Source: an uncultured Gaiellaceae bacterium
Lineage (GTDB): Bacteria; Actinomycetota; Thermoleophilia; Gaiellales; Gaiellaceae
DNA: 64,000 bases
NCBI GenBank assembly: GCA_963820225.1
Contig: CAWFYY010000005.1
Location: 125,620 to 189,619 of the forward strand
Direction: 5' to 3'
Below, in pieces: positions 1 to 64,000 of this stretch (positions within the stretch are counted from its first letter, which is position 1; each line of letters begins with the position of its first letter). Under the pieces are notes generated by a model. That model made no database searches. It saw only the letters and a program-made list of their open reading frames with translations, and had not been told where the DNA came from. A program made the position numbers and the translations under genes.

Positions 1-1827
1 CAGGAGATCCGCAAGCTCTGCGAGGCGCAGGAGGATCTGCGCCGCCAGGTCGGCAAGGTGAAGTGGCTCGACCCGGAGCTGACGACCGAGCTCGAAACCT
101 CGCACGGGCACACGGTCTGGGAGAGCATCCAGGCGAAGGGCCTACGCGAGGGCGCAGCGGTGACCGAGGAGCTCGAGGACCAGCTGGCCCCGGACCTGAC
201 GATGGACTCGACCGAAGAGGACATCAACCGCCGGATGCAGGTCCGCGCCAGCCTCGCGGCGCTGATCGAGAAGCAGCGGCTGGCGGCCGTCGAAGGCCCG
301 GTGCGGGAGCAGTTCGAGAACGACCTGCGTGCGCTCACCGATGCGGAGCAGGACTCGAAGGAACTGAAGTCCGCGAAGCGGCATCTGCTCTTCGACCGGA
401 TCGTCGAGACCGTTCAGCTGCCGTTCCCGGTGGGCCCGGCGACCGTCGACGGAGAGGGGCCGGTCGTCAAGGACTCGGTCACGAAGAGCTACGTCAAGAA
501 GGCTTCCGAGGCGATCTACAAGGACCTCGTCCGCAAGAAGATCGCGATCGACAAGCGACGCCCGGACGGCCGTGCCACGGACGAGATCCGGCCGATCGAG
601 TGCGAGGTGACGGTCAGCCCGCGCGCACACGGCACGGGGCTCTTCCAGCGCGGCCAGACCCAGATCCTGTCGCTGCTGACGCTGGGCACCGCGAAGGAAG
701 GCCAGCGGATCGACGACCTCTCACTCGAGACCGACCGCCGCTTCATGCACCACTACAACTTCCCGCCCTACTCGGTCGGGGAGACGGGCTTCATGCGAGG
801 CCCGAAGCGGCGTGACATCGGCCACGGCGCACTCGCACAGAGGGCGCTCGAGGCGGTCATCCCGGATGCCGAGGACTTCCCGTACACGATCCGGATCGTC
901 TCCGAGACGCTGGAGTCGAACGGCTCGTCGTCGATGGGATCCGTGTGCGGCTCGACGCTCGCTCTGATGGATGCCGGCGTGCCGATCAAGGCGCCTGTCT
1001 CCGGCATCGCGATGGGCCTCGTCAAGGAGGGTGACGACTACGTCATCCTCACCGACATCCAGGGCGCGGAGGACCACCTGGGCGACATGGACTTCAAGGT
1101 CGCCGGCACACGGGACGGAATCACCGCGCTCCAGATGGACATCAAGATCACCGGCGTCACGCAGGAGATCATGCGCGGGGCGCTCGAGCAGGCGAAGCAG
1201 GCTCGCGAGTTCATCCTCGACCGGATGCTCGAGGCGTTGCCCGAGGCTCGCACGGAGCTCGCTCCGCACGCGCCGCGGATCTCGTCGATCCAGATCAACC
1301 CGGACTTCATCGGGATGGTCATCGGCAAGGGCGGCGAGACGATCCGCTCGCTCGAGTCGGAGTACGACGTCCAGATCGACATCGAGGAGGACGGCACGAT
1401 CCTCGTCTACGCCACGGAGGGCACCAAGGCCGACGCCGCGATCGCTGCGATCGCTGCGCTGACCAAGGAGCCCGAGGTGGGCGACACGTTCACCGGCAAG
1501 GTCGTGAAGACGACCCAGTTCGGGGCGTTCGTCGAGCTGAAGAAGGGCACCGACGGGCTGTTGCACGTCTCGAACGTCGGCCCCGGCCGCGTGGCGCACA
1601 TCGAGGACGTCATGGCCCGCGGCGACGTGGTCGACGTGCTCGTGCAGGAGGTGGACAAGGCGCGTGGCCGCATCGGCCTCAAGCTCGTCCACAAGCACGA
1701 GGACGGACGGCTGGTCGAGCCGGAGGAGCTGATCGAGCGGGCGAAGAGCGCCCCGCCGCGGCCCCCCGAGGAGGAGCGTCCGCGCCGTGACGGCGATCGC
1801 GGCCGCCGCGGCCCCCGCCGCGACTAG
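1..1827 (+). CDS. pnp: polyribonucleotide nucleotidyltransferase (PNPase), 5' end outside window
   Basis: Frame 1 is open from nt 1. The translation shows the second RNase PH domain (SNGSSSMGSVCGSTLALMDAGVPIK), a KH motif (MVIGKGGETIRSLE), an S1 domain (GKVVKTTQFGAFVEL) and an Arg/Pro-rich tail. Stop is at 1825-1827. Confidence 0.95.
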   Translation, partial: QEIRKLCEAQEDLRRQVGKVKWLDPELTTELETSHGHTVWESIQAKGLREGAAVTEELEDQLAPDLTMDSTEEDINRRMQVRASLAALIEKQRLAAVEGPVREQFENDLRALTDAEQDSKELKSAKRHLLFDRIVETVQLPFPVGPATVDGEGPVVKDSVTKSYVKKASEAIYKDLVRKKIAIDKRRPDGRATDEIRPIECEVTVSPRAHGTGLFQRGQTQILSLLTLGTAKEGQRIDDLSLETDRRFMHHYNFPPYSVGETGFMRGPKRRDIGHGALAQRALEAVIPDAEDFPYTIRIVSETLESNGSSSMGSVCGSTLALMDAGVPIKAPVSGIAMGLVKEGDDYVILTDIQGAEDHLGDMDFKVAGTRDGITALQMDIKITGVTQEIMRGALEQAKQAREFILDRMLEALPEARTELAPHAPRISSIQINPDFIGMVIGKGGETIRSLESEYDVQIDIEEDGTILVYATEGTKADAAIAAIAALTKEPEVGDTFTGKVVKTTQFGAFVELKKGTDGLLHVSNVGPGRVAHIEDVMARGDVVDVLVQEVDKARGRIGLKLVHKHEDGRLVEPEELIERAKSAPPRPPEEERPRRDGDRGRRGPRRD

Positions 1828-1848
1828 CACCCGCGGTCGTTGATGGTT

Positions 1849-1878
1849 CGAGGGGGGCGGTGTGAGCCGCCCCCCTCG
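1849..1878. terminator. GC-rich hairpin between convergent pnp and the large secreted-protein gene (possible bidirectional terminator)
   Basis: A 12-bp perfect stem pairs cgaggggggcgg (1849-1860) with ccgcccccctcg (1867-1878) around a 6-nt loop. A short T tract (cttt) follows. Confidence 0.6.
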
Positions 1879-1881
1879 CTT

Positions 1882-4800
1882 TCAGGGGCCCACGGCCGTG
1901 TTCATGTCGCTCTGGATCTCGGTGGCCGAGAGAGCGCGCCCGTAGATGCGGACGTTGTCGATCAGGCCGGCGAACCACTCGCCCCAGGTGCCGTTGCCGC
2001 CGATCCTGAGGGCGCCGGTGGACGGGCTCATGCTGCCGCTGACGGCGCGTGTCGACGCCAGTGTGCCGTTGACGTAGAGGCGGAGGCTCGCCCCGTCGTA
2101 ACTCGCGGCGAGATATGTCCAGAGGTTGTTCGCGAGCGTTGCCGGGCCGCGAGTGTCGAGGTCGGAGCCGCCGACGACGACATGGCCGCTCGGCCTCCCC
2201 GTGTCGGTGTCCGCGTAGAGCGCATAGGCCATGAACCCTGGTGTCTCCTTGAGCGCGACCGTTTGCCAGTCGGCGCCCGCCCCGGTGGGGTTAACCCACG
2301 CAGACAGCGTCATCCCGTTGCTCAGATCGAGATCGTTCGCATCGGCGACGGTGACCCAGTCGTTGACACCGTCGAACGAGAGTGCGCCGCCGTTCTTGCC
2401 CGCGGTCGACCACGTCGCGCCCGAGATCGTGCCGGTGTGTCCCTTGCCGGTGGCGTCTGCCGCTGTCGTCCCGGCGCCGGCGTCGAATGACCACGCGCCG
2501 ACGAGCCCGGACGGTGGCGGCGGCACGCTGTTGTCGACCGTCACGGTTACGCCGGCCGAGGTCGTTTCGTTTCCAGCTGCGTCCCGGGCGACCGCGCGGA
2601 GCGTGTGTGGGCCTGCCGACGCTGTCGTCGTGACCCAGGAGGTGCTGTACGGCGCAGTCGTGTCAGGGGCTCCGAGAGGCGCCCCGTCGAGGGTGAATTG
2701 CACGCTCGCGACGCCGACGTTGTCGGACGCGCTCGCCTGTACGGTCACCGTGCCGGAGACCGTCGTGCCCCCGGCCGGAGCCGTGACGGCGACAGTGGGA
2801 GCCGTCGTGTCGCTCGTGACGGTTGCGCTCGCCTCGTTCGAGGGGGCGCCGACGTTGCCCGCGGCGTCCTCCGCGGTCACCCGGTAGAAGTAGGTACCCG
2901 CCGAGACGGTGTCGGTGTAGGTCGTGCCGGTCGGCTGCGCGATTCGGTTCGAAACGCCGGGGACGAAACCCGCCACCGTGGACCGGTGCACGTTGTAGCG
3001 CACGACCGCGACGTTGTCGGTGGCGGCGGTCCAGCTGAGGCTGGCCGAGCCGAGCGCCCCTGTCGCCTGCAATCCGGTGGGGGATCCCGGCGGTGTGACG
3101 TCCCCCGTTACGACTCCGGTCGCCTGGTTCGAAGCGGCGCCGACGTTCCCGGCGGCGTCCTCTGCAGTGACGCGGTAGTAGTACGTGCCCGGCGCCAGGC
3201 CAGGATCGCTGAAGCCCGTGCCCGCCGGCTGGCTGATCCGGTTGGCGGTGCTCGGCGTGAACCCCGCCGTCGTGCTGCGGTGAACGTTGTACCGGACGAC
3301 GCCGACGTTGTCCGTCGCGGCCGTCCAGCTGAGCGTGACCGAGCTCAAGCCTCCTGTCGCGCTGAGTGCGCCCGGGGCGGTCGGCGCCTGCGTATCGGTC
3401 GGCGGCGGCGGCCCGACCGGGGTGGCCATGTCGGCCTGGACCTCCGTCAACGAGAGGGCGCGGTTGTAGAGGCGAAGATCGTCGAGTTGGCCGGAGAAGA
3501 ACTCGTCCCAGATGGCGTTGCCGCCGATCCGGAACGGGCCGGCGGAGGCGGGCAGCGAGCCCGCCGCGGTCGTCGAGCCGGAGAGCGCGCCGTTCACGTA
3601 CAGGCGGACGGCGGCGCCGTCGTAGGTGGCGGCCAGGTGGGTCCAGACGTTTGCCGGCAGCTGGCTCGCGCTCCTCGCTTCGGCCTCGCTGCCGCCCAGC
3701 AGAACGTTCGCGCTAGCCCGCTGGCCGCTGTTGTTTCCGTAGAGGGCGTAGACGAGGTTCCCGGTCTGCTCCTTGAGCGCGACCGTCCGCCAGCGGTTCG
3801 CAGAGGTCGGCTGCACCCACGCTTCCAGCGTCATCCCCGTTGTCAGGTCCAGCGCCGCCGTGTCCGCGACCGTGACCCAGTCATTGACGCCGTCGAACGA
3901 GAGTGCGCCTCCGTTCTTCCCCGTGGCCGACCAGGTCGCGCCTGCGATCGTGCCCGTGTGGCCGCGACCGGAGACGTCCGCGAGCGTCGTGCCGCTGCCG
4001 GCGTCGAAGGAGTACGCGGCGACTAGCGCGGACGGTGGAGGCCCGGTCGAGAAATTGGCGGTGTACGTCGTCGGGGAGGCGGGGGCAACGATCGTGTGGG
4101 TCTGTGCGCCGCCGTCCGACCAGGACGAGAACGTGTACGACGAGCCACCGAGGGTCTGCGGCGAGACGGCGCTGACGGAGTTCGCGGAGCCGATGATCAC
4201 GGTGCGGGTGAATGGCGCGGCAGCCTGGGTGCTGCCGACGACGAGCTGGAGCCCGGCCGTGCTCGAGGCGAACGTGAGCACCACGGTTTGCGGGTCGAGC
4301 CTGAGCGTCTCGGTATCGGCCAGACCGCCCGCGTCGGTCGCGGTCAGGCGGAGCTCGAGATACGAGGGGTACTCGTGATCGGGGGCCGTGAACGAGCCGG
4401 AGGCGACGCCCGGGTACGTCTGGAGCGTGTGCTGATGGCAGTTCGAGGGGCAGTGCTGCATGACGAGCTCCCAGCTCAGCGCGCTGGCCGGCAGCGTTCC
4501 CTGCTCCGGGTCGGTCGCGGAGCCGGAGAAGGAAATGACGTTCCCGACCCGCCAGGTCGTCCCGGCGGCGGGTGTCGCGATCGTCGCCGAAGGCGCCGAG
4601 TTGCCGACACTGATCGTGATTGGATCGCTGACGCTCGAGGCGCCCGCCGCGTCGGTGACGCGCAGCCGCGCCTCGTAGTCCCCGGCCGCGGAGAACGTCC
4701 TGGTCGGCTGTGCAGCCGTCGAGTCGTCGAAGAGGCCGTCCTCGTCGAGGTCCCACGCGTAGGCGATCGTGTCGCCGGCGTCAGGATCGCTCGAGCCCGT

Positions 4801-6288
4801 GCCGTTGAAGGTGACCGCAAGCGGGGCGGCGCCACTCGTCGGGTTCGCCGTGGCCACTGCGATCGGGGGCCTGTTGGCGCTGAAGTAGCGGATCCGTCGA
4901 ATCGTGCCGCCGTCGAAGTCGGCGTAGAAGAGATCGCCCTCAGGACCGATCTGGAGGTCGACCGGATTCGCAGCTGCGGCGGCGAACGTCAGCCGGGCGG
5001 CCGGGTTGGGAAGCCCGTTCGCTCCTGCCGGCATCGCCCAGATGCAGTCTCGCGAGTAGTCGGCGAAGAAGAGCGCGCCGGCGTAGCCCGGGTAGTTGCC
5101 CTCCTCGTAGAACGCGGTCCCCGCCGCGGAGGAGCTGCCGGTCGGGCAGGTCTCGCCCGGTACCACCAGCGCGCTGTGATTCCAGTTGAAGTACGGAGCG
5201 GTGATGGCGGAAGGGCCGGCGGCGTACAGGTTCTCGCAGATGTTCAGGTTGGCGCCGTCGTAGCCGGACTGGCGGCCGTCGCCCTCGTAGCACGGCCAGC
5301 CGAAGTTCTTGAGGCCGGTCGTTGGCTCGATGCGATCGAGCTCCTCCCACGTGTTCCAGCCGACGTCGCCGACCCACACCTCGCTCGTGTGCGGCCTGAC
5401 CCCGATCCGGAACGGGTTACGGAAGCCGTGCGCGACGATCCGCCGCGCGTTGGCGTCGGAGCTGAACGCGAGCGGGTTGTCCGGCAGTCCCTGACCCGTC
5501 GCCGGATCGACGCGAAGCACGGCCCCGTCGAGCGAGGTGGGGTCGGTCGTCGTCCGCAGGTCCTGGCTGCGAAGTGCTCCCCCTTCGGCAGTCGGAGGCG
5601 TCAGGGTCGACCCGGGGCCGCCGGGCGGATCGCCGCACGGGTTGAGCGGGCTGCCGTCCTGGCCCCAGTCTGCGAAGTTGAAGCTGGCGCCGTCGCCGCC
5701 GCTCACGTACAGCGCGCCGTCGGAACCGAACGCGAGGCTGCCGACCGAGTGGCTCGGATACTGCTGGCACCAGTCCTCGATCAGCACCTGCTCGGGCCCG
5801 GTCATCGTGTTGTCGGCAGCCTGGAGCCGTGAGAGCCGGCCCGAGACGACGCAGCCGTCGCCGGTCGCGCCCGGCGGAGTGGGGCAGGGGTCGGAGAGGA
5901 TGCCCGGCGTGCCCCAGCGCGGCGCGGTCCCACCGATCGCGGCGTCGTGCGCGTAGAGGACGTAGACATACGGATTCGCCGGGAAGGAGGGGTCGAGGGC
6001 GAAGCCGAGGAGGCCGCGGTCCCAGAAGTTGTGCACGTTCGTGCTCAGATCGGCGAACACGGTCGGCGTCAGGTCGGTGAGATTGTCGAAGACCTTGATC
6101 AGGCCGCTCTTCTCGGCGACGAAGACCCGCCCGTCGGACGCGAAGCGAACGACTGTCGGGTTGGTGAGGCCGCTGAAGACGACGGTCTCCTGGAAGCCGC
6201 TCGGAAGCGTGGCGGTGTGCGCCGCCGCAGGGAGGACCAGCAGGACGATCCCGAGCAAGACAGAGGCCACATGGCGCCGCAAAGCCAT
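1882..6288 (-). CDS. large secreted multidomain protein: soluble PQQ-dependent sugar dehydrogenase-like beta-propeller, PKD, LamG, 2x FN3, bacterial Ig and a second LamG
   Basis: The N-terminal signal peptide is MALRRHVASVLLGIVLLVLPAAAHT; ATG 6288 is preferred over the track's TTG at 6294. The propeller carries GFRNPFRIGV...VGWNTWEELD. Two near-duplicate FN3 units each contain LSWTAATDNVxVVRYNVHRST...YYRVTAEDAAGNVG. Two roughly 200-aa LamG units each contain GGALSFDGVNDWVTVAD...LRLYVNG, at about nt 1885-2520 and 3415-4045. Confidence 0.85.
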   Translation of the reverse strand: MALRRHVASVLLGIVLLVLPAAAHTATLPSGFQETVVFSGLTNPTVVRFASDGRVFVAEKSGLIKVFDNLTDLTPTVFADLSTNVHNFWDRGLLGFALDPSFPANPYVYVLYAHDAAIGGTAPRWGTPGILSDPCPTPPGATGDGCVVSGRLSRLQAADNTMTGPEQVLIEDWCQQYPSHSVGSLAFGSDGALYVSGGDGASFNFADWGQDGSPLNPCGDPPGGPGSTLTPPTAEGGALRSQDLRTTTDPTSLDGAVLRVDPATGQGLPDNPLAFSSDANARRIVAHGFRNPFRIGVRPHTSEVWVGDVGWNTWEELDRIEPTTGLKNFGWPCYEGDGRQSGYDGANLNICENLYAAGPSAITAPYFNWNHSALVVPGETCPTGSSSAAGTAFYEEGNYPGYAGALFFADYSRDCIWAMPAGANGLPNPAARLTFAAAAANPVDLQIGPEGDLFYADFDGGTIRRIRYFSANRPPIAVATANPTSGAAPLAVTFNGTGSSDPDAGDTIAYAWDLDEDGLFDDSTAAQPTRTFSAAGDYEARLRVTDAAGASSVSDPITISVGNSAPSATIATPAAGTTWRVGNVISFSGSATDPEQGTLPASALSWELVMQHCPSNCHQHTLQTYPGVASGSFTAPDHEYPSYLELRLTATDAGGLADTETLRLDPQTVVLTFASSTAGLQLVVGSTQAAAPFTRTVIIGSANSVSAVSPQTLGGSSYTFSSWSDGGAQTHTIVAPASPTTYTANFSTGPPPSALVAAYSFDAGSGTTLADVSGRGHTGTIAGATWSATGKNGGALSFDGVNDWVTVADTAALDLTTGMTLEAWVQPTSANRWRTVALKEQTGNLVYALYGNNSGQRASANVLLGGSEAEARSASQLPANVWTHLAATYDGAAVRLYVNGALSGSTTAAGSLPASAGPFRIGGNAIWDEFFSGQLDDLRLYNRALSLTEVQADMATPVGPPPPTDTQAPTAPGALSATGGLSSVTLSWTAATDNVGVVRYNVHRSTTAGFTPSTANRISQPAGTGFSDPGLAPGTYYYRVTAEDAAGNVGAASNQATGVVTGDVTPPGSPTGLQATGALGSASLSWTAATDNVAVVRYNVHRSTVAGFVPGVSNRIAQPTGTTYTDTVSAGTYFYRVTAEDAAGNVGAPSNEASATVTSDTTAPTVAVTAPAGGTTVSGTVTVQASASDNVGVASVQFTLDGAPLGAPDTTAPYSTSWVTTTASAGPHTLRAVARDAAGNETTSAGVTVTVDNSVPPPPSGLVGAWSFDAGAGTTAADATGKGHTGTISGATWSTAGKNGGALSFDGVNDWVTVADANDLDLSNGMTLSAWVNPTGAGADWQTVALKETPGFMAYALYADTDTGRPSGHVVVGGSDLDTRGPATLANNLWTYLAASYDGASLRLYVNGTLASTRAVSGSMSPSTGALRIGGNGTWGEWFAGLIDNVRIYGRALSATEIQSDMNTAVGP

Positions 6289-6366
6289 GACCAAACGTCT
6301 ACTCCGTTGTCACGCGGTGCACAACTAGCCACAGGAGCAGAGCGGAGCCGGCGCTAGGATCGGTCC

Positions 6367-7656
6367 GTGCAGCAGCCCTATGACCTCTCGTCGCTCCCCA
6401 CCGGGGAGCAAGTCATCTCGGAACACGTCCCGAGTGTCCGCTCCGTGTCGCTCGGTTTCTGGATCGGTACCGGCTCGCGTGACGAGACCGACTCGCGCGC
6501 AGGCGTCTCGCACTTCATCGAGCACCTGCTCTTCAAGGGCACAGGCACGCACACCGCCCAGGAGATCGCGGAGATCTTCGACGGGCTCGGCGGAGAGCTG
6601 AACGCCGCGACCTCGAGGGAGACGACGCTCGTCTATGCGCGCGTCCCCGACGACCGGCTCGAGCCGGCGCTGGACGTGATCGTCGGCATGGTCTACGACC
6701 CGGTGTTCGCCGAGGTCGATGCCGAGCGCGAGGTCGTCCTCGAGGAGATCGCGATGGTCGACGACAACCCGCAGGATCTCGTCCACGACGTCGTGGCAGA
6801 AGCCGTGTTCGGAGGCCATCCGCTCGGGCGCCCCGTGATCGGGCGCGCTTCGGTGATCTCGTCGGTCTCGCGAAAGGCACTTGCGACGTACCACCGTGGC
6901 GTCTACGCGCACGACAACATCGTCGTCGCGGCTGCGGGGAACGTGACGCACGACCGTGTGATCGAGCTGCTCAAAGCGCGGATCCCCAAGACCCAGCCTC
7001 CTGCGAGGCGCACGCGCAAGCCCTTTACCCGCGTCCCGGCGCCGGGTTACCGCTTTCAGCGGAAGTCGACCGAGCAGTACCACGTGTGTCTCGGCGCCCC
7101 GGGCATCTCGCGTCTCGACGAGCGCCGCTTCGCCGCGTCGCTGCTCGACTCGATCCTCGGCGGCTCGGCGTCCTCGCGCCTCTTCCAGGAGATCAGGGAG
7201 AAGCGCGGGATGGCGTACTCCGTCTACAGCTTCGCCTCCCAGTACTCCGACGCCGGGCAGATCGGCCTCTACGTCGGTACGCGCGAGGAGAACCTCGTCG
7301 AGTGCATGGAGATCGTGGCCCGCGAGCTCACGGACGTCTCGGACGGGAAGGTCCGGAGCGGCGAGCTCGAGCGGGCGAAGGAGAACCTGAAAGGGCGGAT
7401 GCTGCTCTCGATGGAGTCGACCTCGAACCGGATGAGCCGGCTCGGGAAGTCGCTGATCACAGGTTCCGAGCTTCTCTCGCTCGAAGAGCTCGTCGAGCGC
7501 GTCGATGCGGTGACGGGCGACGAGGTGGCCGAGATTGCCGGCGACCTGCTCCGGCTCGACCGGCTCTCGGCCGCCGGGATCGGGCCGAGCGAGGCGCGGT
7601 TCAAGGCCGCAGTGCAGCGCGTCAACCCCGCACTTGTCGGACGCAAAGCCGCATGA
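6367..7656 (+). CDS. M16 family zinc peptidase (pitrilysin/insulinase-like)
   Basis: The HxxEH zinc motif (HFIEHLLFKG) is present, the length is 429 aa, and the gene sits in the conserved position between pnp and dapB. Confidence 0.9.
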   Translation: MQQPYDLSSLPTGEQVISEHVPSVRSVSLGFWIGTGSRDETDSRAGVSHFIEHLLFKGTGTHTAQEIAEIFDGLGGELNAATSRETTLVYARVPDDRLEPALDVIVGMVYDPVFAEVDAEREVVLEEIAMVDDNPQDLVHDVVAEAVFGGHPLGRPVIGRASVISSVSRKALATYHRGVYAHDNIVVAAAGNVTHDRVIELLKARIPKTQPPARRTRKPFTRVPAPGYRFQRKSTEQYHVCLGAPGISRLDERRFAASLLDSILGGSASSRLFQEIREKRGMAYSVYSFASQYSDAGQIGLYVGTREENLVECMEIVARELTDVSDGKVRSGELERAKENLKGRMLLSMESTSNRMSRLGKSLITGSELLSLEELVERVDAVTGDEVAEIAGDLLRLDRLSAAGIGPSEARFKAAVQRVNPALVGRKAA

Positions 7657-8261
7657 AAGTCCTCTTGCTGGGCCGGCACGGCAAGGTCGGCTCGGTTCTG
7701 GGGCCGGCACTCGAGGAGGCGGGCCACGAGCTCGTCGACTCGACCGACGATGCCGACGCCGCCGTCGACTTCACGGCCCCGGACGCCGTGGAGGAGAACG
7801 TGCGCGCGTGCCTCGCTGCCGGCGTGCCGGTTGTCGTTGGGACATCGGGCTTCGACCTGGAGCGGCTGGCGGCGCTCGCAACCGAGCACGACCTGCCGGT
7901 CTTCTACGCGCCGAACTTCGCGCTCGGAGCGGTGCTGATGATGCGCTTCGCCGAGGAGGCCGGGAAGGTCATGCCGGACGCGGAGATCATCGAGCTGCAC
8001 CACGAGACGAAGCAGGACGCACCCTCCGGCACGGCCAGGGCGACTGCCGAGCTGTTGCCGGGTGAGACGCCGATCCATTCGGTGCGCCTGCCGGGACTCG
8101 TCGCGCACCAGGAAGTGATCTTCGGCGGCTCTGGGCAGACGCTGACGATCCGCCACGACACGACCTCCCGTGAGGCGTTCGTGCCGGGCGTCCTGCTCGC
8201 GTTGGAGAAGCTGAGCGCGTTGCCGCCGACGTTGACGGTCGGCCTCGACGAGCTTCTGTAG
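7653..8261 (+). CDS. dapB: 4-hydroxy-tetrahydrodipicolinate reductase (short form, 202 aa)
   Basis: ATG 7653 overlaps the M16 stop as ATGA. Motifs include MKVLLLGRHGKVG (NAD(P) fold), VVGTSGF and ELHHETKQDAPSGTA. Confidence 0.9.
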   Translation: MKVLLLGRHGKVGSVLGPALEEAGHELVDSTDDADAAVDFTAPDAVEENVRACLAAGVPVVVGTSGFDLERLAALATEHDLPVFYAPNFALGAVLMMRFAEEAGKVMPDAEIIELHHETKQDAPSGTARATAELLPGETPIHSVRLPGLVAHQEVIFGGSGQTLTIRHDTTSREAFVPGVLLALEKLSALPPTLTVGLDELL

Positions 8262-8402
8262 CAGGGCTTCGCGCGGCCCAGCCTCCGGCTCGACCGTCGC
8301 CTGTGACCGCCGCAGTGGTCGCTGACGACTCCGCCCGAGTCGTGCGCGTGGGCCGCGCCGCGTGACTCTGTTCTGCCGAGGCACTTTTGTCAAGATCGAA
8401 CC

Positions 8403-8894
8403 GTGATCGAGTTCGTCGTCGGTGACCTGACCGCGCAGCCGGTCGATGCGATCGTGAACGCGGCGAGCACGGCGCTCCTCGGCGGCGGAGGGGTCGACGG
8501 TGCCATCCATCGCGCGGGGGGTCCGGCGATCCTCGCCGAGAGCCGGCTTCTCGGGGGGTGCGACACGGGCGACGCGAAAGCGACGACCGCAGGACGGCTG
8601 CCTGCACGCTGGGTGATCCATGCGGTCGGGCCGGTGTGGCGAGGGGGCTCGGCGGGCGAGGCGGACCTGCTCGCATCTGCGCATCGGCGGGCCCTGGAGG
8701 TTGCGCGCGACCTCGGGGCGCGCACCGTTGCGTTCCCGGCGATCTCGTGCGGCATCTACGGCTATCCGCCGGAGCTCGCCGCCCCCGTGGCGCTCGAGGC
8801 GGTCCGCCCGTCCGAGGACGACTTCGAGACGATCAGGTTCGTCTTCCTGAGCGCCGCTCTGCGCGAGGTGTTCGCAACGGCCGGGCGAAGGTAG
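8403..8894 (+). CDS. macro domain protein (O-acetyl-ADP-ribose deacetylase / ADP-ribose-binding, YmdB-like)
   Basis: Motifs are VNAAS...[14 protein letters not shown] and [12 protein letters not shown]; length is 163 aa. Confidence 0.85.
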
Positions 8895-8903
8895 GATTCA
8901 CTC

Positions 8904-9785
8904 GTGCTCGGCGACGTTCTGACCGCAATCGTGACGCCGTTCAAGCGGGACGGCTCGGTCGACTTAGACAGCTTCCGCGCGCTTGCGCGCCACCTCGTCG
9001 AGAACGGCTCCGACGGCCTGGTCGTCACCGGCACGACAGGCGAGGGGCCCGTGCTCTCCGACGAGGAGCGCCTGGCGCTCTACGCTGCTGCGCTCGAGGA
9101 AGTGGGCGAACAGGCGACCGTGGTCGCCGGCACCGGCACCTACGACACACGCCACTCGATCCACCTGACAGAGCAGGCGCACGAGCTCGGCGTCGACGCC
9201 GTCCTGGTCGTGACTCCCTACTACTCGAAGCCGCCGCAACGCGGGATCGTGGCGCACTTCGAGGCAGTGTCCGCGGCCACCGACAGGCCCGTCGTCGTCT
9301 ACAACATCCCGAGCCGCGTGGTGATCAACATCGAGCCCGACACGATCTCGCGACTCGCCGAGATCGAGAACGTCAGCGCGGTCAAGCAGGCCTACGACGA
9401 TCTTTCAGAGGCGAAGCACATCGTCGAGACGGGCCTCGACCTCTACGCCGGCGACGACGACCTGATCCTGCCGTTCCTCGAGCTCGGCGGCGTCGGCGGC
9501 ATCTGCGTGCACACGCACGTGGTCGGTCCCCAGGTGAAGGAGCTCGTCCGGCTGTGGAAGGCCGGCGAGCACGACGCGGCCCGGGAGCTCAACAGGGAGC
9601 TCGCCCCTTCGATCGAGCTCCTGCGAGTCGTCGGCAACCCGATCGCGATCAAGGCGGCGCTCAATCTGCTCGGGCACGAGGTCGGTGGGCATCGGCTGCC
9701 ACTCGTCGAGGCCACTCACGACGAACGCGACCGCGTTCGTGACTGCCTCTCGCGGCTCGGCCTGCTTCAACCCGCCGTCGCGTAG
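8904..9785 (+). CDS. dapA: 4-hydroxy-tetrahydrodipicolinate synthase
   Basis: Carries the TPF...GLVVTGTTGEG motif and YNIPSR; length is 293 aa, with a GTG start. Confidence 0.93.
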   Translation: MLGDVLTAIVTPFKRDGSVDLDSFRALARHLVENGSDGLVVTGTTGEGPVLSDEERLALYAAALEEVGEQATVVAGTGTYDTRHSIHLTEQAHELGVDAVLVVTPYYSKPPQRGIVAHFEAVSAATDRPVVVYNIPSRVVINIEPDTISRLAEIENVSAVKQAYDDLSEAKHIVETGLDLYAGDDDLILPFLELGGVGGICVHTHVVGPQVKELVRLWKAGEHDAARELNRELAPSIELLRVVGNPIAIKAALNLLGHEVGGHRLPLVEATHDERDRVRDCLSRLGLLQPAVA

Positions 9786-9806
9786 GCCGCGCGTACACTC
9801 CGGCGC

Positions 9807-11450
9807 GTGAGCCTGCGGATCATCCCACTGGGCGGCCTCGGCGAGGTCGGCAAGAACATGACGGTCTACGAGCACGGCGACGAGATCGTCGTCGTCGACG
9901 CCGGCCTCGCCTTCCCGCGCGACGAGCATCTCGGCGTCGATCTCGTCCTGCCGGACATCGGCTACCTCCGCGATCGCCGCGTCAACGCCGTGGTGCTCAC
10001 GCACGGGCACGAGGACCACGTCGGTGGGCTGCCGTACCTGCTGCGCGAAGTCGACTGCGACAAGGTGATCGCGACGAAGTTGACGCTCGGCCTGATCAAG
10101 TCGAAGCTCGACGAGCACGGCCTGACGGCCTCGACGCAGCTGGAGGAGGCCGAGACCGGAAAGGAGATCCGCGTCGGCTCGTTCACCCTGGACTTCGTCC
10201 GCGTCGCCCATTCGATCCCGGACTGCGTCGCGATCGTCCTCAACACGCCGGCCGGCCGGGTCGTCCACACTGGCGACTGGAAGCTCGACCACACGCCCGT
10301 CGACGGCCTCAAGACCGACGTCGGCCGACTGGCCGAGCTTGGGAACGAGGGCGTCGACCTCATGCTCGGCGACTCGACGAACGCCGAGCGGCCCGGGATG
10401 ACCGGCTCCGAGCGCCTCGTGGGCGAAGCCTTCCGCACGCTGATCCCGCTTCGCAAGGGCCGGATCCTCGTCGTCTCCTTCGCGTCGAACGTCCACCGGA
10501 TGCAGCAGGCGATCGACGTCGCCATCCAGGTCGGCCGCAAGGTCGCGATCGTCGGCCGCTCGATGCGCAAGAACCTCAACATCGCCCGGCAGCTCGGGTA
10601 CCTCGACGTGCCGGAGCACATTCTGATCAAGCCGCAGGAGGCGATGGAGCTGCCGCCGGGCCAGGTGATGATCCTCTGCACCGGCAGCCAGGGCGAGCCG
10701 ATGTCGGCGCTGACGCGGATCGCCTACAACGACCATCCGTCCGTCTCGATCGAGCGCGGCGACACCGTGATCCTCTCCGCCAAGCCCGTCCCGGGCAACG
10801 AGCTGCGCGTCCACGACTCGATCAACCGGCTCGCGAAGGCGGGCGCCGAGGTGCTGCACCAGGAGATCGCGCCCGTGCACGTCTCCGGCCATGCGTGCTC
10901 GGAAGAGATGCGGACGATGCTCTCGCTGCTGCGGCCGCGGGCGGTGATGCCGGTCCACGGCGAGTACCGGATGCTCGCGGCGCACGGCCAGCTCTCGCTC
11001 GAGTCCGGCGTGCCGGCCGAGGCGATCATCATCGCCGAGAACGGCTCCGTCGTGGAGCTCGAGCCGGGGAAGACGCCTCGGATCGTCGACCGGATCGAGG
11101 CCGGCGTCACGTTCGTGGACGGCCTCGGTGTCGGAGACGTCCGCGACGTTGCGTTGCGGGACCGCCGCCGCCTCTCCGAGGACGGCGTGCTGATCATCGT
11201 CACCACGCTCGCGAGCACGAACGGCGGCACGACCGCCCCGCCCGAGCTGATCGCACGCGGCTTCGGCGACTCCGAGGACCTGATCGACGAGCTCCGCGAC
11301 GAGGCCGCCCGCGTGCTGGAGGACCTGGCGGCCGACGACATCACCGAGATCAAGCTGCTGCAGGAGCACCTGCACGACGCCGTCGGGCAATTGATCTACG
11401 ACAGAACGCGCCGGCGGCCGATGATTCTTCCCGTGGTGATTGAAGTTTGA
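9807..11450 (+). CDS. rnj: ribonuclease J
   Basis: Metallo-beta-lactamase motif HGHEDHVGG with a beta-CASP region. Length is 547 aa, and adjacency to dapA matches other actinobacteria. Confidence 0.93.
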   Translation: MSLRIIPLGGLGEVGKNMTVYEHGDEIVVVDAGLAFPRDEHLGVDLVLPDIGYLRDRRVNAVVLTHGHEDHVGGLPYLLREVDCDKVIATKLTLGLIKSKLDEHGLTASTQLEEAETGKEIRVGSFTLDFVRVAHSIPDCVAIVLNTPAGRVVHTGDWKLDHTPVDGLKTDVGRLAELGNEGVDLMLGDSTNAERPGMTGSERLVGEAFRTLIPLRKGRILVVSFASNVHRMQQAIDVAIQVGRKVAIVGRSMRKNLNIARQLGYLDVPEHILIKPQEAMELPPGQVMILCTGSQGEPMSALTRIAYNDHPSVSIERGDTVILSAKPVPGNELRVHDSINRLAKAGAEVLHQEIAPVHVSGHACSEEMRTMLSLLRPRAVMPVHGEYRMLAAHGQLSLESGVPAEAIIIAENGSVVELEPGKTPRIVDRIEAGVTFVDGLGVGDVRDVALRDRRRLSEDGVLIIVTTLASTNGGTTAPPELIARGFGDSEDLIDELRDEAARVLEDLAADDITEIKLLQEHLHDAVGQLIYDRTRRRPMILPVVIEV

Positions 11451-11986
11451 TGACCGACTGGCCCGACATCCTGGTCGGGCACGCGGCGAGCGAGCTGACG
11501 GCACGGCGCCTGATCGGCCAGCTCCGCGCGTGCGAGGCGGCCGCGCTCGCGTTCTGCCGGCTGCTCGAGCGCTGGGGCAGGGGGGACGCGCAGCCTCCGA
11601 CCCCGGGCGGACGCGAAGCCGCGCTCCGGCACGCCGCCGACCGCGTCGAAACGGCGCTCGCCGGGCTCGACGTCCCGCTCAGCCGCTATCTCCTCGAGCT
11701 CGAGGCCGATCAGGCAGAGGGCCGCTCGTGGTACACGGGCCCGGGCGCCGGCGAGCTCGTCGAGTGGAAGGCAGTGCTCGCCCGCGCCGGCGTGCACGCC
11801 AGCCCGATCCGCGTCGCGGCTGCTTATCTCGAGCTGGCCGTGCTCGTCCGCGCTCTCCAGGGCCTCTCCGACGCAGCGCGGCTCGACGCCCCGCCGGATG
11901 CGTCCTCGCTCTGGGCCGGGCTCTTCGACCTCCGCGACACTCTGCTCGGCTCGACCGTGGACGACCTGCGGGCGCTCGCCGCCTGA
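11447..11986 (+). CDS. hypothetical protein (179 aa, Ala/Leu-rich, no recognisable motif)
   Basis: The ATG overlaps the rnj stop as ATGA, and the composition looks coding. No domain was recognised. Confidence 0.45.
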   Translation: MMTDWPDILVGHAASELTARRLIGQLRACEAAALAFCRLLERWGRGDAQPPTPGGREAALRHAADRVETALAGLDVPLSRYLLELEADQAEGRSWYTGPGAGELVEWKAVLARAGVHASPIRVAAAYLELAVLVRALQGLSDAARLDAPPDASSLWAGLFDLRDTLLGSTVDDLRALAA

Positions 11987-11987
11987 G

Positions 11988-12008
11988 CTTGTGTTACAGG
12001 AACACAAG
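11988..12008. promoter_or_regulatory. 21-bp perfect palindrome CTTGTGTT-ACAGG-AACACAAG (copy 1), candidate operator or RNA hairpin
   Basis: Read directly from the sequence. It has 8-bp arms and a 5-nt spacer and starts 2 nt after the upstream stop. It is AT-rich relative to the genome. Confidence 0.55.
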
Positions 12009-12041
12009 CTCCACCCGCACCGTTCCGCGCCTCGGAGGCCG

Positions 12042-12062
12042 TTTGTGTTACAGGAACACAAA
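12042..12062. promoter_or_regulatory. 21-bp perfect palindrome TTTGTGTT-ACAGG-AACACAAA (copy 2), candidate operator or translation-occluding hairpin
   Basis: It shares the 19-nt core TTGTGTTACAGGAACACAA with copy 1, lies 54 bp downstream of it, and ends 5 nt before the rbsK ATG, where an RBS would be expected. Confidence 0.55.
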
Positions 12063-12067
12063 GTCGC

Positions 12068-12877
12068 ATGAGCCCGTCGATCACGGTCGTCGGGTCGGTG
12101 AACCTCGACCTCGTCGCGCAGGTGGAGCGGCTGCCGCGGCCGGGGGAGACGGTCACGGATGCGGTGTTCAGCCGCGTTCCGGGCGGTAAGGGGGCGAACC
12201 AGGCCGTGGCCTGCGCCCGGCTGGGAGCTGACGTGACGCTCGTCTGCTCGGTCGGTGACGACGTCTTCGCGGCCGAGGCGCTGCCGCAGGAGGAGCGGTT
12301 GACCGTCGACGCGGTGCGCGTCGGCGCGCCGACGGGTGTCGCGGTGATCCTCGTCGACGCCGAGGGTGAGAATCAGATCGCTGTTGCCCCGGGCGCGAAC
12401 GCCGAGGTTCGCAACTTCGAGCTCGGTGCCGCCGACGCGGTCCTGACCCAGCTCGAGCTCCCGGACGCGGCGGTGATCGCCGCCTGGGAGCAGGCGTCGG
12501 GGCTCTTCTGCCTGAACGCGGCGCCAGCGCGTCCGATCGACGTCGACGCCGACCTGACCGTCGTCAACCGCTACGAGCTCGAGGTCCTGAAACGTCGCGA
12601 CGGCCTGGTCGCGCTGACCCTCGGCGCCGAGGGCGCGGTGCTGTTGCAGGAGGGCGAGGAGATCGCGCGGGCGGAGCCTCCGCGCGTCGAGGCGGTCGAC
12701 GGCACGGCAGCAGGCGACGCGTTCACGGCCTGCCTGCTCGTCTCGCTGCTCGAGGGCCGCGACCACGAGGACGCCCTGCGCCGGGCCTGTGCAGCGGGGG
12801 CGCTGGCCGCCTCACGTTTCGGCGCCCAGCCGTCGCTGCCGACCGCGACCGAGATTGACGAGATACTGGCGCGGTGA
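12068..12877 (+). CDS. rbsK: ribokinase (PfkB family)
   Basis: Motifs are GGKGANQAVA and DGTAAGDAF; length is 269 aa. Confidence 0.88.
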   Translation: MSPSITVVGSVNLDLVAQVERLPRPGETVTDAVFSRVPGGKGANQAVACARLGADVTLVCSVGDDVFAAEALPQEERLTVDAVRVGAPTGVAVILVDAEGENQIAVAPGANAEVRNFELGAADAVLTQLELPDAAVIAAWEQASGLFCLNAAPARPIDVDADLTVVNRYELEVLKRRDGLVALTLGAEGAVLLQEGEEIARAEPPRVEAVDGTAAGDAFTACLLVSLLEGRDHEDALRRACAAGALAASRFGAQPSLPTATEIDEILAR

Positions 12878-13779
12878 CTCCGGTTGTCATCGACTGCGAT
12901 CCCGGGCACGACGATGCGATCGCGCTCCTGCTCGCGCTCGCGAGCCCGGAGATCGACCTCCTCGGCATCACCACCGTGCACGGGAACCAGACGCTCGACA
13001 AGACGACGGACAACGCGCTCCGCGTCCTCGCGCTCGTGGGCAGGGAGGACGTCCCCCTCGCGATGGGGTCGGATCGCCCGCTCGTCCGCGAGCCCCACGT
13101 CGCCGCACACGTTCACGGAGAGAGCGGCCTCGACGGGCCGGACTTGCCGTCGCGCGCCTCGGAGCCGATCGACCAGCACGCGGTCGACTTCCTCGTCGAG
13201 CGCGTGACCCCCGAGACCGTGCTCGTTCCTCTCGGCCCGCTCACGAACGTCGCGCTCGCCCTCGACCGGGGCATGCAGCCGGGCCGAATCGTGCTGATGG
13301 GAGGTGCGATCGCAGAGGGGAACATGACCCCGGCCGCGGAGTTCAACATCTGGGTCGATCCCGAGGCCGCTCAGCGTGTCTTCCACTCCGGGCTCGACGT
13401 GACGATGATCGGCCTCGACGTCACGCACGGGGCGCTGCTGACGCCGGCGTGGTCCGAGCGATTCAGGCGCGCCGGTCGCGTGGGGACGTTCGTCGCCGAG
13501 CTCGTCGAGTTCTTCAAGCAGTACCACGTCCGAACCTATGGCTGGGACGGCGCACCGATCCACGACGCGGTCGCGCTGGCGCACGTGCTGCGCCCGGGCA
13601 TCGTCAGCACCGACCATCTCAACGTCGAGGTCGAGACGGAATCGGAGCTGTGCCGCGGCCGGACCGTCGTCGACCGCTGGCACCGCACGGAACGCGAGCC
13701 GAACGCGCAGGTCGGCCTGGAGGTCGAGGCCGATGCCTTCTTCGAGCTCCTGCTCGAGCGCGTCGCGACGCTGGGCTGA
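12874..13779 (+). CDS. nucleoside hydrolase (inosine/uridine-preferring family)
   Basis: N-terminal DCDPGHDDAIAL (DxDxxxDD) motif. The GTG start overlaps the rbsK stop as GTGA. Confidence 0.9.
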   Translation: MTPVVIDCDPGHDDAIALLLALASPEIDLLGITTVHGNQTLDKTTDNALRVLALVGREDVPLAMGSDRPLVREPHVAAHVHGESGLDGPDLPSRASEPIDQHAVDFLVERVTPETVLVPLGPLTNVALALDRGMQPGRIVLMGGAIAEGNMTPAAEFNIWVDPEAAQRVFHSGLDVTMIGLDVTHGALLTPAWSERFRRAGRVGTFVAELVEFFKQYHVRTYGWDGAPIHDAVALAHVLRPGIVSTDHLNVEVETESELCRGRTVVDRWHRTEREPNAQVGLEVEADAFFELLLERVATLG

Positions 13780-13943
13780 TGCCACCCGGTCTAGGCCGCG
13801 TTGCCATTGCCGCACTCGGCGCAGCCGCGCTCGCGCTCGGCCTCGTCGCAGCGCTGAACGGCGTGCTCTCGGGAACCGCGATCGCGATCGGCGGCCTCCT
13901 CCTCCTCGCCTGGAGCGTTTTCGGCGGCAGGGAGCGCGGGTGA
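13779..13943 (+). CDS. possible small membrane protein (54 aa, two hydrophobic segments)
   Basis: The ATG overlaps the hydrolase stop by 1 nt (TGATG). The translation MPPGLGRVAIAALGAAALALGLVAALNG...LLLLAWSVFGG is hydrophobic. No homology was recognised. Confidence 0.35.
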   Translation: MPPGLGRVAIAALGAAALALGLVAALNGVLSGTAIAIGGLLLLAWSVFGGRERG

Positions 13944-13960
13944 GGCGTAACTGGCCTACC

Positions 13961-15411
13961 TCAACCGAGCCGGTAGGCCACGAGCCCGAGCGGCGGCAGC
14001 GCGTCGAAGGAGGGGTGATCGGTCCCGGCCTGGACGAGGAGCAGGTCGCCGGCGACCGCAGGACAGGCGTTGATCCCAGCCGGCGCTCTCGCCTCCCACA
14101 CCGTCTCGCCTGTCTCCGTGTCGAAGCCGTAGAGGCGACCGTCGTAGGTGGAGGTGAAGACGACGTCGTTCGAGACGGTGGCACAGCCGAAGACGGGCTG
14201 GGGGAGCCGTCGCTCCCAGAGCGGCTTCCCGTCTCGCAGGTCGAGTGCGGTGAAGCGTCCCTTGCCGCTCGCCGGATCGACGCGATAGAAACCGAGCCCG
14301 CCGCTGCCCCGGCTGCTCTCGGGGTAGCAGAGGTCGACGACCGGAACGAAGACACGGCCGTCCGAGACGGCGAGGGGTGTCTCGACACCGCCCAGGAAGC
14401 CGGGGCAGACGGAGACGCGTCTCCGGGGCAACGGACCCGCGGTCGTTCCGGTGAACGCCGACCTCCGTTTCCCAGACGCGCTCCCCGCTCTCCCGGTTCC
14501 AGGCGAGCACCCGGCCTGCCTTCCCGGCGCCGACGACGAGGTCGCCGGCGAGGACCGGCGGGTTCTGGAAGTCGTAGTCGCGGATGTCGTGCGGCGTCAC
14601 CTGATCGAACCAGGCGAGCGCGGCCGCTTCGCCCCTCGAGGACGAGCAGGGAGCTCGTGTACAGAGCCGTGCCGGGGTAGGAGCCGCCGTTCGGGCGCTC
14701 CTCGGTGCCTCCCCAGGGATTCGGGTTGGCGATCCCCCAGTAGACGCGGCCGTCCTCGTCCACGGTCGGGGTCTGCCAGGCGCCGCCGCCGAACGCCTCC
14801 GGGAAGCGCCACGGCTCCTTGATCGTGTCGAACCGCCAGGCGATTGCTCCACTCGAGGCATCGAGCGCGACGAGCTCGCCCCGCGCTCCCGGGCGTTGGG
14901 CGGTGGTGCTCGTGAAGACGAGGCCGTCCGCTACCGCCGGCGCGATCGTGATCGGTGTCCCGGGCGGAGCGCCGAGGTCCGTCCGCCAGAGCACCCGACC
15001 GCTCTCTGCGTCCAGCGCGAAGGTGGACTCGGTCGTGTTCCCGAAGACCGCATCCTCCGCCAGCGCGAGCCCGTTCGGGCCGCCGTTCTCGACGTCGAAG
15101 CGCCTCGTCCACAGCCGGCGCCCGGACTGGGCGTCGAGTGCGTAGACGTTGCTGTTCAGGTCCTGGACGTAGACGACGCCGTCCGCGACGAGCGGGGTGG
15201 AAGCCGCGATCCCGGAGAAGCCCGCGCGTGCCGGGTAGCGGAAGCGCCAGGCAAGGTGCAGCGACCCCGCGTTCGCGGCGTCGATCTTCGAGCCAGGTGC
15301 CGAGCGCGTCCCTGCGAGGTCGCCGTTCGGAGCTGTCCACTCGCCGTCGCGGCCACCCGTGCCGCAGGAGGCCAGTACGAGAGCGGCGAGCAGCGGCAGG
15401 AAGGCGCGCAC
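13961..15411 (-). pseudogene. PQQ-repeat beta-propeller lipoprotein, reading frame broken twice as sequenced
   Basis: Lipobox signal is MRAFLPLLAALVLASCG. The homologous protein runs through three frames: 15411 to about 14630, about 14630 to about 14440, and about 14440 to 13961. Propeller motifs include VYALDAQSGRRLW, HDIRDYDFQNPP and LYGFDTETGETVW. The breaks lie next to G runs. Confidence 0.75.
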
Positions 15412-15599
15412 CGGTCGAGCCTAGCCACGCTTCTCGGTCGCAAGTTGGGAACCGCTGTCCTGAGAAACGTAAACACGCTAGGGAACGTCCGGGTGCCCTG
15501 TAGACGCGAGAGTGCCCGCACGATCGCTCTGCGACGCGTAATCTCGGGTCGTCGGCACCGCAGGCCGGCGCGAGTCCGAGCCCATACCCAGGAGGACGA

Positions 15600-17408
15600 A
15601 TGCATCGCGGACGTCTTACGCTCCTCGTCGCAGGTGCGCTGGCCCTGCTCGTCGCGTCAACCGGCGGACGCGCCGACGCGAAGCCAGCGGCCGGCACGAC
15701 GACAGCAGCGGTCACGATCACCAAGGCGCCGGCTTTCACAGCGGCAGATCTCACGGCCAAACCGGCCGGCAACTGGATCACCACGGGCGGCGATCTCTCG
15801 AGTCAGCGCTACTCGCCCTTGTCGCAGATCACCGTCTCGAACGCCAGCACGCTGAAGCAGGCGTGGAAGACCGACCTCGACCGCTCGGGCATCGCCGCGA
15901 AGTACTCGGCCGAAGGCGTGCCGCTCGTCTACAACGGCGTCATGTTCATCGCGACCGGGAACAACGACATCTTCGCGCTCGACGCGACCACGGGTCAGCA
16001 CCTGTGGAAGTTCGAGTCCAAGATCGCACAGAACAACAACACGGTCTGCTGCGGCTGGGTCTCCCGCGGCATCGGGCTTGGTGACGGAAAGATCTTCTCC
16101 GCCCAGCTCGACGGGTGGCTCGTCGCGATCGACCAGCTGACCGGCAAGGAGGTCTGGCGCACCCGGAACGTCCGTTGGCAGGAGGGGTACACGATGACCG
16201 TCCCGCCGATCTACTACAACGGTCTGCTCTACGTCGGCATGTCGGGCGGCGAGTTCGGCGCCCGCGGCCACTTCTCTGCCTACAACGCGACCGACGGCAA
16301 GTTCGTCTGGCGCTTCTACACGTGTCCGCAGCCAGGCGATATCGGTGGGCACACCTGGAGCGGCAGCGAGTGGCAGACGTGTGGCTCGACGGTCTGGAGC
16401 TACCCCGCGATCGACACGCAGACCAACACGCTGTACTTCTCGACGTCGAACGCGGATCCGTGGGTGAACCGCGGTCCCGGATCCAACCTCTTCTCGGCCT
16501 CGATGGTCGCGCTCGACGCGAGCACGGGCCTCTATCGCAACCACTACCAGATGGTGCACCACGACATCTGGGACTACGACTGCCCGTCCCCGCCGATCCT
16601 CTTCGACACGATGGTCGGCGGCGTCCAGCGCAAGGCTATAGCCGAGGCCTGCAAGACCGGCTGGGTCTACATCCTCGACCGCACGACCATGCAGCCGCTG
16701 ATCGGCATTCCCGAGAAGAAGGTGCCGCAGAACAAGGCCCAGAACACGTGGCCGACGCAGCCGTACCCGGTCGGCGACGCCTTCGCGACGCAATGCGCGA
16801 GCAAGTCGCTGTTCACGGGCAAGGCGCCGGACGGCAAGCCCTACAAGGTCGGGTGTATCTTCGACCCGATCACGACTACGGAGTTCACCGCGGTCGCGCC
16901 CGGCGCGCTCGGGGGTACGAACTGGCCACCGATCTCCTTCAGCCCGCAGACGAACCTCACCTACGTCTGCTCCGGGAACATGCAGAACGCACTCAAGGCG
17001 GTCCCGAAGGCCTCGCTGAAGCACGTCGGCGGGCAGGGCTTCACAGGGGTGCAGTTCGGCCTCGGCAAGGCGAAGGGGGTCTCCGCGTTCAGCGGCAACT
17101 TCACGGCGCTGAACGTGTCCACGAACAAGATCGCATGGAGGAAGAACTGGCCGTCGATGTGCGCAGCCGGGTCGGTTGCGACCGGTGGTGGCCTCGTCTT
17201 CACCGGCATGGCCGACGGCACGTTCATCGCCTACAACGCGATGACCGGTGCCCAGGTCTGGTCGCAGAAGCTCGACGCGGGCGTGAACGCGCCTGCGATG
17301 ACGTACTCGGTGAACGGCAAGCAGTACGTCGCCATCTTCGCCGGCGGCGGCACGTTCTTCGATGCCAAGCTGCACGGCGACAGCGTCTACGCATTCGCTG
17401 TCGGCTAG
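15600..17408 (+). CDS. PQQ-dependent dehydrogenase, methanol/ethanol (quinoprotein alcohol dehydrogenase) family, secreted
   Basis: RBS aggagga lies upstream and a signal peptide is present. A vicinal Cys-Cys (NNTVCCGWVSRG) is encoded at nt 16047-16052. Also present are GGEFGARG, HHDIWDYDCPSPP (D-Y-D at 16572-16580) and repeated W-motif blades. Length is 602 aa, with no haem-c domain. Confidence 0.9.
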   Translation: MHRGRLTLLVAGALALLVASTGGRADAKPAAGTTTAAVTITKAPAFTAADLTAKPAGNWITTGGDLSSQRYSPLSQITVSNASTLKQAWKTDLDRSGIAAKYSAEGVPLVYNGVMFIATGNNDIFALDATTGQHLWKFESKIAQNNNTVCCGWVSRGIGLGDGKIFSAQLDGWLVAIDQLTGKEVWRTRNVRWQEGYTMTVPPIYYNGLLYVGMSGGEFGARGHFSAYNATDGKFVWRFYTCPQPGDIGGHTWSGSEWQTCGSTVWSYPAIDTQTNTLYFSTSNADPWVNRGPGSNLFSASMVALDASTGLYRNHYQMVHHDIWDYDCPSPPILFDTMVGGVQRKAIAEACKTGWVYILDRTTMQPLIGIPEKKVPQNKAQNTWPTQPYPVGDAFATQCASKSLFTGKAPDGKPYKVGCIFDPITTTEFTAVAPGALGGTNWPPISFSPQTNLTYVCSGNMQNALKAVPKASLKHVGGQGFTGVQFGLGKAKGVSAFSGNFTALNVSTNKIAWRKNWPSMCAAGSVATGGGLVFTGMADGTFIAYNAMTGAQVWSQKLDAGVNAPAMTYSVNGKQYVAIFAGGGTFFDAKLHGDSVYAFAVG

Positions 17409-17431
17409 AGCAAAACACGGTCAAGCAGAAC

Positions 17432-17462
17432 GAACTGCGGGCGCAACGGGCGCCCGCAGTTC
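17432..17462 (+). terminator. stem-loop after the PQQ dehydrogenase gene
   Basis: A 13-bp perfect stem pairs gaactgcgggcgc with gcgcccgcagttc around a 5-nt loop. There is no clear U tract. Confidence 0.55.
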
Positions 17463-17484
17463 GCGGCTACGATGTGCTTGCGAG

Positions 17485-17530
17485 AGCAACTGAAATGTTC
17501 CGATCAAAGCAACTGAAATGTTCCGACCAA
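17485..17530 (+). repeat. two tandem 23-bp direct repeats AGCAACTGAAATGTTCCGA(T/C)CAA upstream of the cupredoxin gene
   Basis: Read directly from the sequence, with 22/23 identity. The repeats are AT-rich, and the second copy abuts the RBS (aaggggg). Confidence 0.6.
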
Positions 17531-17544
17531 GGGGGTCAACCACG

Positions 17545-17919
17545 ATGAAGAGAATGCGAATCGCCGCCGGGGTAACCGTCGCGGCTGTCGTTGTCACCGG
17601 CTCGGCGTTCGCGGCCAAGCAGGCGGTGGCGCCGAAGCCGAAGAAGGTGACGGTCAGTGCGACCGAGTACGCCTACAAGTGGTCTGCTCCCAAGACGGTG
17701 CGGAAGAACCAGAAGCTCGTGGTCACGCTCGCGAACAAGGGCACGGAGGTCCACGACCTCAAGTTCTTCGGCGTCACTCCGAAGTCGAAGTTCATTCCCG
17801 GCGGAGCCAGGACCACCTTCACGGTCACCTTCAAGAAGACGGGCCGCGTCCAGTTCATCTGCACGATCGGCGAGCACGCGATCAAGGGCATGCGGGGCGT
17901 GCTGGTAGTCAAAGCCTAG
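17545..17919 (+). CDS. secreted cupredoxin (type-1 blue copper protein, plastocyanin/azurin-like)
   Basis: RBS aaggggg lies 9 nt upstream of ATG 17545, followed by a signal peptide. Copper ligand pattern is His (EVHDL) plus C-x4-H-x4-M (FICTIGEHAIKGM). Confidence 0.8.
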   Translation: MKRMRIAAGVTVAAVVVTGSAFAAKQAVAPKPKKVTVSATEYAYKWSAPKTVRKNQKLVVTLANKGTEVHDLKFFGVTPKSKFIPGGARTTFTVTFKKTGRVQFICTIGEHAIKGMRGVLVVKA

Positions 17920-17921
17920 GC

Positions 17922-18290
17922 ATGGACGGCCACCGAAGGATCTCGATGGTCTCGGTGCTCGTGGCGCTCGTGGCAACGCTTGTCGCCACGAGCGCCACAG
18001 CGGCGCCGACGACGACCGAGCCCGTTCGGATCGTCGCCGTCAACGTGACGCTCACCGACAAGCGGGCTACCCTCGACGTCCCGGGTGTGGGCTTCCAGAA
18101 CACCGTCCAGTTCCGGGTCCGAAACCGGTCTGCGGTCGCGCGTACCTTCGCGATCGGAGGTCAGAAGCTGAAGGTTGCTCCGAAGGCGTTCCGGATTCTG
18201 CTGATCTTCTTCGACGTTCGCGGCCAGTACAAGTACACGGTCACGCCCGGCTCGAAGACCGGGCACCGCGGCGTCTTCCGCGTCGTCTAG
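17922..18290 (+). CDS. secreted cupredoxin-like paralogue lacking the Cys copper ligand
   Basis: It starts 2 nt after the previous stop and has a signal/TM segment. The C-terminal YKYTVTPGSKTGHRGVFRVV aligns to FICTIGEHAIKGMRGVLVV without the Cys. Confidence 0.5.
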   Translation: MDGHRRISMVSVLVALVATLVATSATAAPTTTEPVRIVAVNVTLTDKRATLDVPGVGFQNTVQFRVRNRSAVARTFAIGGQKLKVAPKAFRILLIFFDVRGQYKYTVTPGSKTGHRGVFRVV

Positions 18291-18670
18291 TCCTCGTGCT
18301 CGCCGCCGGCGACGCTCAGCAGCGGCGCCGGCGGCCGCACGCTTGCGGCGTCGTGGCGCGCGCGGGCGTCGAGGACGGCGTCGAAGTTCTCGCTGCCCCA
18401 CTCGTAGAGGGCCATCAGCACCTGCGTCAGCGACCAGCCAAGCGGGGTGAGGGAGTACTCGACGCGCGCCGGCACCTCGGCGAAGATCTTGCGCCGGACG
18501 AGGCCGTCGCGGTCGAGACCACGCAGCGTGTCGGTCAAGACCTTCTTGGAGACCGGGAGCTGGCGGTGCAGATGGCTGTAGCGACGAGAACCGCTCGCGA
18601 GCAGATACAGGACGTCGATCTTCCACTTCGACGCGAGGAGGCTGAAGGCCTCGTGCGTCTCGAAGATCAT
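18287..18670 (-). CDS. HxlR family transcriptional regulator
   Basis: Winged-helix pattern FSLLASKWKIDVLYLL...RYSHLHRQLPVSKKVLTDTLRGLDRDGLVRR...EYSLTPLG. The start is taken at ATG 18670; the track ORF extends further upstream without homology. Confidence 0.8.
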   Translation of the reverse strand: MIFETHEAFSLLASKWKIDVLYLLASGSRRYSHLHRQLPVSKKVLTDTLRGLDRDGLVRRKIFAEVPARVEYSLTPLGWSLTQVLMALYEWGSENFDAVLDARARHDAASVRPPAPLLSVAGGEHED

Positions 18671-18842
18671 GTCCGCGTCCGTGAGGCGGCGCGGGGAGGC
18701 GTCGGGTCCCTGCAAGAAGGAATCGTCTGGACGGCTGCTCACGGAGACATCCCCCTCGCTCGACTTCCCTTGCGACACCGATGTCGCATCGAGACCAGTA
18801 TATGTCCAGCATCGGTCGATCTCGTGTACGTATGGTGAACCG

Positions 18843-19868
18843 GTGAGCACGTCCGAAGAGCTGCGCCGCTTCGAGGCGGACGCCGCCCTCACCGAGGCGG
18901 CGGGGATCGCCGAGAAAATCGTCCAGAACGTCGGCCGGGTGATCGTCGGCAAGGACGAGGTGGTGCGGCTCGTGCTCGCCGCGTTCGCCTGTCGCGGCCA
19001 TGTGCTCCTCGAGGACGTGCCGGGGACGGCGAAGACGATGCTCGCCCGTGCGCTCGCCCTCAGCATCGCCGGCGAGGCCGCGCGGATTCAGTGCACGCCC
19101 GACCTGCAGCCGACGGACGTCACGGGCCTCTCCGTTTGGGACCCGGAGCAGCGCCGTTTTGAGTTTCGGGCCGGGCCGATCTTCGCGAACGTCGTTCTCG
19201 TCGACGAGATCAACCGCGCTCTCCCCAAGGCGCAGTCGGCGCTCCTCGAGGCGATGGCGGAAGGTCAGGTGACTGCGGACGGGACGACTCGCGAGCTTCC
19301 CAGTCCCTTTCTCCTGATCGCGACCGAGAATGCGATCGAGCAGGAGGGCACGTTCCCTCTGCCGGAGGCCCAGCTCGATCGCTTCTTTCTTCGTACCTCG
19401 CTCGGCTATCCGACACTCGACCAGGAGCTCGAAATCCTCGAAGCCCAGCTCCACGAGCACCCGGTCGAGCGGCTCGAGCCCGTGGTCGACCGCGGGCAGC
19501 TCCAGGTCGTCTTCGATGCCGTGGAGCACGTCTACGTCGACCCGCTCCTGAAGCGCTGGACGGTCGAGCTGGTCCGCGCGACGCGCGAGCTCGAGCTCGT
19601 CGACGTGGGCGCCTCCGTCCGCGGCAGTCTGGCGCTCGAGCGCGCGATCCGCGCCTGGGCACTCCTTCACGGCCGCTCGTTCGCGGCTCCGGAGGATGTC
19701 GAGCTGCTGTTCGGCGCGGTGCTCGGCCACCGCCTCGTGCTCTCGGCCGATGCGCTGCTCGAAGCGGAGCCGGAGCAGGTGCTCGCCCGCGTCTGGGCGG
19801 CCTGCCTTGCCCGCGCTCCGAGGCCGGAGCCCGGCTGGGACGCCGACGGCGCCGGCAACCGTGGATGA
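18843..19868 (+). CDS. MoxR-family AAA+ ATPase
   Basis: Motifs are HVLLEDVPGTAKT (Walker A), VVLVDEINRA (Walker B) and LEAMAEGQVT. GTG 18843 gives a typical 341 aa. Confidence 0.9.
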   Translation: MSTSEELRRFEADAALTEAAGIAEKIVQNVGRVIVGKDEVVRLVLAAFACRGHVLLEDVPGTAKTMLARALALSIAGEAARIQCTPDLQPTDVTGLSVWDPEQRRFEFRAGPIFANVVLVDEINRALPKAQSALLEAMAEGQVTADGTTRELPSPFLLIATENAIEQEGTFPLPEAQLDRFFLRTSLGYPTLDQELEILEAQLHEHPVERLEPVVDRGQLQVVFDAVEHVYVDPLLKRWTVELVRATRELELVDVGASVRGSLALERAIRAWALLHGRSFAAPEDVELLFGAVLGHRLVLSADALLEAEPEQVLARVWAACLARAPRPEPGWDADGAGNRG

Positions 19869-20776
19869 CGGCAGCGGGGACGCGTCCGTTCTCGCTCGTG
19901 CCGCGCCGGCGCTTCGCCGGTGTCCAGTTCGGCGAGCGACGCAGCCCGGTGCGCGGCGCCGGGAGCGAGGTGGCGGGTAGCAGGCCCTACCGCCCGGGCG
20001 ACCGCGTCACGACAATCGACTGGGGCGCCTCCGCCCGCCTCTCTGCGGCGCGCGGGGAAAACCAGTTCCTCGTCCGCGAGCACTTCGCCGAACAGGCGCC
20101 GCGGGTGGCTCTCGTCAACGACCGGCGACCGGCGATGGCTCTCTACCCGGCGCCGTTCCCATGGCTGGACAAGCATGCCGCCGTCGAAGCGGCAACGGAG
20201 CTGATCGCGGCGAGTACGGCGAGCGCCCGCGGCGAGCTCGGCTACGTCGAGCACGACGTCTGGATCCCGCCGCGCCCGTCCGGCCGGCTCGCGCCGCTCC
20301 GGAGTAGGGTGGAGGCGGAGCTACTCGACGCCCCGCGGGACAGCCTGACGCGTGCGCTCGAGCGGCTCTGCCGCCACCGCGGCCTCTTTCCACCGGGGAG
20401 CTTCGTGTTCGTCGTCTCCGACTTCCTCGAGCCGCCGCCGGCGCGCATCTGGATGCGCCTCCGGGCCTCGCGGTGGGACGTGACGCCGGTCGTCATCCAG
20501 GACCCCACGTGGGAGCAGAGCTTTCCCGACGTCGGCGGGGTCGTCCTGCCGCTCGTGGACGCGGCTACGGGCGAGTTGCGGGACGTTCGGCTCAGCACCG
20601 GCGAGGCTCGAGCGACGGCGACCGCGAACGAGGCTCGGCTCGAGCGGACGCTCGGTGGCTTTCGTCGACTCGGGTTCGATCCCGTCGTGCTCGGGACGGC
20701 GCAACCTTCGGCTATCGCCGCCGCCTTCCACGCCTGGGCCGACCGGCGGCGGCGGCTGCGCAGGCGGCGAGCGTGA
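19865..20776 (+). CDS. DUF58 domain protein (MxaS/Bat-operon type)
   Basis: ATGA overlap with the MoxR stop. Signature is GxxxSxxxGxGxEvaGxRpYrPGDrvxxIDWxaSARL. Confidence 0.85.
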   Translation: MTAAGTRPFSLVPRRRFAGVQFGERRSPVRGAGSEVAGSRPYRPGDRVTTIDWGASARLSAARGENQFLVREHFAEQAPRVALVNDRRPAMALYPAPFPWLDKHAAVEAATELIAASTASARGELGYVEHDVWIPPRPSGRLAPLRSRVEAELLDAPRDSLTRALERLCRHRGLFPPGSFVFVVSDFLEPPPARIWMRLRASRWDVTPVVIQDPTWEQSFPDVGGVVLPLVDAATGELRDVRLSTGEARATATANEARLERTLGGFRRLGFDPVVLGTAQPSAIAAAFHAWADRRRRLRRRRA

Positions 20777-21486
20777 GGCATCTCGCGGCCCTGGTCGCAG
20801 CGCTTTCGCTCGCGCCTCCAGCTTCGGCACTCACCCTGAGCGCGATGCCCGCGCGGGTTTCCTTCGGCGACGCGGTCGTCGTGACTGCGACGGCCCAAGG
20901 CCCCATCGACCTCCAGCTCGGTTCCTGGACAGCGCTCAGCGCACCTGAGACGGTGATCCGTGACGGAGTGACGACGGTCAGCCAGCGCGTCGTCTGCCTC
21001 GCCGAAGCCTGTGTGCCGAACGCGGCCGAGCGGTTCGTGCAGCTTCCGACGGCGTCGGCGGGCGGAACGCGGACGAGTGCGCGGATCCTCGTTGCCGCAC
21101 GTGTGGCGCCGGAAGCGGTCGCAGCGGCGAAGGCTCTCTACCGGCGCGACGCCTCCGTGGCGCCGTCGCGAAGCCACGGCGCCTTGGTGGCCGTGTTCTC
21201 GCTCGCGGCGGTGGCGCTCGTGGTGCTTGCGGCGCTCGCGGTCGTTCCCGGCAGGCGGCGTGAGGAAGCGTCCAAACGGGCGTCGCAGGACGCACTCGAG
21301 CGGGCATTGCGGCTCCTGCGCGAATCGGCAGGGCGGCCCGCTCCCGACCGCCGTCGGGCCGCCGACCTCGTCGGCCGCCTTGCGCCCGGGATCGCCGGCG
21401 CCGCTCGGGACCTCGCGTGGGCGCGTCGCGACCCTCGAATTGAGGACGTCGAGCAGCTCGCCGGGCGCGTGGAGGGGGGAGGATGA
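20773..21486 (+). CDS. secreted or single-pass membrane protein of the MoxR/vWA operon (position of MxaA/BatD-like proteins)
   Basis: GTGA overlap with the DUF58 stop. It has a signal peptide, a beta-rich ectodomain, one TM segment (GALVAVFSLAAVALVVLAALAVV) and a charged tail. Confidence 0.55.
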   Translation: MRHLAALVAALSLAPPASALTLSAMPARVSFGDAVVVTATAQGPIDLQLGSWTALSAPETVIRDGVTTVSQRVVCLAEACVPNAAERFVQLPTASAGGTRTSARILVAARVAPEAVAAAKALYRRDASVAPSRSHGALVAVFSLAAVALVVLAALAVVPGRRREEASKRASQDALERALRLLRESAGRPAPDRRRAADLVGRLAPGIAGAARDLAWARRDPRIEDVEQLAGRVEGGG

Positions 21487-22307
21487 GAATTCCGCCGCGC
21501 ATCCCGCTGACCGACCTGAAACCGCTCGTCGCACCCGCTCGGCGGACGCGGCTCCTCGGCCTCGCCGCGGCTGGGCTCGTCGTCGTGCTCTCTGTCGCCG
21601 CCGTGGCTGCCGCGTCCGCACTTCGCCCGGAGCGTGACGTCCTCTTGCCGCACGGCACGAATGGGATCGTTGTCCTCGACGTCTCAGCGAGCATCTCCTC
21701 CGACACCTACGCACGGATCGCCGACACGCTCTCGCGCCTCGCCGGCTCAGGCGGCCGCTACGGGCTCATCCTCGTCTCCGACACCGCCTACGAGGCTCTA
21801 CCACCCGGCACCCCGGCGGCCGAGCTGCGCCGGTTCGAGCGCTTCTTTCGCGTGCGGGCCCGTTCCGGCGGGGTGATCCCGCAGCCGCCGCGCAGCCCCT
21901 GGACGGACGCATTCTCGGCCGGGACTCGGCTGTCGACCGGGCTGCAGCTGGCGCTCGACGTCGTCCGGCGCGACCGGCTCGCCCGGCCCGCGGTGCTACT
22001 CGTCAGCGACCTCGACGACGACATCTCCGACCTGGAGCGACTGACGAGTGCGGCGATCTCGCTGCGCCGCGAGGGCGCTACGCTCCGCGCCGTGTCGCTC
22101 AACGCGGCGCCCGAGGACGCGCAGTTCATGAGCCGGCTGCTCGAGAAGCCGATCGATGTCGCCCCCGCGCGTCTGCCCGGCGAGGCGGGCTACACCGGCG
22201 CGGAGCAGTCAGTGCCACGCCTCCTCGCAGCGATCACGATCCTCGTCGGGCTCGCGCTCGCGGCGCTCCTCGGCCTGACCGAGCGCCTGCGCTGGAGGGC
22301 CGCGTGA
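21483..22307 (+). CDS. von Willebrand factor A domain membrane protein
   Basis: ATGA overlap with the previous stop. N- and C-terminal TM segments flank a MIDAS-like VVLDVSASISSDTY motif. Confidence 0.75.
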   Translation: MRIPPRIPLTDLKPLVAPARRTRLLGLAAAGLVVVLSVAAVAAASALRPERDVLLPHGTNGIVVLDVSASISSDTYARIADTLSRLAGSGGRYGLILVSDTAYEALPPGTPAAELRRFERFFRVRARSGGVIPQPPRSPWTDAFSAGTRLSTGLQLALDVVRRDRLARPAVLLVSDLDDDISDLERLTSAAISLRREGATLRAVSLNAAPEDAQFMSRLLEKPIDVAPARLPGEAGYTGAEQSVPRLLAAITILVGLALAALLGLTERLRWRAA

Positions 22308-22879
22308 GTCTCCGGGCCGCAATGGCCGCGCTCGCACTCCTGCTCGCGGCTGTCTGCGTCCTGGCGGCAAGAGATCTGCATGGCTGGGACAGGGCGCTGG
22401 AGCAGAACCGCGCTCACGACACGGTGTTGCCCGGCGACCCCGTCGGTGACGTGCTCGGCGTCGACGGTGAGCTGCGCTACCGCGCGGCGCTGCGGACGTT
22501 CACGACGGCGCTGCGGACTCCACGGGGGTTCGACAACGGCGAGCGGCGGGCGCGCGTGCGATCGGCCGCCGAGGCGCTCCTTGCCGAGGTGGCGACTACG
22601 GCGGCGCCGGCGAGGGCCGCAAAGGCGCAGACCCTCCTCGGTGTCCTCGTCGCCTCGGGAGGGCAAGTGGGCGGTGAAACCGGGCCGGAGCGAGCCCGCG
22701 ATGCGTTCGAGACGGCGATCCGGATCGATCCGGAGAACGTCGACGCCAAGTACAACCTCGAGCTGATCCTGCGGCGTGAACGGCCGGCCGCAACGGTGGA
22801 AAGGCCGGACGCCGGGTCGGGATCCCGTGGCAGCTCGCAGCGCGGTGCGGGCTCGGGCACGCCGGGACAGGGTTACTGA
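22304..22879 (+). CDS. membrane-anchored helical/TPR-like protein (BatC/MxaK position)
   Basis: GTGA overlap with the previous stop and an N-terminal TM segment. A TPR-like segment reads AFETAIRIDPENVDAKYNLELIL. Confidence 0.5.
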   Translation: MSLRAAMAALALLLAAVCVLAARDLHGWDRALEQNRAHDTVLPGDPVGDVLGVDGELRYRAALRTFTTALRTPRGFDNGERRARVRSAAEALLAEVATTAAPARAAKAQTLLGVLVASGGQVGGETGPERARDAFETAIRIDPENVDAKYNLELILRRERPAATVERPDAGSGSRGSSQRGAGSGTPGQGY

Positions 22880-23904
22880 TGCTCGCGACCTCTCTTACGT
22901 TCGCCAGCCCGGCGGGTGCCGCCCTCTGCGGAGTCGCGCTCGTCCCGCTGTGCGTGCTGGCGGTCACGCTCCGGAGGAACCGGCGCGCCGCCAGTGTGCT
23001 GGGGCTGGCGCCTGCCGCGTCGCGTCCCGCGCTGCCGGCCGCGCTTGCCGCGGCCGGCGCCTGCGCCCTCCTGGGGATCGCCGCGGCCCAGCCCGTGCTG
23101 CAGACGACCGAGAGCCGGAGGATGCGCACCGACTCGGAGGCGATGTTCGTCGTCGACGTGTCCCGGTCGATGGCGGCCGCCCGGGACCCGGGCGCTCCCT
23201 CCCGGCTCGAGCGTGCGCGCGCCGCAGTCCAGCGGCTGCGCGCGGCCGTCCCGGAGGTGCCGGCAGGTGTCTCTGGTCTCACCGACCGCGTGCTTCCGTA
23301 TCTCTTCGCAACGCCCGACGAGCAGGTCTTCGCCGAAACGCTCCGCCGCTCGGTCGGGATTCAGACGCCGCGGCCGCAGCAGATTGCCCCGGTAACCACC
23401 GCGTTCTCGGCGCTGCCCGCGCTCGTCGACAACGGCTTCTTCTCTCCCGGCACCGAACGGAGAACGTGCGTCGTCGTCACGGACGGCGAGAGCGTGCCGT
23501 TCTCGGCCGCGGGGGTAGGCGGACAGTTTCGTGGGCCACGGGGCTGCCGGCTCGTCGTCGTCCGTGTCGGGAGTGCGGCGGAGCGCGTGTTCCGGCCGGA
23601 CGGTACCCCTGAGGCGAACTACCGCCCCGCCGCCGACGCGCGCTCCAACGTCGAGCGCCTCGCCGCTGCGGCGGGAGGATCGGCCTACGAAGAGGACCAG
23701 CTCGACGCGGCCGTCGAAGCGCTCCGTGCGGCGGCAGTCGCCGGCCCGGAGGCCAGCTCGACCGAGGTCTCGGGGCAGCGGGCACTTGCTCCGTGGCTTG
23801 CTGTGGCGGCGCTGTTGCTCGCGATCGGCCTCGCGGCGGCACGGCTTGCGACACGCGGGTGGCGAAACGAGACGTCCATGTACCATCCCGTCCCAGAGCC
23901 GTGA
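22879..23904 (+). CDS. von Willebrand factor A domain membrane protein (BatA/BatB/MxaL-like)
   Basis: TGATG overlap with the previous stop. Two N-terminal TM segments, MIDAS motif MFVVDVSRSMAA and a C-terminal TM segment. Confidence 0.8.
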   Translation: MLATSLTFASPAGAALCGVALVPLCVLAVTLRRNRRAASVLGLAPAASRPALPAALAAAGACALLGIAAAQPVLQTTESRRMRTDSEAMFVVDVSRSMAAARDPGAPSRLERARAAVQRLRAAVPEVPAGVSGLTDRVLPYLFATPDEQVFAETLRRSVGIQTPRPQQIAPVTTAFSALPALVDNGFFSPGTERRTCVVVTDGESVPFSAAGVGGQFRGPRGCRLVVVRVGSAAERVFRPDGTPEANYRPAADARSNVERLAAAAGGSAYEEDQLDAAVEALRAAAVAGPEASSTEVSGQRALAPWLAVAALLLAIGLAAARLATRGWRNETSMYHPVPEP

Positions 23905-25931
23905 CGCGACGCACTCCTCGTCCGAGCCTCCGACGGCTTGCGGCCACTGCCGCCGTCCTGCTCGGCGTTCCGTTGCTCGCGTCCGCCGCAGGGGGAGCGC
24001 CGGCGCCGTCGGGCGACTGGCTCTCCTTCGGGCGTACGACCGACAACATGCGCCATTCGCCGCTGACGCAGATCACGCCGGCCAACGTGTCGATGCTCGG
24101 ACGCGTCTACACCGTCGACTTCCAGCGCCTCGACCCGGACATCCGCCGCGGCCAGCAGTCGTATCCGCTCGCGATCGGCGGTCGCCTCTACGTGACGACG
24201 AACGACGCGAACGTGTTCGCGCTCGACGGCGACACGGGCAAGGTGATCTGGCAGTACAAGCCGCCGAACAGCGCCGTCTTCAAGAACTTCGGGATCGTCG
24301 CCAACCGCGGCCTCGCGTACTGCGGCGGCCGCCTCTTCATCGCGCAGCTCGACATGAAGCTCGTCGCGCTCCGGCCATCCGACGGCAAGGTGCTGGACGT
24401 CGCCTCGATCTCGAACGACGTCCAGAACGCGTCCGCGAACTACGGCTACTCCGAGACCAGCGCACCGATCTGCGCGAACAACCGGGTCGTGATCGGCGCC
24501 GCAGGGTCCGAGTACGGAATCCGGGGCTTCGTGATGGCGTACACGACCGATCTGAAGCCGGCCTGGCCCAGCGCGTTCTGGACCGTTCCGCCCGATCTCC
24601 AGTCCTGGCGCCGCAGCTCCCGCGTCGTCGGCGGCGGTGCTGTCTGGACACCGGTCACGATCGACGCAGCCACCAACACCGTCTTCTTCGGCACCGGGTC
24701 GGCGACGCCGCTCTACTTCCCGGGTCTCCGTCCGGGCTCGAACCCGCGGACGGACTCGCTGATCGCGGTCGACCTGGCGACGGGCCGACTGAAGTGGTGG
24801 CAGCAGCTTCTCTCGGGCAACCAGTGGGCCTACGACGTCGCTCAGCCACCCCTTGTGTACAACGGCCGCGTGGGCGGAAAGACGCGCCGGATCGTCTCGG
24901 TCGCGACCATGGAGGGGGTCTGGTACGCCTTCGACGCCCGCTCCGGCGAGCCGTTCCACGAGCGGGTCAAGGTGATCGACCGCGTCGAGCACCCGGCGCT
25001 CCAGCCCGGGCGCCCCGTGACGGTCTTCCCCTCGTCGCTCGGCGGCCTCAACTACTCGCCTGCCTCCTACGACCCGCAGACGAACTACGTCTTCAACGCC
25101 GCCGCCGAGACCGCCGTCGTGATGGTTCAGCGCAAGTTGACGCCGACGGAAAAGCGCCGCAAGCTCCTGCTCGGCGACGTCTTTCTCGGGCTCGAGAACG
25201 GCGACTTCGGCACTGAGCTCGCGGGCTGGCACGACCACGGCTCGATCAGCGCGATCGACGTGAACACGGGCCGGCGCGTCTGGAAGTTCCTGACACCCGA
25301 GCCGGAGCGGGGAGGGGTGACGACGACCGCGAGCGGGCTCGGCTTCGCCGGGCGGCGGCGACGGCGTCCTCCGCGCGTTCAACCTCCGGAGCGGCAAGGT
25401 CCTGTGGCGTTCCAGACCGGCCGCCAGATCGCCTCCGGAGCCACGATGTTCACAAACGGGGGCAAGCAGTACCTCGCGATCACGGTCGGCGGCACGCCGA
25501 CGTCGTCGAACGGCGGCATTGCCGCGCAACTCCAGGTCTTCGCGCTCGGTGGCAGTCGGGCGGAGTCGCCGAAACCGCCCAGCATCGTCCGCTCGGTGCA
25601 GCAGCGGCCTGCGGCGGTACTGCAGACGGCGGGCGCGAGCTCGAGGCCGCTCCGGCTGCACCTGCTGCAGCCTTTGCTCCGGACGCGACGACCGCGCGTG
25701 CGCGGATCTCGATCCAGGGAGGTGTCGTCCCGCTCGCGCTCTGGAAGGCGTCGAGCTCGAACCAGGTTTCGGTCACGGGTCGGGTCACCGTCGGCGGCAG
25801 TCCCGTCGCCGGGGCGCGTGTCGCGGTCGACCGCTACGTCGTCTCCAGCGCGACGAGCGCACAGGGCACCTTCACCTACCGCGTCGACGCAACCCTGGCG
25901 CGCCGCCATCCGGTCTCGATCGTCGACGTGA
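23901..25931 (+). CDS. PQQ-repeat beta-propeller dehydrogenase paralogue (as-sequenced ORF)
   Basis: The GTG start overlaps the vWA stop as GTGA, and a signal peptide is present. Propeller blades include LYVTTNDANVFALDGDTGKVIW, SEYGIRG and VWYAFDARSGEP. Between about 25348 and 25409 the homologous frame reads GGGDGVLRAFNLRSGKVLWR, one frame off. It is flanked by GGG and TT runs, indicating two compensating indels. Beyond about 25640 this frame stops looking coding. Confidence 0.8.
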   Translation: MTRRTPRPSLRRLAATAAVLLGVPLLASAAGGAPAPSGDWLSFGRTTDNMRHSPLTQITPANVSMLGRVYTVDFQRLDPDIRRGQQSYPLAIGGRLYVTTNDANVFALDGDTGKVIWQYKPPNSAVFKNFGIVANRGLAYCGGRLFIAQLDMKLVALRPSDGKVLDVASISNDVQNASANYGYSETSAPICANNRVVIGAAGSEYGIRGFVMAYTTDLKPAWPSAFWTVPPDLQSWRRSSRVVGGGAVWTPVTIDAATNTVFFGTGSATPLYFPGLRPGSNPRTDSLIAVDLATGRLKWWQQLLSGNQWAYDVAQPPLVYNGRVGGKTRRIVSVATMEGVWYAFDARSGEPFHERVKVIDRVEHPALQPGRPVTVFPSSLGGLNYSPASYDPQTNYVFNAAAETAVVMVQRKLTPTEKRRKLLLGDVFLGLENGDFGTELAGWHDHGSISAIDVNTGRRVWKFLTPEPERGGVTTTASGLGFAGRRRRRPPRVQPPERQGPVAFQTGRQIASGATMFTNGGKQYLAITVGGTPTSSNGGIAAQLQVFALGGSRAESPKPPSIVRSVQQRPAAVLQTAGASSRPLRLHLLQPLLRTRRPRVRGSRSREVSSRSRSGRRRARTRFRSRVGSPSAAVPSPGRVSRSTATSSPARRAHRAPSPTASTQPWRAAIRSRSST

Positions 25932-26721
25932 GCCGCGCGCGTGTCGGCGGTCGACCCGCCACGGACGCCGAGAAGGGGGAGCTGGCGCAGGTGACGAGCG
26001 GGATCACCGTCGCCTATCGGATCTCTTCGTTGACGGCCAAGCCGCAGCCGAACGGCACGGTCGTCGTCACGGGCCGCGCGGTCCGTCAGGATGGCGTCCC
26101 GGCCCTGCCGGTCGTCCTTCTCTCCTACCGGCTCGAGGGCACGATCACCGACGCGGAAGGGAGACCGGTACAGGGTGCGACCGTCGTCACGCGGACGCAG
26201 GACCGCAACTTCTGGACGTTCTCGGAGCCCTCTGGCCCGACCGGCCACTACGTCTCGTTCTTCTCCGCGTCCGACCAGGTGGGTTCGAGCCCGGTGCCGA
26301 TGACCGTGCAGGTCGCAGTCGGCCGGACGACGTATGCGTCGGGGACGCGCGATGGTCGAATTCCAGCGGTTGAAGAGCGCCCGCATGGACATCCGGTTGC
26401 CGAGCTCGGGGGCGACGATGGCCTTGCCGAGCGCGGAGTCCGGCCCCGGCGCCTTCTACCGCGGGCTGCTCGTCGGAGTCGCCGGGCCTGACGGTGTGAT
26501 CAAGCCGGTGGCGGCGCGCTGGCCCGATGCGAGGGCCGGTTCTCGCTCGAGGCTGCCGGCCTCGGCGCGGGGAAAGACGGTCCGCTTCTGGCAGAGCGAC
26601 TTCCAGTCGTTTTCGCGCTTCCCTGCGACGCCGGGCGGGGCGGTCGATCTCGCCGCCTGGCCGACGGCTCTGTCGCCCCGGGTCTCGCGCGACACCGCGT
26701 TCCTGAGAGATCCCGCGCTAG
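25640..26721 (+). pseudogene. beta-sandwich (carboxypeptidase-regulatory-like) region, probably the C-terminal extension of the preceding PQQ protein; split over several frames
   Basis: A frame with no ATG or GTG before 25928 reads ...ISIQGGVVPLALWKASSSNQVSVTGRVTVGGSPVAGARVAVDRY...LEGTITDAEGRPVQGATVVTRTQD... Coding continues in another frame from about 26345 (MVEFQRLKSARMDIRLP...). A GRFSLEAAGLGAG stretch is recoverable only by shifts at the GGG 26533-26535 and AAA 26573-26575 runs. The 3' end is uncertain. Confidence 0.45.
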
Positions 26722-27290
26722 GCAGGGTCGGCGCAAGCGCCGCCGAGGAACTGGCTCGCGATCAGCGTTGCTGTTTCCTCGACGCCGAGGTCGGCAACGG
26801 CGCCGTAGCGGATCGCCTCGACCACGATCGCCCGGTAGACCGTCCGCAGCCACGCGGTCGGCCGGTCGCGGCGGAGCACGCCTTCGGCCTGGCCGCGCTC
26901 GAAGAAGCGAAGCATTGTGGCCTCGAACTCGTCGTCCAGGTAATCGAGCGCGACTGGCGGTTCGTGCTGAAGGACGACGAAGTGGTTTCCGGTCAAGGCG
27001 GCCGCTCGGGCGACGCGGACGAGCGCCTCCTCGAACGGGACATCGTCGATCTGCGCGTCGCGGACGCGCTCGATCACCTCCTGGTACGCCGCCTCGACGA
27101 GCGCGTGCACGAGCTGGTCGCGGCTAGGGAAGTAGCGATAGAGCGTGGCCCGCGAAACGCCGGCCGCGATCGCGACCGCGTCGAGCTTCGCAGCGTCTGG
27201 ATTCGCCGCCAGAACGTCTACGGCTGCCTCGACGATCGCGGCTCGCGTGCGCGCATGGGCGGCGGTCGTCGCCTTGGCTCCCGTCGTCAC
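26718..27290 (-). CDS. TetR/AcrR family transcriptional regulator
   Basis: HTH motif is LDAVAIAAGVSRATLYRYFPSRDQL. GTG 27290 gives 190 aa; the upstream part of the track ORF has no homology. Confidence 0.85.
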   Translation of the reverse strand: MTTGAKATTAAHARTRAAIVEAAVDVLAANPDAAKLDAVAIAAGVSRATLYRYFPSRDQLVHALVEAAYQEVIERVRDAQIDDVPFEEALVRVARAAALTGNHFVVLQHEPPVALDYLDDEFEATMLRFFERGQAEGVLRRDRPTAWLRTVYRAIVVEAIRYGAVADLGVEETATLIASQFLGGACADPA

Positions 27291-27404
27291 GCTGATGTCA
27301 GCAGTATGAACGCTCCCGGGAGGGCTGTGCGGCCTAGCCCATTGGCACGAGAGCCAAATGCGGCGGCGAGGATCCAGAGGCTGATTCGTAGAGAGGGTTC
27401 CGCC

Positions 27405-29621
27405 ATGGGGCGCCGAAGGAGGCGCCCCATGGCAGCGCGGAAGAAAAAGCGGCCTCTCCGGCCGCGCACGCCCTCGCGCGTCAAGAAGCGGAAGCGGAAG
27501 GCGCGCGCCCGAGCTCCGCACGAGCATCCTGAGCTGATCGGCCTCGGGCTCGCCGCGCTTGGTCTTTTCCTCGCTTCACTGCTCTATCTGGGCTTCGCGG
27601 GCGGGATCGCCGGCGAGAAGGTCGAGCAGGGGCTCCGCGACCTCCTGGGCAGTGCCGCGTACGCGGCTCCGGCGGCGCTCGTCGCCGTCGGAGGGCTGAT
27701 GCTCTTCCGCAGCTCGCTCGTCAGCTTCACGCCGTTCCGCGTCGGGCTTGCGGTCGCGTTTCTGGGGCTGATGACGACTCTCGGCTCCGGCCACGGCGGC
27801 TTCGTGGGCAACGTGCTGGGTGGCTGGATCGAAACGCTCCTGGGCAGCACCGGTGCTCTGCTCGTCGGCCTCACCGCTCTTCTCGCCGGCGGCCTACTGC
27901 TTTCGGGCGCCTCGTACGGTGCGCTGCTGCGTCGATCCGGTCACGCGATGCGCCGCGCGCACGGCGCCGCCCGCCGCTCGCTCGAGCGCCCGGACCGTCT
28001 GGAGGTCGACGAGGAGGAGCACCATCGTCTCCTCGCGCCCGCACACGAGCCACCCGTCGACGTGGTGCACGACTACCCGGACGTCATCTCCGAGGGTCTG
28101 TCCGAGCCGTCGCCGCTCCTGCTCGACCCCGAGGGGGAGACGGACGAGCAGACGGCGCTCTTCGATGCGCCGCGTCCCGAGGGCGCGTACGTGCTGCCCG
28201 ACCGGGCGGTGCTGAAGACATCGCCCGCCGCGGCGAAGGGTGTCAGCGGCGCCGACCAGCGCACGGCGGACACGCTCGTCCAGGCGCTCGCGCACTTCGG
28301 GGTCGAGGCGACGATCGTCGGGCAGATCGCCGGCCCGCGGGTCACGCGCTACGAGCTCCAGCTCGCTCCCGGCACGAAGGTGTCGAAGGTCGCAGCGCTG
28401 AAGGACGATCTCTCCTACGCGCTCGCGACGACCGAGATCAGGATTCTGGCGCCGATCCCGGGGAAGCAGGCCGTGGGGGTCGAGGTTCCGAACCTGAGCC
28501 CGAAGATCGTCACGCTCGGCGACATCTACGACGACCTGCCGTCGACTGCGAGCCCGCTCGCCGTCTGGCTCGGCAAGGACATCTCGGGCAACGCCGTCTG
28601 GGCCGACCTCGCCCGGATGCCGCACATCCTGATCGCGGGCACCACGGGCTCCGGCAAGTCCGGTTGCATCAACACGATCCTGACCTCGGTGCTGCTGCGC
28701 TCCACGCCCGACGAGGTGCGGATGATCCTGATCGACCCGAAGCGGATCGAGCTCAACTACTACGAGTCGATCCCGCACCTGCTGACGCCCGTCGTCTCCA
28801 GCCCGAAGGAGGCGAGCGCCGTCCTCACCAACGTCGTCGCCGAGATGGAGCGCCGCTACGAGCGCCTCTCCATCGTCCGCGCCCGAAACCTGCCCGAGGC
28901 GAACCGCGCCTTCCGCGCCCGCGGCGAGGAGACGCTGCCCTATCTGCTGGTCGTGATCGACGAGCTCGCCGACCTGATGATGATCAGCCCGCAGGCGGTC
29001 GAGGACGCCGTCATCCGCCTCGCGCAGAAGTCGCGGGCCGTCGGGATCCACCTCGTGCTCGCGACCCAGCGCCCGTCGGTCGACGTGATCACCGGCATGA
29101 TCAAGGCCAACGTGCCGAGCCGGATCGCGTTCGCCGTCTCGAGTCAGACGGACTCGCGGGTGATCCTCGACACCGCCGGCGCCGAGAGCCTGCTCGGCCA
29201 GGGCGACATGCTGTTCAAGCCGCTCGGCACCTCGCGCCTGCAGCGTGTTCAGGGCGCCTACGTCTCAGAGGACGAGGTGAACCTCGTCGTCGAGCAGTGC
29301 CGCCACCAGCGCGACCAGGAGCTCGACGAGACGCTGCTCGAGCTACCCGAGGGGGCACTCGATGACGACGGCGACCACGACGGGGAGTTCGATCCGGACG
29401 AGGATCAGCTGCTCGAGAAGGCGATCGAGATCGTCGTCCAGACCCAGACCGCGTCCGTGTCGCTGCTGCAGCGGCGCCTGCGGGTCGGCTACACGCGGGC
29501 GGGACGGCTGATCGACATGCTCGAGCGGCGCGGGATCATCTCCGGCTACGAGGGATCGAAGCCGCGGCGGGTGCTCGTGGACGAAGCCGAGCTCGAGCGG
29601 TTCTTGATCAGTAGTTCGTAA
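27405..29621 (+). CDS. ftsK: DNA translocase FtsK/SpoIIIE
   Basis: A basic N-terminus is followed by about 4 TM segments and a linker. The motor has Walker A GTTGSGKSGCIN and VVIDELADLMM. The gamma winged helix reads SVSLLQRRLRVGYTRAGRLIDMLE. The track ORF start at 26334 is an artefact of an open frame. Confidence 0.93.
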   Translation: MGRRRRRPMAARKKKRPLRPRTPSRVKKRKRKARARAPHEHPELIGLGLAALGLFLASLLYLGFAGGIAGEKVEQGLRDLLGSAAYAAPAALVAVGGLMLFRSSLVSFTPFRVGLAVAFLGLMTTLGSGHGGFVGNVLGGWIETLLGSTGALLVGLTALLAGGLLLSGASYGALLRRSGHAMRRAHGAARRSLERPDRLEVDEEEHHRLLAPAHEPPVDVVHDYPDVISEGLSEPSPLLLDPEGETDEQTALFDAPRPEGAYVLPDRAVLKTSPAAAKGVSGADQRTADTLVQALAHFGVEATIVGQIAGPRVTRYELQLAPGTKVSKVAALKDDLSYALATTEIRILAPIPGKQAVGVEVPNLSPKIVTLGDIYDDLPSTASPLAVWLGKDISGNAVWADLARMPHILIAGTTGSGKSGCINTILTSVLLRSTPDEVRMILIDPKRIELNYYESIPHLLTPVVSSPKEASAVLTNVVAEMERRYERLSIVRARNLPEANRAFRARGEETLPYLLVVIDELADLMMISPQAVEDAVIRLAQKSRAVGIHLVLATQRPSVDVITGMIKANVPSRIAFAVSSQTDSRVILDTAGAESLLGQGDMLFKPLGTSRLQRVQGAYVSEDEVNLVVEQCRHQRDQELDETLLELPEGALDDDGDHDGEFDPDEDQLLEKAIEIVVQTQTASVSLLQRRLRVGYTRAGRLIDMLERRGIISGYEGSKPRRVLVDEAELERFLISSS

Positions 29622-29699
29622 AGACTTCCCTTTTCTCCCAACTTAGGGTTGAATCAAGCGTCCAAGCTTGGCGGTGGATGTGACTTCTAAGGAGGGTAT

Positions 29700-30761
29700 G
29701 TGAGAGTACGTACGTTTATGCCGCTCGTCGCGGCGGCACTCATTGCGGTCCTGACGCTGGCGCTCGGCGCCGGCACGGTCTCCGCGAAGACAGATGTAAA
29801 GGCGGCGCCCGCGCCGTACAAGGTGGCGCTGGTGACGGACATCGGCGGTCTCGACGACCGCTCGTTCAACTTCCTCGCCAACAAGGGCCTCACGCAGGCG
29901 AAGCAGCAGCTGAAGGTCCAGGGTCGCGTGTTCATCTCGAAGTCGAACGCTGACTACGTGCCGAACCTCTCGGCCGCGGCTCGCGGCGGCTACGACCTGA
30001 TCATCTCGGTCGGGTTCCTGATGGGTGACGCGACGGCCGCAGTGGCCAAGCGCTTCCCGAACACGAAGTTCGCGATCATCGACAACTCCGGCGTCGCGGC
30101 GGAGCTGAAGGGCAAGCCGAAGAACGTCCGCGGCCTGCTGTTCAAGGAGCAGGAGGCGGGCTATCTCGTCGGCTACCTCGCAGGGCTCCAGTCGAAGAAC
30201 GTCCCGAACAGCTCGGGCGTGATCGCGGCGGTCGGCGGCCTGAAGATCCCCCCGGTCGACCGGTTCATCGGCGGCTACTACCAGGGCGCGAAGGCTGCGT
30301 ACCCGGCCGTGAAGGTCGAGCACAGCTACTCCCAGGACTTCGTCGACCAGGCGAAGTGCAAGGAGCAGGCGCTCAACCACATCGCGAACGGGGCGACGGT
30401 CGTCTTCCAGGTCGCTGGTCAGTGCGGCCTCGGCGTGCTGAGCGCCGCGAAGGAGAAGGGCGTCTTCGGCATCGGCGTCGACGCCGACCAGGGCTACCTC
30501 GGCAAGCACGTCCTGACGAGCGCCACGAAGAAGGTCGACGTGGCTGTGTTCAAGACGGTGGAGGCTGCCAAGGCGCAGGGTGACGCGTTCAAGACGAACT
30601 TCAACGCGATCTTCACCGTCAAGAACGGCGGAGTCGGCTACGGCAGGCTCTCCACGGCGGTTCAGCCGTCGTGGCGGAAGGCTCTCGTCGGAGTCCGGGC
30701 GCAGATCGCTGTCGGCAAGATCAAGGTCACACAGCAGTCTCCGCCCCCGATCCAGGGCTAA
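29700..30761 (+). CDS. BMP family (PnrA/Med-like) ABC substrate-binding protein, signal-peptide form
   Basis: RBS aaggaggg lies upstream. Motifs are VALVTDIGGLDDRSFNFLANKG and ...GVDADQGYLG.... Confidence 0.9.
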   Translation: MRVRTFMPLVAAALIAVLTLALGAGTVSAKTDVKAAPAPYKVALVTDIGGLDDRSFNFLANKGLTQAKQQLKVQGRVFISKSNADYVPNLSAAARGGYDLIISVGFLMGDATAAVAKRFPNTKFAIIDNSGVAAELKGKPKNVRGLLFKEQEAGYLVGYLAGLQSKNVPNSSGVIAAVGGLKIPPVDRFIGGYYQGAKAAYPAVKVEHSYSQDFVDQAKCKEQALNHIANGATVVFQVAGQCGLGVLSAAKEKGVFGIGVDADQGYLGKHVLTSATKKVDVAVFKTVEAAKAQGDAFKTNFNAIFTVKNGGVGYGRLSTAVQPSWRKALVGVRAQIAVGKIKVTQQSPPPIQG

Positions 30762-30787
30762 GAACAGCGGAAAGACAGCGCTTCCAA

Positions 30788-30821
30788 CGGAAGGGGCGGG
30801 GTTTCATACCCGCCCCTTCCG
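30788..30821 (+). terminator. strong stem-loop between the two BMP genes
   Basis: A 13-bp perfect stem pairs cggaaggggcggg with cccgccccttccg around an 8-nt loop (gtttcata). Confidence 0.65.
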
Positions 30822-30835
30822 GTATCACTCCCTGT

Positions 30836-31906
30836 GTGAGGCGCATCTTTCTCGGTCCGTCGCTGCTCGTCGTGCTGTGCGCGGCGCTCCTCGCCTCCGG
30901 CTGCGGTGGCGGCGACGACTCGGCCTCGGGGACGACGGCAGCCGAGACGGGCGGCGCGACAACCGAATCCACGGGCGGCCCGGCGATCAAGGTCGGGCTC
31001 GTCACGGACATCGGCGGCCTGGACGACCGGTCGTTCAACTTCCTCGCGAATCTGGGGCTCGAGCGGGCGGAACGGGAGCTCGGCGTGCAGGGACGCGTCG
31101 TCGTCTCGCGTAGCAATGCCGACTACGTCCCGAACCTCACGACCCTTGCAAAGGCGAAGTACGACCTCGTGATCGCGGTCGGCTTCCTGATGGCGGACGC
31201 GTTGGACATCGTCGCTCAGCGGTTCCCCGACACCAACTTCGCGATCATCGACTTCGATCAGGCGTCGATGAAGTCGAAGCCGAAGAACGTCCGCGGCCTG
31301 CTCTTCAAGGAGCAGGAGGCGGGCTATCTCGTCGGCTACCTCGCGGGGCTCGTCACGAAGGATGAGGGAGGCTCGCAGCAGGTGGTCAGCTCCGTCGGCG
31401 GTCAGAAGATCCCGCCCGTCGACCGCTACATCGCGGGCTACCAGGCAGGGGCGAAGAAGGCCAGCCCGGGGATCACGACGCTGAACGCCTACTCGCAGGA
31501 CTTCGTCGACCAGGCGAAGTGCAAGGAGCTCGCGCTCGACCAGATCGCGCGCGGCTCGCACGTCGTTTTCCAGGTCGCCGGCCAGTGCGGGCTCGGAGCA
31601 CTCTCCGCCGCCCAGGAGAAGAACGTCCGCGGGATCGGCGTCGACGCCGACCAGGCGTACCTCGGCGAGCACGTCCTCACGAGCGCCCTCAAGAAGGTCG
31701 ACGTCGCGGTCTTCCAGACGGTCCAGGCCGTACAGGACGGCGCGTTCACGGGCGGTACGAACACCGTGTTCGACATCGCCTCCGGCGGTGTCGGCATGGG
31801 CAAGATCACCCCTGACGTCTCGGCCGACGTCGTCGCGCAGGTGAACCGCATCCAGGATCAGATCGCCTCAGGGGCGATCAAGAACATCCCGGAAACCGTC
31901 GGTTAG
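30836..31906 (+). CDS. BMP family ABC substrate-binding lipoprotein (paralogue of 29700-30761)
   Basis: GTG start and a lipobox (LLASGCGGG). Carries the same DIGGLDDRSFNFLAN and GVDADQAYLG motifs as its paralogue. Confidence 0.9.
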   Translation: MRRIFLGPSLLVVLCAALLASGCGGGDDSASGTTAAETGGATTESTGGPAIKVGLVTDIGGLDDRSFNFLANLGLERAERELGVQGRVVVSRSNADYVPNLTTLAKAKYDLVIAVGFLMADALDIVAQRFPDTNFAIIDFDQASMKSKPKNVRGLLFKEQEAGYLVGYLAGLVTKDEGGSQQVVSSVGGQKIPPVDRYIAGYQAGAKKASPGITTLNAYSQDFVDQAKCKELALDQIARGSHVVFQVAGQCGLGALSAAQEKNVRGIGVDADQAYLGEHVLTSALKKVDVAVFQTVQAVQDGAFTGGTNTVFDIASGGVGMGKITPDVSADVVAQVNRIQDQIASGAIKNIPETVG

Positions 31907-31953
31907 CGGTACGTGTTGGGGGCGACCGCCCCGGAGCAGTAGGATCGCCGGGA

Positions 31954-33483
31954 ATGGCGGACGAGCGGCCGGTTCTCGAGCTTCGCGGGATCACGAAGCG
32001 CTTCCCAGGCATTGTCGCGAACGACAACGTCGATTTCGACCTGCGCAAAGGCGAGGTCCACGCGCTGCTCGGCGAGAACGGAGCGGGCAAGTCGACCCTG
32101 ATGAACGTCCTCTACGGCCTCTACCGGCCGGACGAGGGCGAGATCCTGATCGACGGCAAACCGGCCGAGCTGGGGTCGCCGAAGGCGGCGATCGAAGGCG
32201 GCGTCGGCATGGTGCACCAGCACTTCATGCTCATCCCGGTGATGACGGTGGCCGAGAACATCGTGCTCGCGACGGAGCCGGTGCACAACGGCATCCTGCT
32301 CGACTACGACGTGGCCGCGAAGCGTGTTCAGGACATCTCCACGCGCTTCGGGCTCGCCGTCGACCCGCGCGCGATCGTGCAGGACATCACCGTCGGCCAG
32401 CAGCAGCGCGTCGAGATCCTGAAGGCGCTCTACCGTGGCGCGGACATCCTCGTGCTCGACGAGCCGACGGCGGTGCTCACGCCGCAGGAGGCGCAGGAGC
32501 TCTTCGCGATCGTGAGGAGCCTGACCGAGCAGGGTAAGTCGATCATCTTCATCAGCCACAAGCTGAACGAGGTGACCGAGATCGCGGACCGGATCACGGT
32601 GCTGCGGCGCGGCAAGAAGATCGAGACACTGCCCGCAGCCGGGGCGACCGAGGAGGGGCTGGCGCGCCTGATGGTCGGGCGCGAGGTGCTGCTCCGCGTC
32701 GAGAAGCCTCCGGCCGACGCCGGTGAGCCTCTGCTCCGCGTCGAAGGGCTCACGGTTGAGGACGACCGCGCGTTCGACAAGATCCGCGACCTGTCCTTCG
32801 AGGTGCGCGCCAGCGAGATCGTCGGCCTGGCCGGCGTCGACGGGAACGGCCAGACGGAGCTGATCGATGCGATCGCCGGCCTCCGCAAGGTGAAGTCAGG
32901 GCGGATCCTGATCGGAAGCGAGGACGTCACCGACGAGGGCTGCCGCGACTGTCTCGATGCGGGGCTCGGCCACATCCCCGAGGACCGGCAGCGGCGCGGC
33001 CTCGTGCTCGACTTCTCGCTCGCGGAGAACATCGCGCTCCACGACTACGACCATCAGCCGGCCTCACGCCTCGGCTGGCTCTTTCCGAAGCGTCTCGCGG
33101 AGAAGGCGCGCGTCCTATTGGAGGAGTTCGACGTGCGTGGCGGCGGCCCGCAGACGCTCGCCGGTGGCCTCTCAGGCGGCAACCAGCAGAAGGTCGTGCT
33201 CGCGCGCGAGATCGATCGCAACCCGAAGGTGCTGATCGCGGCCCAGCCGACTCGAGGCCTCGACGTCGGCGCGATCGAGTTCGTCCACCGCCGCCTCGTC
33301 GAGGAGCGCGACGAGGGTCGTGCCGTGCTGCTCGTCTCGCTCGAGCTGGAGGAGATCCTCTCGCTCTCCGACCGGATTCTCGTGCTCTACGAGGGCGAGA
33401 TCGTGGGCGAGTTCGCTCCGGGCGTGACCGAGGACGAGCTCGGCATCGCCATGACCGGCGCGGGCCGGAAGGCGGTCGCGTGA
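31954..33483 (+). CDS. ABC transporter ATP-binding protein with duplicated ATPase domains (sugar/nucleoside type)
   Basis: Walker A motifs GENGAGKST and GVDGNGQTEL and signature LSGGNQQKV; length is 509 aa. Confidence 0.93.
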   Translation: MADERPVLELRGITKRFPGIVANDNVDFDLRKGEVHALLGENGAGKSTLMNVLYGLYRPDEGEILIDGKPAELGSPKAAIEGGVGMVHQHFMLIPVMTVAENIVLATEPVHNGILLDYDVAAKRVQDISTRFGLAVDPRAIVQDITVGQQQRVEILKALYRGADILVLDEPTAVLTPQEAQELFAIVRSLTEQGKSIIFISHKLNEVTEIADRITVLRRGKKIETLPAAGATEEGLARLMVGREVLLRVEKPPADAGEPLLRVEGLTVEDDRAFDKIRDLSFEVRASEIVGLAGVDGNGQTELIDAIAGLRKVKSGRILIGSEDVTDEGCRDCLDAGLGHIPEDRQRRGLVLDFSLAENIALHDYDHQPASRLGWLFPKRLAEKARVLLEEFDVRGGGPQTLAGGLSGGNQQKVVLAREIDRNPKVLIAAQPTRGLDVGAIEFVHRRLVEERDEGRAVLLVSLELEEILSLSDRILVLYEGEIVGEFAPGVTEDELGIAMTGAGRKAVA

Positions 33484-34777
33484 GCGGGCCTGACCCGGCT
33501 CCGGCAGGGCCGCCGCCGGACCTCCCCGCCGGAGCCGCCCCAGAGCGGCGACTCGCAGAGCTTCGCTACGCGGCTCGGGATCGCGCAGAAGGCCGGCGGG
33601 CTCGTCGTGCCGCTGCTGACGACCATCCTCGCGTTCCTCATCGGGGGCCTCGTCGTCCTGGCCACGACCGGGAAGAACCCCGTGAACACGTACAAGGCGA
33701 TCTTCGAGGGCGCGGGCTTCAACTGGTTCTTCCAGGTCGGGTCGTACGAGCTGCGGATTCCTTTCACCGACGCCCACATCTGGTTCCCGTGGAACGTGAA
33801 CGACTTCGAGTCGCTGGCGGCCGTCAACCTGCAACAGACGCTCATCGTCTGGGTCGGGCTGGTCTTCACGGGGCTCGCCGTCGCGTTCGCCTTCCGCTGC
33901 GGGATGTTCAACATCGGCGGGCAGGGCCAGTACCTCGCCGGAGCGATCACGGCGGTGTGGATCGGTTCGTCGCTGCCCGGGCTTCCCGGCTTCCTGCACA
34001 TCGTCGCCGCGATCGTCGCCGGTGCGCTCGCCGGAGCCGCCTGGGCGGGGATCGCCGGCCTGCTGAAGGCGCTCGTCGGCGCGCACGAGGTGATCACGAC
34101 GATCATGCTCAACTGGATCGCGATCTGGGTCGGCGTCTTCCTGTTCGGGCTGGGCGGGCCGCTGCAGAACGACACGCAGGAGTTCGTGCCCGTGTCGAAC
34201 GACGTGCTCGACGAGGCGAAGCTGAAGGTCTTCTGGGGCGATCCGCTCCTGCAGGGGCTCCACGTCGGCTTCTTCCTCGCGCTCTCCGCACTCATCGTCT
34301 ACTGGATCGTGCTCAACCGCACGACGCTCGGCTACGAGGTCCGCGCGGTCGGGTACAACCCCGAGGCCGCTCGCTACGGCGGTATCTCGGTCGCGCGCAA
34401 CTACTTCCTGGCGATGGCGATCTCCGGCACGTTCGCGGGGCTCGGCGGGGCGATCGACATCGTCGGCTGGCAGTTCAGGATCAACACCAACGACGTCCTT
34501 CTCGCCACGACGGGGTTCACCGGAATCGCGGTCGCGCTCCTGGGGCGAAACACGGCGGTCGGCGTCGGCCTGTCTGCGCTCCTCTTCGCCGGGCTCACCG
34601 TCGGCACGTCGACTCGTAACCTCGATCCCGAGATCTTCCGTCCCGACCTTGCGTCGAATCTGACTCTCCTGATCCAGGGTCTGGTCGTCCTGTTCGTCGG
34701 CGCCGACGTGCTGATCCTCTCGGTGCTCGGTCTGCGCAAGCGGCGCCGCCGGAGAGTCGGCCGAGGTCGTGGAGTGA
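33480..34777 (+). CDS. ABC transporter permease 1 (BMP-type system), frame disrupted as sequenced
   Basis: GTG 33480 overlaps the ATPase stop as GTGA. The hydrophobic permease frame (SFATRLGIAQKAGGLVVPLLTTILAFLIGG...) is one frame off from about 33540, at a CCCC run. An out-of-frame TGA at 34775-34777 forms a GTGA overlap with the next start. Confidence 0.75.
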
Positions 34778-35967
34778 TCAAACGGCTCCTCGAACGGCTG
34801 CCGCGGGGCGGCCGCGCTCTCGCGTGGCTCGGGATCCTCGTCGGCATCGCCGCCTTCTGGATCGCGCTGCCGCCGCTCTCGATCCGGAACCCGGTCGTCC
34901 CGGTCGTGATCGGCGTACTCGCGATCGGGCTCGGGATCGGCTCACTCAGCCGAGGCGTGCGGCGGCTCGGCTGGGGCGCGGTGGTGATCGGCGTGCTCGG
35001 GATCGCGCTCGGCTACCTCGCGACGCGGTCGAGCGTCGGCCACCTCGACCAGGTGGTCGTCTGGTCGGCGCTCACGGCAGCCATGCTCCGGTACGCGACG
35101 CCGCTCGCGTTCGCCGCGATGGGAGGCCTCTTCTCGGAGCGGAGCGGCGTCGTGAACATCGGCCTCGAGGGGATGATGCTCGCGGGTGCCTTCTTCGGCA
35201 TCCTCGGCGCCGACAAGCTGAACTCGTGGGTGCTCGGGCTCCTGTGCGCGGCGCTGGCGGGAGCAGCGTTCGCGCTCGTCCACGCGTTCTTCGCCATCCA
35301 CCTGCGCGCGGACCAGATCGTGGGTGGGTTCGCGATCAACTTCCTCGCGCTCGGGATCACCGGCTATCTCTTCATCGACATCTACGGCGGCGAGGGAACG
35401 CCGCCGGACATCTCCGAGATCCCGGATGTCCACCTCAGCTTCATGGACGGCTGGTACTTCATCGGGCCGGTGCTCGGTCAGCTGAACCTGATGATCTGGC
35501 TTGCGGCGCTGACGGTCGTGGCGACCTGGCTCGTGATGTTCAAGACGCCGATCGGCCTGCGGATCCGGGCCGTCGGCGAGCACCCGCGCGCCGCCGACAC
35601 GGTCGGGATCTCCGTCTACAAGATCCGCTACGCGGCAGTCGTGCTCTCCGGCATCCTCGCCGCGCTCGGCGGCGCCTACCTCTCGATCGGATTCGTGAAC
35701 TCCTTCAACCAGAACATGACCGCCGGACGCGGATACATCGCGCTCGCGGCGGTCATCTTCGGCAACTGGCGCCCCTGGGGAGCCGCGGCGGCGGCGCTGC
35801 TCTTCGGCTTCTCGAGCGCCCTCGCGCAGCGGCTGCCGGCCTACTCGGACTCGGCCGCCGTTCTCTTCCAGGCGCTCCCGTACGTGCTCACCCTGATCGC
35901 GGTCGCCGGAGTGATCGGCCGCTCGATTCCGCCTGCTGCAGTTGGCCGTCCCTACAAGAAGCAGTAA
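34774..35967 (+). CDS. ABC transporter permease 2 (BMP-type system)
   Basis: GTG 34774 starts VIKRLLERLPRGG..., followed by multi-TM sequence including RSGVVNIGLEGMMLAGAF. In the track it appears fused to permease 1 as a single 786-aa ORF. Confidence 0.85.
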   Translation: MIKRLLERLPRGGRALAWLGILVGIAAFWIALPPLSIRNPVVPVVIGVLAIGLGIGSLSRGVRRLGWGAVVIGVLGIALGYLATRSSVGHLDQVVVWSALTAAMLRYATPLAFAAMGGLFSERSGVVNIGLEGMMLAGAFFGILGADKLNSWVLGLLCAALAGAAFALVHAFFAIHLRADQIVGGFAINFLALGITGYLFIDIYGGEGTPPDISEIPDVHLSFMDGWYFIGPVLGQLNLMIWLAALTVVATWLVMFKTPIGLRIRAVGEHPRAADTVGISVYKIRYAAVVLSGILAALGGAYLSIGFVNSFNQNMTAGRGYIALAAVIFGNWRPWGAAAAALLFGFSSALAQRLPAYSDSAAVLFQALPYVLTLIAVAGVIGRSIPPAAVGRPYKKQ

Positions 35968-36304
35968 CGGCGGACCGCCGCGCCCTGGTAGCGCGCGCCT
36001 GTCCGTCCTCGTCGGCCTGCTCTCGATCGCAGTGCTCCCCGGCGCGATCGCGGCCACGCGCTGGTCGGAGGGGTACGAGCTCCTGGACGCTGCGATCGCG
36101 ATCCCCTTGGCGGCGTGCCTGGGCCTCCTGGCGTGGGCGCTCGCGCGCCGCGCGCGTTCGCGGCTCGCACCGACGCTCGGCCATCCCAAAGGGAGCCGGA
36201 CCGCACGCGTCGGCCGGTTTCTCGGCCTGCTCGGATTCGTGCTCGCGCTGATGGCGGCCGGTTCCGTCGGGGTGTACGCCCTGCTCTCCCTCGTCGCGGA
36301 CTAG
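35942..36304 (+). CDS. possible membrane protein (3 hydrophobic segments), start uncertain
   Basis: Only a TTG start is available. The translation LSVLVGLLSIAVLPGAIAA...IAIPLAACLGLLAWALA...FLGLLGFVLALMAAG is hydrophobic. Confidence 0.35.
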   Translation: MAVPTRSSNGGPPRPGSARLSVLVGLLSIAVLPGAIAATRWSEGYELLDAAIAIPLAACLGLLAWALARRARSRLAPTLGHPKGSRTARVGRFLGLLGFVLALMAAGSVGVYALLSLVAD

Positions 36305-36343
36305 GCGCGGGCCGACTAGTCGCTGGCGGACACGGCCGCTACC

Positions 36344-37072
36344 ATGCGGCGAATGTTCGAGATCGGCAACAGCCTCCGTGAGGCCCGCCTTCGCCGCCAC
36401 ATCGAGTTCGCGGACGCCGAGCACGGCACCAAGATCCGCGGCAAGTACCTCCGGGCCCTCGAGGACGAGCGGTTCGAGCTGCTGCCCTCGCACACCTACA
36501 TCAAGGGTTTCCTTCGCTCCTACGCGGAGTACCTCGGGCTCGACGGACAGCTCTATGTCGACGAGTACAACTCGCGCTTCGTCGTCGGCGAGGAGGACGG
36601 CCCCGCGCCGCCTCGACGTGTGCCCGCTGCGCGAGCGAGACGGGCAGACCGGCGAGAGTCGAACTTCGTGCTGTTCGGGCTGATCGCAATCGGGGTCCTT
36701 GCCGCACTCGTGATTGCCGCGTGGCGCTTCGGCAACGCGCCCAACGAGGACATCCACGGCTTGAATACGACGCCCAAGACACCGAAAGTGCAGCAGGTCT
36801 CGGGGTCGGCGAGGCTCGAGCTGCGAGCGACGCGAGGCGATTCGTACATGATGGTGCGCTCGAAGAGCGCGATCGGGAACGTCCTCTACCAGGGCACACT
36901 CGAGAAGGGGCAGCGCCAGCGGTTCGACGGCAAGGTGCTCTGGCTGCAGCTCGAGACGCCTCGGAATGTGCTCGTGAAGCTGAACGGCAACCGCGTGAAG
37001 CTCGCCCCTGCGGTCAAGGCGCAGGGGGTCTTCGTGACTGCGAAGAAGATCTTCGCCGCCGACGCGAATTGA
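36344..37072 (+). CDS. RodZ-like protein: N-terminal HTH, single TM segment, C-terminal DUF4115-like domain
   Basis: The N-terminus reads IGNSLREARLRRHIEFADAEHGTKIRGKYLRALEDERFELLPSHTYIKGFLRSYAEYLGLD. A TM segment (FVLFGLIAIGVLAALVIAA) and a beta-rich C-terminus follow. Confidence 0.75.
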   Translation: MRRMFEIGNSLREARLRRHIEFADAEHGTKIRGKYLRALEDERFELLPSHTYIKGFLRSYAEYLGLDGQLYVDEYNSRFVVGEEDGPAPPRRVPAARARRADRRESNFVLFGLIAIGVLAALVIAAWRFGNAPNEDIHGLNTTPKTPKVQQVSGSARLELRATRGDSYMMVRSKSAIGNVLYQGTLEKGQRQRFDGKVLWLQLETPRNVLVKLNGNRVKLAPAVKAQGVFVTAKKIFAADAN

Positions 37073-37085
37073 GTCAGGCGCGGGC

Positions 37086-38372
37086 TTGAGCCAGGCCTCG
37101 GCGCGCCCGCGGGCCGTGATCGTCGTCACGGGCAGCGAGCTCGTGCGCGGCGAGCGGACCGATCTGAACGGCCCGTTTCTCGCTCGCTCGCTGCTCGCAC
37201 TCGGGGTCGAGCCCGGACGAATCCAGATCGTCGGCGACGACCCCGCCGAGCTCGAGGCCGCCGTGCGCGAGGCCGTCGCCTCCGCCGACCTCGTTGCGTG
37301 CTCGGGCGGCCTCGGGCCGACGCACGACGACCGCACCGTCGAGGTCGTCGCCAAGGTGGCCGGCCGGCCGCTTCGGACGGACGAGGAGCTCGAGGCGCAG
37401 ATCGAGGGCGTCTCGCGCATGGCCGCGGAACGCATGAAGCGGCCGTACGCGGACTTCGCCCAGGGTGTGACCAAGCAGGCGACCGTCCCCGAGGGCGCGG
37501 ACGTTCTCGGCCTGGCAGGGACGGCGCCCGGTCTCGTCGTCGAGGCGAGCGGGATCCCTGTGATCGTGCTACCCGGCCCGCCGCCCGAGCTGCAGCGGCT
37601 CTGGCCGCGGGCGCTCGAGACCGAGGCGGTCCGGCGCGTGCTCGACCGCGGCAAGCCGCCGCTCCGGCGAACGCTGAGGTTCTTCGGGCCGGGCGAGTCG
37701 CAGGTCGCACAGGCATTCCAGGAAGCCGGCGGCGACGGGGACGGGCTCGAGGTGACGATCTGCGCCCGCAGCTTCGAGATCCACGTCGACCTCGTGGCGG
37801 ACCCGAGCGCCGAGGGCCGGCTGCTCGAGCTCCAGTCCGGGCTCGAGGAGCGGCTTGGGCGGTTCCTCTACTCGACCGACGGCAGAACGGTCGAGGAGAT
37901 CGTGCTCGACCGCTGCCGCGACCGCGGTTGGAAGCTCGCGACGGCCGAGTCCTGCACCGGCGGCCTCATCGCCGCGGGGCTGACCGCGATCCCCGGCTCG
38001 TCCGATGTCGTCGGGGGCGGCATCGTCTCGTACTCGAACGAGGTCAAGATCGCCGAGCTCGGCGTCCCGGCCCAGTTGGTCGAAGAGCACGGTGCGGTTT
38101 CCGCGGAGGTCGCGGAGGCGATGGCGCACGGAGCACGCGAGCGTCTCGGCGTCGACGTAGCCGTCTCGGTCACGGGCGTCGCCGGGCCGGGTGGCGGCAC
38201 GGAGGCTAAGCCCGTCGGGCTCGTGTACTTCCATGCCGAGACGCCCGAGGGCGCCCACGGCTCGTCCTTCAGCTTCCCGGGCGATCGCGACTCGATCAGG
38301 CGGCGCTCGGTCGTCGCCTCCCTGCACCTCCTGCGGCGAATGTTGGAACAGAATGGTGACGATTCCGTGTGA
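37086..38372 (+). CDS. cinA: competence/damage-inducible protein CinA (MoCF-binding plus nicotinamide-nucleotide amidase domains)
   Basis: Motifs are VIVVTGSELVRGE...GGLGPTHDD and C-terminal ATAESCTGGL. The track start is TTG 37086; GTG 37116 is an alternative. Confidence 0.9.
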   Translation: MSQASARPRAVIVVTGSELVRGERTDLNGPFLARSLLALGVEPGRIQIVGDDPAELEAAVREAVASADLVACSGGLGPTHDDRTVEVVAKVAGRPLRTDEELEAQIEGVSRMAAERMKRPYADFAQGVTKQATVPEGADVLGLAGTAPGLVVEASGIPVIVLPGPPPELQRLWPRALETEAVRRVLDRGKPPLRRTLRFFGPGESQVAQAFQEAGGDGDGLEVTICARSFEIHVDLVADPSAEGRLLELQSGLEERLGRFLYSTDGRTVEEIVLDRCRDRGWKLATAESCTGGLIAAGLTAIPGSSDVVGGGIVSYSNEVKIAELGVPAQLVEEHGAVSAEVAEAMAHGARERLGVDVAVSVTGVAGPGGGTEAKPVGLVYFHAETPEGAHGSSFSFPGDRDSIRRRSVVASLHLLRRMLEQNGDDSV

Positions 38373-38929
38373 ACCCGCCGGGTAGCGTGGACGGGGATGA
38401 GCGGCTTCGCCTCTTCCTTGCCCTGCAGCTCCCCGACGACGTCGTCGCCTCGATCGCCGACTGGCAGGCTGAGAAGCTGGACGACCGAGAGCCCGTCGGC
38501 CGGGTCGTGCCTCCGGGTAATCTCCATGTCACGCTCGCGTTCCTCGGCTCGCGGCCCGCAGCCGAGCTCCCCGGCATTCTCGAGGTGCTCGCCGCCGCCG
38601 CACGCGACACCGCGCCGCCTCACTTCGACATCACCGGCTACCGGGAGACCCGCTCCGTCGGGATGCTCACGCTGGACGAGGCGAGCGGGACTGGGGCGGA
38701 GCTGGCCGGACGCGTGCAGTCGGAGCTGGCCGGGCTCGGGGTCTACAAGCCCGAGGCGCGTCCATGGCTGCCGCACGTCACTGTGCTCCGTTTCCGCGAG
38801 CGTCCGCGGTTGCACCCGGAGCCGCCCTCGCTCGGCTGGATGTCGTCCGATGCTGCTGCTTTTCTTTCACGTCTGCACCCGTCCGGGGCTCGGTACGAGG
38901 TGCTCGAATCGTTTCGGCTAGGAGGTTGA
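38369..38929 (+). CDS. thpR: RNA 2',3'-cyclic phosphodiesterase (2'-5' RNA ligase family)
   Basis: GTGA overlap with the cinA stop. Two HxT/S motifs are present (NLHVTLAFLG and LPHVTVLRF). Confidence 0.85.
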   Translation: MNPPGSVDGDERLRLFLALQLPDDVVASIADWQAEKLDDREPVGRVVPPGNLHVTLAFLGSRPAAELPGILEVLAAAARDTAPPHFDITGYRETRSVGMLTLDEASGTGAELAGRVQSELAGLGVYKPEARPWLPHVTVLRFRERPRLHPEPPSLGWMSSDAAAFLSRLHPSGARYEVLESFRLGG

Positions 38930-38932
38930 AAG

Positions 38933-40046
38933 ATGAATCGCGAGGAAGCTCTCGACGTCGCCCTCGGACAGATCGAGCGGGCGTTCGGAAAAGGCTCGGT
39001 CATGAAGATGAGCGATCAGGCTCAGGTGCAGATCGGAGCAATCTCGACCGGTTCGCTCTCGCTTGACGTCGCCCTTGGCATCGGCGGCCTGCCGCGCGGG
39101 CGCGTGATCGAGCTCTACGGACCGGAGAGCTCGGGCAAGACGACGCTCGTCTACCACGTGATCGCGGAGGCGCAGCGGCGTGGCGGCATCTGCGCGTTCA
39201 TCGATGCGGAGCATTCGATGGATCCGCAGTACGCGCGCAAGATCGGGGTCAACGTCGACGACCTGCTGGTCTCCCAGCCCGACACGGGCGAGCAGGCGCT
39301 CGAGATCACCGAGCTGCTCGTGCGCTCCGGGCGCCCTCGACGTCGTCGCGGTCGACTCCGTCGCCGCCCTGACGCCGAAAGCCGAGATCGAGGGCGAGAT
39401 GGGCGACAGTCACATGGGCCTTCAGGCGCGGCTGATGAGCCAGGCGCTGCGGAAGCTCGCCGGCACGCTCAACCGCACCGACACGATCTGTCTCTTCACC
39501 AACCAGCTGCGGGAGAAGATCGGCGTCATGTTCGGCAGCCCCGAGACCACGCCGGGCGGGCGCGCGCTCAAGTTCTACGCCTCCGTTCGGCTCGACATCC
39601 GCCGGATCGAGACGCTCAAGGATGGCGCGGAGGCCTACGGCAACCGTGTCCGCGTCAAGGTGGTCAAGAACAAGGTGGCGCCGCCGTTCAAGCAGGCCGA
39701 GTTCGACATCATCTACGGCACGGGCATCTCCTGGGAGAGCACCGTCCTCGACGTCGGGATCGAACGGAAGATCGTGCAGAAGTCGGGGTCGTACTTCAGC
39801 TACGGCGACGAGCGGCTCGGACAGGGCCGCCAGAATGCGGCGTCGTTCCTGCGCGAGCATCCGGACCTCGTGCAACAGATCCTCGCTGCCATCCAGGCCC
39901 AGGCAGGGCCGGACCAGGCCGTCTCGGCACGACTGTTGCCCACCGTCGCAGGCGCCGAGCAGGTGACGCCGATCGTCGACGAGCTCGAGGACGCGGAGGA
40001 GACGGAGAACGTGAAGGAAGCGGAGGAAGCCGCCTCCGCTGCCTAG
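38933..40046 (+). CDS. recA: recombinase RecA, split by a 1-nt insertion as sequenced (probable assembly error)
   Basis: The N-terminal part ([19 protein letters not shown]) ends at ...LVRSG. The next frame continues with [27 protein letters not shown]...FINQ-type core. The break is at the GGG run 39329-39331. Confidence 0.95.
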
Positions 40047-40062
40047 ACCGGAGTAGAAACCG

Positions 40063-40489
40063 ATGGCTCGCCAGCCCGACGGCCCGGACGCCGTCGAGAC
40101 CGCACTGCGCGCGTTGCGCTTCCGCGACCGGACGACGCGCGGAGCTCGACGCGCGTCTCGAGCAGCGCGGCGTCGGCGAGGCCGAGCGGGAGCAGACACT
40201 CGAGACGCTGGAGCGGATCGGGTACGTGGACGACGAGCGCTTCGCCGGCAGCAGGGCGGAGCGACTCGCCGAACGCGGATCGGGCGACGCACTGATCCGA
40301 GACGACCTCGAGCGGCGTGGAGTCGCGGCGGAGACCGTCGAAGCGGTGCTCGCCGGCATCGCGCCGGAGCGCGAGCGCGCCGCCCGGATCGTCGAGGAGC
40401 GGGGGCCGAGCGCCAAGACGATGCGCTACCTCGCCGCGCGCGGGTTCGGGGAGGACGCGCTCGAGGGCATCGTTGCGCAGGAGGACTGA
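40063..40489 (+). CDS. recX: regulatory protein RecX, frame disrupted at about 40136-40141 as sequenced
   Basis: [25 protein letters not shown] continues in another frame as [36 protein letters not shown].... The gene lies immediately downstream of recA. Confidence 0.85.
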
Positions 40490-40740
40490 GAAACGATAGG
40501 ATTGAAAGTGCTTCCATTCGACGTTTTACCTGCAAGCGCGTGCTTTTCCGAAATTACTGAAACCTTGACTCAGCCCATTCCGACGATGCAGAGACCCGGC
40601 GAACAGGAGGAACCGCCGGCTTCAGCGTGATCTGACGCGCCCTAGACCGGAGCACGGCCGCGCAGGCCGAGCGCCGGATGTGAGCACCGAGGCGAGGCCG
40701 CCTTGGTCAACCGACCTTCTCCCCCTGGAGGCAGGACGCC

Positions 40741-42241
40741 ATGCTCACGACGCTTGCGGCGCTCATCGGACTCGCTCTCGGTGCAGGCATCGCTTCGGCG
40801 CTGCTGGTGCTTCGGAGCGGTTCGCGCGTCCACGTCGCCGAGCGCGAGGCCGAGACGATCCGCCGCGAGGCGCAGATCGAGGCGCGCGAGGAGGCCGTCA
40901 GGCTCCGGGGCGAGGTCGAGAACGAGGTACGGGAGCGGCGGGCCGAGGCGGCGAGGACCGAGGAGGTGATCGCGGCGGCCGAGCACGAGCTCGCACGCCG
41001 GTCGACGGAGGTCGAGCGCCGCGACCAGGGTCTTGCCGACCGGGAGACGCACGTCAAGCAGCTGCAGGAGGAGCTGAAGTCAGCGAAGGACGAAGCGCTG
41101 GCTCAGCTCGAGAAGATCGCAGGGCTGACGGTGGCGGAGGCGAAGCGCCACCTGCTCGAGCGGTCGGAAGACCTGATCCGGCACGAGCTCGCTCGCAGCG
41201 TCCGTCAGCAGGAGGAGGAGGCACGAACCGAGTCGAGACGACGTGCCCGGGCCCTCATCGCCGACGCGCTCCAGCGGGTCGCGGCAAGCCACACGGCCGA
41301 GACGACGGTCACCGTCGTCGAGCTGCCCTCGGACGACATGAAGGGCCGGATCATCGGACGAGAGGGTCGCAACATCCGGGCGCTCGAGCACCTCACAGGC
41401 GTCGACTTCATCATCGACGACACGCCGCAGGCAGTCGTCCTCTCCTCCTTCGACGGGCTCCGGCGGGAGGTCGCTCGGACGACGCTCGAGAAGCTGATCG
41501 AGGACGGGCGCATCCACCCGGCGCGGATCGAGGAGATGTACTACCTCTCCAAGGCGGAGCTCGAGGACCACGTGCGCCAGGCAGGGGAGCAGGCGGTCTT
41601 CGAGGCGCGCTGCGGCGAGTTCCACGAGGAGCTCGTGAAGGTGCATCGGCAAGCTGCGGTACCGCACGAGCTACGGGCAGCACGTCCTCAAGCACACGCT
41701 CGAGGTCGTGCACCTGGCCGGGATCATGGCCAGCGAGCTCGGCGCGAGCGTGAAGACGGCGAAGCGGGCGGCGCTGCTGCACGACATCGGGAAGGCGATG
41801 ACCCACGAGGTCGAGGGCTCGCACGCACTCATCTCGGCGCAGCTGGCGAAGCGCTACGGCGAGAGCCAGGGGGTCGTCCACGCGATCGAGGCGCATCACT
41901 ACGAGGTGCAGCCACAGACCGTCGAGGCCGTGCTCCTGATCGCGGCCGATGCGATCTCCGCGTCACGTCCAGGCGCCCGCGGGGAGAGCCTCGAGCACTA
42001 CATCAAGCGCCTCGGCGCACTGGAGGACATCGCGACGGCGAAACCCGGCGTGGCCAAGGCCTACGCACTGCAGGCCGGTCGCGAGATCCGCGTGATGGTG
42101 GAGCCGACCGAAGTCGATGACGACGCCGCCGTCCTTCTCTCGCACGAGATCGCCCGCGAGATCGAGGACCAGCTCGAGTATCCCGGCCAGGTGAAGGTGA
42201 TCGTGATCAGGGAGAGCCGGGCCGTCGAAGTGGCCAAGTAA
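40741..42241 (+). CDS. rny: ribonuclease Y, frame disrupted at about 41643-41646 as sequenced
   Basis: An N-terminal TM segment, a coiled coil, a KH motif ([15 protein letters not shown]) and ...HEELVKV are followed in the +1 frame by [26 protein letters not shown]...LLHDIGKA (HD domain). Confidence 0.92.
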
Positions 42242-42281
42242 CAGTCTGTTTCGTGGTCGCCGGGCTAGACTGGCGCCGGCG

Positions 42282-43602
42282 ATGAAGCGCTACCACGTCA
42301 CCACTTTCGGTTGCCAGATGAACGCCCACGACTCGGAGCGGATCAAAGGCATGCTCGAATCGCTCGGGCTCGGCGAGGCGTCGTCACAGGCGGATGCCGA
42401 CGTCCTCGTCTTCAACACGTGCACGATTCGCGAGAAGCCGGACACGAAGCTGGCCGCCTATCTCGGCGATGCAGGAGCGCGAAAGCGCGAGAACCCGGAG
42501 CTCGTCGTCGCCGTGGGCGGCTGCTACGCCGAGGCGCAGCGCGAGCGGATCTTCGAGCTCTACCCGCAGGTCGACGTCGCGTTCGGGCCTGGCTCGATCC
42601 CGCACCTCGGCGACTGGCTCGGAGCCGGGCGGCCAGGCGCCGCGCGGCCGGTTCGGCACGCATGAGCACTTCGCCGGTGAGCTGCCGATGCACCGCGAGC
42701 GCGCGTTCAGCGCCTGGGTGCAGGTCTCGATGGGCTGCAACTCGAAGTGCGCTTACTGCATCGTGCCGGCCGTGCGCGGCAGGGAGCAAAGCCGCCGGCC
42801 GGGGGAGATCGTGGCCGAGGTCACGCGCCTCGCCGCCGACGGTGTGCGCGAGGTGACGCTGCTCGGGCAGAACGTGAACTCCTGGGGACGCGACCTCCGA
42901 CCCGAGCTCGAGACCGAGTTCGGCGAGCTGCTGCGCGCCTGCGACGCGGTCGACGGGATCGACCGGATTCGATTCACGAGCCCACACCCGAAGGACTTCC
43001 GCGACCCCGTCATCGCGGCCATGGCCGAATGCGAGGCTGTGTGCGAGCACATCCACCTGCCGCTTCAGTCCGGCTCGAGCAGGATCCTGAAGGCGATGCG
43101 CCGCACGTACGATCGCGAGCGCTACCTGAGACTCGTCACGAAGCTACGTGCTGCGATTTCCGGCCTCGCGCTCGGCACCGACGTCATCGTCGGGTTCCCA
43201 GGCGAGACCGAAGACGACTTCAGAGAGACGTTGGAGGTGGTCGAGGCCGTGCGGTACGACAGCGCCTTCACGTTCATCTACTCGCCCCGCCAGGGGACGG
43301 AAGCGGCAGCACTGCCTGACCAGGTGCCGGACGAGGTCAAGCACGACAGGCTCGAGCGGCTCGTCGACGTCGTGCAGCGCATTGCATCCGAGCGAAACGC
43401 CGAGCGTGTCGGGACGGCCGTCGAGGTGCTCGTGGAGGGGCGGAGCCGGACCGACGCGACGCTGTTGCGCGGACGCACGCGTGGCAACACGATGGTCAAC
43501 TTCACCGGCGACGCGCTGCCCGGAGAGCTCGCCCACGTCCTGATCGCAGGCGCGACCTCGACCACGTTGCGAGGCGCACAGCGCACCGCGGTGGCTGCAT
43601 GA
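42282..43602 (+). CDS. miaB: tRNA-2-methylthio-N6-dimethylallyladenosine synthase MiaB, frame disrupted at the GGG run 42627-42629 as sequenced
   Basis: Carries the FGCQMN motif, the radical-SAM motif CNSKCAYCIVP and a TRAM C-terminus. The two track ORFs (42282-42665 and 42394-43602) join if one G is removed. Confidence 0.92.
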
Positions 43603-44636
43603 AAGTTCTGCTCACGGGATCATCCGGGCAGATCGGCACGAACCTCGCGCATCGCCTGAAGCAGGAAGGTCATGACGTGTTCGGCGTCGACAAACGCCAG
43701 AACACCTGGACCGACGAATTCCGCTACCTGCTCCAGGACCTTTCCGGCCATTACGCATCGTTCCCGGGCGGGATCAACGGCGTCGAGTACCCGGAGGCGG
43801 ACATCGTCGTGCACCTCGCGGCGCACGCGAAGGTGCACCAGCTCGTCCGCCAGCCGCAGCGGGCGCTCGAGAACGCCGTGATGACCTTCAACGTGCTCGA
43901 GTACGCACGCCAGCAGCGCATTCCAATCGTCTTCTCGTCCAGCCGCGAGGTCTACGGGGACGTCCACCGCTTCGAGGAGTACGGCGAGTCGATCGCCGAC
44001 TTCGCCTACACGGAGAGCACCTACTCGGCCTCGAAGATCGCCGGCGAGGCCTTCATCTACTCGTACGCCCGCTGCTACGGGCTGCCGTATCTCGTCTTCC
44101 GGTTCTCGAACGTCTACGGACGCTACGACAACGACCTGCAGCGCATGGTGCGCGTGATCCCGCTCTTCATCCACTCGATGCTCCGCGGGGAGCCGATCAC
44201 GGTCTACGGCGGCCGGGAGAAGACGCTCGACTTCACGTACGTCGACGACTGCGTGGACGGGATCGTGCGTGGGGTCGAGGCCCTCGCAGAGGGCCGGGTC
44301 GTCAACCAGACGATCAACCTCGCCTACGGGCAGGGCAACACACTCGTCCACGTCGCGGAGCGAATCGCCGCGGAGCTCGGGGTCGAGCCGGACATGACGA
44401 TCGCACCGTCGTTGCTCGGCGAGGTGACGCACTACGTCGCCGACCTGAGCAAGGCGCGCGAGCTCCTGGGCTACGACCCGAAAGTGCCGCTCGACGAGGG
44501 GATCGCCCGCTCGGTCGCCTGGTTCCGTGAGCACCGCGACGCTCATCCCGAGGAGAACGTCCCCGTGACGGCCGACCACGAGGGCAGCAGCCCGGACGAT
44601 GTCGAGCACGGCTGGAAGACAGTCCCCGCTACCTGA
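43599..44636 (+). CDS. NAD-dependent epimerase/dehydratase (extended SDR)
   Basis: Motifs are LLTGSSGQIGTNL (GxxGxxG) and YSASK (YxxxK). ATGA overlap with the miaB stop. Confidence 0.88.
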   Translation: MKVLLTGSSGQIGTNLAHRLKQEGHDVFGVDKRQNTWTDEFRYLLQDLSGHYASFPGGINGVEYPEADIVVHLAAHAKVHQLVRQPQRALENAVMTFNVLEYARQQRIPIVFSSSREVYGDVHRFEEYGESIADFAYTESTYSASKIAGEAFIYSYARCYGLPYLVFRFSNVYGRYDNDLQRMVRVIPLFIHSMLRGEPITVYGGREKTLDFTYVDDCVDGIVRGVEALAEGRVVNQTINLAYGQGNTLVHVAERIAAELGVEPDMTIAPSLLGEVTHYVADLSKARELLGYDPKVPLDEGIARSVAWFREHRDAHPEENVPVTADHEGSSPDDVEHGWKTVPAT

Positions 44637-45489
44637 CATCGTCGCGATCTTCGGCCCGACGGGGTCGGGCAAATCCGCCGTTGCGGAGGCGATCGCCGAG
44701 CGGATCCCGGCCGAGCTCGTTTCCGCCGACTCGATGCAGGTCTACCGTGGGCTGCCGATCCTCACGAACCAGGATGCTCACGCGCGCCTCGTCGGCATCT
44801 GGCCGCTCGACCGGCAGGGCACCGTCGGCGAGTTTCAGGTTCTGGCACACCAGGCGATCGACGAGATCGTCGCGGCCGGCCGGACCGCTGTTGTCGTGGG
44901 CGGCTCCGGCCTCTGGTTCCAAGCGGCGCTGACGGACGTGCGCCTACCGCCCGACGTGCCCGCCGACGCGCGAGCGCGCTGGGAGCGGCTCTACGACCGG
45001 CGCGGCGCAGCCACCGCGCACGGTCTGCTGCAGTCCCGCGATCCCCGTGCCGCCGCCCAGGTGCATCCGAACGACCGCAAGCGCGTCGTGCGCGCCCTGG
45101 AGCTCTGGCAGGCCGGCGGAACGCTGGTGCCGGAGGAGCCGCGCCTCTGGAGCGCCGAGCTTCGCCTCCCGACTGTCATCGCGGGCCTCGACGTCCCGCA
45201 CGAGACCCTGGCGGCACGGATCCGCGCCCGCACCGCTGCGATGTTCGAGCACGGGGTGGAGGAGGAGGTGCGGGCGGCGGGCGATGTCGTTCCGCAGGTG
45301 CTCGGCCTCGATGCCGTGCGCGGGCTGTCCCGGCCAGAGGCGATCGTCGAGCTCGAACGAGGAACGCTGCGCTTCGCCGCCTACCAGCGGAAGTGGATGC
45401 GCCGCATCCCCGGCATCGTCATGATCGACGCGGACCGGCCGGTGGGAGAGGTGGCGGATGCGATTCTCGAAGTGGCACGCACTCGGTAA
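44599..45489 (+). CDS. miaA: tRNA dimethylallyltransferase
   Basis: P-loop IFGPTGSGKSAVA plus DSMQVYRGLPILTNQ. The start is uncertain; the track ATG overlaps the previous gene by 38 nt. Confidence 0.9.
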   Translation: MSSTAGRQSPLPDIVAIFGPTGSGKSAVAEAIAERIPAELVSADSMQVYRGLPILTNQDAHARLVGIWPLDRQGTVGEFQVLAHQAIDEIVAAGRTAVVVGGSGLWFQAALTDVRLPPDVPADARARWERLYDRRGAATAHGLLQSRDPRAAAQVHPNDRKRVVRALELWQAGGTLVPEEPRLWSAELRLPTVIAGLDVPHETLAARIRARTAAMFEHGVEEEVRAAGDVVPQVLGLDAVRGLSRPEAIVELERGTLRFAAYQRKWMRRIPGIVMIDADRPVGEVADAILEVARTR

Positions 45490-46225
45490 CAGCTACCTGC
45501 TCGTCGAGCGGGAATCGGGCGTGTCGCTCGAGTCCGAGCTCGCACGGCGGCTCTGCGACGTTCGCTACGGGATCGGCTCCGACGGTGTCCTCGAGATCGT
45601 CGCGGTCGAGGATGCACAGGCCGAGATCGTGATCTGGAATCCGGACGGCTCCGTGGCGGAGTTCTCGGGCAACGGCAGCCGCATCGCCGCCGCCTGGCTC
45701 GGCCGGCGGGCCGGCGCTGCTCAGGTGACGATCGCCGTCTCCGGCCGTTCGTATCCCGCGGCAATTCGCGACGACGGGACGATCGCCATGGGCGTCGGGG
45801 ATGTCGAGGTGGGGGAGTTGGAGACGGTCGAGCTCGGCGATGAGCGTGTGGAGCTGACCGCGGTGTCCGTCGGCAACCCGCACGCGGTCGTGCGTGGCAA
45901 CCCGGTGCGCGAAGAGCTCCTCCGGCTCGGCCCGCAACTGGAGGTGAACGAGCGCTTCCCAGACCGGACGAATGTCCAGCTCGTCGGAGTCGACGGACTC
46001 AACGAGCTGACCGTGCTCGTCTGGGAGCGCGGGGCGGGGGAGACGAGCGCCTCGGGATCGAGTGCCGTGGCTGCTGCGGCCGCTGCGGTCGCCAACGGGT
46101 GGTGCGAGAGCCCGGTGACGGTCCGCATGCCCGGCGGGGAGCTGCATGTCGAGCTGGACGAGCAGAATCGCGTCACGCTCGTCGGCCCGGCCGAGGAGAT
46201 CTGCGAAGGCGACCTGAGGGTCTAG
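45458..46225 (+). CDS. dapF: diaminopimelate epimerase homologue with both catalytic Cys positions occupied by Ser
   Basis: Family motifs are FSKWHALGNSY, NPDGSVAEFSGNGSR and ERGAGETSASGSSA. Ser70 is encoded by TCG 45665-45667 and Ser199 by TCG 46052-46054. The gene sits in the conserved miaA-dapF-hflX position. Confidence 0.85.
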   Translation: MRFSKWHALGNSYLLVERESGVSLESELARRLCDVRYGIGSDGVLEIVAVEDAQAEIVIWNPDGSVAEFSGNGSRIAAAWLGRRAGAAQVTIAVSGRSYPAAIRDDGTIAMGVGDVEVGELETVELGDERVELTAVSVGNPHAVVRGNPVREELLRLGPQLEVNERFPDRTNVQLVGVDGLNELTVLVWERGAGETSASGSSAVAAAAAAVANGWCESPVTVRMPGGELHVELDEQNRVTLVGPAEEICEGDLRV

Positions 46226-46968
46226 ACGGCGAGCTCGAACTCTCGCAGCGTCTCGTTCAGGCTCAGGCGCTCGTCGTGCGACTCCTGGCGCCAGCCGATG
46301 ATCAGCGCGCAGTCGATCTGGTAGGTGCCGGCCGGGAACTCCTTGGGGCGCGTGCCCGGAACGACGACTGCGCGCGGCGGGACCACGCCGCGGTGCTCCA
46401 CCGGCTCCGAGCCGGTGACGTCGATGATCGGGACGCTTGCGGTCAGCGAGACGTTCGCCGCCAGGATTGCCCCGGCGCCGATCCGCACGCCCTCGGTCAC
46501 GATGCAGCGGGAGCCGACGAAAGCGCCGTCCTCGACGACGACCGGGGTCGCGTTCGGCGGCTCGAGCACGCCGCCGATGCCGACTCCGCCCGCCAGGTGC
46601 ACATCCGCTCCGATCTGGGCGCACGAGCCCACTGTCGCCCACGTGTCCACCATCGTGCGAGGACCGACCCAGGCGCCGATGTTCACGTAGCCGGGCATCA
46701 GCACCACGCCTTCCGAGAGAAACGAGCCGTAGCGGGCGACCCCGGGCGGGACGATCCGGACGCCCGGTGCGTGCTTCTTCAGCGGGATCTTGTCCTGATA
46801 CGAGAACGGCCCGACCGTCATCGGCTCGACCTTCCGGAGGCGGAAGTACTCGAGGATCGCTTCCTTCGCCTCCACGTCGACGACCCACTCGTCGCCGACC
46901 TTGCTTGCGACGCGCCGCTCGCCCGTGTCGAGCGCCGCGACGATCTCCTCGGCGAGCTCGGGGTTCAC
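46222..46968 (-). CDS. dapD: 2,3,4,5-tetrahydropyridine-2,6-dicarboxylate N-succinyltransferase
   Basis: Left-handed beta-helix hexapeptide repeats (GYVNIGAWVGPRTMVDTWATVGSCAQIGADVHLAGGVGIGG). GTG 46968 overlaps the dapC stop. Confidence 0.9.
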   Translation of the reverse strand: MNPELAEEIVAALDTGERRVASKVGDEWVVDVEAKEAILEYFRLRKVEPMTVGPFSYQDKIPLKKHAPGVRIVPPGVARYGSFLSEGVVLMPGYVNIGAWVGPRTMVDTWATVGSCAQIGADVHLAGGVGIGGVLEPPNATPVVVEDGAFVGSRCIVTEGVRIGAGAILAANVSLTASVPIIDVTGSEPVEHRGVVPPRAVVVPGTRPKEFPAGTYQIDCALIIGWRQESHDERLSLNETLREFELAV

Positions 46969-48113
46969 AGCACCTCTTCGAGGATTGCGACGGCGCGTTG
47001 GCACTCCGTCTCGGAGGGCACGAGCGCGACTCGGAAGTAGCCCTCGCCTGCGGCGCCGAGATACGAGCCGGGCGCGACCAGCACTCCGTGCTCGAGCAGG
47101 CGCTCCGCGAACCCTTCCGAGGACTCGCCCTCCGGGACCGCGAGCCAGAGGTACATCGTTGCTTCGCTGCCCGCGACCCGGATCCCCTTGCGGTCGAAGA
47201 GGTCGAGCAGGAGCGCCCGCTTGCGGCCGTACCGCTCGCGCGTCTGCTCGACGTGCTCCTCGTCGCCCCACGCGACCACCGACGCGCGCTGAACGAACTC
47301 CTGCGGCGCGGTCCCGACTGTCGGCCTGAACGCCTTCAGCGAGGCGATCAGCTCCGGGTCGCCCGCGGCGAAGCCGCTGCGGTACCCCGTCATCGAGCTG
47401 CGCTTCGAGAGCGTGTTGAAGACGATGACGTTCGTCAGGTCCTCGACCTGGAGGGCCGACGCGGGCGGCGCGCCGAACCAGAGCTCCGTATACGCCTCGT
47501 CGGAGGCGAGCACGAAACCGTGCTCCCGGGCGAGACCCGCAAGCTTCTCGTAGAAGGCGAGCGGCGCCATCGCGCAGGTCGGGTTGTTGGGGTAGTTGAC
47601 CCAGAAAACCGCGAGCCGTGACCAGGTCTCGTCGTCGATCGCGTCCAGGTCGGGCAGGAATCCGTTCTTCTCGTGCAGCGGCAGCGCCAGCGGCTGTGCG
47701 TGCGCGAAGAGAGCGCCGCGCTCGTAGACCGGATAGCCCGGGTCGGTGTAGGCGACCGTGTCCCGCGAGCCATCCGCGTCGACGACGGCGAGCGCAAAGC
47801 TGAAGATCGCCTCCTTGCTGCCGAGTGTCGGGATCACCTCCGTCTCCGGGTCGAGGTCGACGCCGAAGCGCCGCCCGGCCCAGGCGGAGATCGCCTCGCG
47901 CAGCTCGGGCAGGCCGACCGCGGCCGGATAGCCCATCCGCTCCCGGAGCCCGGCTACGAGCGCCTCGCGGATCAGCGGATCGGTCGGCTCCTGCGGGTCG
48001 CCCATCCCGAAGTCGATCACCTCGATCCCGCGCTCCTCGATGCGGCGTGCAGCCTCGTTCAGCCGGACGAACGGGTACGTGGTCTGGCGCTCGAGAATCG
48101 GGGAGACGGGCAT
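46965..48113 (-). CDS. dapC: succinyldiaminopimelate aminotransferase (class I PLP aminotransferase)
   Basis: Motifs are DFGMGDP, NYPNNPT and the PLP-Lys motif TLSKRSSMTGYRSG. It is the 382-aa tail of the 1261-aa track ORF, and its operon position is between dapE and dapD. Confidence 0.85.
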   Translation of the reverse strand: MPVSPILERQTTYPFVRLNEAARRIEERGIEVIDFGMGDPQEPTDPLIREALVAGLRERMGYPAAVGLPELREAISAWAGRRFGVDLDPETEVIPTLGSKEAIFSFALAVVDADGSRDTVAYTDPGYPVYERGALFAHAQPLALPLHEKNGFLPDLDAIDDETWSRLAVFWVNYPNNPTCAMAPLAFYEKLAGLAREHGFVLASDEAYTELWFGAPPASALQVEDLTNVIVFNTLSKRSSMTGYRSGFAAGDPELIASLKAFRPTVGTAPQEFVQRASVVAWGDEEHVEQTRERYGRKRALLLDLFDRKGIRVAGSEATMYLWLAVPEGESSEGFAERLLEHGVLVAPGSYLGAAGEGYFRVALVPSETECQRAVAILEEVL

Positions 48114-48115
48114 GG

Positions 48116-49210
48116 TCAGACGGTACCCGTGACGAACGCCCAGAGCGACTCGAAGGCCCGCTCCAGGGCGGCGGTCTCGACCTGCTCGTCGCGCCGGTGC
48201 GCGAAGCGCGTGGCCCCTGGCCCGAAGTTGACCGCATCGATGCCGCGCGAGGTGAAGTCGGCGACGTTCGTCCAGGCCTGCTTCGGCTCGAGCGCCAGGT
48301 CGCCCGCAGCGCGCAGGCGGTGCACGAGCGGCGAGTCGGTCACGACCCGGGCCGGGGGAGAGTCGCCGGCGTGCTCGTACGTCGCACCTTCCGGGAGCAG
48401 GCTGCGGAGGTAGGCGTCCGCGCTCGAGGGAGAGCGGTCGGGCGCGTACCGGAAGTTGATGTTCGCCTCGACGCTGTCCGGGATGACATTGCTCGCGATT
48501 CCGCCTTCGATCTGGGTGATGCTCGCGACCTCGGTGAAGGTGAGTCCGCCGATCTCGACCGGCCGCGGCTCGATCTGCGCGTAGGCGCGGAGACCGTCGA
48601 GCGCCTTGTCGATGGCGTTCTCTGCCGTCCACGGCCTGGCGGAATGCCCGCTGACGCCGTGGAACGTGATCCGGGCGTTGAGGTTGCCGAGACAACCCGC
48701 CTGGATCGTGTTGTCGGTCGGCTCGAGCAGAATCGCCAGCTCTGCCTCGTGCACGAGCCGCGAGCGGTCGAAGAGATCCGGCAGCGGGCTGAACTCGGCC
48801 GGCAGCTCCTCCTTGCCGAATGCGAGCAGTGCGACGTCGACCGCGGGCTCGATCCCGTCCTGTTCGAGCGCCCGCGCGAGCTCGAGCATCACCGCCAGGC
48901 CGCCCTTCATGTCGCTCGCTCCGAGCCCGACCACAGCGCCGTCCTCGATCCGGCCGGGGATGTTCTCCTGAGCGGGCACCGTGTCGTAGTGGCCGGCGAG
49001 CACGACGAGCGGGCGTCCGGCGCTCCGCGGCTGCGCCCAGACGAAGGCGTCCTCGCTTTCGTACTCGAGCACGAAGGACGGAGGGACGAGTGAACGGACG
49101 TGTGCAGCGATTTCCGCCTCGTTCCGGCTTTCGGACGGGATGTTGACGAGCTCGAGCGTGCGGGCGGCGAGCTGGGCGGCGAGGGCGGACATCGGCGGCA
49201 AGCGTGGCAC
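48116..49210 (-). CDS. dapE: succinyl-diaminopimelate desuccinylase (M20 peptidase family)
   Basis: Motifs are LAGHYDTVP and GLGASDMKGG. The start is GTG 49210 or ATG 49192. Confidence 0.88.
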   Translation of the reverse strand: MPRLPPMSALAAQLAARTLELVNIPSESRNEAEIAAHVRSLVPPSFVLEYESEDAFVWAQPRSAGRPLVVLAGHYDTVPAQENIPGRIEDGAVVGLGASDMKGGLAVMLELARALEQDGIEPAVDVALLAFGKEELPAEFSPLPDLFDRSRLVHEAELAILLEPTDNTIQAGCLGNLNARITFHGVSGHSARPWTAENAIDKALDGLRAYAQIEPRPVEIGGLTFTEVASITQIEGGIASNVIPDSVEANINFRYAPDRSPSSADAYLRSLLPEGATYEHAGDSPPARVVTDSPLVHRLRAAGDLALEPKQAWTNVADFTSRGIDAVNFGPGATRFAHRRDEQVETAALERAFESLWAFVTGTV

Positions 49211-49220
49211 AATCCCCGGT

Positions 49221-50549
49221 GTGACGACGCGTCAGGAGACCGGCTCGGGTGTCGAGCCCGAGCGCGGGCTCGTGCTGGCCGTCCTCCCGAAGTCCGCCGA
49301 CGCCGAGGAGGAGCTCGGCGAGCTGCGCGAGCTCGCTCGCACGGCGGGCGTCGAGCCGATCGGCGAGCTCGTCCAGCAGCGCTCGAGCCCGGACGCGCGC
49401 ACCTACGTTGGGAAGGGCAAGCTCGAGGAGCTGAAGCAGGCGTACGGCGACGCAAAGGCCGAGGTCCTGCTCGTCGACGGGGAGCTCGAGCCGTCGCAGC
49501 AGCGCGCACTCGAGAACGCCCTGACGGCACGCGTCGTCGATCGAACGCAGCTGATCCTCGACATCTTCGCCCAGCACGCCACGAGTGCGGAGGGGAAACT
49601 CCAGGTCGAGCTCGCCCAGCTCGAGTACAACCTGCCGCGGATGCGTGGCATGTGGCAGCACCTCGAGCGCCTCGGCGGCGGCTCGGGTGCGCTCGGCGCG
49701 GGAGTCGGAACGCGAGGCCCCGGCGAGTCCCAGCTCGAGACCGACCGCCGCATCGCCCGCCGCAAGATCTCGCTCCTGCGCCGCCGGCTGCGCGACCTCG
49801 GCAAGCAGCGAAATGTCCGCCGCAAGGAGCGTTCGCAGAGCGGCACACCCAGTGTTGCGCTCGCGGGCTACACGAACGTCGGCAAGTCGACGCTCCTGAA
49901 CGCCCTCACGGGCTCCGAGGTCAGCGTCGAGAACCGACTGTTCGAGACGCTCGATCCGACGACGCGCGCGTTCGAGCACGACGGGAAGCGGTATCTCGTG
50001 ACCGACACCGTCGGGTTCATCCGCCGCCTGCCGACGCAGCTCGTCGAGGGCTTCGCCTCGACGCTCGAGGAGACGCTCGTCTCGGATCTCATCCTGCACG
50101 TCGTCGATGCCTCGGAGACAGACGACCGGCTGGAGGAGATGATCGATTCCGTGGACACGGTCCTGCACGAGATCGGAGCAGACGAGGTGCCGCTCGAGCT
50201 CGTCCTGAACAAGATCGACCGAGTCGACCCACTCGGGCGCAAGAGGCTGGCGAACGGCTTTCCGGGTGCCGTGCAGATCTCGGCGGTGACCGGAGAGGGC
50301 CTCGACGAGCTCCGGGCGAGGATCGCGGCCCGGTTCGCCGACCGCTACGAGGACGTTCGGCTGCTGCTTCCCTACGAGGACGGTGGGAAGCTCGCCGAGC
50401 TCTACGCACTCGGTGCGCCGATCCACGAGCGCGAGGACCTCGAGCACGGCGTGCTGATCCGCGCCCGCCTGCCGCAGCGCGAGGTGCGGCGTTTCGCCCG
50501 CTATCTCATTGCGGACGCGCACGAAGGCTCGGCGGCGGAACGAGGGTGA
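49221..50549 (+). CDS. hflX: GTPase HflX
   Basis: N-terminal HflX domain (VDRTQLILDIFAQHA..LQVELAQL). GTPase motifs are G1 GYTNVGKSTL, G3 DTVGF and G4 NKID. GTG 49221 is chosen as the start. Confidence 0.92.
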   Translation: MTTRQETGSGVEPERGLVLAVLPKSADAEEELGELRELARTAGVEPIGELVQQRSSPDARTYVGKGKLEELKQAYGDAKAEVLLVDGELEPSQQRALENALTARVVDRTQLILDIFAQHATSAEGKLQVELAQLEYNLPRMRGMWQHLERLGGGSGALGAGVGTRGPGESQLETDRRIARRKISLLRRRLRDLGKQRNVRRKERSQSGTPSVALAGYTNVGKSTLLNALTGSEVSVENRLFETLDPTTRAFEHDGKRYLVTDTVGFIRRLPTQLVEGFASTLEETLVSDLILHVVDASETDDRLEEMIDSVDTVLHEIGADEVPLELVLNKIDRVDPLGRKRLANGFPGAVQISAVTGEGLDELRARIAARFADRYEDVRLLLPYEDGGKLAELYALGAPIHEREDLEHGVLIRARLPQREVRRFARYLIADAHEGSAAERG

Positions 50550-50977
50550 TCGATCTTCCGGTCGCGCGCCTGCGCGACGACGCCATCCTGCCTTCGCAGG
50601 CGTACGAAGGCGATGCCGGCCTCGACCTCGCGGCGTGCGAACGACTCGAGCTCGGGCCCGGCGAACGAGGTGTGATCGGCACGGGCCTCGCGGTTGCAGT
50701 TCCGGAGGGGTGGGCGGGCCTGGTGCTGCCGCGCTCCGGGCTCGCAGCAACGCACGGGATCACGGTCGTCAACTCACCTGGCTTGATCGACGCCGGGTAT
50801 CGCGGTGAGGTGAAGGTGATCATGCTCAACACCGACAAACGCGAGCCATTCGTCGTGGAGCCCGGAATGCGGATCGCGCAACTCGTTCTCGTCGAGGCGG
50901 CAGGCGTGCGGTTGGTCGAGCTCGATGAGCTCTCGCTCAGTGAACGTGGCGCTGCCGGGTTGGGCTCGTCGGGATGA
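50546..50977 (+). CDS. dut: dUTP diphosphatase
   Basis: GTGA overlap with the hflX stop. Motifs are AGLDL, PRSG and GLIDAGYRGE; length is 143 aa. Confidence 0.92.
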   Translation: MIDLPVARLRDDAILPSQAYEGDAGLDLAACERLELGPGERGVIGTGLAVAVPEGWAGLVLPRSGLAATHGITVVNSPGLIDAGYRGEVKVIMLNTDKREPFVVEPGMRIAQLVLVEAAGVRLVELDELSLSERGAAGLGSSG

Positions 50978-51429
50978 TCGGGGCGGAGCCGAGGATTCGC
51001 GTCTCGGCGCTCCTACGGTGGGGCGACGGCATTCTGCTCTGCCGTCACGACAAACGAGGCCGCGATGTCTGGCTGCTCCCGGGCGGTGGCGTCCACTCGG
51101 GGGAGACGCTGATGGACGCGCTCGAGCGCGAGATCGCGGAGGAGGTCGGGATCGTGGCCCCACCGCTCGAGGGCCCGATCGCGATCGTCGACTCGATCGC
51201 GCCCGGTCTTGCATTGACGACGAAGCACGTCGTCCACATCATCTTTGCGGGCGAGGTCACGGGGTCGCTCGAAGCCGTCACCTCGACCGACGAGGCGGTT
51301 CGCGGCCATCGTCTGTTCACCTACGACGAGCTCGACGGGATCGTGCTTCATCCGCCCATCCAGCGTTTCCTCCAGCGCCGCCAGTCCGGTGACCCAGCTG
51401 TGTACCTTGGAGCCTTGTGGACCCCATGA
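50974..51429 (+). CDS. NUDIX hydrolase
   Basis: Nudix box GGGVHSGETLMDALEREIAEEVG. ATGA overlap with the dut stop. Confidence 0.85.
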   Translation: MIGAEPRIRVSALLRWGDGILLCRHDKRGRDVWLLPGGGVHSGETLMDALEREIAEEVGIVAPPLEGPIAIVDSIAPGLALTTKHVVHIIFAGEVTGSLEAVTSTDEAVRGHRLFTYDELDGIVLHPPIQRFLQRRQSGDPAVYLGALWTP

Positions 51430-52829
51430 AGAGTCTGCTCGGCCTGACGGCCGACTACGCGGCGCAGTTTCTGGACTCGCTCGACGAACGCCCGGTGCGA
51501 GCGAGGGTCTCGGTCGAAGAGCTCGTGGAGAGGCTCGGAGGTCCCCTGCCGGAGGAGGGAATCGAGGACGCGGAGGTGCTCGCGGAGTTGATCGCCGGGG
51601 CCGAGCCCGGCGTCGTCGGAACGCAGACAGGACGGTATTTCGGCTTCGTGATCGGCAGCGCGCTGCCGGCCTCCGTCGCGGCAGACTGGCTGACGAGCAT
51701 CTGGGATCAGAACGGTTTCTCCGTGATCACGTCACCGGCGGCGGCTGCCGCTGAGGATGTCGCCGCCACATGGCTTGCAGAGCTTCTTGGGCTGCCGGCC
51801 GGCGTGTCGAGCGGGTTCGTCACAGGCGCGCAGGGAGCGAACTCGACGGCACTCGCTGCCGCGCGCCAACACGTCCTCGCGCAGGCCGGCTGGAACGTCG
51901 CGAGCGACGGCCTGAATGGAGCGCCGCGGATCCGCATCCTCGTCGGGGGCGAGCGCCACGTCACGCTCGACCGCTCGCTGCGGCTGCTCGGACTCGGGAC
52001 GGCGTCGGTCGAGCTCGTTACCGTCGACGATCAGGGCCGGATGGACGCAGATGCGCTCCGCAAGGCTCTCCAAGGTTCCGCCGGGCCGGCGATCGTCTGC
52101 GCTCAGGCAGGCAACGTCAACACGGGTGCGTCGGATCCGTTTACGCCGATAGCCGAGGCGTGCGAGGCCGCCGGAGCCTGGCTGCACGTCGACGGCGCGT
52201 TCGGTCTGTGGGCAGCCGCCAGCCCTCGCTTCGAGCACCAGGTCGAAGGGATCGAACGTGCGGACTCCTGGGCGACAGATGCGCACAAGTGGCTGAACGT
52301 GCCCTACGACTGCGGCGTCGTCTTCTGCCGGCATCCGGAAGCCCACGGCGACGCGATGGCCGTGGCGGCGAGCTATCTCCAGCGCGCCGACGGACGGAGC
52401 CCGTCCGACTGGGTGCCGGAATCCTCCCGCCGCGCGCGCGGATTCACGGTCTGGGCGGCATTACGCGCCCTGGGCCGCAACGGCGTCGTGGAGCTGGTCG
52501 ACCGCTGTTGCGACCATGCGCGCACCTTCGCATCCGTCCTGGGCGCGGAGGATGGCGTCGAGATCCTGAACGACGTCGTCCTCAACCAGGTCCTCGTGCG
52601 CTTCCACGACGACGACGAGGCGACCCGAGAAGTGGTTCGCCGTGTCCAGGCCGACGGCACCTGCTGGCTCGGCGCAACCGACTGGCAGGGCCGGGCGGCG
52701 ATGCGGATCTCGGTCTCCAGCTTCCGGACGACGGCGGAGGACGTCGAGCGGTCGGCGGAGGCCATCCTGAGTGCGTTCAAGAACCTCGAGGGAGTACCGA
52801 TAGAAGAGAGGTGGGCTCCCTCCGGCTGA
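51417..52829 (+). CDS. pyridoxal-dependent (group II) decarboxylase family protein
   Basis: PLP-Lys motif SWATDAHKWLNVPYDCG; 470 aa with a fold-type I layout. Confidence 0.85.
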   Translation: MDPMKSLLGLTADYAAQFLDSLDERPVRARVSVEELVERLGGPLPEEGIEDAEVLAELIAGAEPGVVGTQTGRYFGFVIGSALPASVAADWLTSIWDQNGFSVITSPAAAAAEDVAATWLAELLGLPAGVSSGFVTGAQGANSTALAAARQHVLAQAGWNVASDGLNGAPRIRILVGGERHVTLDRSLRLLGLGTASVELVTVDDQGRMDADALRKALQGSAGPAIVCAQAGNVNTGASDPFTPIAEACEAAGAWLHVDGAFGLWAAASPRFEHQVEGIERADSWATDAHKWLNVPYDCGVVFCRHPEAHGDAMAVAASYLQRADGRSPSDWVPESSRRARGFTVWAALRALGRNGVVELVDRCCDHARTFASVLGAEDGVEILNDVVLNQVLVRFHDDDEATREVVRRVQADGTCWLGATDWQGRAAMRISVSSFRTTAEDVERSAEAILSAFKNLEGVPIEERWAPSG

Positions 52830-53731
52830 TCGTTGCGGCTGCCGCCGCGCTGGTGGCGTGCGTTGCCGCTCCCGCCTCGCAGGCCTATGTGATCAAGGGG
52901 AAGCCGTGGCCGGGCGGCACGATTCGCTACTACAACGCCGCGCCCGACCAGGCCTGGCCGGTGGCCCGCGCCGTCTACGTCTGGAATCACAGCGGCGCAC
53001 GCATCCGTTTCGTCCCGAGCCCGCTTGCGTCGGCGCAGCTCGTGATCAAGCACTATTCGCCCAACCGCTGCGTCGGTCACGCGCGCGCGACTGTCGGATA
53101 CGTCCGGCAGGCGATCATCGAGCTGCCGCAAGTCGACGAGAGATCGCAGCTTTGCAACAGCTACTCGAGCGCGCATGCCGTCGCGCACGAGCTGGGGCAC
53201 GTCCTCGGGCTCGGTCACGAAGAGCGCGGTTGCGCGCTGATGAACAGCCGTGGAACGTGGAGCGGCGCCGAGCATTGCCGCGCCGAGGCGGACTGGACCT
53301 GGCGCTGCGGCCTGCTCGAGCCCGACGACGTCAACGGCGCCGTGGCGCTCTATGGGGGCCGCACGAGTGCCGCGACCCGCGGCTCCTGTTTTGCCTACGC
53401 GGCGATCCGTGCGCCGCTCGGCGTCTCGGCAGTGCGCCGGGCGGATGGGATCGTCGGGCTCCGCTTCGGGCGTCCTGATGCTCCGCCGATGCCCCTCTTC
53501 CTCGCCGCCCTGACGCGGTCGACGGGCGGCTGGGCGATCGCGAGCGCCCGGAATGCATGCCCGACAGCGTTCACCGGCGCGAGGCGCTACGCCTGGAGCG
53601 TCGGTATCGGCGAGCAGATGTCGATCGCCGAGCGGCCCTCTCAGCCGGGCCGTCACTGCTACGCGCTCTGGTCGACCGACTCGCTCGGACGTCCGAGCGA
53701 CCGCCCGGCGACCGCCTGGGTCACCGTCTAG
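52811..53731 (+). CDS. secreted matrixin-like (M10 family) zinc metalloprotease
   Basis: Signal peptide, HELGHVLGLGHE (HExxHxxGxxH) and a Met-turn candidate ALMNS. GTG 52811 lies within the long track ORF. Confidence 0.7.
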   Translation: MGSLRLIVAAAAALVACVAAPASQAYVIKGKPWPGGTIRYYNAAPDQAWPVARAVYVWNHSGARIRFVPSPLASAQLVIKHYSPNRCVGHARATVGYVRQAIIELPQVDERSQLCNSYSSAHAVAHELGHVLGLGHEERGCALMNSRGTWSGAEHCRAEADWTWRCGLLEPDDVNGAVALYGGRTSAATRGSCFAYAAIRAPLGVSAVRRADGIVGLRFGRPDAPPMPLFLAALTRSTGGWAIASARNACPTAFTGARRYAWSVGIGEQMSIAERPSQPGRHCYALWSTDSLGRPSDRPATAWVTV

Positions 53732-54480
53732 AACCGCCCACCGCGACGACGTGCCCGCTCGGCTGCGACCGCGTGGGCGTTCGTTTCGAGGCGGTCGGGC
53801 AGCGGCTCGAGCTCCGGCGGCTCGCCGCCCGTCGCGTGCGCCAGAGCCTGCGACAGGATCCAGTCCGCGAGCCAGGGATTGCGGGGGAGGAGCGGGCCGT
53901 GGAGATAGGTGCCCAGGGCGCGACCTACTCGCACCCCTTCGTACCCAGACTCACCGTCGTTTCCGAATCCGGCAATGACGCGACCGAGCGGCTCGGCGCC
54001 CGGATCGAGGCGTGTGCGACCGGCATGGTTCTCGAAGCCCGCGATCGTCCGGCGCTGTCCGGGAACGAGCTCGCACTCCAGGAGCACGTCGCCGATCATC
54101 CGCCGCTCGCCCGCGACGGTCTCGTGCGGGAAAAGGCCCACACCGGCGAGCCACTCACCGTGCTGGTCGAGATAGCCGCGCCCGAGAAGCTGGTAGCCGC
54201 CGCAGACCGCGAGCAGCGCTGCGCCCGCATCGACGGCCTGTTCGATCGCTGGGCCCTTGCCGACCAGGTCCGGGGCGATCAACGCCTGTTCCCGATCCTG
54301 GCCGCCGCCGATGTAGAGGAGATCGTGCGCGCCCGCTCCGACCTCGTCACCGACCGAGATCGCCGTCACCTCGAGCTCGTGCCCGCGGAGTCCCGCCCGA
54401 CGTTCGAAGACGGCGATGTTGCCCCGATCGGCGTAGATGTTCAGGTAGTCGGGATAGAGATGCCCGACACGAATCTTCAT
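53728..54480 (-). CDS. gatD: lipid II isoglutaminyl synthase, glutaminase subunit GatD (CobQ-type amidotransferase)
   Basis: Motifs are MKIRVGHLYPDYLNIYADRGN, the nucleophile motif AVCGGYQLLG and YLHGPLLPRNP. ATGA overlap with the murT stop. Confidence 0.88.
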   Translation of the reverse strand: MKIRVGHLYPDYLNIYADRGNIAVFERRAGLRGHELEVTAISVGDEVGAGAHDLLYIGGGQDREQALIAPDLVGKGPAIEQAVDAGAALLAVCGGYQLLGRGYLDQHGEWLAGVGLFPHETVAGERRMIGDVLLECELVPGQRRTIAGFENHAGRTRLDPGAEPLGRVIAGFGNDGESGYEGVRVGRALGTYLHGPLLPRNPWLADWILSQALAHATGGEPPELEPLPDRLETNAHAVAAERARRRGGRF

Positions 54481-55844
54481 GAACGCTCCCAGTACGGCTT
54501 CGCGTGACCTCGCTCCGTCAGGATCCGCTGGAGCGCGAGCATGGCTGTGTAGGTGGGGAGGACGACGAGCTCGCCGCCGGACGGTGTCAGCGCCAGCCCG
54601 CGATCCAGTGCCCGCGCGAGATCGGGCTCGACCTCGAGGGCATTCTCGTCCAGACCGCCGTAGACGCAGCGCACACCGAGCTCTGCCGCGCGGCCGCCCG
54701 ACGCGATCAGGTGCTCGACGTGGACCAGAAGCGGCTCGAAGTCGACGTCCCAGATCCAGGACACGTCCTGACCGTCGGCGATCGCGTCGTTCAGCGCGAC
54801 GAAGAGCAGCGAGGGGGCGCCGCCCTGCTCGAGCGTGTGGACGACTTCGTTCGCGCCGGCGGGATTCTTGATCAGGAGCACCAGGATCGTCCTGTCCCCG
54901 GCGGCGATGCGCTCGAAGCGGCCGAAGGCGGCGCCGAATCGCTCGAGCCCTGCCCGAATCTCGTCGAGAGGCGCACCGAGGACCTGTGCCAGCGCAGCAG
55001 CCCCGAGTGCGTTGTAGACGTTGTAGAGCCCGGGGAGCGGCAGCCGAACGCGGGTCGACCCTGCGGGGGTCTCGAGCTCGAACGACACGCCTTCCAGCCC
55101 GTCGAGCTCGATCGCGCGCGCGCGCACCTGAAGCGGGGGGCGAGCGTGGCCACACGCCGGGCAGTGGTAGTGGCCGAGATGCCCGACGTACGCGGCGGCG
55201 AACTCGTACGGCCGGCCGCAGCGAACGCAGTAGCGCGAGTCGGCTGCGTGCTGCAGCGTCGGGCGGGCGTGTGCGGGATCGTCGATGCCGAAGGCGATCG
55301 TGCCGGCGCGATCGCGCCCGAGGTCGCCGACCTGCGGGTCGTCCCCGTTGACCACGAGCACCGTCTCCTGCGGAAGGCCTGCGGCCGCCAACCGCCAGTT
55401 GGCGGCGATGTGCTCCAGCTCGCCGTAGCGATCGAGCTGGTCCCGGAAGAGGTTGCCGAGCAGCACGGCGCGCGGCCGCACGCGGCGCGCGATCTCGGGC
55501 AGCGCGCCCTCGTCCACCTCCAGGAGCCCGAGCTCGGCGTCACGCTGCGTCAGGAGCGTCGAGGCCACGCCGGAGGCGAGGTTCGCGCCGGAGCGGTTCC
55601 AGGCAAGGCGGTGCTTCGGCTCGAGAATCTCGGCGGCCATGGCGGTGGTCGTCGTCTTGCCGTTCGTTGCGGAGATGACCGCGGCGCCGTCCGGGAGCCG
55701 CGCTGCGAGCGCGTCGATCGCGCTCGGATCGAGCTTCCAGAGCAGCTTGCCCGGCAGGGTCGTGCCGCCGCCCGTGCCCGCGAGGCGCGAGAGCTTGCCG
55801 GCTGCTCGAGCAGCGAGGGACTCGACTGCGAGACGGGCACTCAT
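54477..55844 (-). CDS. murT: lipid II isoglutaminyl synthase, Mur-ligase-like subunit MurT
   Basis: P-loop ISATNGKTTT and zinc ribbon CVRCGRPYEF...HYHCPACGH, with a DUF1727-like C-terminus. Confidence 0.9.
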   Translation of the reverse strand: MSARLAVESLAARAAGKLSRLAGTGGGTTLPGKLLWKLDPSAIDALAARLPDGAAVISATNGKTTTTAMAAEILEPKHRLAWNRSGANLASGVASTLLTQRDAELGLLEVDEGALPEIARRVRPRAVLLGNLFRDQLDRYGELEHIAANWRLAAAGLPQETVLVVNGDDPQVGDLGRDRAGTIAFGIDDPAHARPTLQHAADSRYCVRCGRPYEFAAAYVGHLGHYHCPACGHARPPLQVRARAIELDGLEGVSFELETPAGSTRVRLPLPGLYNVYNALGAAALAQVLGAPLDEIRAGLERFGAAFGRFERIAAGDRTILVLLIKNPAGANEVVHTLEQGGAPSLLFVALNDAIADGQDVSWIWDVDFEPLLVHVEHLIASGGRAAELGVRCVYGGLDENALEVEPDLARALDRGLALTPSGGELVVLPTYTAMLALQRILTERGHAKPYWERS

Positions 55845-56032
55845 CCGCGGGCGAGAGTACCCGTAGTCCCTCGATCGAGTGAACTTCGCCCGGCCTAACC
55901 CTAAAGGGTGAGGAAGCGTCCCCTAAACGCGCATACGGTGGGGCGCGGTTAGCAGTAGGGCGCGGTCTGCGGTACGTCCGGCCCCACTGTCCAGGTTCAT
56001 GCGGCCCGCGCCCAGCGCGGACAAGGAGAAAG

Positions 56033-58001
56033 ATGGCAAGAAAAACAGGCGGCAATTGCGGTGACGTTCGTCAGAGCGCCCTTTGGGGATCTGGCAACCG
56101 CGGCGGCGAATTCCGATCGAATGCCCTCTGGGGCAAGGGCGGTCGGGGTGGCATCGTCACGCTCGTCGGCGCACTCGTGCTGTCATTGGCAGCGGGAGCC
56201 GCATCGGCGAAGAGCACTGCTCCTCAGCCTGCACCGTCGGTCACTGCGACCGTCGTCGAGGCAGGACTGCTGGAGCGTGCAAAGGCGAATCCGACGCAGA
56301 GGTTCCGCGTCATCGTCCAGAGCGCAACGAGCGCCAAGGCGGCGGAGTCTGCATTCGAAAACGCGGAGAAGGCAGACGACCAGCAGCTTCAGTCCGACGA
56401 GAAGCTCGCTCGAGGACAACGAGAAGCTGGCCGACAAGGCCTACTCGAAGCTCAAGGCGAAGGCGGACCGCGCGAAGGCCTCGGCCGAGCGTGACCGTTG
56501 GCGTGCAAGGCGTGAAGAGGCGAAGGCACTCCGGAAGTCGGCTCGCGGCGAGCTCGACGACCGCTTCGACTTCATCAACGGCGTCTCGCTGGAGATGTCC
56601 GGACGGCGGCTCGAGCGGCTTGCTCGCACCTCCGGCCTGATCATCACCGAGGACGTCGAGGTCGTGTTCCTCGACACCGGCTCGAGCTACAGCCAGTACT
56701 ACTCGGCGTATACGTCGAAGCAGCTGTGGGCGTACGAGTCGGGCGTCAGCGCACTCTGGTACGGGACCCCCCGGCCGATGCCTGCGATCGCGATCGTGGA
56801 CTCGGGCATCGACAGGAACCTGCCCGACTTCGCCGGGCGCAACATCAAGCAGGTCAACTTCGTCGGCTCGGGCAAGCCCAACGGCGCGCTCGACGGTCGC
56901 GGTCACGGCAGCTTCGTCGCCGGGATTGCTGCCGGGTCGGCCAGGGACTATGCCGGCGTGGCTCCGAACGCACCGCTCGTCTCGCTCGACGTCATGGACG
57001 ACTCCGGTTCCGGCCGGACGAGTGACGTGATCGCGGCGACCGAGTGGATCCTCCAGAACCACGTGGCGAACGACATCAAGGTCGTGAACTACTCGCTGCA
57101 CGGCGGCGGCACGGCGCACTTCTACGACGACCCGCTGAACAAGGCGGTCTCGAAGCTGTGGTTCGCCGGCATCACCGTGGTCGCGGCGGCAGGCAACTAC
57201 GGCAAGGACGGGGGCCCGAGCGGCGTGCTGTTCGCTCCCGGCAACAACCCGTTCGTGATCACGGTCGGCGCGGTCGACATCGGCGGCACGGCCAGGAACT
57301 ACGATGATGATCGTGCTCCGTGGTCGGCGTACGGCCGGACGCAGGACGGCTTCTGGAAGCCCGAGATCTGCGCACCTGGCCGGATGATGGTCGGTCCCAT
57401 TCCGATGGGCTCGACGCTTGCGGTCGAGAAGGCGAGCAAGATCAAGAGCCCCGGTTACGTCGAGCTCTCCGGGACGTCGTTCGCGGCGCCGGTGATCACG
57501 GGTATCGCGGCTCAGATCATCGCCCGGAACCCGAACATGACGCCTGACCAGGTCAAGGGCGCCGTCATGCGGCGGGCTCGTGCGGTGCCGCGCGCCGAGC
57601 AGAACTCGTGCGGCGTCGGGCAGGTCAACGCTGTCAGGGCGGTGCTGAACGCAACGACGACTTCGAACCCGAATGCCGGCTTGAACCGCTTCGTGAAGGC
57701 GGATGCGGCGACCGGGCAGAAGGTCTTCGACGCGGTCAGCTGGACGGATGTCTCCTGGTCCGACGTCTCGTGGGACGCGGTCTCCTGGACGGACGTGTCC
57801 TGGAGCGACGTCTCCTGGGATGCGGTCTCCTGGAGCGATGTCTCCTGGACGGACGTGTCCTGGAGCGACGTGTCCTGGAGCGACGTCTCCTGGGAGGACG
57901 CAGGCGAGGACGTCGGTACTCCGGACGGCTCAGGTGTCCCCTTGACGCCCGCAGAAGCGCTCGCGGCGGCATCGGATCCTGATCTGGCCCCGCTGCCGTA
58001 A
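56033..58001 (+). CDS. secreted subtilisin-like serine protease (S8) with I9-type propeptide and a C-terminal Trp-rich pentapeptide repeat; frame disrupted at about 56400-56412 as sequenced
   Basis: RBS aaggaga precedes ATG 56033, followed by a TM/signal segment IVTLVGALVLSLAAGAASA. The catalytic triad context is AIVDSGID, GHGSFVAG and SGTSFAAP. The N-terminal frame (56033 ORF) and the main frame (56061 ORF) join near QSDEKLA/LEDNEKLA. Confidence 0.88.
57729..57893 (+). repeat. 11 tandem 15-bp units encoding (D/T/S)(A/D)VSW pentapeptides inside the S8 protease gene
   Basis: Read directly from the sequence: DAVSW TDVSW SDVSW DAVSW TDVSW SDVSW DAVSW SDVSW TDVSW SDVSW SDVSW. There is a partial 45-bp higher-order period. 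Confidence 0.9.
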
Positions 58002-58011
58002 CTCGATCGAC

Positions 58012-58049
58012 GAGAGGGTCGGCCCAACCGGCCGGCCCTCTCACTTTTT
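58012..58049 (+). terminator. intrinsic terminator after the S8 protease gene
   Basis: A 13-bp stem with one G-U pair joins gagagggtcggcc and ggccggccctctc around a 5-nt loop. A T run (acTTTTT) follows. Confidence 0.75.
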
Positions 58050-58210
58050 CACCCGTGTCACCCATTCGGGGGAACTCGAACGAGGGTACCCCGACAGGGG
58101 GATGCCCGCTCGGCGAGAGTGGGAATACCTTTCGAGGCGGCCACTCAAGGCTTCGATTCTGCGGCATCGAAGGAGACCAGCGGCATGAAGAGCACGTGCG
58201 GAGCGGCATC

Positions 58211-60939
58211 ATGAACGCAATTCCTCTCGAAGACGCGATCTCCCGCGGCGGTGCGCCGATCGAGGCGCGCAGCCAGCTCCCCCGAAGGCCCTCCTCTACT
58301 TCCTCGTGGTCGCGGCCGGTGCAATCGCTGTCACGGCGCCGTTCCTCAGCCAGCTCGACCGGCACACGGGCAGCTGGCTCGAATTCGCGATCCTTGCCAC
58401 CAGCGTGGCCTTTGCGCAGTTCTTCGTCGTGCGCACGCCCGGGAACAAGTCGTACCACACGACCGGCGTCTTCCTGATCGCCTCGGTCCTGCTCCTCCCG
58501 CCGGGGCTGGTGGCGCTCATCCCGCTGATCCAGCACGTGCCGGAATGGCTGCGGAGCCGGGGGAAGTGGTACGTGCAGTCGACGAACCTCTGCGTCTACA
58601 CGATCGCGACGATGGCGGCGTGGGGGAGTGCGCATGTGATCCTCGGCTCCGAGAGCCTGAGCGATGACATTCGCTTCGCGCTCGCCGGCACGGCGGCGTC
58701 GATCGTGCTCGTCGCACTCAACTCGGCGCTGCTCGCCCCGATGATCCGCTTCGTCAACGGGCACCCGATGCGACAGATCTTCTCGTACCAGACGCTGTCG
58801 ACGGAGTTCGTCTTCGCCGCGCTCGGAGTCGTGCTCGCCGCGTTCTGGACGGCGAACCCGTGGCTCGTCCCCTTCGCGATCGCCCCGCTGCTGCTGATTC
58901 ACCGGGCGCTCTCGGTGCCGCAGCTGCAGGCCGAGGCCCGTGTGGATCCCAAGACCGGCCTCTTCAACGCGCGCTACTTCGCCTCGGCGCTGACGGAGGA
59001 GCTCGGTCGCGCCCAGCGCTTCGAGCGGCCGCTGTCGCTGATCATGGCCGACCTCGACCTCCTGCGTGAGATCAACAACACCTACGGCCACCTTGCCGGT
59101 GACGCGGTGCTGAAGGGCATCGCGGAGGTCTTCCGCGCAGAGCTCCGCCACTACGACGTGCCCGCTCGCTTCGGCGGCGAGGAGTTCTCCATCCTCCTGC
59201 CGGAGACCCCGCCCGAGCAGGCTCTCGAGATCGCGGAGCGGATCCGGCGTGCGATCGCCGAGCGGTTGTTCGACGTCGAGACCTCGAGCGAGCCGATCCG
59301 TGCGACCGTCTCGATCGGCGTCGCCGGCTTCCCGAAGGACGCGCAGGATCCGAACGCGCTCATCCACCAGGCGGATCTCGCCGTGTACCGCGCCAAGCTG
59401 CAGGGGCGCAACCGCGTTCTCAGCGCGAGCTCCGAGCCGCTCCTGATGCCCGCCGACCGCAGTGTTCCCCTCGTTGCCGTCCCGGAGGACGGCGACCACC
59501 ACGAGCCGCTGGCGCGCGTCCCCGAGGCGATGCCCGAGCTGGAGCGCCGCCACACGGCGCACACCACGAGCGGGCCGCGCTTCCTGCAGCTTTCGACCCG
59601 CCTCGGGCTGCTCGTCGGCCTCGTGACCATCACGGGCGTCGGGGCCGGTGTCCTCGGCATCCTCTACGGGACCTCGACCGACATCATCGGCCTGCTCGCG
59701 GTGATCGCGCTCGTCGGCGTGGGGGAGGCGCTCGCGCTCGAGCTCGACGACGGCTCGATCTCCGTCAGCGCCGTTGGTGCGCTCGCGGGCGCAGCACTCT
59801 TCGGCCCACGGAGCGCCCTCGCCGTCGCAGTCGCGATCTGTGCCGTCCAGTGGAGCGCGGATCGCGGTCCGATCCACAAGGTGCTCTTCAACGTCGGCAC
59901 GCTGACGCTCTCGTCGCTCGTGGCGGCATCCATCTTCACGCTCGACTTCGGTGCCGGTGGGATCGCTGAGCTCGTGACCGTCGCGACGGGCCTCGTCGCC
60001 GGTGCGGCGTACTTCGCGGTCAACACCGGCCTCCTGTCGGTCGCACTCTCCCTCGAAGGACGCGAGAACGTCTGGCGCGTGTGGCACGAACGCTTCCTCT
60101 GGCTTGCGCCGCACTACCTCGTCTACGGCTTCATCGGCGGAGTCATCGCGATCGGCTACGACGCCGCGGGCCTCTATGCGCTCGCCGTGTTCGCCGTGCC
60201 GCTCCTGCTGATGCGGAAGACACAGGAGGCGTACCTCTCGCACACGCGTCGCAGCGCCCAGAAGCTGCGCCAGGCGGCCGAGACGATCCATACGCAGAAC
60301 GTGTCGCTCGAGCAGGCGAACCGGCTCCTGAAGGAGCGCTCGACGGCGGCGATGGAGAGCCTCTCCGCGACGGTGGACGCGCGCGATGCCTACACGGCCG
60401 GCCATTCGCGCCGCGTGCAGCAGCTGGCGCTCGCGATCGGGCGTGAGCTCGGCCTCTCGCACGTGGAGCTCGACCTCCTCGGCCACGCCGCCCTCTTCCA
60501 CGACATCGGCAAGCTGGCGATCCCGGACTCGATCCTGCTGAAGCCCGCGAGCCTCACGGAGGAGGAGTGGGCGCTGATGCAGCGCCATGCCGACGAGGGC
60601 GCCCGCATCATCGACAGGCTCGGCTTCCTCGGCGACGCCGTTCCGGCGATCCGCCACCACCATGAGCGCTTCGACGGCACCGGGTACCCGGACCGCCTCA
60701 AGGGCGAGGAGATCCCGCTCGGCGCGCGGATCATCCACGTCGCCGACGCACTCGACTCGATGCTGACCACGCGCATCTATCGGGCGGCTCGCCCGCTCGA
60801 CGAGGCGCTCATCGAGCTTCGCCGCGCAGCGACCTCGCAGTTCTGCCCGCGCTGTGTCGCGGCGCTGGAGCGGATCCTCCCGCTCGACGCGCTCTCGGAC
60901 GAGCCGTCGCTGCGTCCGAAGCTGCTCGCGGTCTCCTAG
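58211..60939 (+). CDS. multi-pass membrane protein with GGDEF diguanylate cyclase and HD-GYP phosphodiesterase domains; frame disrupted in the C5 run 58279-58283 as sequenced
   Basis: ATG 58211 (MNAIPLEDAIS...) is one frame off from the TM-rich main ORF (KALLYFLVVAAGAIAV...). Domain order is TM block 1, GGDEF (RFGGEEFSILLPE, RxxD-like upstream), TM block 2, HD-GYP (HDIGKLAIPD, HHERFDGTGYP). Confidence 0.88.
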
Positions 60940-60949
60940 GTTCTCAAGT

Positions 60950-60989
60950 ACGGACGTGCGGGGGCCCTGCTCAGGCGGGGCACGTCCGT
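60950..60989 (+). terminator. inverted repeat after the GGDEF/HD-GYP gene
   Basis: acggacgtgc and gcacgtccgt form a 10-bp stem around a 20-nt GC-rich interior. T-rich sequence (ttctagcgttctt) follows. Confidence 0.5.
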
Positions 60990-60999
60990 TCTAGCGTTC

Positions 61000-61027
61000 T
61001 TGCAACTTGGAGAAAATGCTCTAGACT
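61000..61027 (+). promoter_or_regulatory. candidate sigma-70-type promoter TTGCAA-N16-TAGACT driving a leaderless transcript
   Basis: The -35 hexamer is at 61000-61005 and the -10 hexamer at 61022-61027. The ATG at 61034 lies 6 nt after the -10 hexamer and no Shine-Dalgarno sequence is present. Confidence 0.4.
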
Positions 61028-61033
61028 GTTTGC

Positions 61034-61714
61034 ATGGCACGATCGCGCCGCCACCCTGCGGTGGCAGGCATCGATCCGGAAGCACTTGCAGCGTTCCAGG
61101 CAGGCATCCGCAAGCGCTACACGGACGAGGAGATCCTCGGACAGCTGACGGCGAGCGCCGAGCGGCTGGGACGTTCGCCGACGATGCGGGAGTTCGCTGC
61201 GGACGCCCTGACGACCGTTCACCCGCAGACGGTGATCGAGCACTTCGGCAGCTGGAACGCCGCCAAGCGGCAGGCGGGGCTCGTGCCGCGCCGCTTCGCG
61301 ACGAGGGAGGAGCTGCTGAGCCGCCTGCGCGCGCTCGGCGAAGAGCTCGGGCGCACGCCGACCGCCCGCGACATCGATGCCCGCAAGGGCGCCATGCCCT
61401 CGAAGTCGCTGCTCTGGCATACGTTCGGCTCGCTGGCGCAGGCGCTGCGCGAGGCAGGGTTCGACGTCCCGGTCGGGGAGGAGCGACTCGAGCGCGCTGT
61501 GGTTCAGGGGGCGGAGCTCTCCCGCACGCTCGGGCGGCTGCCGAAGATGGCCGACTGGGCCGCCGCCCGCCGTGCCGACCCGTCGCTTCTGACCGAGTGG
61601 CAGGTCTACCGCATGATCGACGTCCAGCCGGCGTGGGCGGCGTTCCAGTACCTCGTGCGGGAGCGACTGCGGGACGAGGGCGCGGAGGTAGCGCCCGACG
61701 GAACCCTCGGCTAG
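61034..61714 (+). CDS. protein made of three homing-endonuclease-associated (HNH_repeat-like) repeats, with no nuclease domain
   Basis: A roughly 55-aa unit occurs three times: LGRSPTMREFAAD...HFGSWNAAKRQAGL, LGRTPTARDIDAR...TFGSLAQALREAGF and LGRLPKMADWAAA.... Confidence 0.7.
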   Translation: MARSRRHPAVAGIDPEALAAFQAGIRKRYTDEEILGQLTASAERLGRSPTMREFAADALTTVHPQTVIEHFGSWNAAKRQAGLVPRRFATREELLSRLRALGEELGRTPTARDIDARKGAMPSKSLLWHTFGSLAQALREAGFDVPVGEERLERAVVQGAELSRTLGRLPKMADWAAARRADPSLLTEWQVYRMIDVQPAWAAFQYLVRERLRDEGAEVAPDGTLG

Positions 61715-61720
61715 AGCGCG

Positions 61721-62519
61721 CTAGCCTGCCGCGACGGCGATCGCGGCGAGGCGCTTGAGGCAGGAGGCGCCCTCGTGCGGGGCGCGCACGGAGGGAAGGA
61801 TCGTCTCCTCGACGTAGGAGCGATCGGCCCGGAAGCGGTCGCTGCTGGTGACGCGCCCGTCCTCGATCCGGAGCAGCGTCCCCTCGTCGAGCTCACGCTT
61901 GCGCAGAGAGAGCCGGACGGTCTGCTCGAGCAGGTCGAGCGCAGCGCGGGTGGAGGCGAAGAAGAGCTCCTTGCCGGCGGTGCCGATCCAGAGCGGCCGG
62001 CCTGCGGCGCGGGCGATGAAGAGGGTGGAGCGCGTTCCGCTCGTCGAGCCAGGCGGTTGCCATTGCGCCGTGCAGCTCCTCGAGCGCCTCGGGGCGTCCC
62101 TCGGCGTGCTCGGCGAGGGCGAAGATCGCCTCGGAGTCGACGGTCATGTCCGGATGGGCGCGCTCGAAGCCGTAGTGCGCGAAGATCTCCTCGTCGTTGA
62201 CGATGATCCCGTTGTGGATCCCGACGACCGAGCCGTGCCGGATCGGGTGGTTGTTCGCCTCGATCGTGGGATGGCCCTTCGTGTAGTCCCGGACGTGCAC
62301 GAGGACCTGCGTCGAGGCGGCCGGCACGTGCAGCTCGCCGAGGAGCTCACTCGCGCCCGAGCGGCGCTTGTGCACCGTCACGGCAGCGCTGGGGCCACGG
62401 TGGGCGTACCCGACGGCGTCGGCGCCGCGCTCTGCAATCCCGGCCAGGAGCGCCTGGGCCGCGAGCGTCCGTTTCACGCTCGATTCAGGGCTGAGGCTGT
62501 ATCCGGCGATTCCACACAT
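61721..62519 (-). CDS. class-II (Ntn) glutamine amidotransferase domain protein, frame disrupted at about 62018-62030 as sequenced
   Basis: N-terminal nucleophile is MCGIAGY, with HVRDYTKG...NNHP and GIHNGII. After ...AWLDER the homologous sequence (LFIARAAGRPLWIGTAGKELFFAST...) continues in another frame to stop at 61721-61723. Confidence 0.75.
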
Positions 62520-62662
62520 AACTACTAAATTCTACTCCGGTCATCGGCTGGAGTGGCTACCCACTTGAGTAGGGTAGACGGCGGGTATTGCGAGGAAGTT
62601 AGGGCCGTGTTCGACAGTTCGGGACGGAGTCCTCAAGCTGCGGGGCCGAGCAGCCGATATCG

Positions 62663-63652
62663 GTGGCGATGGAGCCGAACCCCGCCGAGCCCGTCTTCGA
62701 GACGGCACCTGAGCCGCATCTGGAGCTGCTTCCCGCCCTCGACGACCCCAAGGATGGGGAGGAGGATGCCGAGGAGGTCGAGACCGAAGAGGTCGACGAC
62801 GCCGAGGAGGCCCCTCCTGCCGTCGCCGAGGCGACGCAGGATCCCCTGAAGCTCTACGTGCGCCAGATCGGCGACGGGCGCCTGCTGACACCCGCCGAGG
62901 AGCGCGAGCTCGCCCGCCGCAAGGACGAGGGCGACGAGGCGGCGAAGCGACGGCTGATCGAGTGCAATCTCCGGCTCGTGATGTCGATCACCCGCAACTA
63001 CACGAAGGCCGGCGTGCCGCTCCTCGACCTGATCCAGGAGGGGAACCTCGGCCTGATCCGAGCCGTCGAGAAGTTCGACTACAAGATGGGCTTCAAGCTC
63101 TCGACCTACGCCACCTGGTGGATTCGCCAATCCGTCACGCGGGCGCTCGCAGAGCAGGGCCGGACGATCCGCCTGCCCGTCCACGTCGCCGAGCAGGTGC
63201 GCCGCGTCACGCGCAGCCGCCGCATCCTCGCCCAGAAGCTGAACCGCGACCCGAACGAAGCCGAGATCGCGCTCGAGGCGGGTTTCACACCCGAGCGCGT
63301 CCAGGAGCTGCTCGAGCTCGTCCAGGATCCGGTCAGCCTCGAGACGCCCGTCGGCGACGGCGAGAGCCTCTACGGCGACATGGTCGAGGACACGAAGACC
63401 GCGGGGCCTGACGCCGAGACCTCCGACCGGCTTCGCGCCACCGAGCTGTCCGCCGCGCTCGACCGCCTGAATCCCCGCATGCGCCACGTTCTCGCCCAGC
63501 GCTTCGGCCTGGACGGCGCGGTCCCGCAGACGCTCGAAGAGGTCGGTGTCGGCCTCGGCATCACCCGCGAGCGCGTCCGCCAGCTCGAGTCGCGCGCCCT
63601 GCGCGAGCTGCGGATGGTCGCACCCGGGCTCGAGTTTTACTTGCGCAGCTGA
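62663..63652 (+). CDS. RNA polymerase sigma-70 factor, group 1/2 (RpoD/HrdB-like)
   Basis: An acidic N-terminus is followed by region 1.2 ([11 protein letters not shown]), region 2 ([34 protein letters not shown]), region 3 and region 4.2 ([24 protein letters not shown]). Confidence 0.9.
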
Positions 63653-63728
63653 CCGAGATCTGCGGGAGCAGATTCCGGTCAGCGCGAAGACCCTAAAGGG
63701 GCCGCTTCGCGGCCCACCCGGTGGGATC

Positions 63729-64000
63729 TTACAGCTGCTGGCCGACGGACTCCATCTCGCGGAGCGAGGCGAGGCGCTTCAGCGAGTCGAGCTCGATCTG
63801 ACGCACGCGCTCACGGGTCAGTCCCAGTCGCCGGCCGATCTCCTCGAGCGTTTTCGGCTCGGAATCCGTCAGCCCATACCGCAGCACGACGACCTGCCGC
63901 TCACGGTCGGTGAGTGCCCGGAGCGCCTCCTTCAGCGCCTGGCTGCGAAGCGAGAGCTCGACCTGCTCCTCGGGCAACGGGCCGTCGCCGGCGACGAAAT
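63729..64000 (-). CDS. RNA polymerase sigma-70 factor, C-terminal region only (5' end outside window)
   Basis: Region 4 reads LTDRERQVVVLRYGL...TLEEIGRRLGLTRERVRQIELDSLKRL. The frame stays open to the window edge. Confidence 0.8.
   Translation of the reverse strand, partial: FVAGDGPLPEEQVELSLRSQALKEALRALTDRERQVVVLRYGLTDSEPKTLEEIGRRLGLTRERVRQIELDSLKRLASLREMESVGQQL

Follow-up and report, generated by a model that had tools for sequence, protein, structure and literature searches.

A diaminopimelate epimerase orthologue with serine at both catalytic cysteine positions in a Gaiellaceae bacterium

Diaminopimelate (DAP) epimerase, or DapF (EC 5.1.1.7), serves as the model of cofactor-independent racemisation by two thiols and is an antibiotic target, and its inhibitors, such as aziridino-DAP and thiol-reactive compounds, have been designed around its cysteines; the first catalytic cysteine is the residue alkylated by LL-aziDAP. 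To our knowledge, every studied DapF has two catalytic cysteines, and our literature search found no paper on a natural DapF with serine at both positions (Ser/Ser, as against the canonical Cys/Cys). Canonical DapF structures are those from Anabaena (9mro), A. thaliana (3ejx), P. aeruginosa (8qzy), H. influenzae (1gqz/2gke), and E. coli (4ijz). The DAP ligand residues and their roles have been defined in Anabaena DapF (PMC12039745). Serine has been placed at the catalytic positions of an otherwise intact DapF in the H. influenzae mutants C73S and C217S (2q9h, 2q9j), each of which carries one engineered substitution intended to hinder catalysis (PMC12039745). Natural replacement of a catalytic cysteine by a hydroxyl residue occurs in other enzymes: the EcL-DER/YgeA-type Asp/Glu racemases, which are two-base 1,1-proton-transfer enzymes with a Thr/Cys pair, and the hydroxyproline dehydratases of the proline-racemase superfamily that lack one cysteine (e.g. 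6r76). In both, one cysteine is replaced and the activity is one-directional or an elimination (PMC8142540). The same pathway step can also be taken by another route without a Cys/Cys DapF, namely by DapF2, an Alr2-like PLP-dependent DAP epimerase of Staphylococcus that is non-homologous to DapF (Ashniev 2022; Price et al., GapMind, November 2026, PMC13759103).

The gene described here lies in a 64,000-nucleotide stretch of DNA, referred to as the window, from an uncultured Gaiellaceae bacterium, an actinobacterium of soil (Table 1). By sequence, its product is a DapF along its full length, as the initial annotation had proposed: it scores 191.9 bits against the NCBIfam DapF equivalog TIGR00652 (cut-off 114.65) and contains two PF01678 domains. 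Its AlphaFold2 model (pLDDT 96.3) predicts the two-domain, pseudo-symmetric DapF fold, in which the active site lies between the N-termini of two helices that begin at residues 71 and 200. The best Foldseek matches of the model are all DapFs, with a TMq of up to 0.94 to the closed Anabaena enzyme (9mro). Sequence identity to canonical DapFs is 30-33%, and the window protein is about 20 residues shorter. An alanine-racemase domain, the trait of the alanine-racemase-fold, PLP-dependent DapF2, was not found in it.

Table 1. Features of the dapF locus and of the DAP pathway in the window.
Feature	Position	Strand	Remarks
dapF orthologue, Ser/Ser type	45458..46225	+	255 aa
Tyr13 (TAC)	45494..45496	+	G-N-x-Y motif; two residues past Asn11; candidate helper residue
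Ser70 (TCG)	45665..45667	+	motif E-F-S-G-N-G; under first catalytic Cys (xCGNG)
Gln174 (CAG)	45977..45979	+	two residues past Asn172; mostly Glu in Cys/Cys enzymes
Ser199 (TCG)	46052..46054	+	motif G-E-T-S-A-S-G-S-S; under second catalytic Cys (ACG[ST]G)
Ser202 (AGT)	46061..46063	+	replaces Gly equivalent to Anabaena Gly227
miaA, tRNA isopentenyltransferase	44599..45489	+	PF01715, 146 bits; conserved upstream neighbour
dapD, tetrahydrodipicolinate N-succinyltransferase	46222..47028	-	NF008808, 296 bits (cut-off 204); convergent with dapF
dapC, succinyl-DAP aminotransferase	46965..48083	-	TIGR03537, 425.8 bits, just below cut-off 453.6; best family
dapE, succinyl-DAP desuccinylase, releases LL-DAP	48116..49231	-	TIGR01900, 352 bits (cut-off 304)
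hflX, GTPase	48990..50549 (open-frame limits)	+	TIGR03156, 419 bits; match starts at residue 97, so true start near 49.28 kb
dapB	7731-8249 (C5:133350-133868)	+	matched in two pieces
dapA	8916-9755 (C5:134535-135374)	+	converted to window coordinates

The neighbourhood is that of a DAP-pathway gene. The 5' end of dapF overlaps the 3' end of miaA by 32 nt. The miaA-dapF order is typical of actinobacteria, and miaA lies upstream of dapF in 61 of 62 Gaiellaceae and in 12 of 13 loci of a second Ser/Ser family (f5). On the other side, the stop codons of dapF (TAG) and dapD overlap in the palindrome CTAG. A miaA-dapF-hflX order had been proposed initially; its upstream half holds, but hflX does not directly follow dapF, as the convergent dapE-dapC-dapD operon intervenes. 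The placement of dapA, dapB, dapD, dapC, and dapE in one window was correct. Downstream functions are present as well: lysA was found in 110 of 118 near-complete Gaiellales genomes and in the window's own metagenome-assembled genome (MAG), and murE bears the DNPR motif of the DAP type. The gene thus sits beside dapD/C/E in miaA-dapF synteny, as the sole DapF-family gene of the DAP/lysine pathway.

The two serines stand at the catalytic positions, each at the N-terminus of one of the two helices. We take Ser70 to correspond to Cys73 in H. influenzae and Cys75 in Anabaena DapF, and Ser199 to Cys217 and Cys224, respectively, so that the thiol/thiolate pair of DapF is absent from the window protein. 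Reading of the DNA and residue-level alignment to solved DapFs (8qzy, 3ejx, 2otn, and 9mro) bear out the original observation of serine at both sites. The substitution is lineage-wide: Ser/Ser was found in 62 of 62 typed Gaiellaceae genomes, covering 24 genera, and the sister families of Gaiellales comprise one further Ser/Ser family, one Ser/Cys family, and two Cys/Cys families. Serine occupies the first position in 100% of each of three Ser/Ser groups (Gaiellaceae, f5, and the multi-phylum clade described below), and both serines are also present in hundreds of metagenome proteins. The codons drift: over Gaiellales, Ser70 is encoded by TCC (40), TCG (37), and TCT (1), and Ser199 by TCG (36), TCC (33), TCT (3), TCA (2), and AGC (1). 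The earlier remark that TCG is two steps from TGC is correct, but relatives use TCC, a codon one step away from TGC, about equally often. No conserved cysteine was found anywhere in Gaiellaceae DapF, the highest cysteine column reaching at most 64%, and many members are free of cysteine altogether (12 of 61). The median dN/dS of dapF within the genus is about 0.22. In the window protein, then, both positions are serine, naturally fixed and under purifying selection, unlike in the H. influenzae mutants.

Metatranscriptome contigs span parts of dapF at ~90% identity; they belong to relatives in RNA libraries and give no inference on expression of the window gene.

Around the two serines, the substrate site appears intact. 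The predicted DAP-binding residues are all the same as in canonical DapF: Asn11 of the G-N-D motif, three more asparagines (Asn61, Asn140, and Asn172), the Glu190-Arg191 pair, and the backbone sites Gly71-Asn72 and Gly200-Ser201, with conservation across the family of at least 95% at each. Three further positions set the window protein apart from canonical DapF and from the H. influenzae mutants, which are without these co-substitutions. First, the G-N-x-[FY] motif has a fixed Tyr, two residues past the equivalent of the asparagine that binds the substrate alpha-amine (PMC12039745): position 13 is Tyr throughout Gaiellaceae and f5 (100% each) and in 96% of the multi-phylum Ser/Ser clade, as against Phe 60% and Tyr 38% in Cys/Cys enzymes and Phe 100% in Ser/Cys enzymes. 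Within Verrucomicrobiota the split is Tyr in 9 of 9 Ser/Ser and Phe in 39 of 41 Cys/Cys proteins. Second, Gln replaces Glu two residues past the asparagine whose Anabaena equivalent binds the distal carboxylate (PMC12039745), with Q in 97% of Gaiellaceae and 93% of the multi-phylum clade, and E in 89% of Cys/Cys enzymes and 100% of f5 Ser/Ser proteins. Third, Ser replaces Gly at +3 of the second catalytic residue in 94% of Gaiellaceae and the multi-phylum clade, whereas Gly is found in 100% of Cys/Cys, Ser/Cys, and f5 proteins; the backbone NH of the corresponding Gly227 in Anabaena DapF lies within hydrogen-bonding distance of the second catalytic sulfur (PMC12039745). Lying beside the catalytic residues, these changes look like the tuning of a site in use.

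The signature Tyr13/Gln174/Ser202 is common to Gaiellaceae and a large multi-phylum Ser/Ser clade with members in Verrucomicrobiota, Planctomycetota, Chloroflexota, and others. In a Verrucomicrobiota sample, 93 of 101 genomes have a DapF match, one each in all but two of the 93, with 41 proteins typed as Cys/Cys and 9 as Ser/Ser; Ser/Ser substitutes one-for-one for Cys/Cys DapF in this phylum. In one Verrucomicrobiae genome with lysA, the Ser/Ser protein is the only DapF. No operon partners are conserved across phyla for this clade, but its dapF recurrently adjoins dapL or lysA (5 loci each). The Ser/Ser DapF domain is also fused to LysA (14 protein clusters), class-I aminotransferases (4), MurE (2), and an Alr-type racemase (5), in a search seeded with a Ser/Ser query and hence biased toward Ser/Ser matches. 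Canonical and Ser/Ser copies occur together in Rivularia, Pseudomonas sp. 21, and one Thermoleophilia MAG, which hints that the two forms are not always equivalent. The neighbours of the Ser/Ser paralogue in Pseudomonas sp. 21 are transporters and uninformative. On the origin of the substitution, FastTree joined Gaiellaceae with the multi-phylum clade, whereas a quick IQ-TREE search did not, although the constrained tree was better by 12 lnL units; a single clade of all Ser/Ser rows was not rejected (p-AU 0.435), and we therefore make no claim of independent origins.

The genomes were also searched for a second DapF or a substitute enzyme. The window's own MAG (75.5% complete, 4.7% contamination) has a single DapF match; a further PF01678 signal (C14:176577, 11.9 bits) was dismissed as spurious, its frame being unrelated and of low complexity. 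Each of the 118 near-complete Gaiellales genomes has one DapF match, the sole genome with two matches carrying one gene split in two. A bypass through meso-DAP dehydrogenase (Ddh, TIGR01921) was rejected, since no match above cut-off was found in 121 Gaiellales genomes and none in the MAG. A bypass of the DapF2/Alr2 type was likewise rejected: nearly all of the 118 near-complete genomes have one Alr-family gene (TIGR00492), in Ser/Ser and Cys/Cys families alike, which leaves no extra PLP-dependent DapF2. A second alr-like stretch on contig C8 of the MAG is frame-broken and may be contamination or a pseudogene. Asp/Glu racemase is usually present once per near-complete Gaiellales genome, and mostly once in Gaiellaceae, and no extra paralogue that tracks Ser/Ser was seen in the order.

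With the sole dapF being Ser/Ser family-wide and no replacement enzyme found, the serine form probably remains functional in this role. Of the three options offered by the initial annotation, a second dapF finds no support, a serine-based or otherwise modified mechanism is favoured, and recruitment to another reaction is disfavoured. We lean towards reading the window protein as a working LL/meso-DAP epimerase without thiols, and its gene is, somewhat more probably than otherwise, the housekeeping diaminopimelate epimerase of this Gaiellaceae bacterium in its ancestral position after miaA. The broader proposal stands evenly balanced in our judgement: that Ser/Ser DapF is a truly active, thiol-free, cofactor-independent epimerase, the working DapF of Gaiellaceae and of the large multi-phylum clade, in which serine hydroxyls tuned by Tyr13/Gln174/Ser202 and a closed, desolvated site would carry out 1,1-proton transfer. 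The data establish the identity, conservation, and context of the gene and the lack of a detectable substitute; continued epimerisation, and the manner of it, we infer. LL-DAP from the neighbouring DapD/DapC/DapE branch would be converted into meso-DAP, which would supply LysA for lysine and the DAP-type MurE for the cell wall. Fold, closing two-domain architecture, and all substrate-binding residues would be those of canonical DapF, with the acid/base groups on either side of the alpha-carbon supplied by the hydroxyls of Ser70 and Ser199, located at the same two helix N-termini. A hydroxyl/alkoxide pair would thus act instead of thiol/thiolate once the site is closed and desolvated, with assistance from the helix dipoles, the ammonium group of the substrate, and the co-substituted second shell (Tyr13 in all Ser/Ser lineages, Gln174 and Ser202 in the Gaiellaceae lineage). 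Unlike in the Asp/Glu racemases and hydroxyproline dehydratases, both cysteines are replaced here, and the step indicated by context is an epimerisation.

An unlikely reading, though one with several points in its favour, is that the protein retains DAP binding without serving as the main epimerase: a pseudoenzyme or moonlighting protein (a sensor, a scaffold, or a channel to LysA or MurE), with meso-DAP coming from a promiscuous racemase (the single Alr or MurI) or LL-DAP entering the wall directly. The argument that loss of the cysteines abolishes activity and an epimerase is needed has to be softened: catalysis is hindered in the Cys-to-Ser mutants, but E. coli without dapF grows with LL-DAP and a promiscuous racemase, incorporating LL-DAP into its peptidoglycan (PMC13759103, citing Mengin-Lecreulx 1988), and DapF2 exists, although no extra copy of it was found here. 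Need for the product thus does not force the window protein to be the catalyst. E. coli DapF is, moreover, a non-catalytic partner of RppH (PDB 6d13, 6vck), and the fusions to Alr-type racemases and the co-occurrence of canonical and Ser/Ser copies fit this reading. Our literature search found no report of which diamino acid the wall of Gaiella occulta contains. Against this reading, no extra Alr, Asp/Glu racemase, or Ddh sets Ser/Ser apart from Cys/Cys Gaiellales; the two types swap one-for-one across Verrucomicrobiota and Gaiellales; and the correlated Tyr13, Gln174, and Ser202 changes look like tuning. The serines are invariant while their codons drift, which is unexpected if the catalytic positions no longer mattered.

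Distinctly less probable is recruitment to another reaction on DAP or a DAP-like compound, for example a one-base elimination or dehydration, or the epimerisation of a different diamino acid. A parallel exists in the proline-racemase superfamily, whose members become hydroxyproline dehydratases on losing a cysteine, and a DapF-like fold hosts His, Pro, and O-ureidoserine racemases, PhzF, and hydroxyproline dehydratase; a Cys-to-Thr variant is seen in EcL-DER, with altered, one-directional activity (PMC8142540). The Ser/Ser paralogue of Rivularia has an LdcA-like muropeptide carboxypeptidase as its neighbour, with a canonical DapF elsewhere in the genome. In the window protein, however, the residues reading both ends of DAP are unchanged, among them the Glu-Arg pair responsible for selecting the distal L-centre, and the score exceeds the DapF equivalog cut-off. 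The gene context beside dapD/C/E and the fusions to LysA and MurE also argue for the DAP pathway, and recruitment would leave genomes without any DapF yet with LysA and a DAP-type MurE.

That a canonical Cys/Cys dapF hides in the unassembled quarter of the genome, the window copy being a divergent paralogue, is allowed for by the incompleteness and contamination of the MAG but is very improbable given effectively one DapF in each near-complete genome of the order, six near-complete genomes of the same genus with the Ser/Ser gene alone, and the ancestral miaA-dapF position of the window gene. An error of sequencing or assembly, or a pseudogene in decay, retains practically no credibility despite the two-piece match of dapB and is already refuted as far as sequence data go: the dapF frame is intact, dN/dS is low, the same residues recur in 62 genomes and hundreds of metagenome proteins, and both codons are covered by independent contigs of two unrelated soil or urban metagenome studies, with no difference at either codon in a listing of all but 46 weaker differences.

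If the Ser/Ser enzyme carries lysine and peptidoglycan flux in abundant soil and water bacteria, the DapF mechanism would not be obligatorily thiol-based, oxidation-insensitive epimerases would be available for biocatalysis, and organisms with Ser/Ser DapF would be missed by thiol-directed inhibitors. If it is inactive, whole bacterial families would make or avoid meso-DAP by a route not yet known, and lysine-pathway reconstructions, which call the gene 'dapF' on similarity alone, would contain a gap.

The initial annotation had read both catalytic cysteines of DapF as serine in a Gaiellaceae soil MAG (Gaiellales, Thermoleophilia; 3.1 Mb, completeness 75.5%). This reading is confirmed by the TCG codons read directly from the DNA, by a TIGR00652 (DapF equivalog) score of 191.9 bits against a cut-off of 114.65, by two PF01678 domains, and by full-length alignments with solved DapFs that place Ser70 at the first catalytic Cys (x-C-G-N-G) and Ser199 at the second (A-C-G-[ST]-G). 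The DAP-pathway genes described in the window were also recovered, and the MAG holds lysA as well as a murE whose DNPR motif is that of DAP-adding ligases. The proposed miaA-dapF-hflX position held for miaA but not for hflX as a direct neighbor: the succinylase branch dapE-dapC-dapD is inserted between, breaking the usual actinobacterial run.

Coordinates of the dapF locus and of related genes (window positions unless a contig or locus is named)
Feature	Position	Strand	Remark
dapB + dapA	7.7-9.8 kb
dapB	7731-8249		Family model matched in two pieces inside one long open frame; N-terminal third without match
miaA		+
dapF	45458-46225	+	255 residues
dapF codon 70	45665-45667	+	TCG
dapF codon 199	46052-46054	+	TCG
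dapF stop	46223-46225	+	TAG
dapD stop	46222-46224	-	Complement of these bases
Stop overlap	46222-46225		Palindrome CTAG
dapD/dapC/dapE	46222-49231	-	dapC/dapD apparent overlap ~60 nt
hflX		+
MurT-like gene	54477-55922	-	Lipid II isoglutaminyl synthase subunit; 238 bits, below cut-off
alr-like gene, window's MAG	C3:152846-153808
alr-like gene, window's MAG	C8:139050-140013		Split, in-frame TAG
Rivularia locus of the Ser/Ser paralogue	L173 4963-6834		Paralogue directly after LdcA-like muramoyltetrapeptide carboxypeptidase gene
Cys/Cys DapF fusion, Thermoleophilia MAG G205	C7:548428-550467		With DapL/DapC-like aminotransferase; one 762-aa open frame
Separate Ser/Ser DapF, G205	C7:896365-897234

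The convergent dapF and dapD leave zero intergenic room for a terminator. The two-piece dapB match is consistent with single-base frame disruptions elsewhere in the window. The MurT-like gene, near the DAP genes, suggests amidated D-iGlu in the peptidoglycan.

The AlphaFold2 model of the protein is very confident (pLDDT 96.3), and of the structures compared it comes closest to Anabaena DapF in the closed state with ligand bound (TMq 0.94). Every ligand contact listed for that enzyme (PMC12039745) has a counterpart here (N11, N61, G71-N72, N140, N172, E190-R191, and G200-S201), and each of these residues is kept in 95% or more of the family. On the model and these counterparts, the protein is predicted to be still built to bind DAP. 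Cysteine reaches no more than 64% in any column of the family alignment and is absent altogether from 12 of 61 proteins; the family is truly thiol-free. Three further positions change along with the cysteines. All three Ser/Ser groups have a fixed Tyr13, where Cys/Cys enzymes have Phe (60%) or Tyr (38%); Gln174 in place of Glu and Ser202 in place of Gly are found in Gaiellaceae and in a large multi-phylum Ser/Ser clade. The Gly that Ser202 replaces has, in Anabaena DapF, its backbone NH within hydrogen-bonding distance of the second catalytic sulfur.

A protein that binds DAP but is no longer the main catalyst is a possible though doubtful reading. The strongest rival to an active Ser/Ser DapF is taken to be a bypass of the DapF2 type: this Alr2-like, PLP-dependent epimerase complements an E. 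coli dapF deletion, a strain that grows regardless (PMC13759103, published 12 November 2026). Nearly all of the 118 near-complete Gaiellales genomes carry one Alr-family gene, alike in Ser/Ser and Cys/Cys lineages, and the Asp/Glu-racemase gene is mostly single in Gaiellaceae; therefore, the Ser/Ser state is not accompanied by an additional racemase, and this bypass was rejected. Sequence leaves room for a bifunctional Alr or MurI. Meso-DAP dehydrogenase exceeded the cut-off in 0 of 121 Gaiellales genomes, and lysA was found in 110 of 118 near-complete ones. The window's own MAG has two alr-like genes where relatives have one; the C8 copy may be contamination (estimated at 4.7%) or a pseudogene.

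Recruitment to another reaction is unlikely. Among the 150 nearest cluster representatives (50% identity) were 80 Ser/Ser, 33 Cys/Cys, and 2 Ser/Cys proteins. One group of Ser/Ser proteins is tightly conserved (A-E-K-S-G-N-G-L-R ... G-Y-T-L-A-S-G-S-S) and was found in at least 599 species genomes, spanning Verrucomicrobiota, Planctomycetota, Chloroflexota, Cyanobacteria, Deltaproteobacteria, Trueperaceae, and others, and the multi-phylum type is the sole DapF of a 6.7-Mb Verrucomicrobiae genome with lysA. In a Verrucomicrobiota sample, 93 of 101 genomes had a DapF match, single in all but two, and the 50 typed were Cys/Cys (41) or Ser/Ser (9), an either/or pattern suggesting that the two forms substitute for each other. 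In several phyla, a Ser/Ser gene adjoins dapL or lysA. Fusions of Ser/Ser domains were found in 14 clusters with LysA, in 2 with MurE, in 4 with class-I aminotransferases, and in 5 with Alr-type racemases; this search was seeded with a Ser/Ser query and is therefore uninformative on fusions of Cys/Cys domains. Both forms are present in Rivularia, Pseudomonas sp. 21, and one Thermoleophilia MAG; therefore, the equivalence is not universal.

The Rivularia paralogue, on the MAG chromosome of a cyanobacterium that also has a canonical DapF, may be linked to peptidoglycan recycling. Five metagenome proteins (P0341, P0342, P0345-P0347; 664-720 aa) carry an N-terminal alanine-racemase-type domain (PF00842/PF01168) fused to a DapF domain of Ser/Ser type whose motifs are altered (G-N-G-L-M for G-N-G-L-R; Val at 174); they may represent a DapF2-like PLP racemase to which a DAP-binding module has been added.

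A second canonical dapF elsewhere, as the initial annotation had considered, did not materialize: all 118 near-complete Gaiellales genomes had a DapF match, effectively one each, and a missed copy is very improbable. An unpublished genome, G177, contributes to these order-wide tallies (DapF, lysA, Asp/Glu racemase, and Alr) and to nothing else; the conclusions are the same without it. Typing DapF in 90 Gaiellales genomes bore out a lineage-wide state, with Ser/Ser in 62 of 62 Gaiellaceae genomes (24 genera). Among other families of the order, f5 (13 genomes) is also Ser/Ser, but with a different local motif (S-S-G-S-G), f3 is Ser/Cys, and f2 and f4 are Cys/Cys. Where the pair was mixed, Ser always came first: of 212 sequences, five were Ser/Cys and none was Cys/Ser. 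The codons for these serines vary (TCC, TCG, TCT, TCA, and AGC), so the amino acid itself is what is kept; two substitutions do separate TCG from Cys, as proposed, whereas the TCC of relatives is one step from TGC. Within-genus pairwise dN/dS of dapF has a median of 0.22 (range 0.10-0.33), and contigs from two unrelated metagenome studies cover both Ser codons with no difference listed. The Ser/Ser dapF is neither an artefact, for which the chance is negligible, nor a decaying gene.

The miaA-dapF arrangement is common to Gaiellaceae and f5. In the FastTree tree, Gaiellaceae joined the multi-phylum Ser/Ser clade and f5 fell with the Gaiellales of Cys/Cys and Ser/Cys type, whereas a quick IQ-TREE search set Gaiellaceae apart from that clade, although a tree joining both was 12 lnL units better; a single clade of all Ser/Ser rows was not rejected (p-AU 0.435). 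We therefore claim neither single nor multiple origins.

Our literature search found no published characterization of a natural Ser/Ser DapF. The protein is a variant of DapF, not an ordinary member, because it lacks the thiol pair, a defining feature of DapF by the family's own definition. On balance, we lean towards a putative working LL/meso-DAP epimerase of the lineage, in which the serine hydroxyls would be the acid/base pair.
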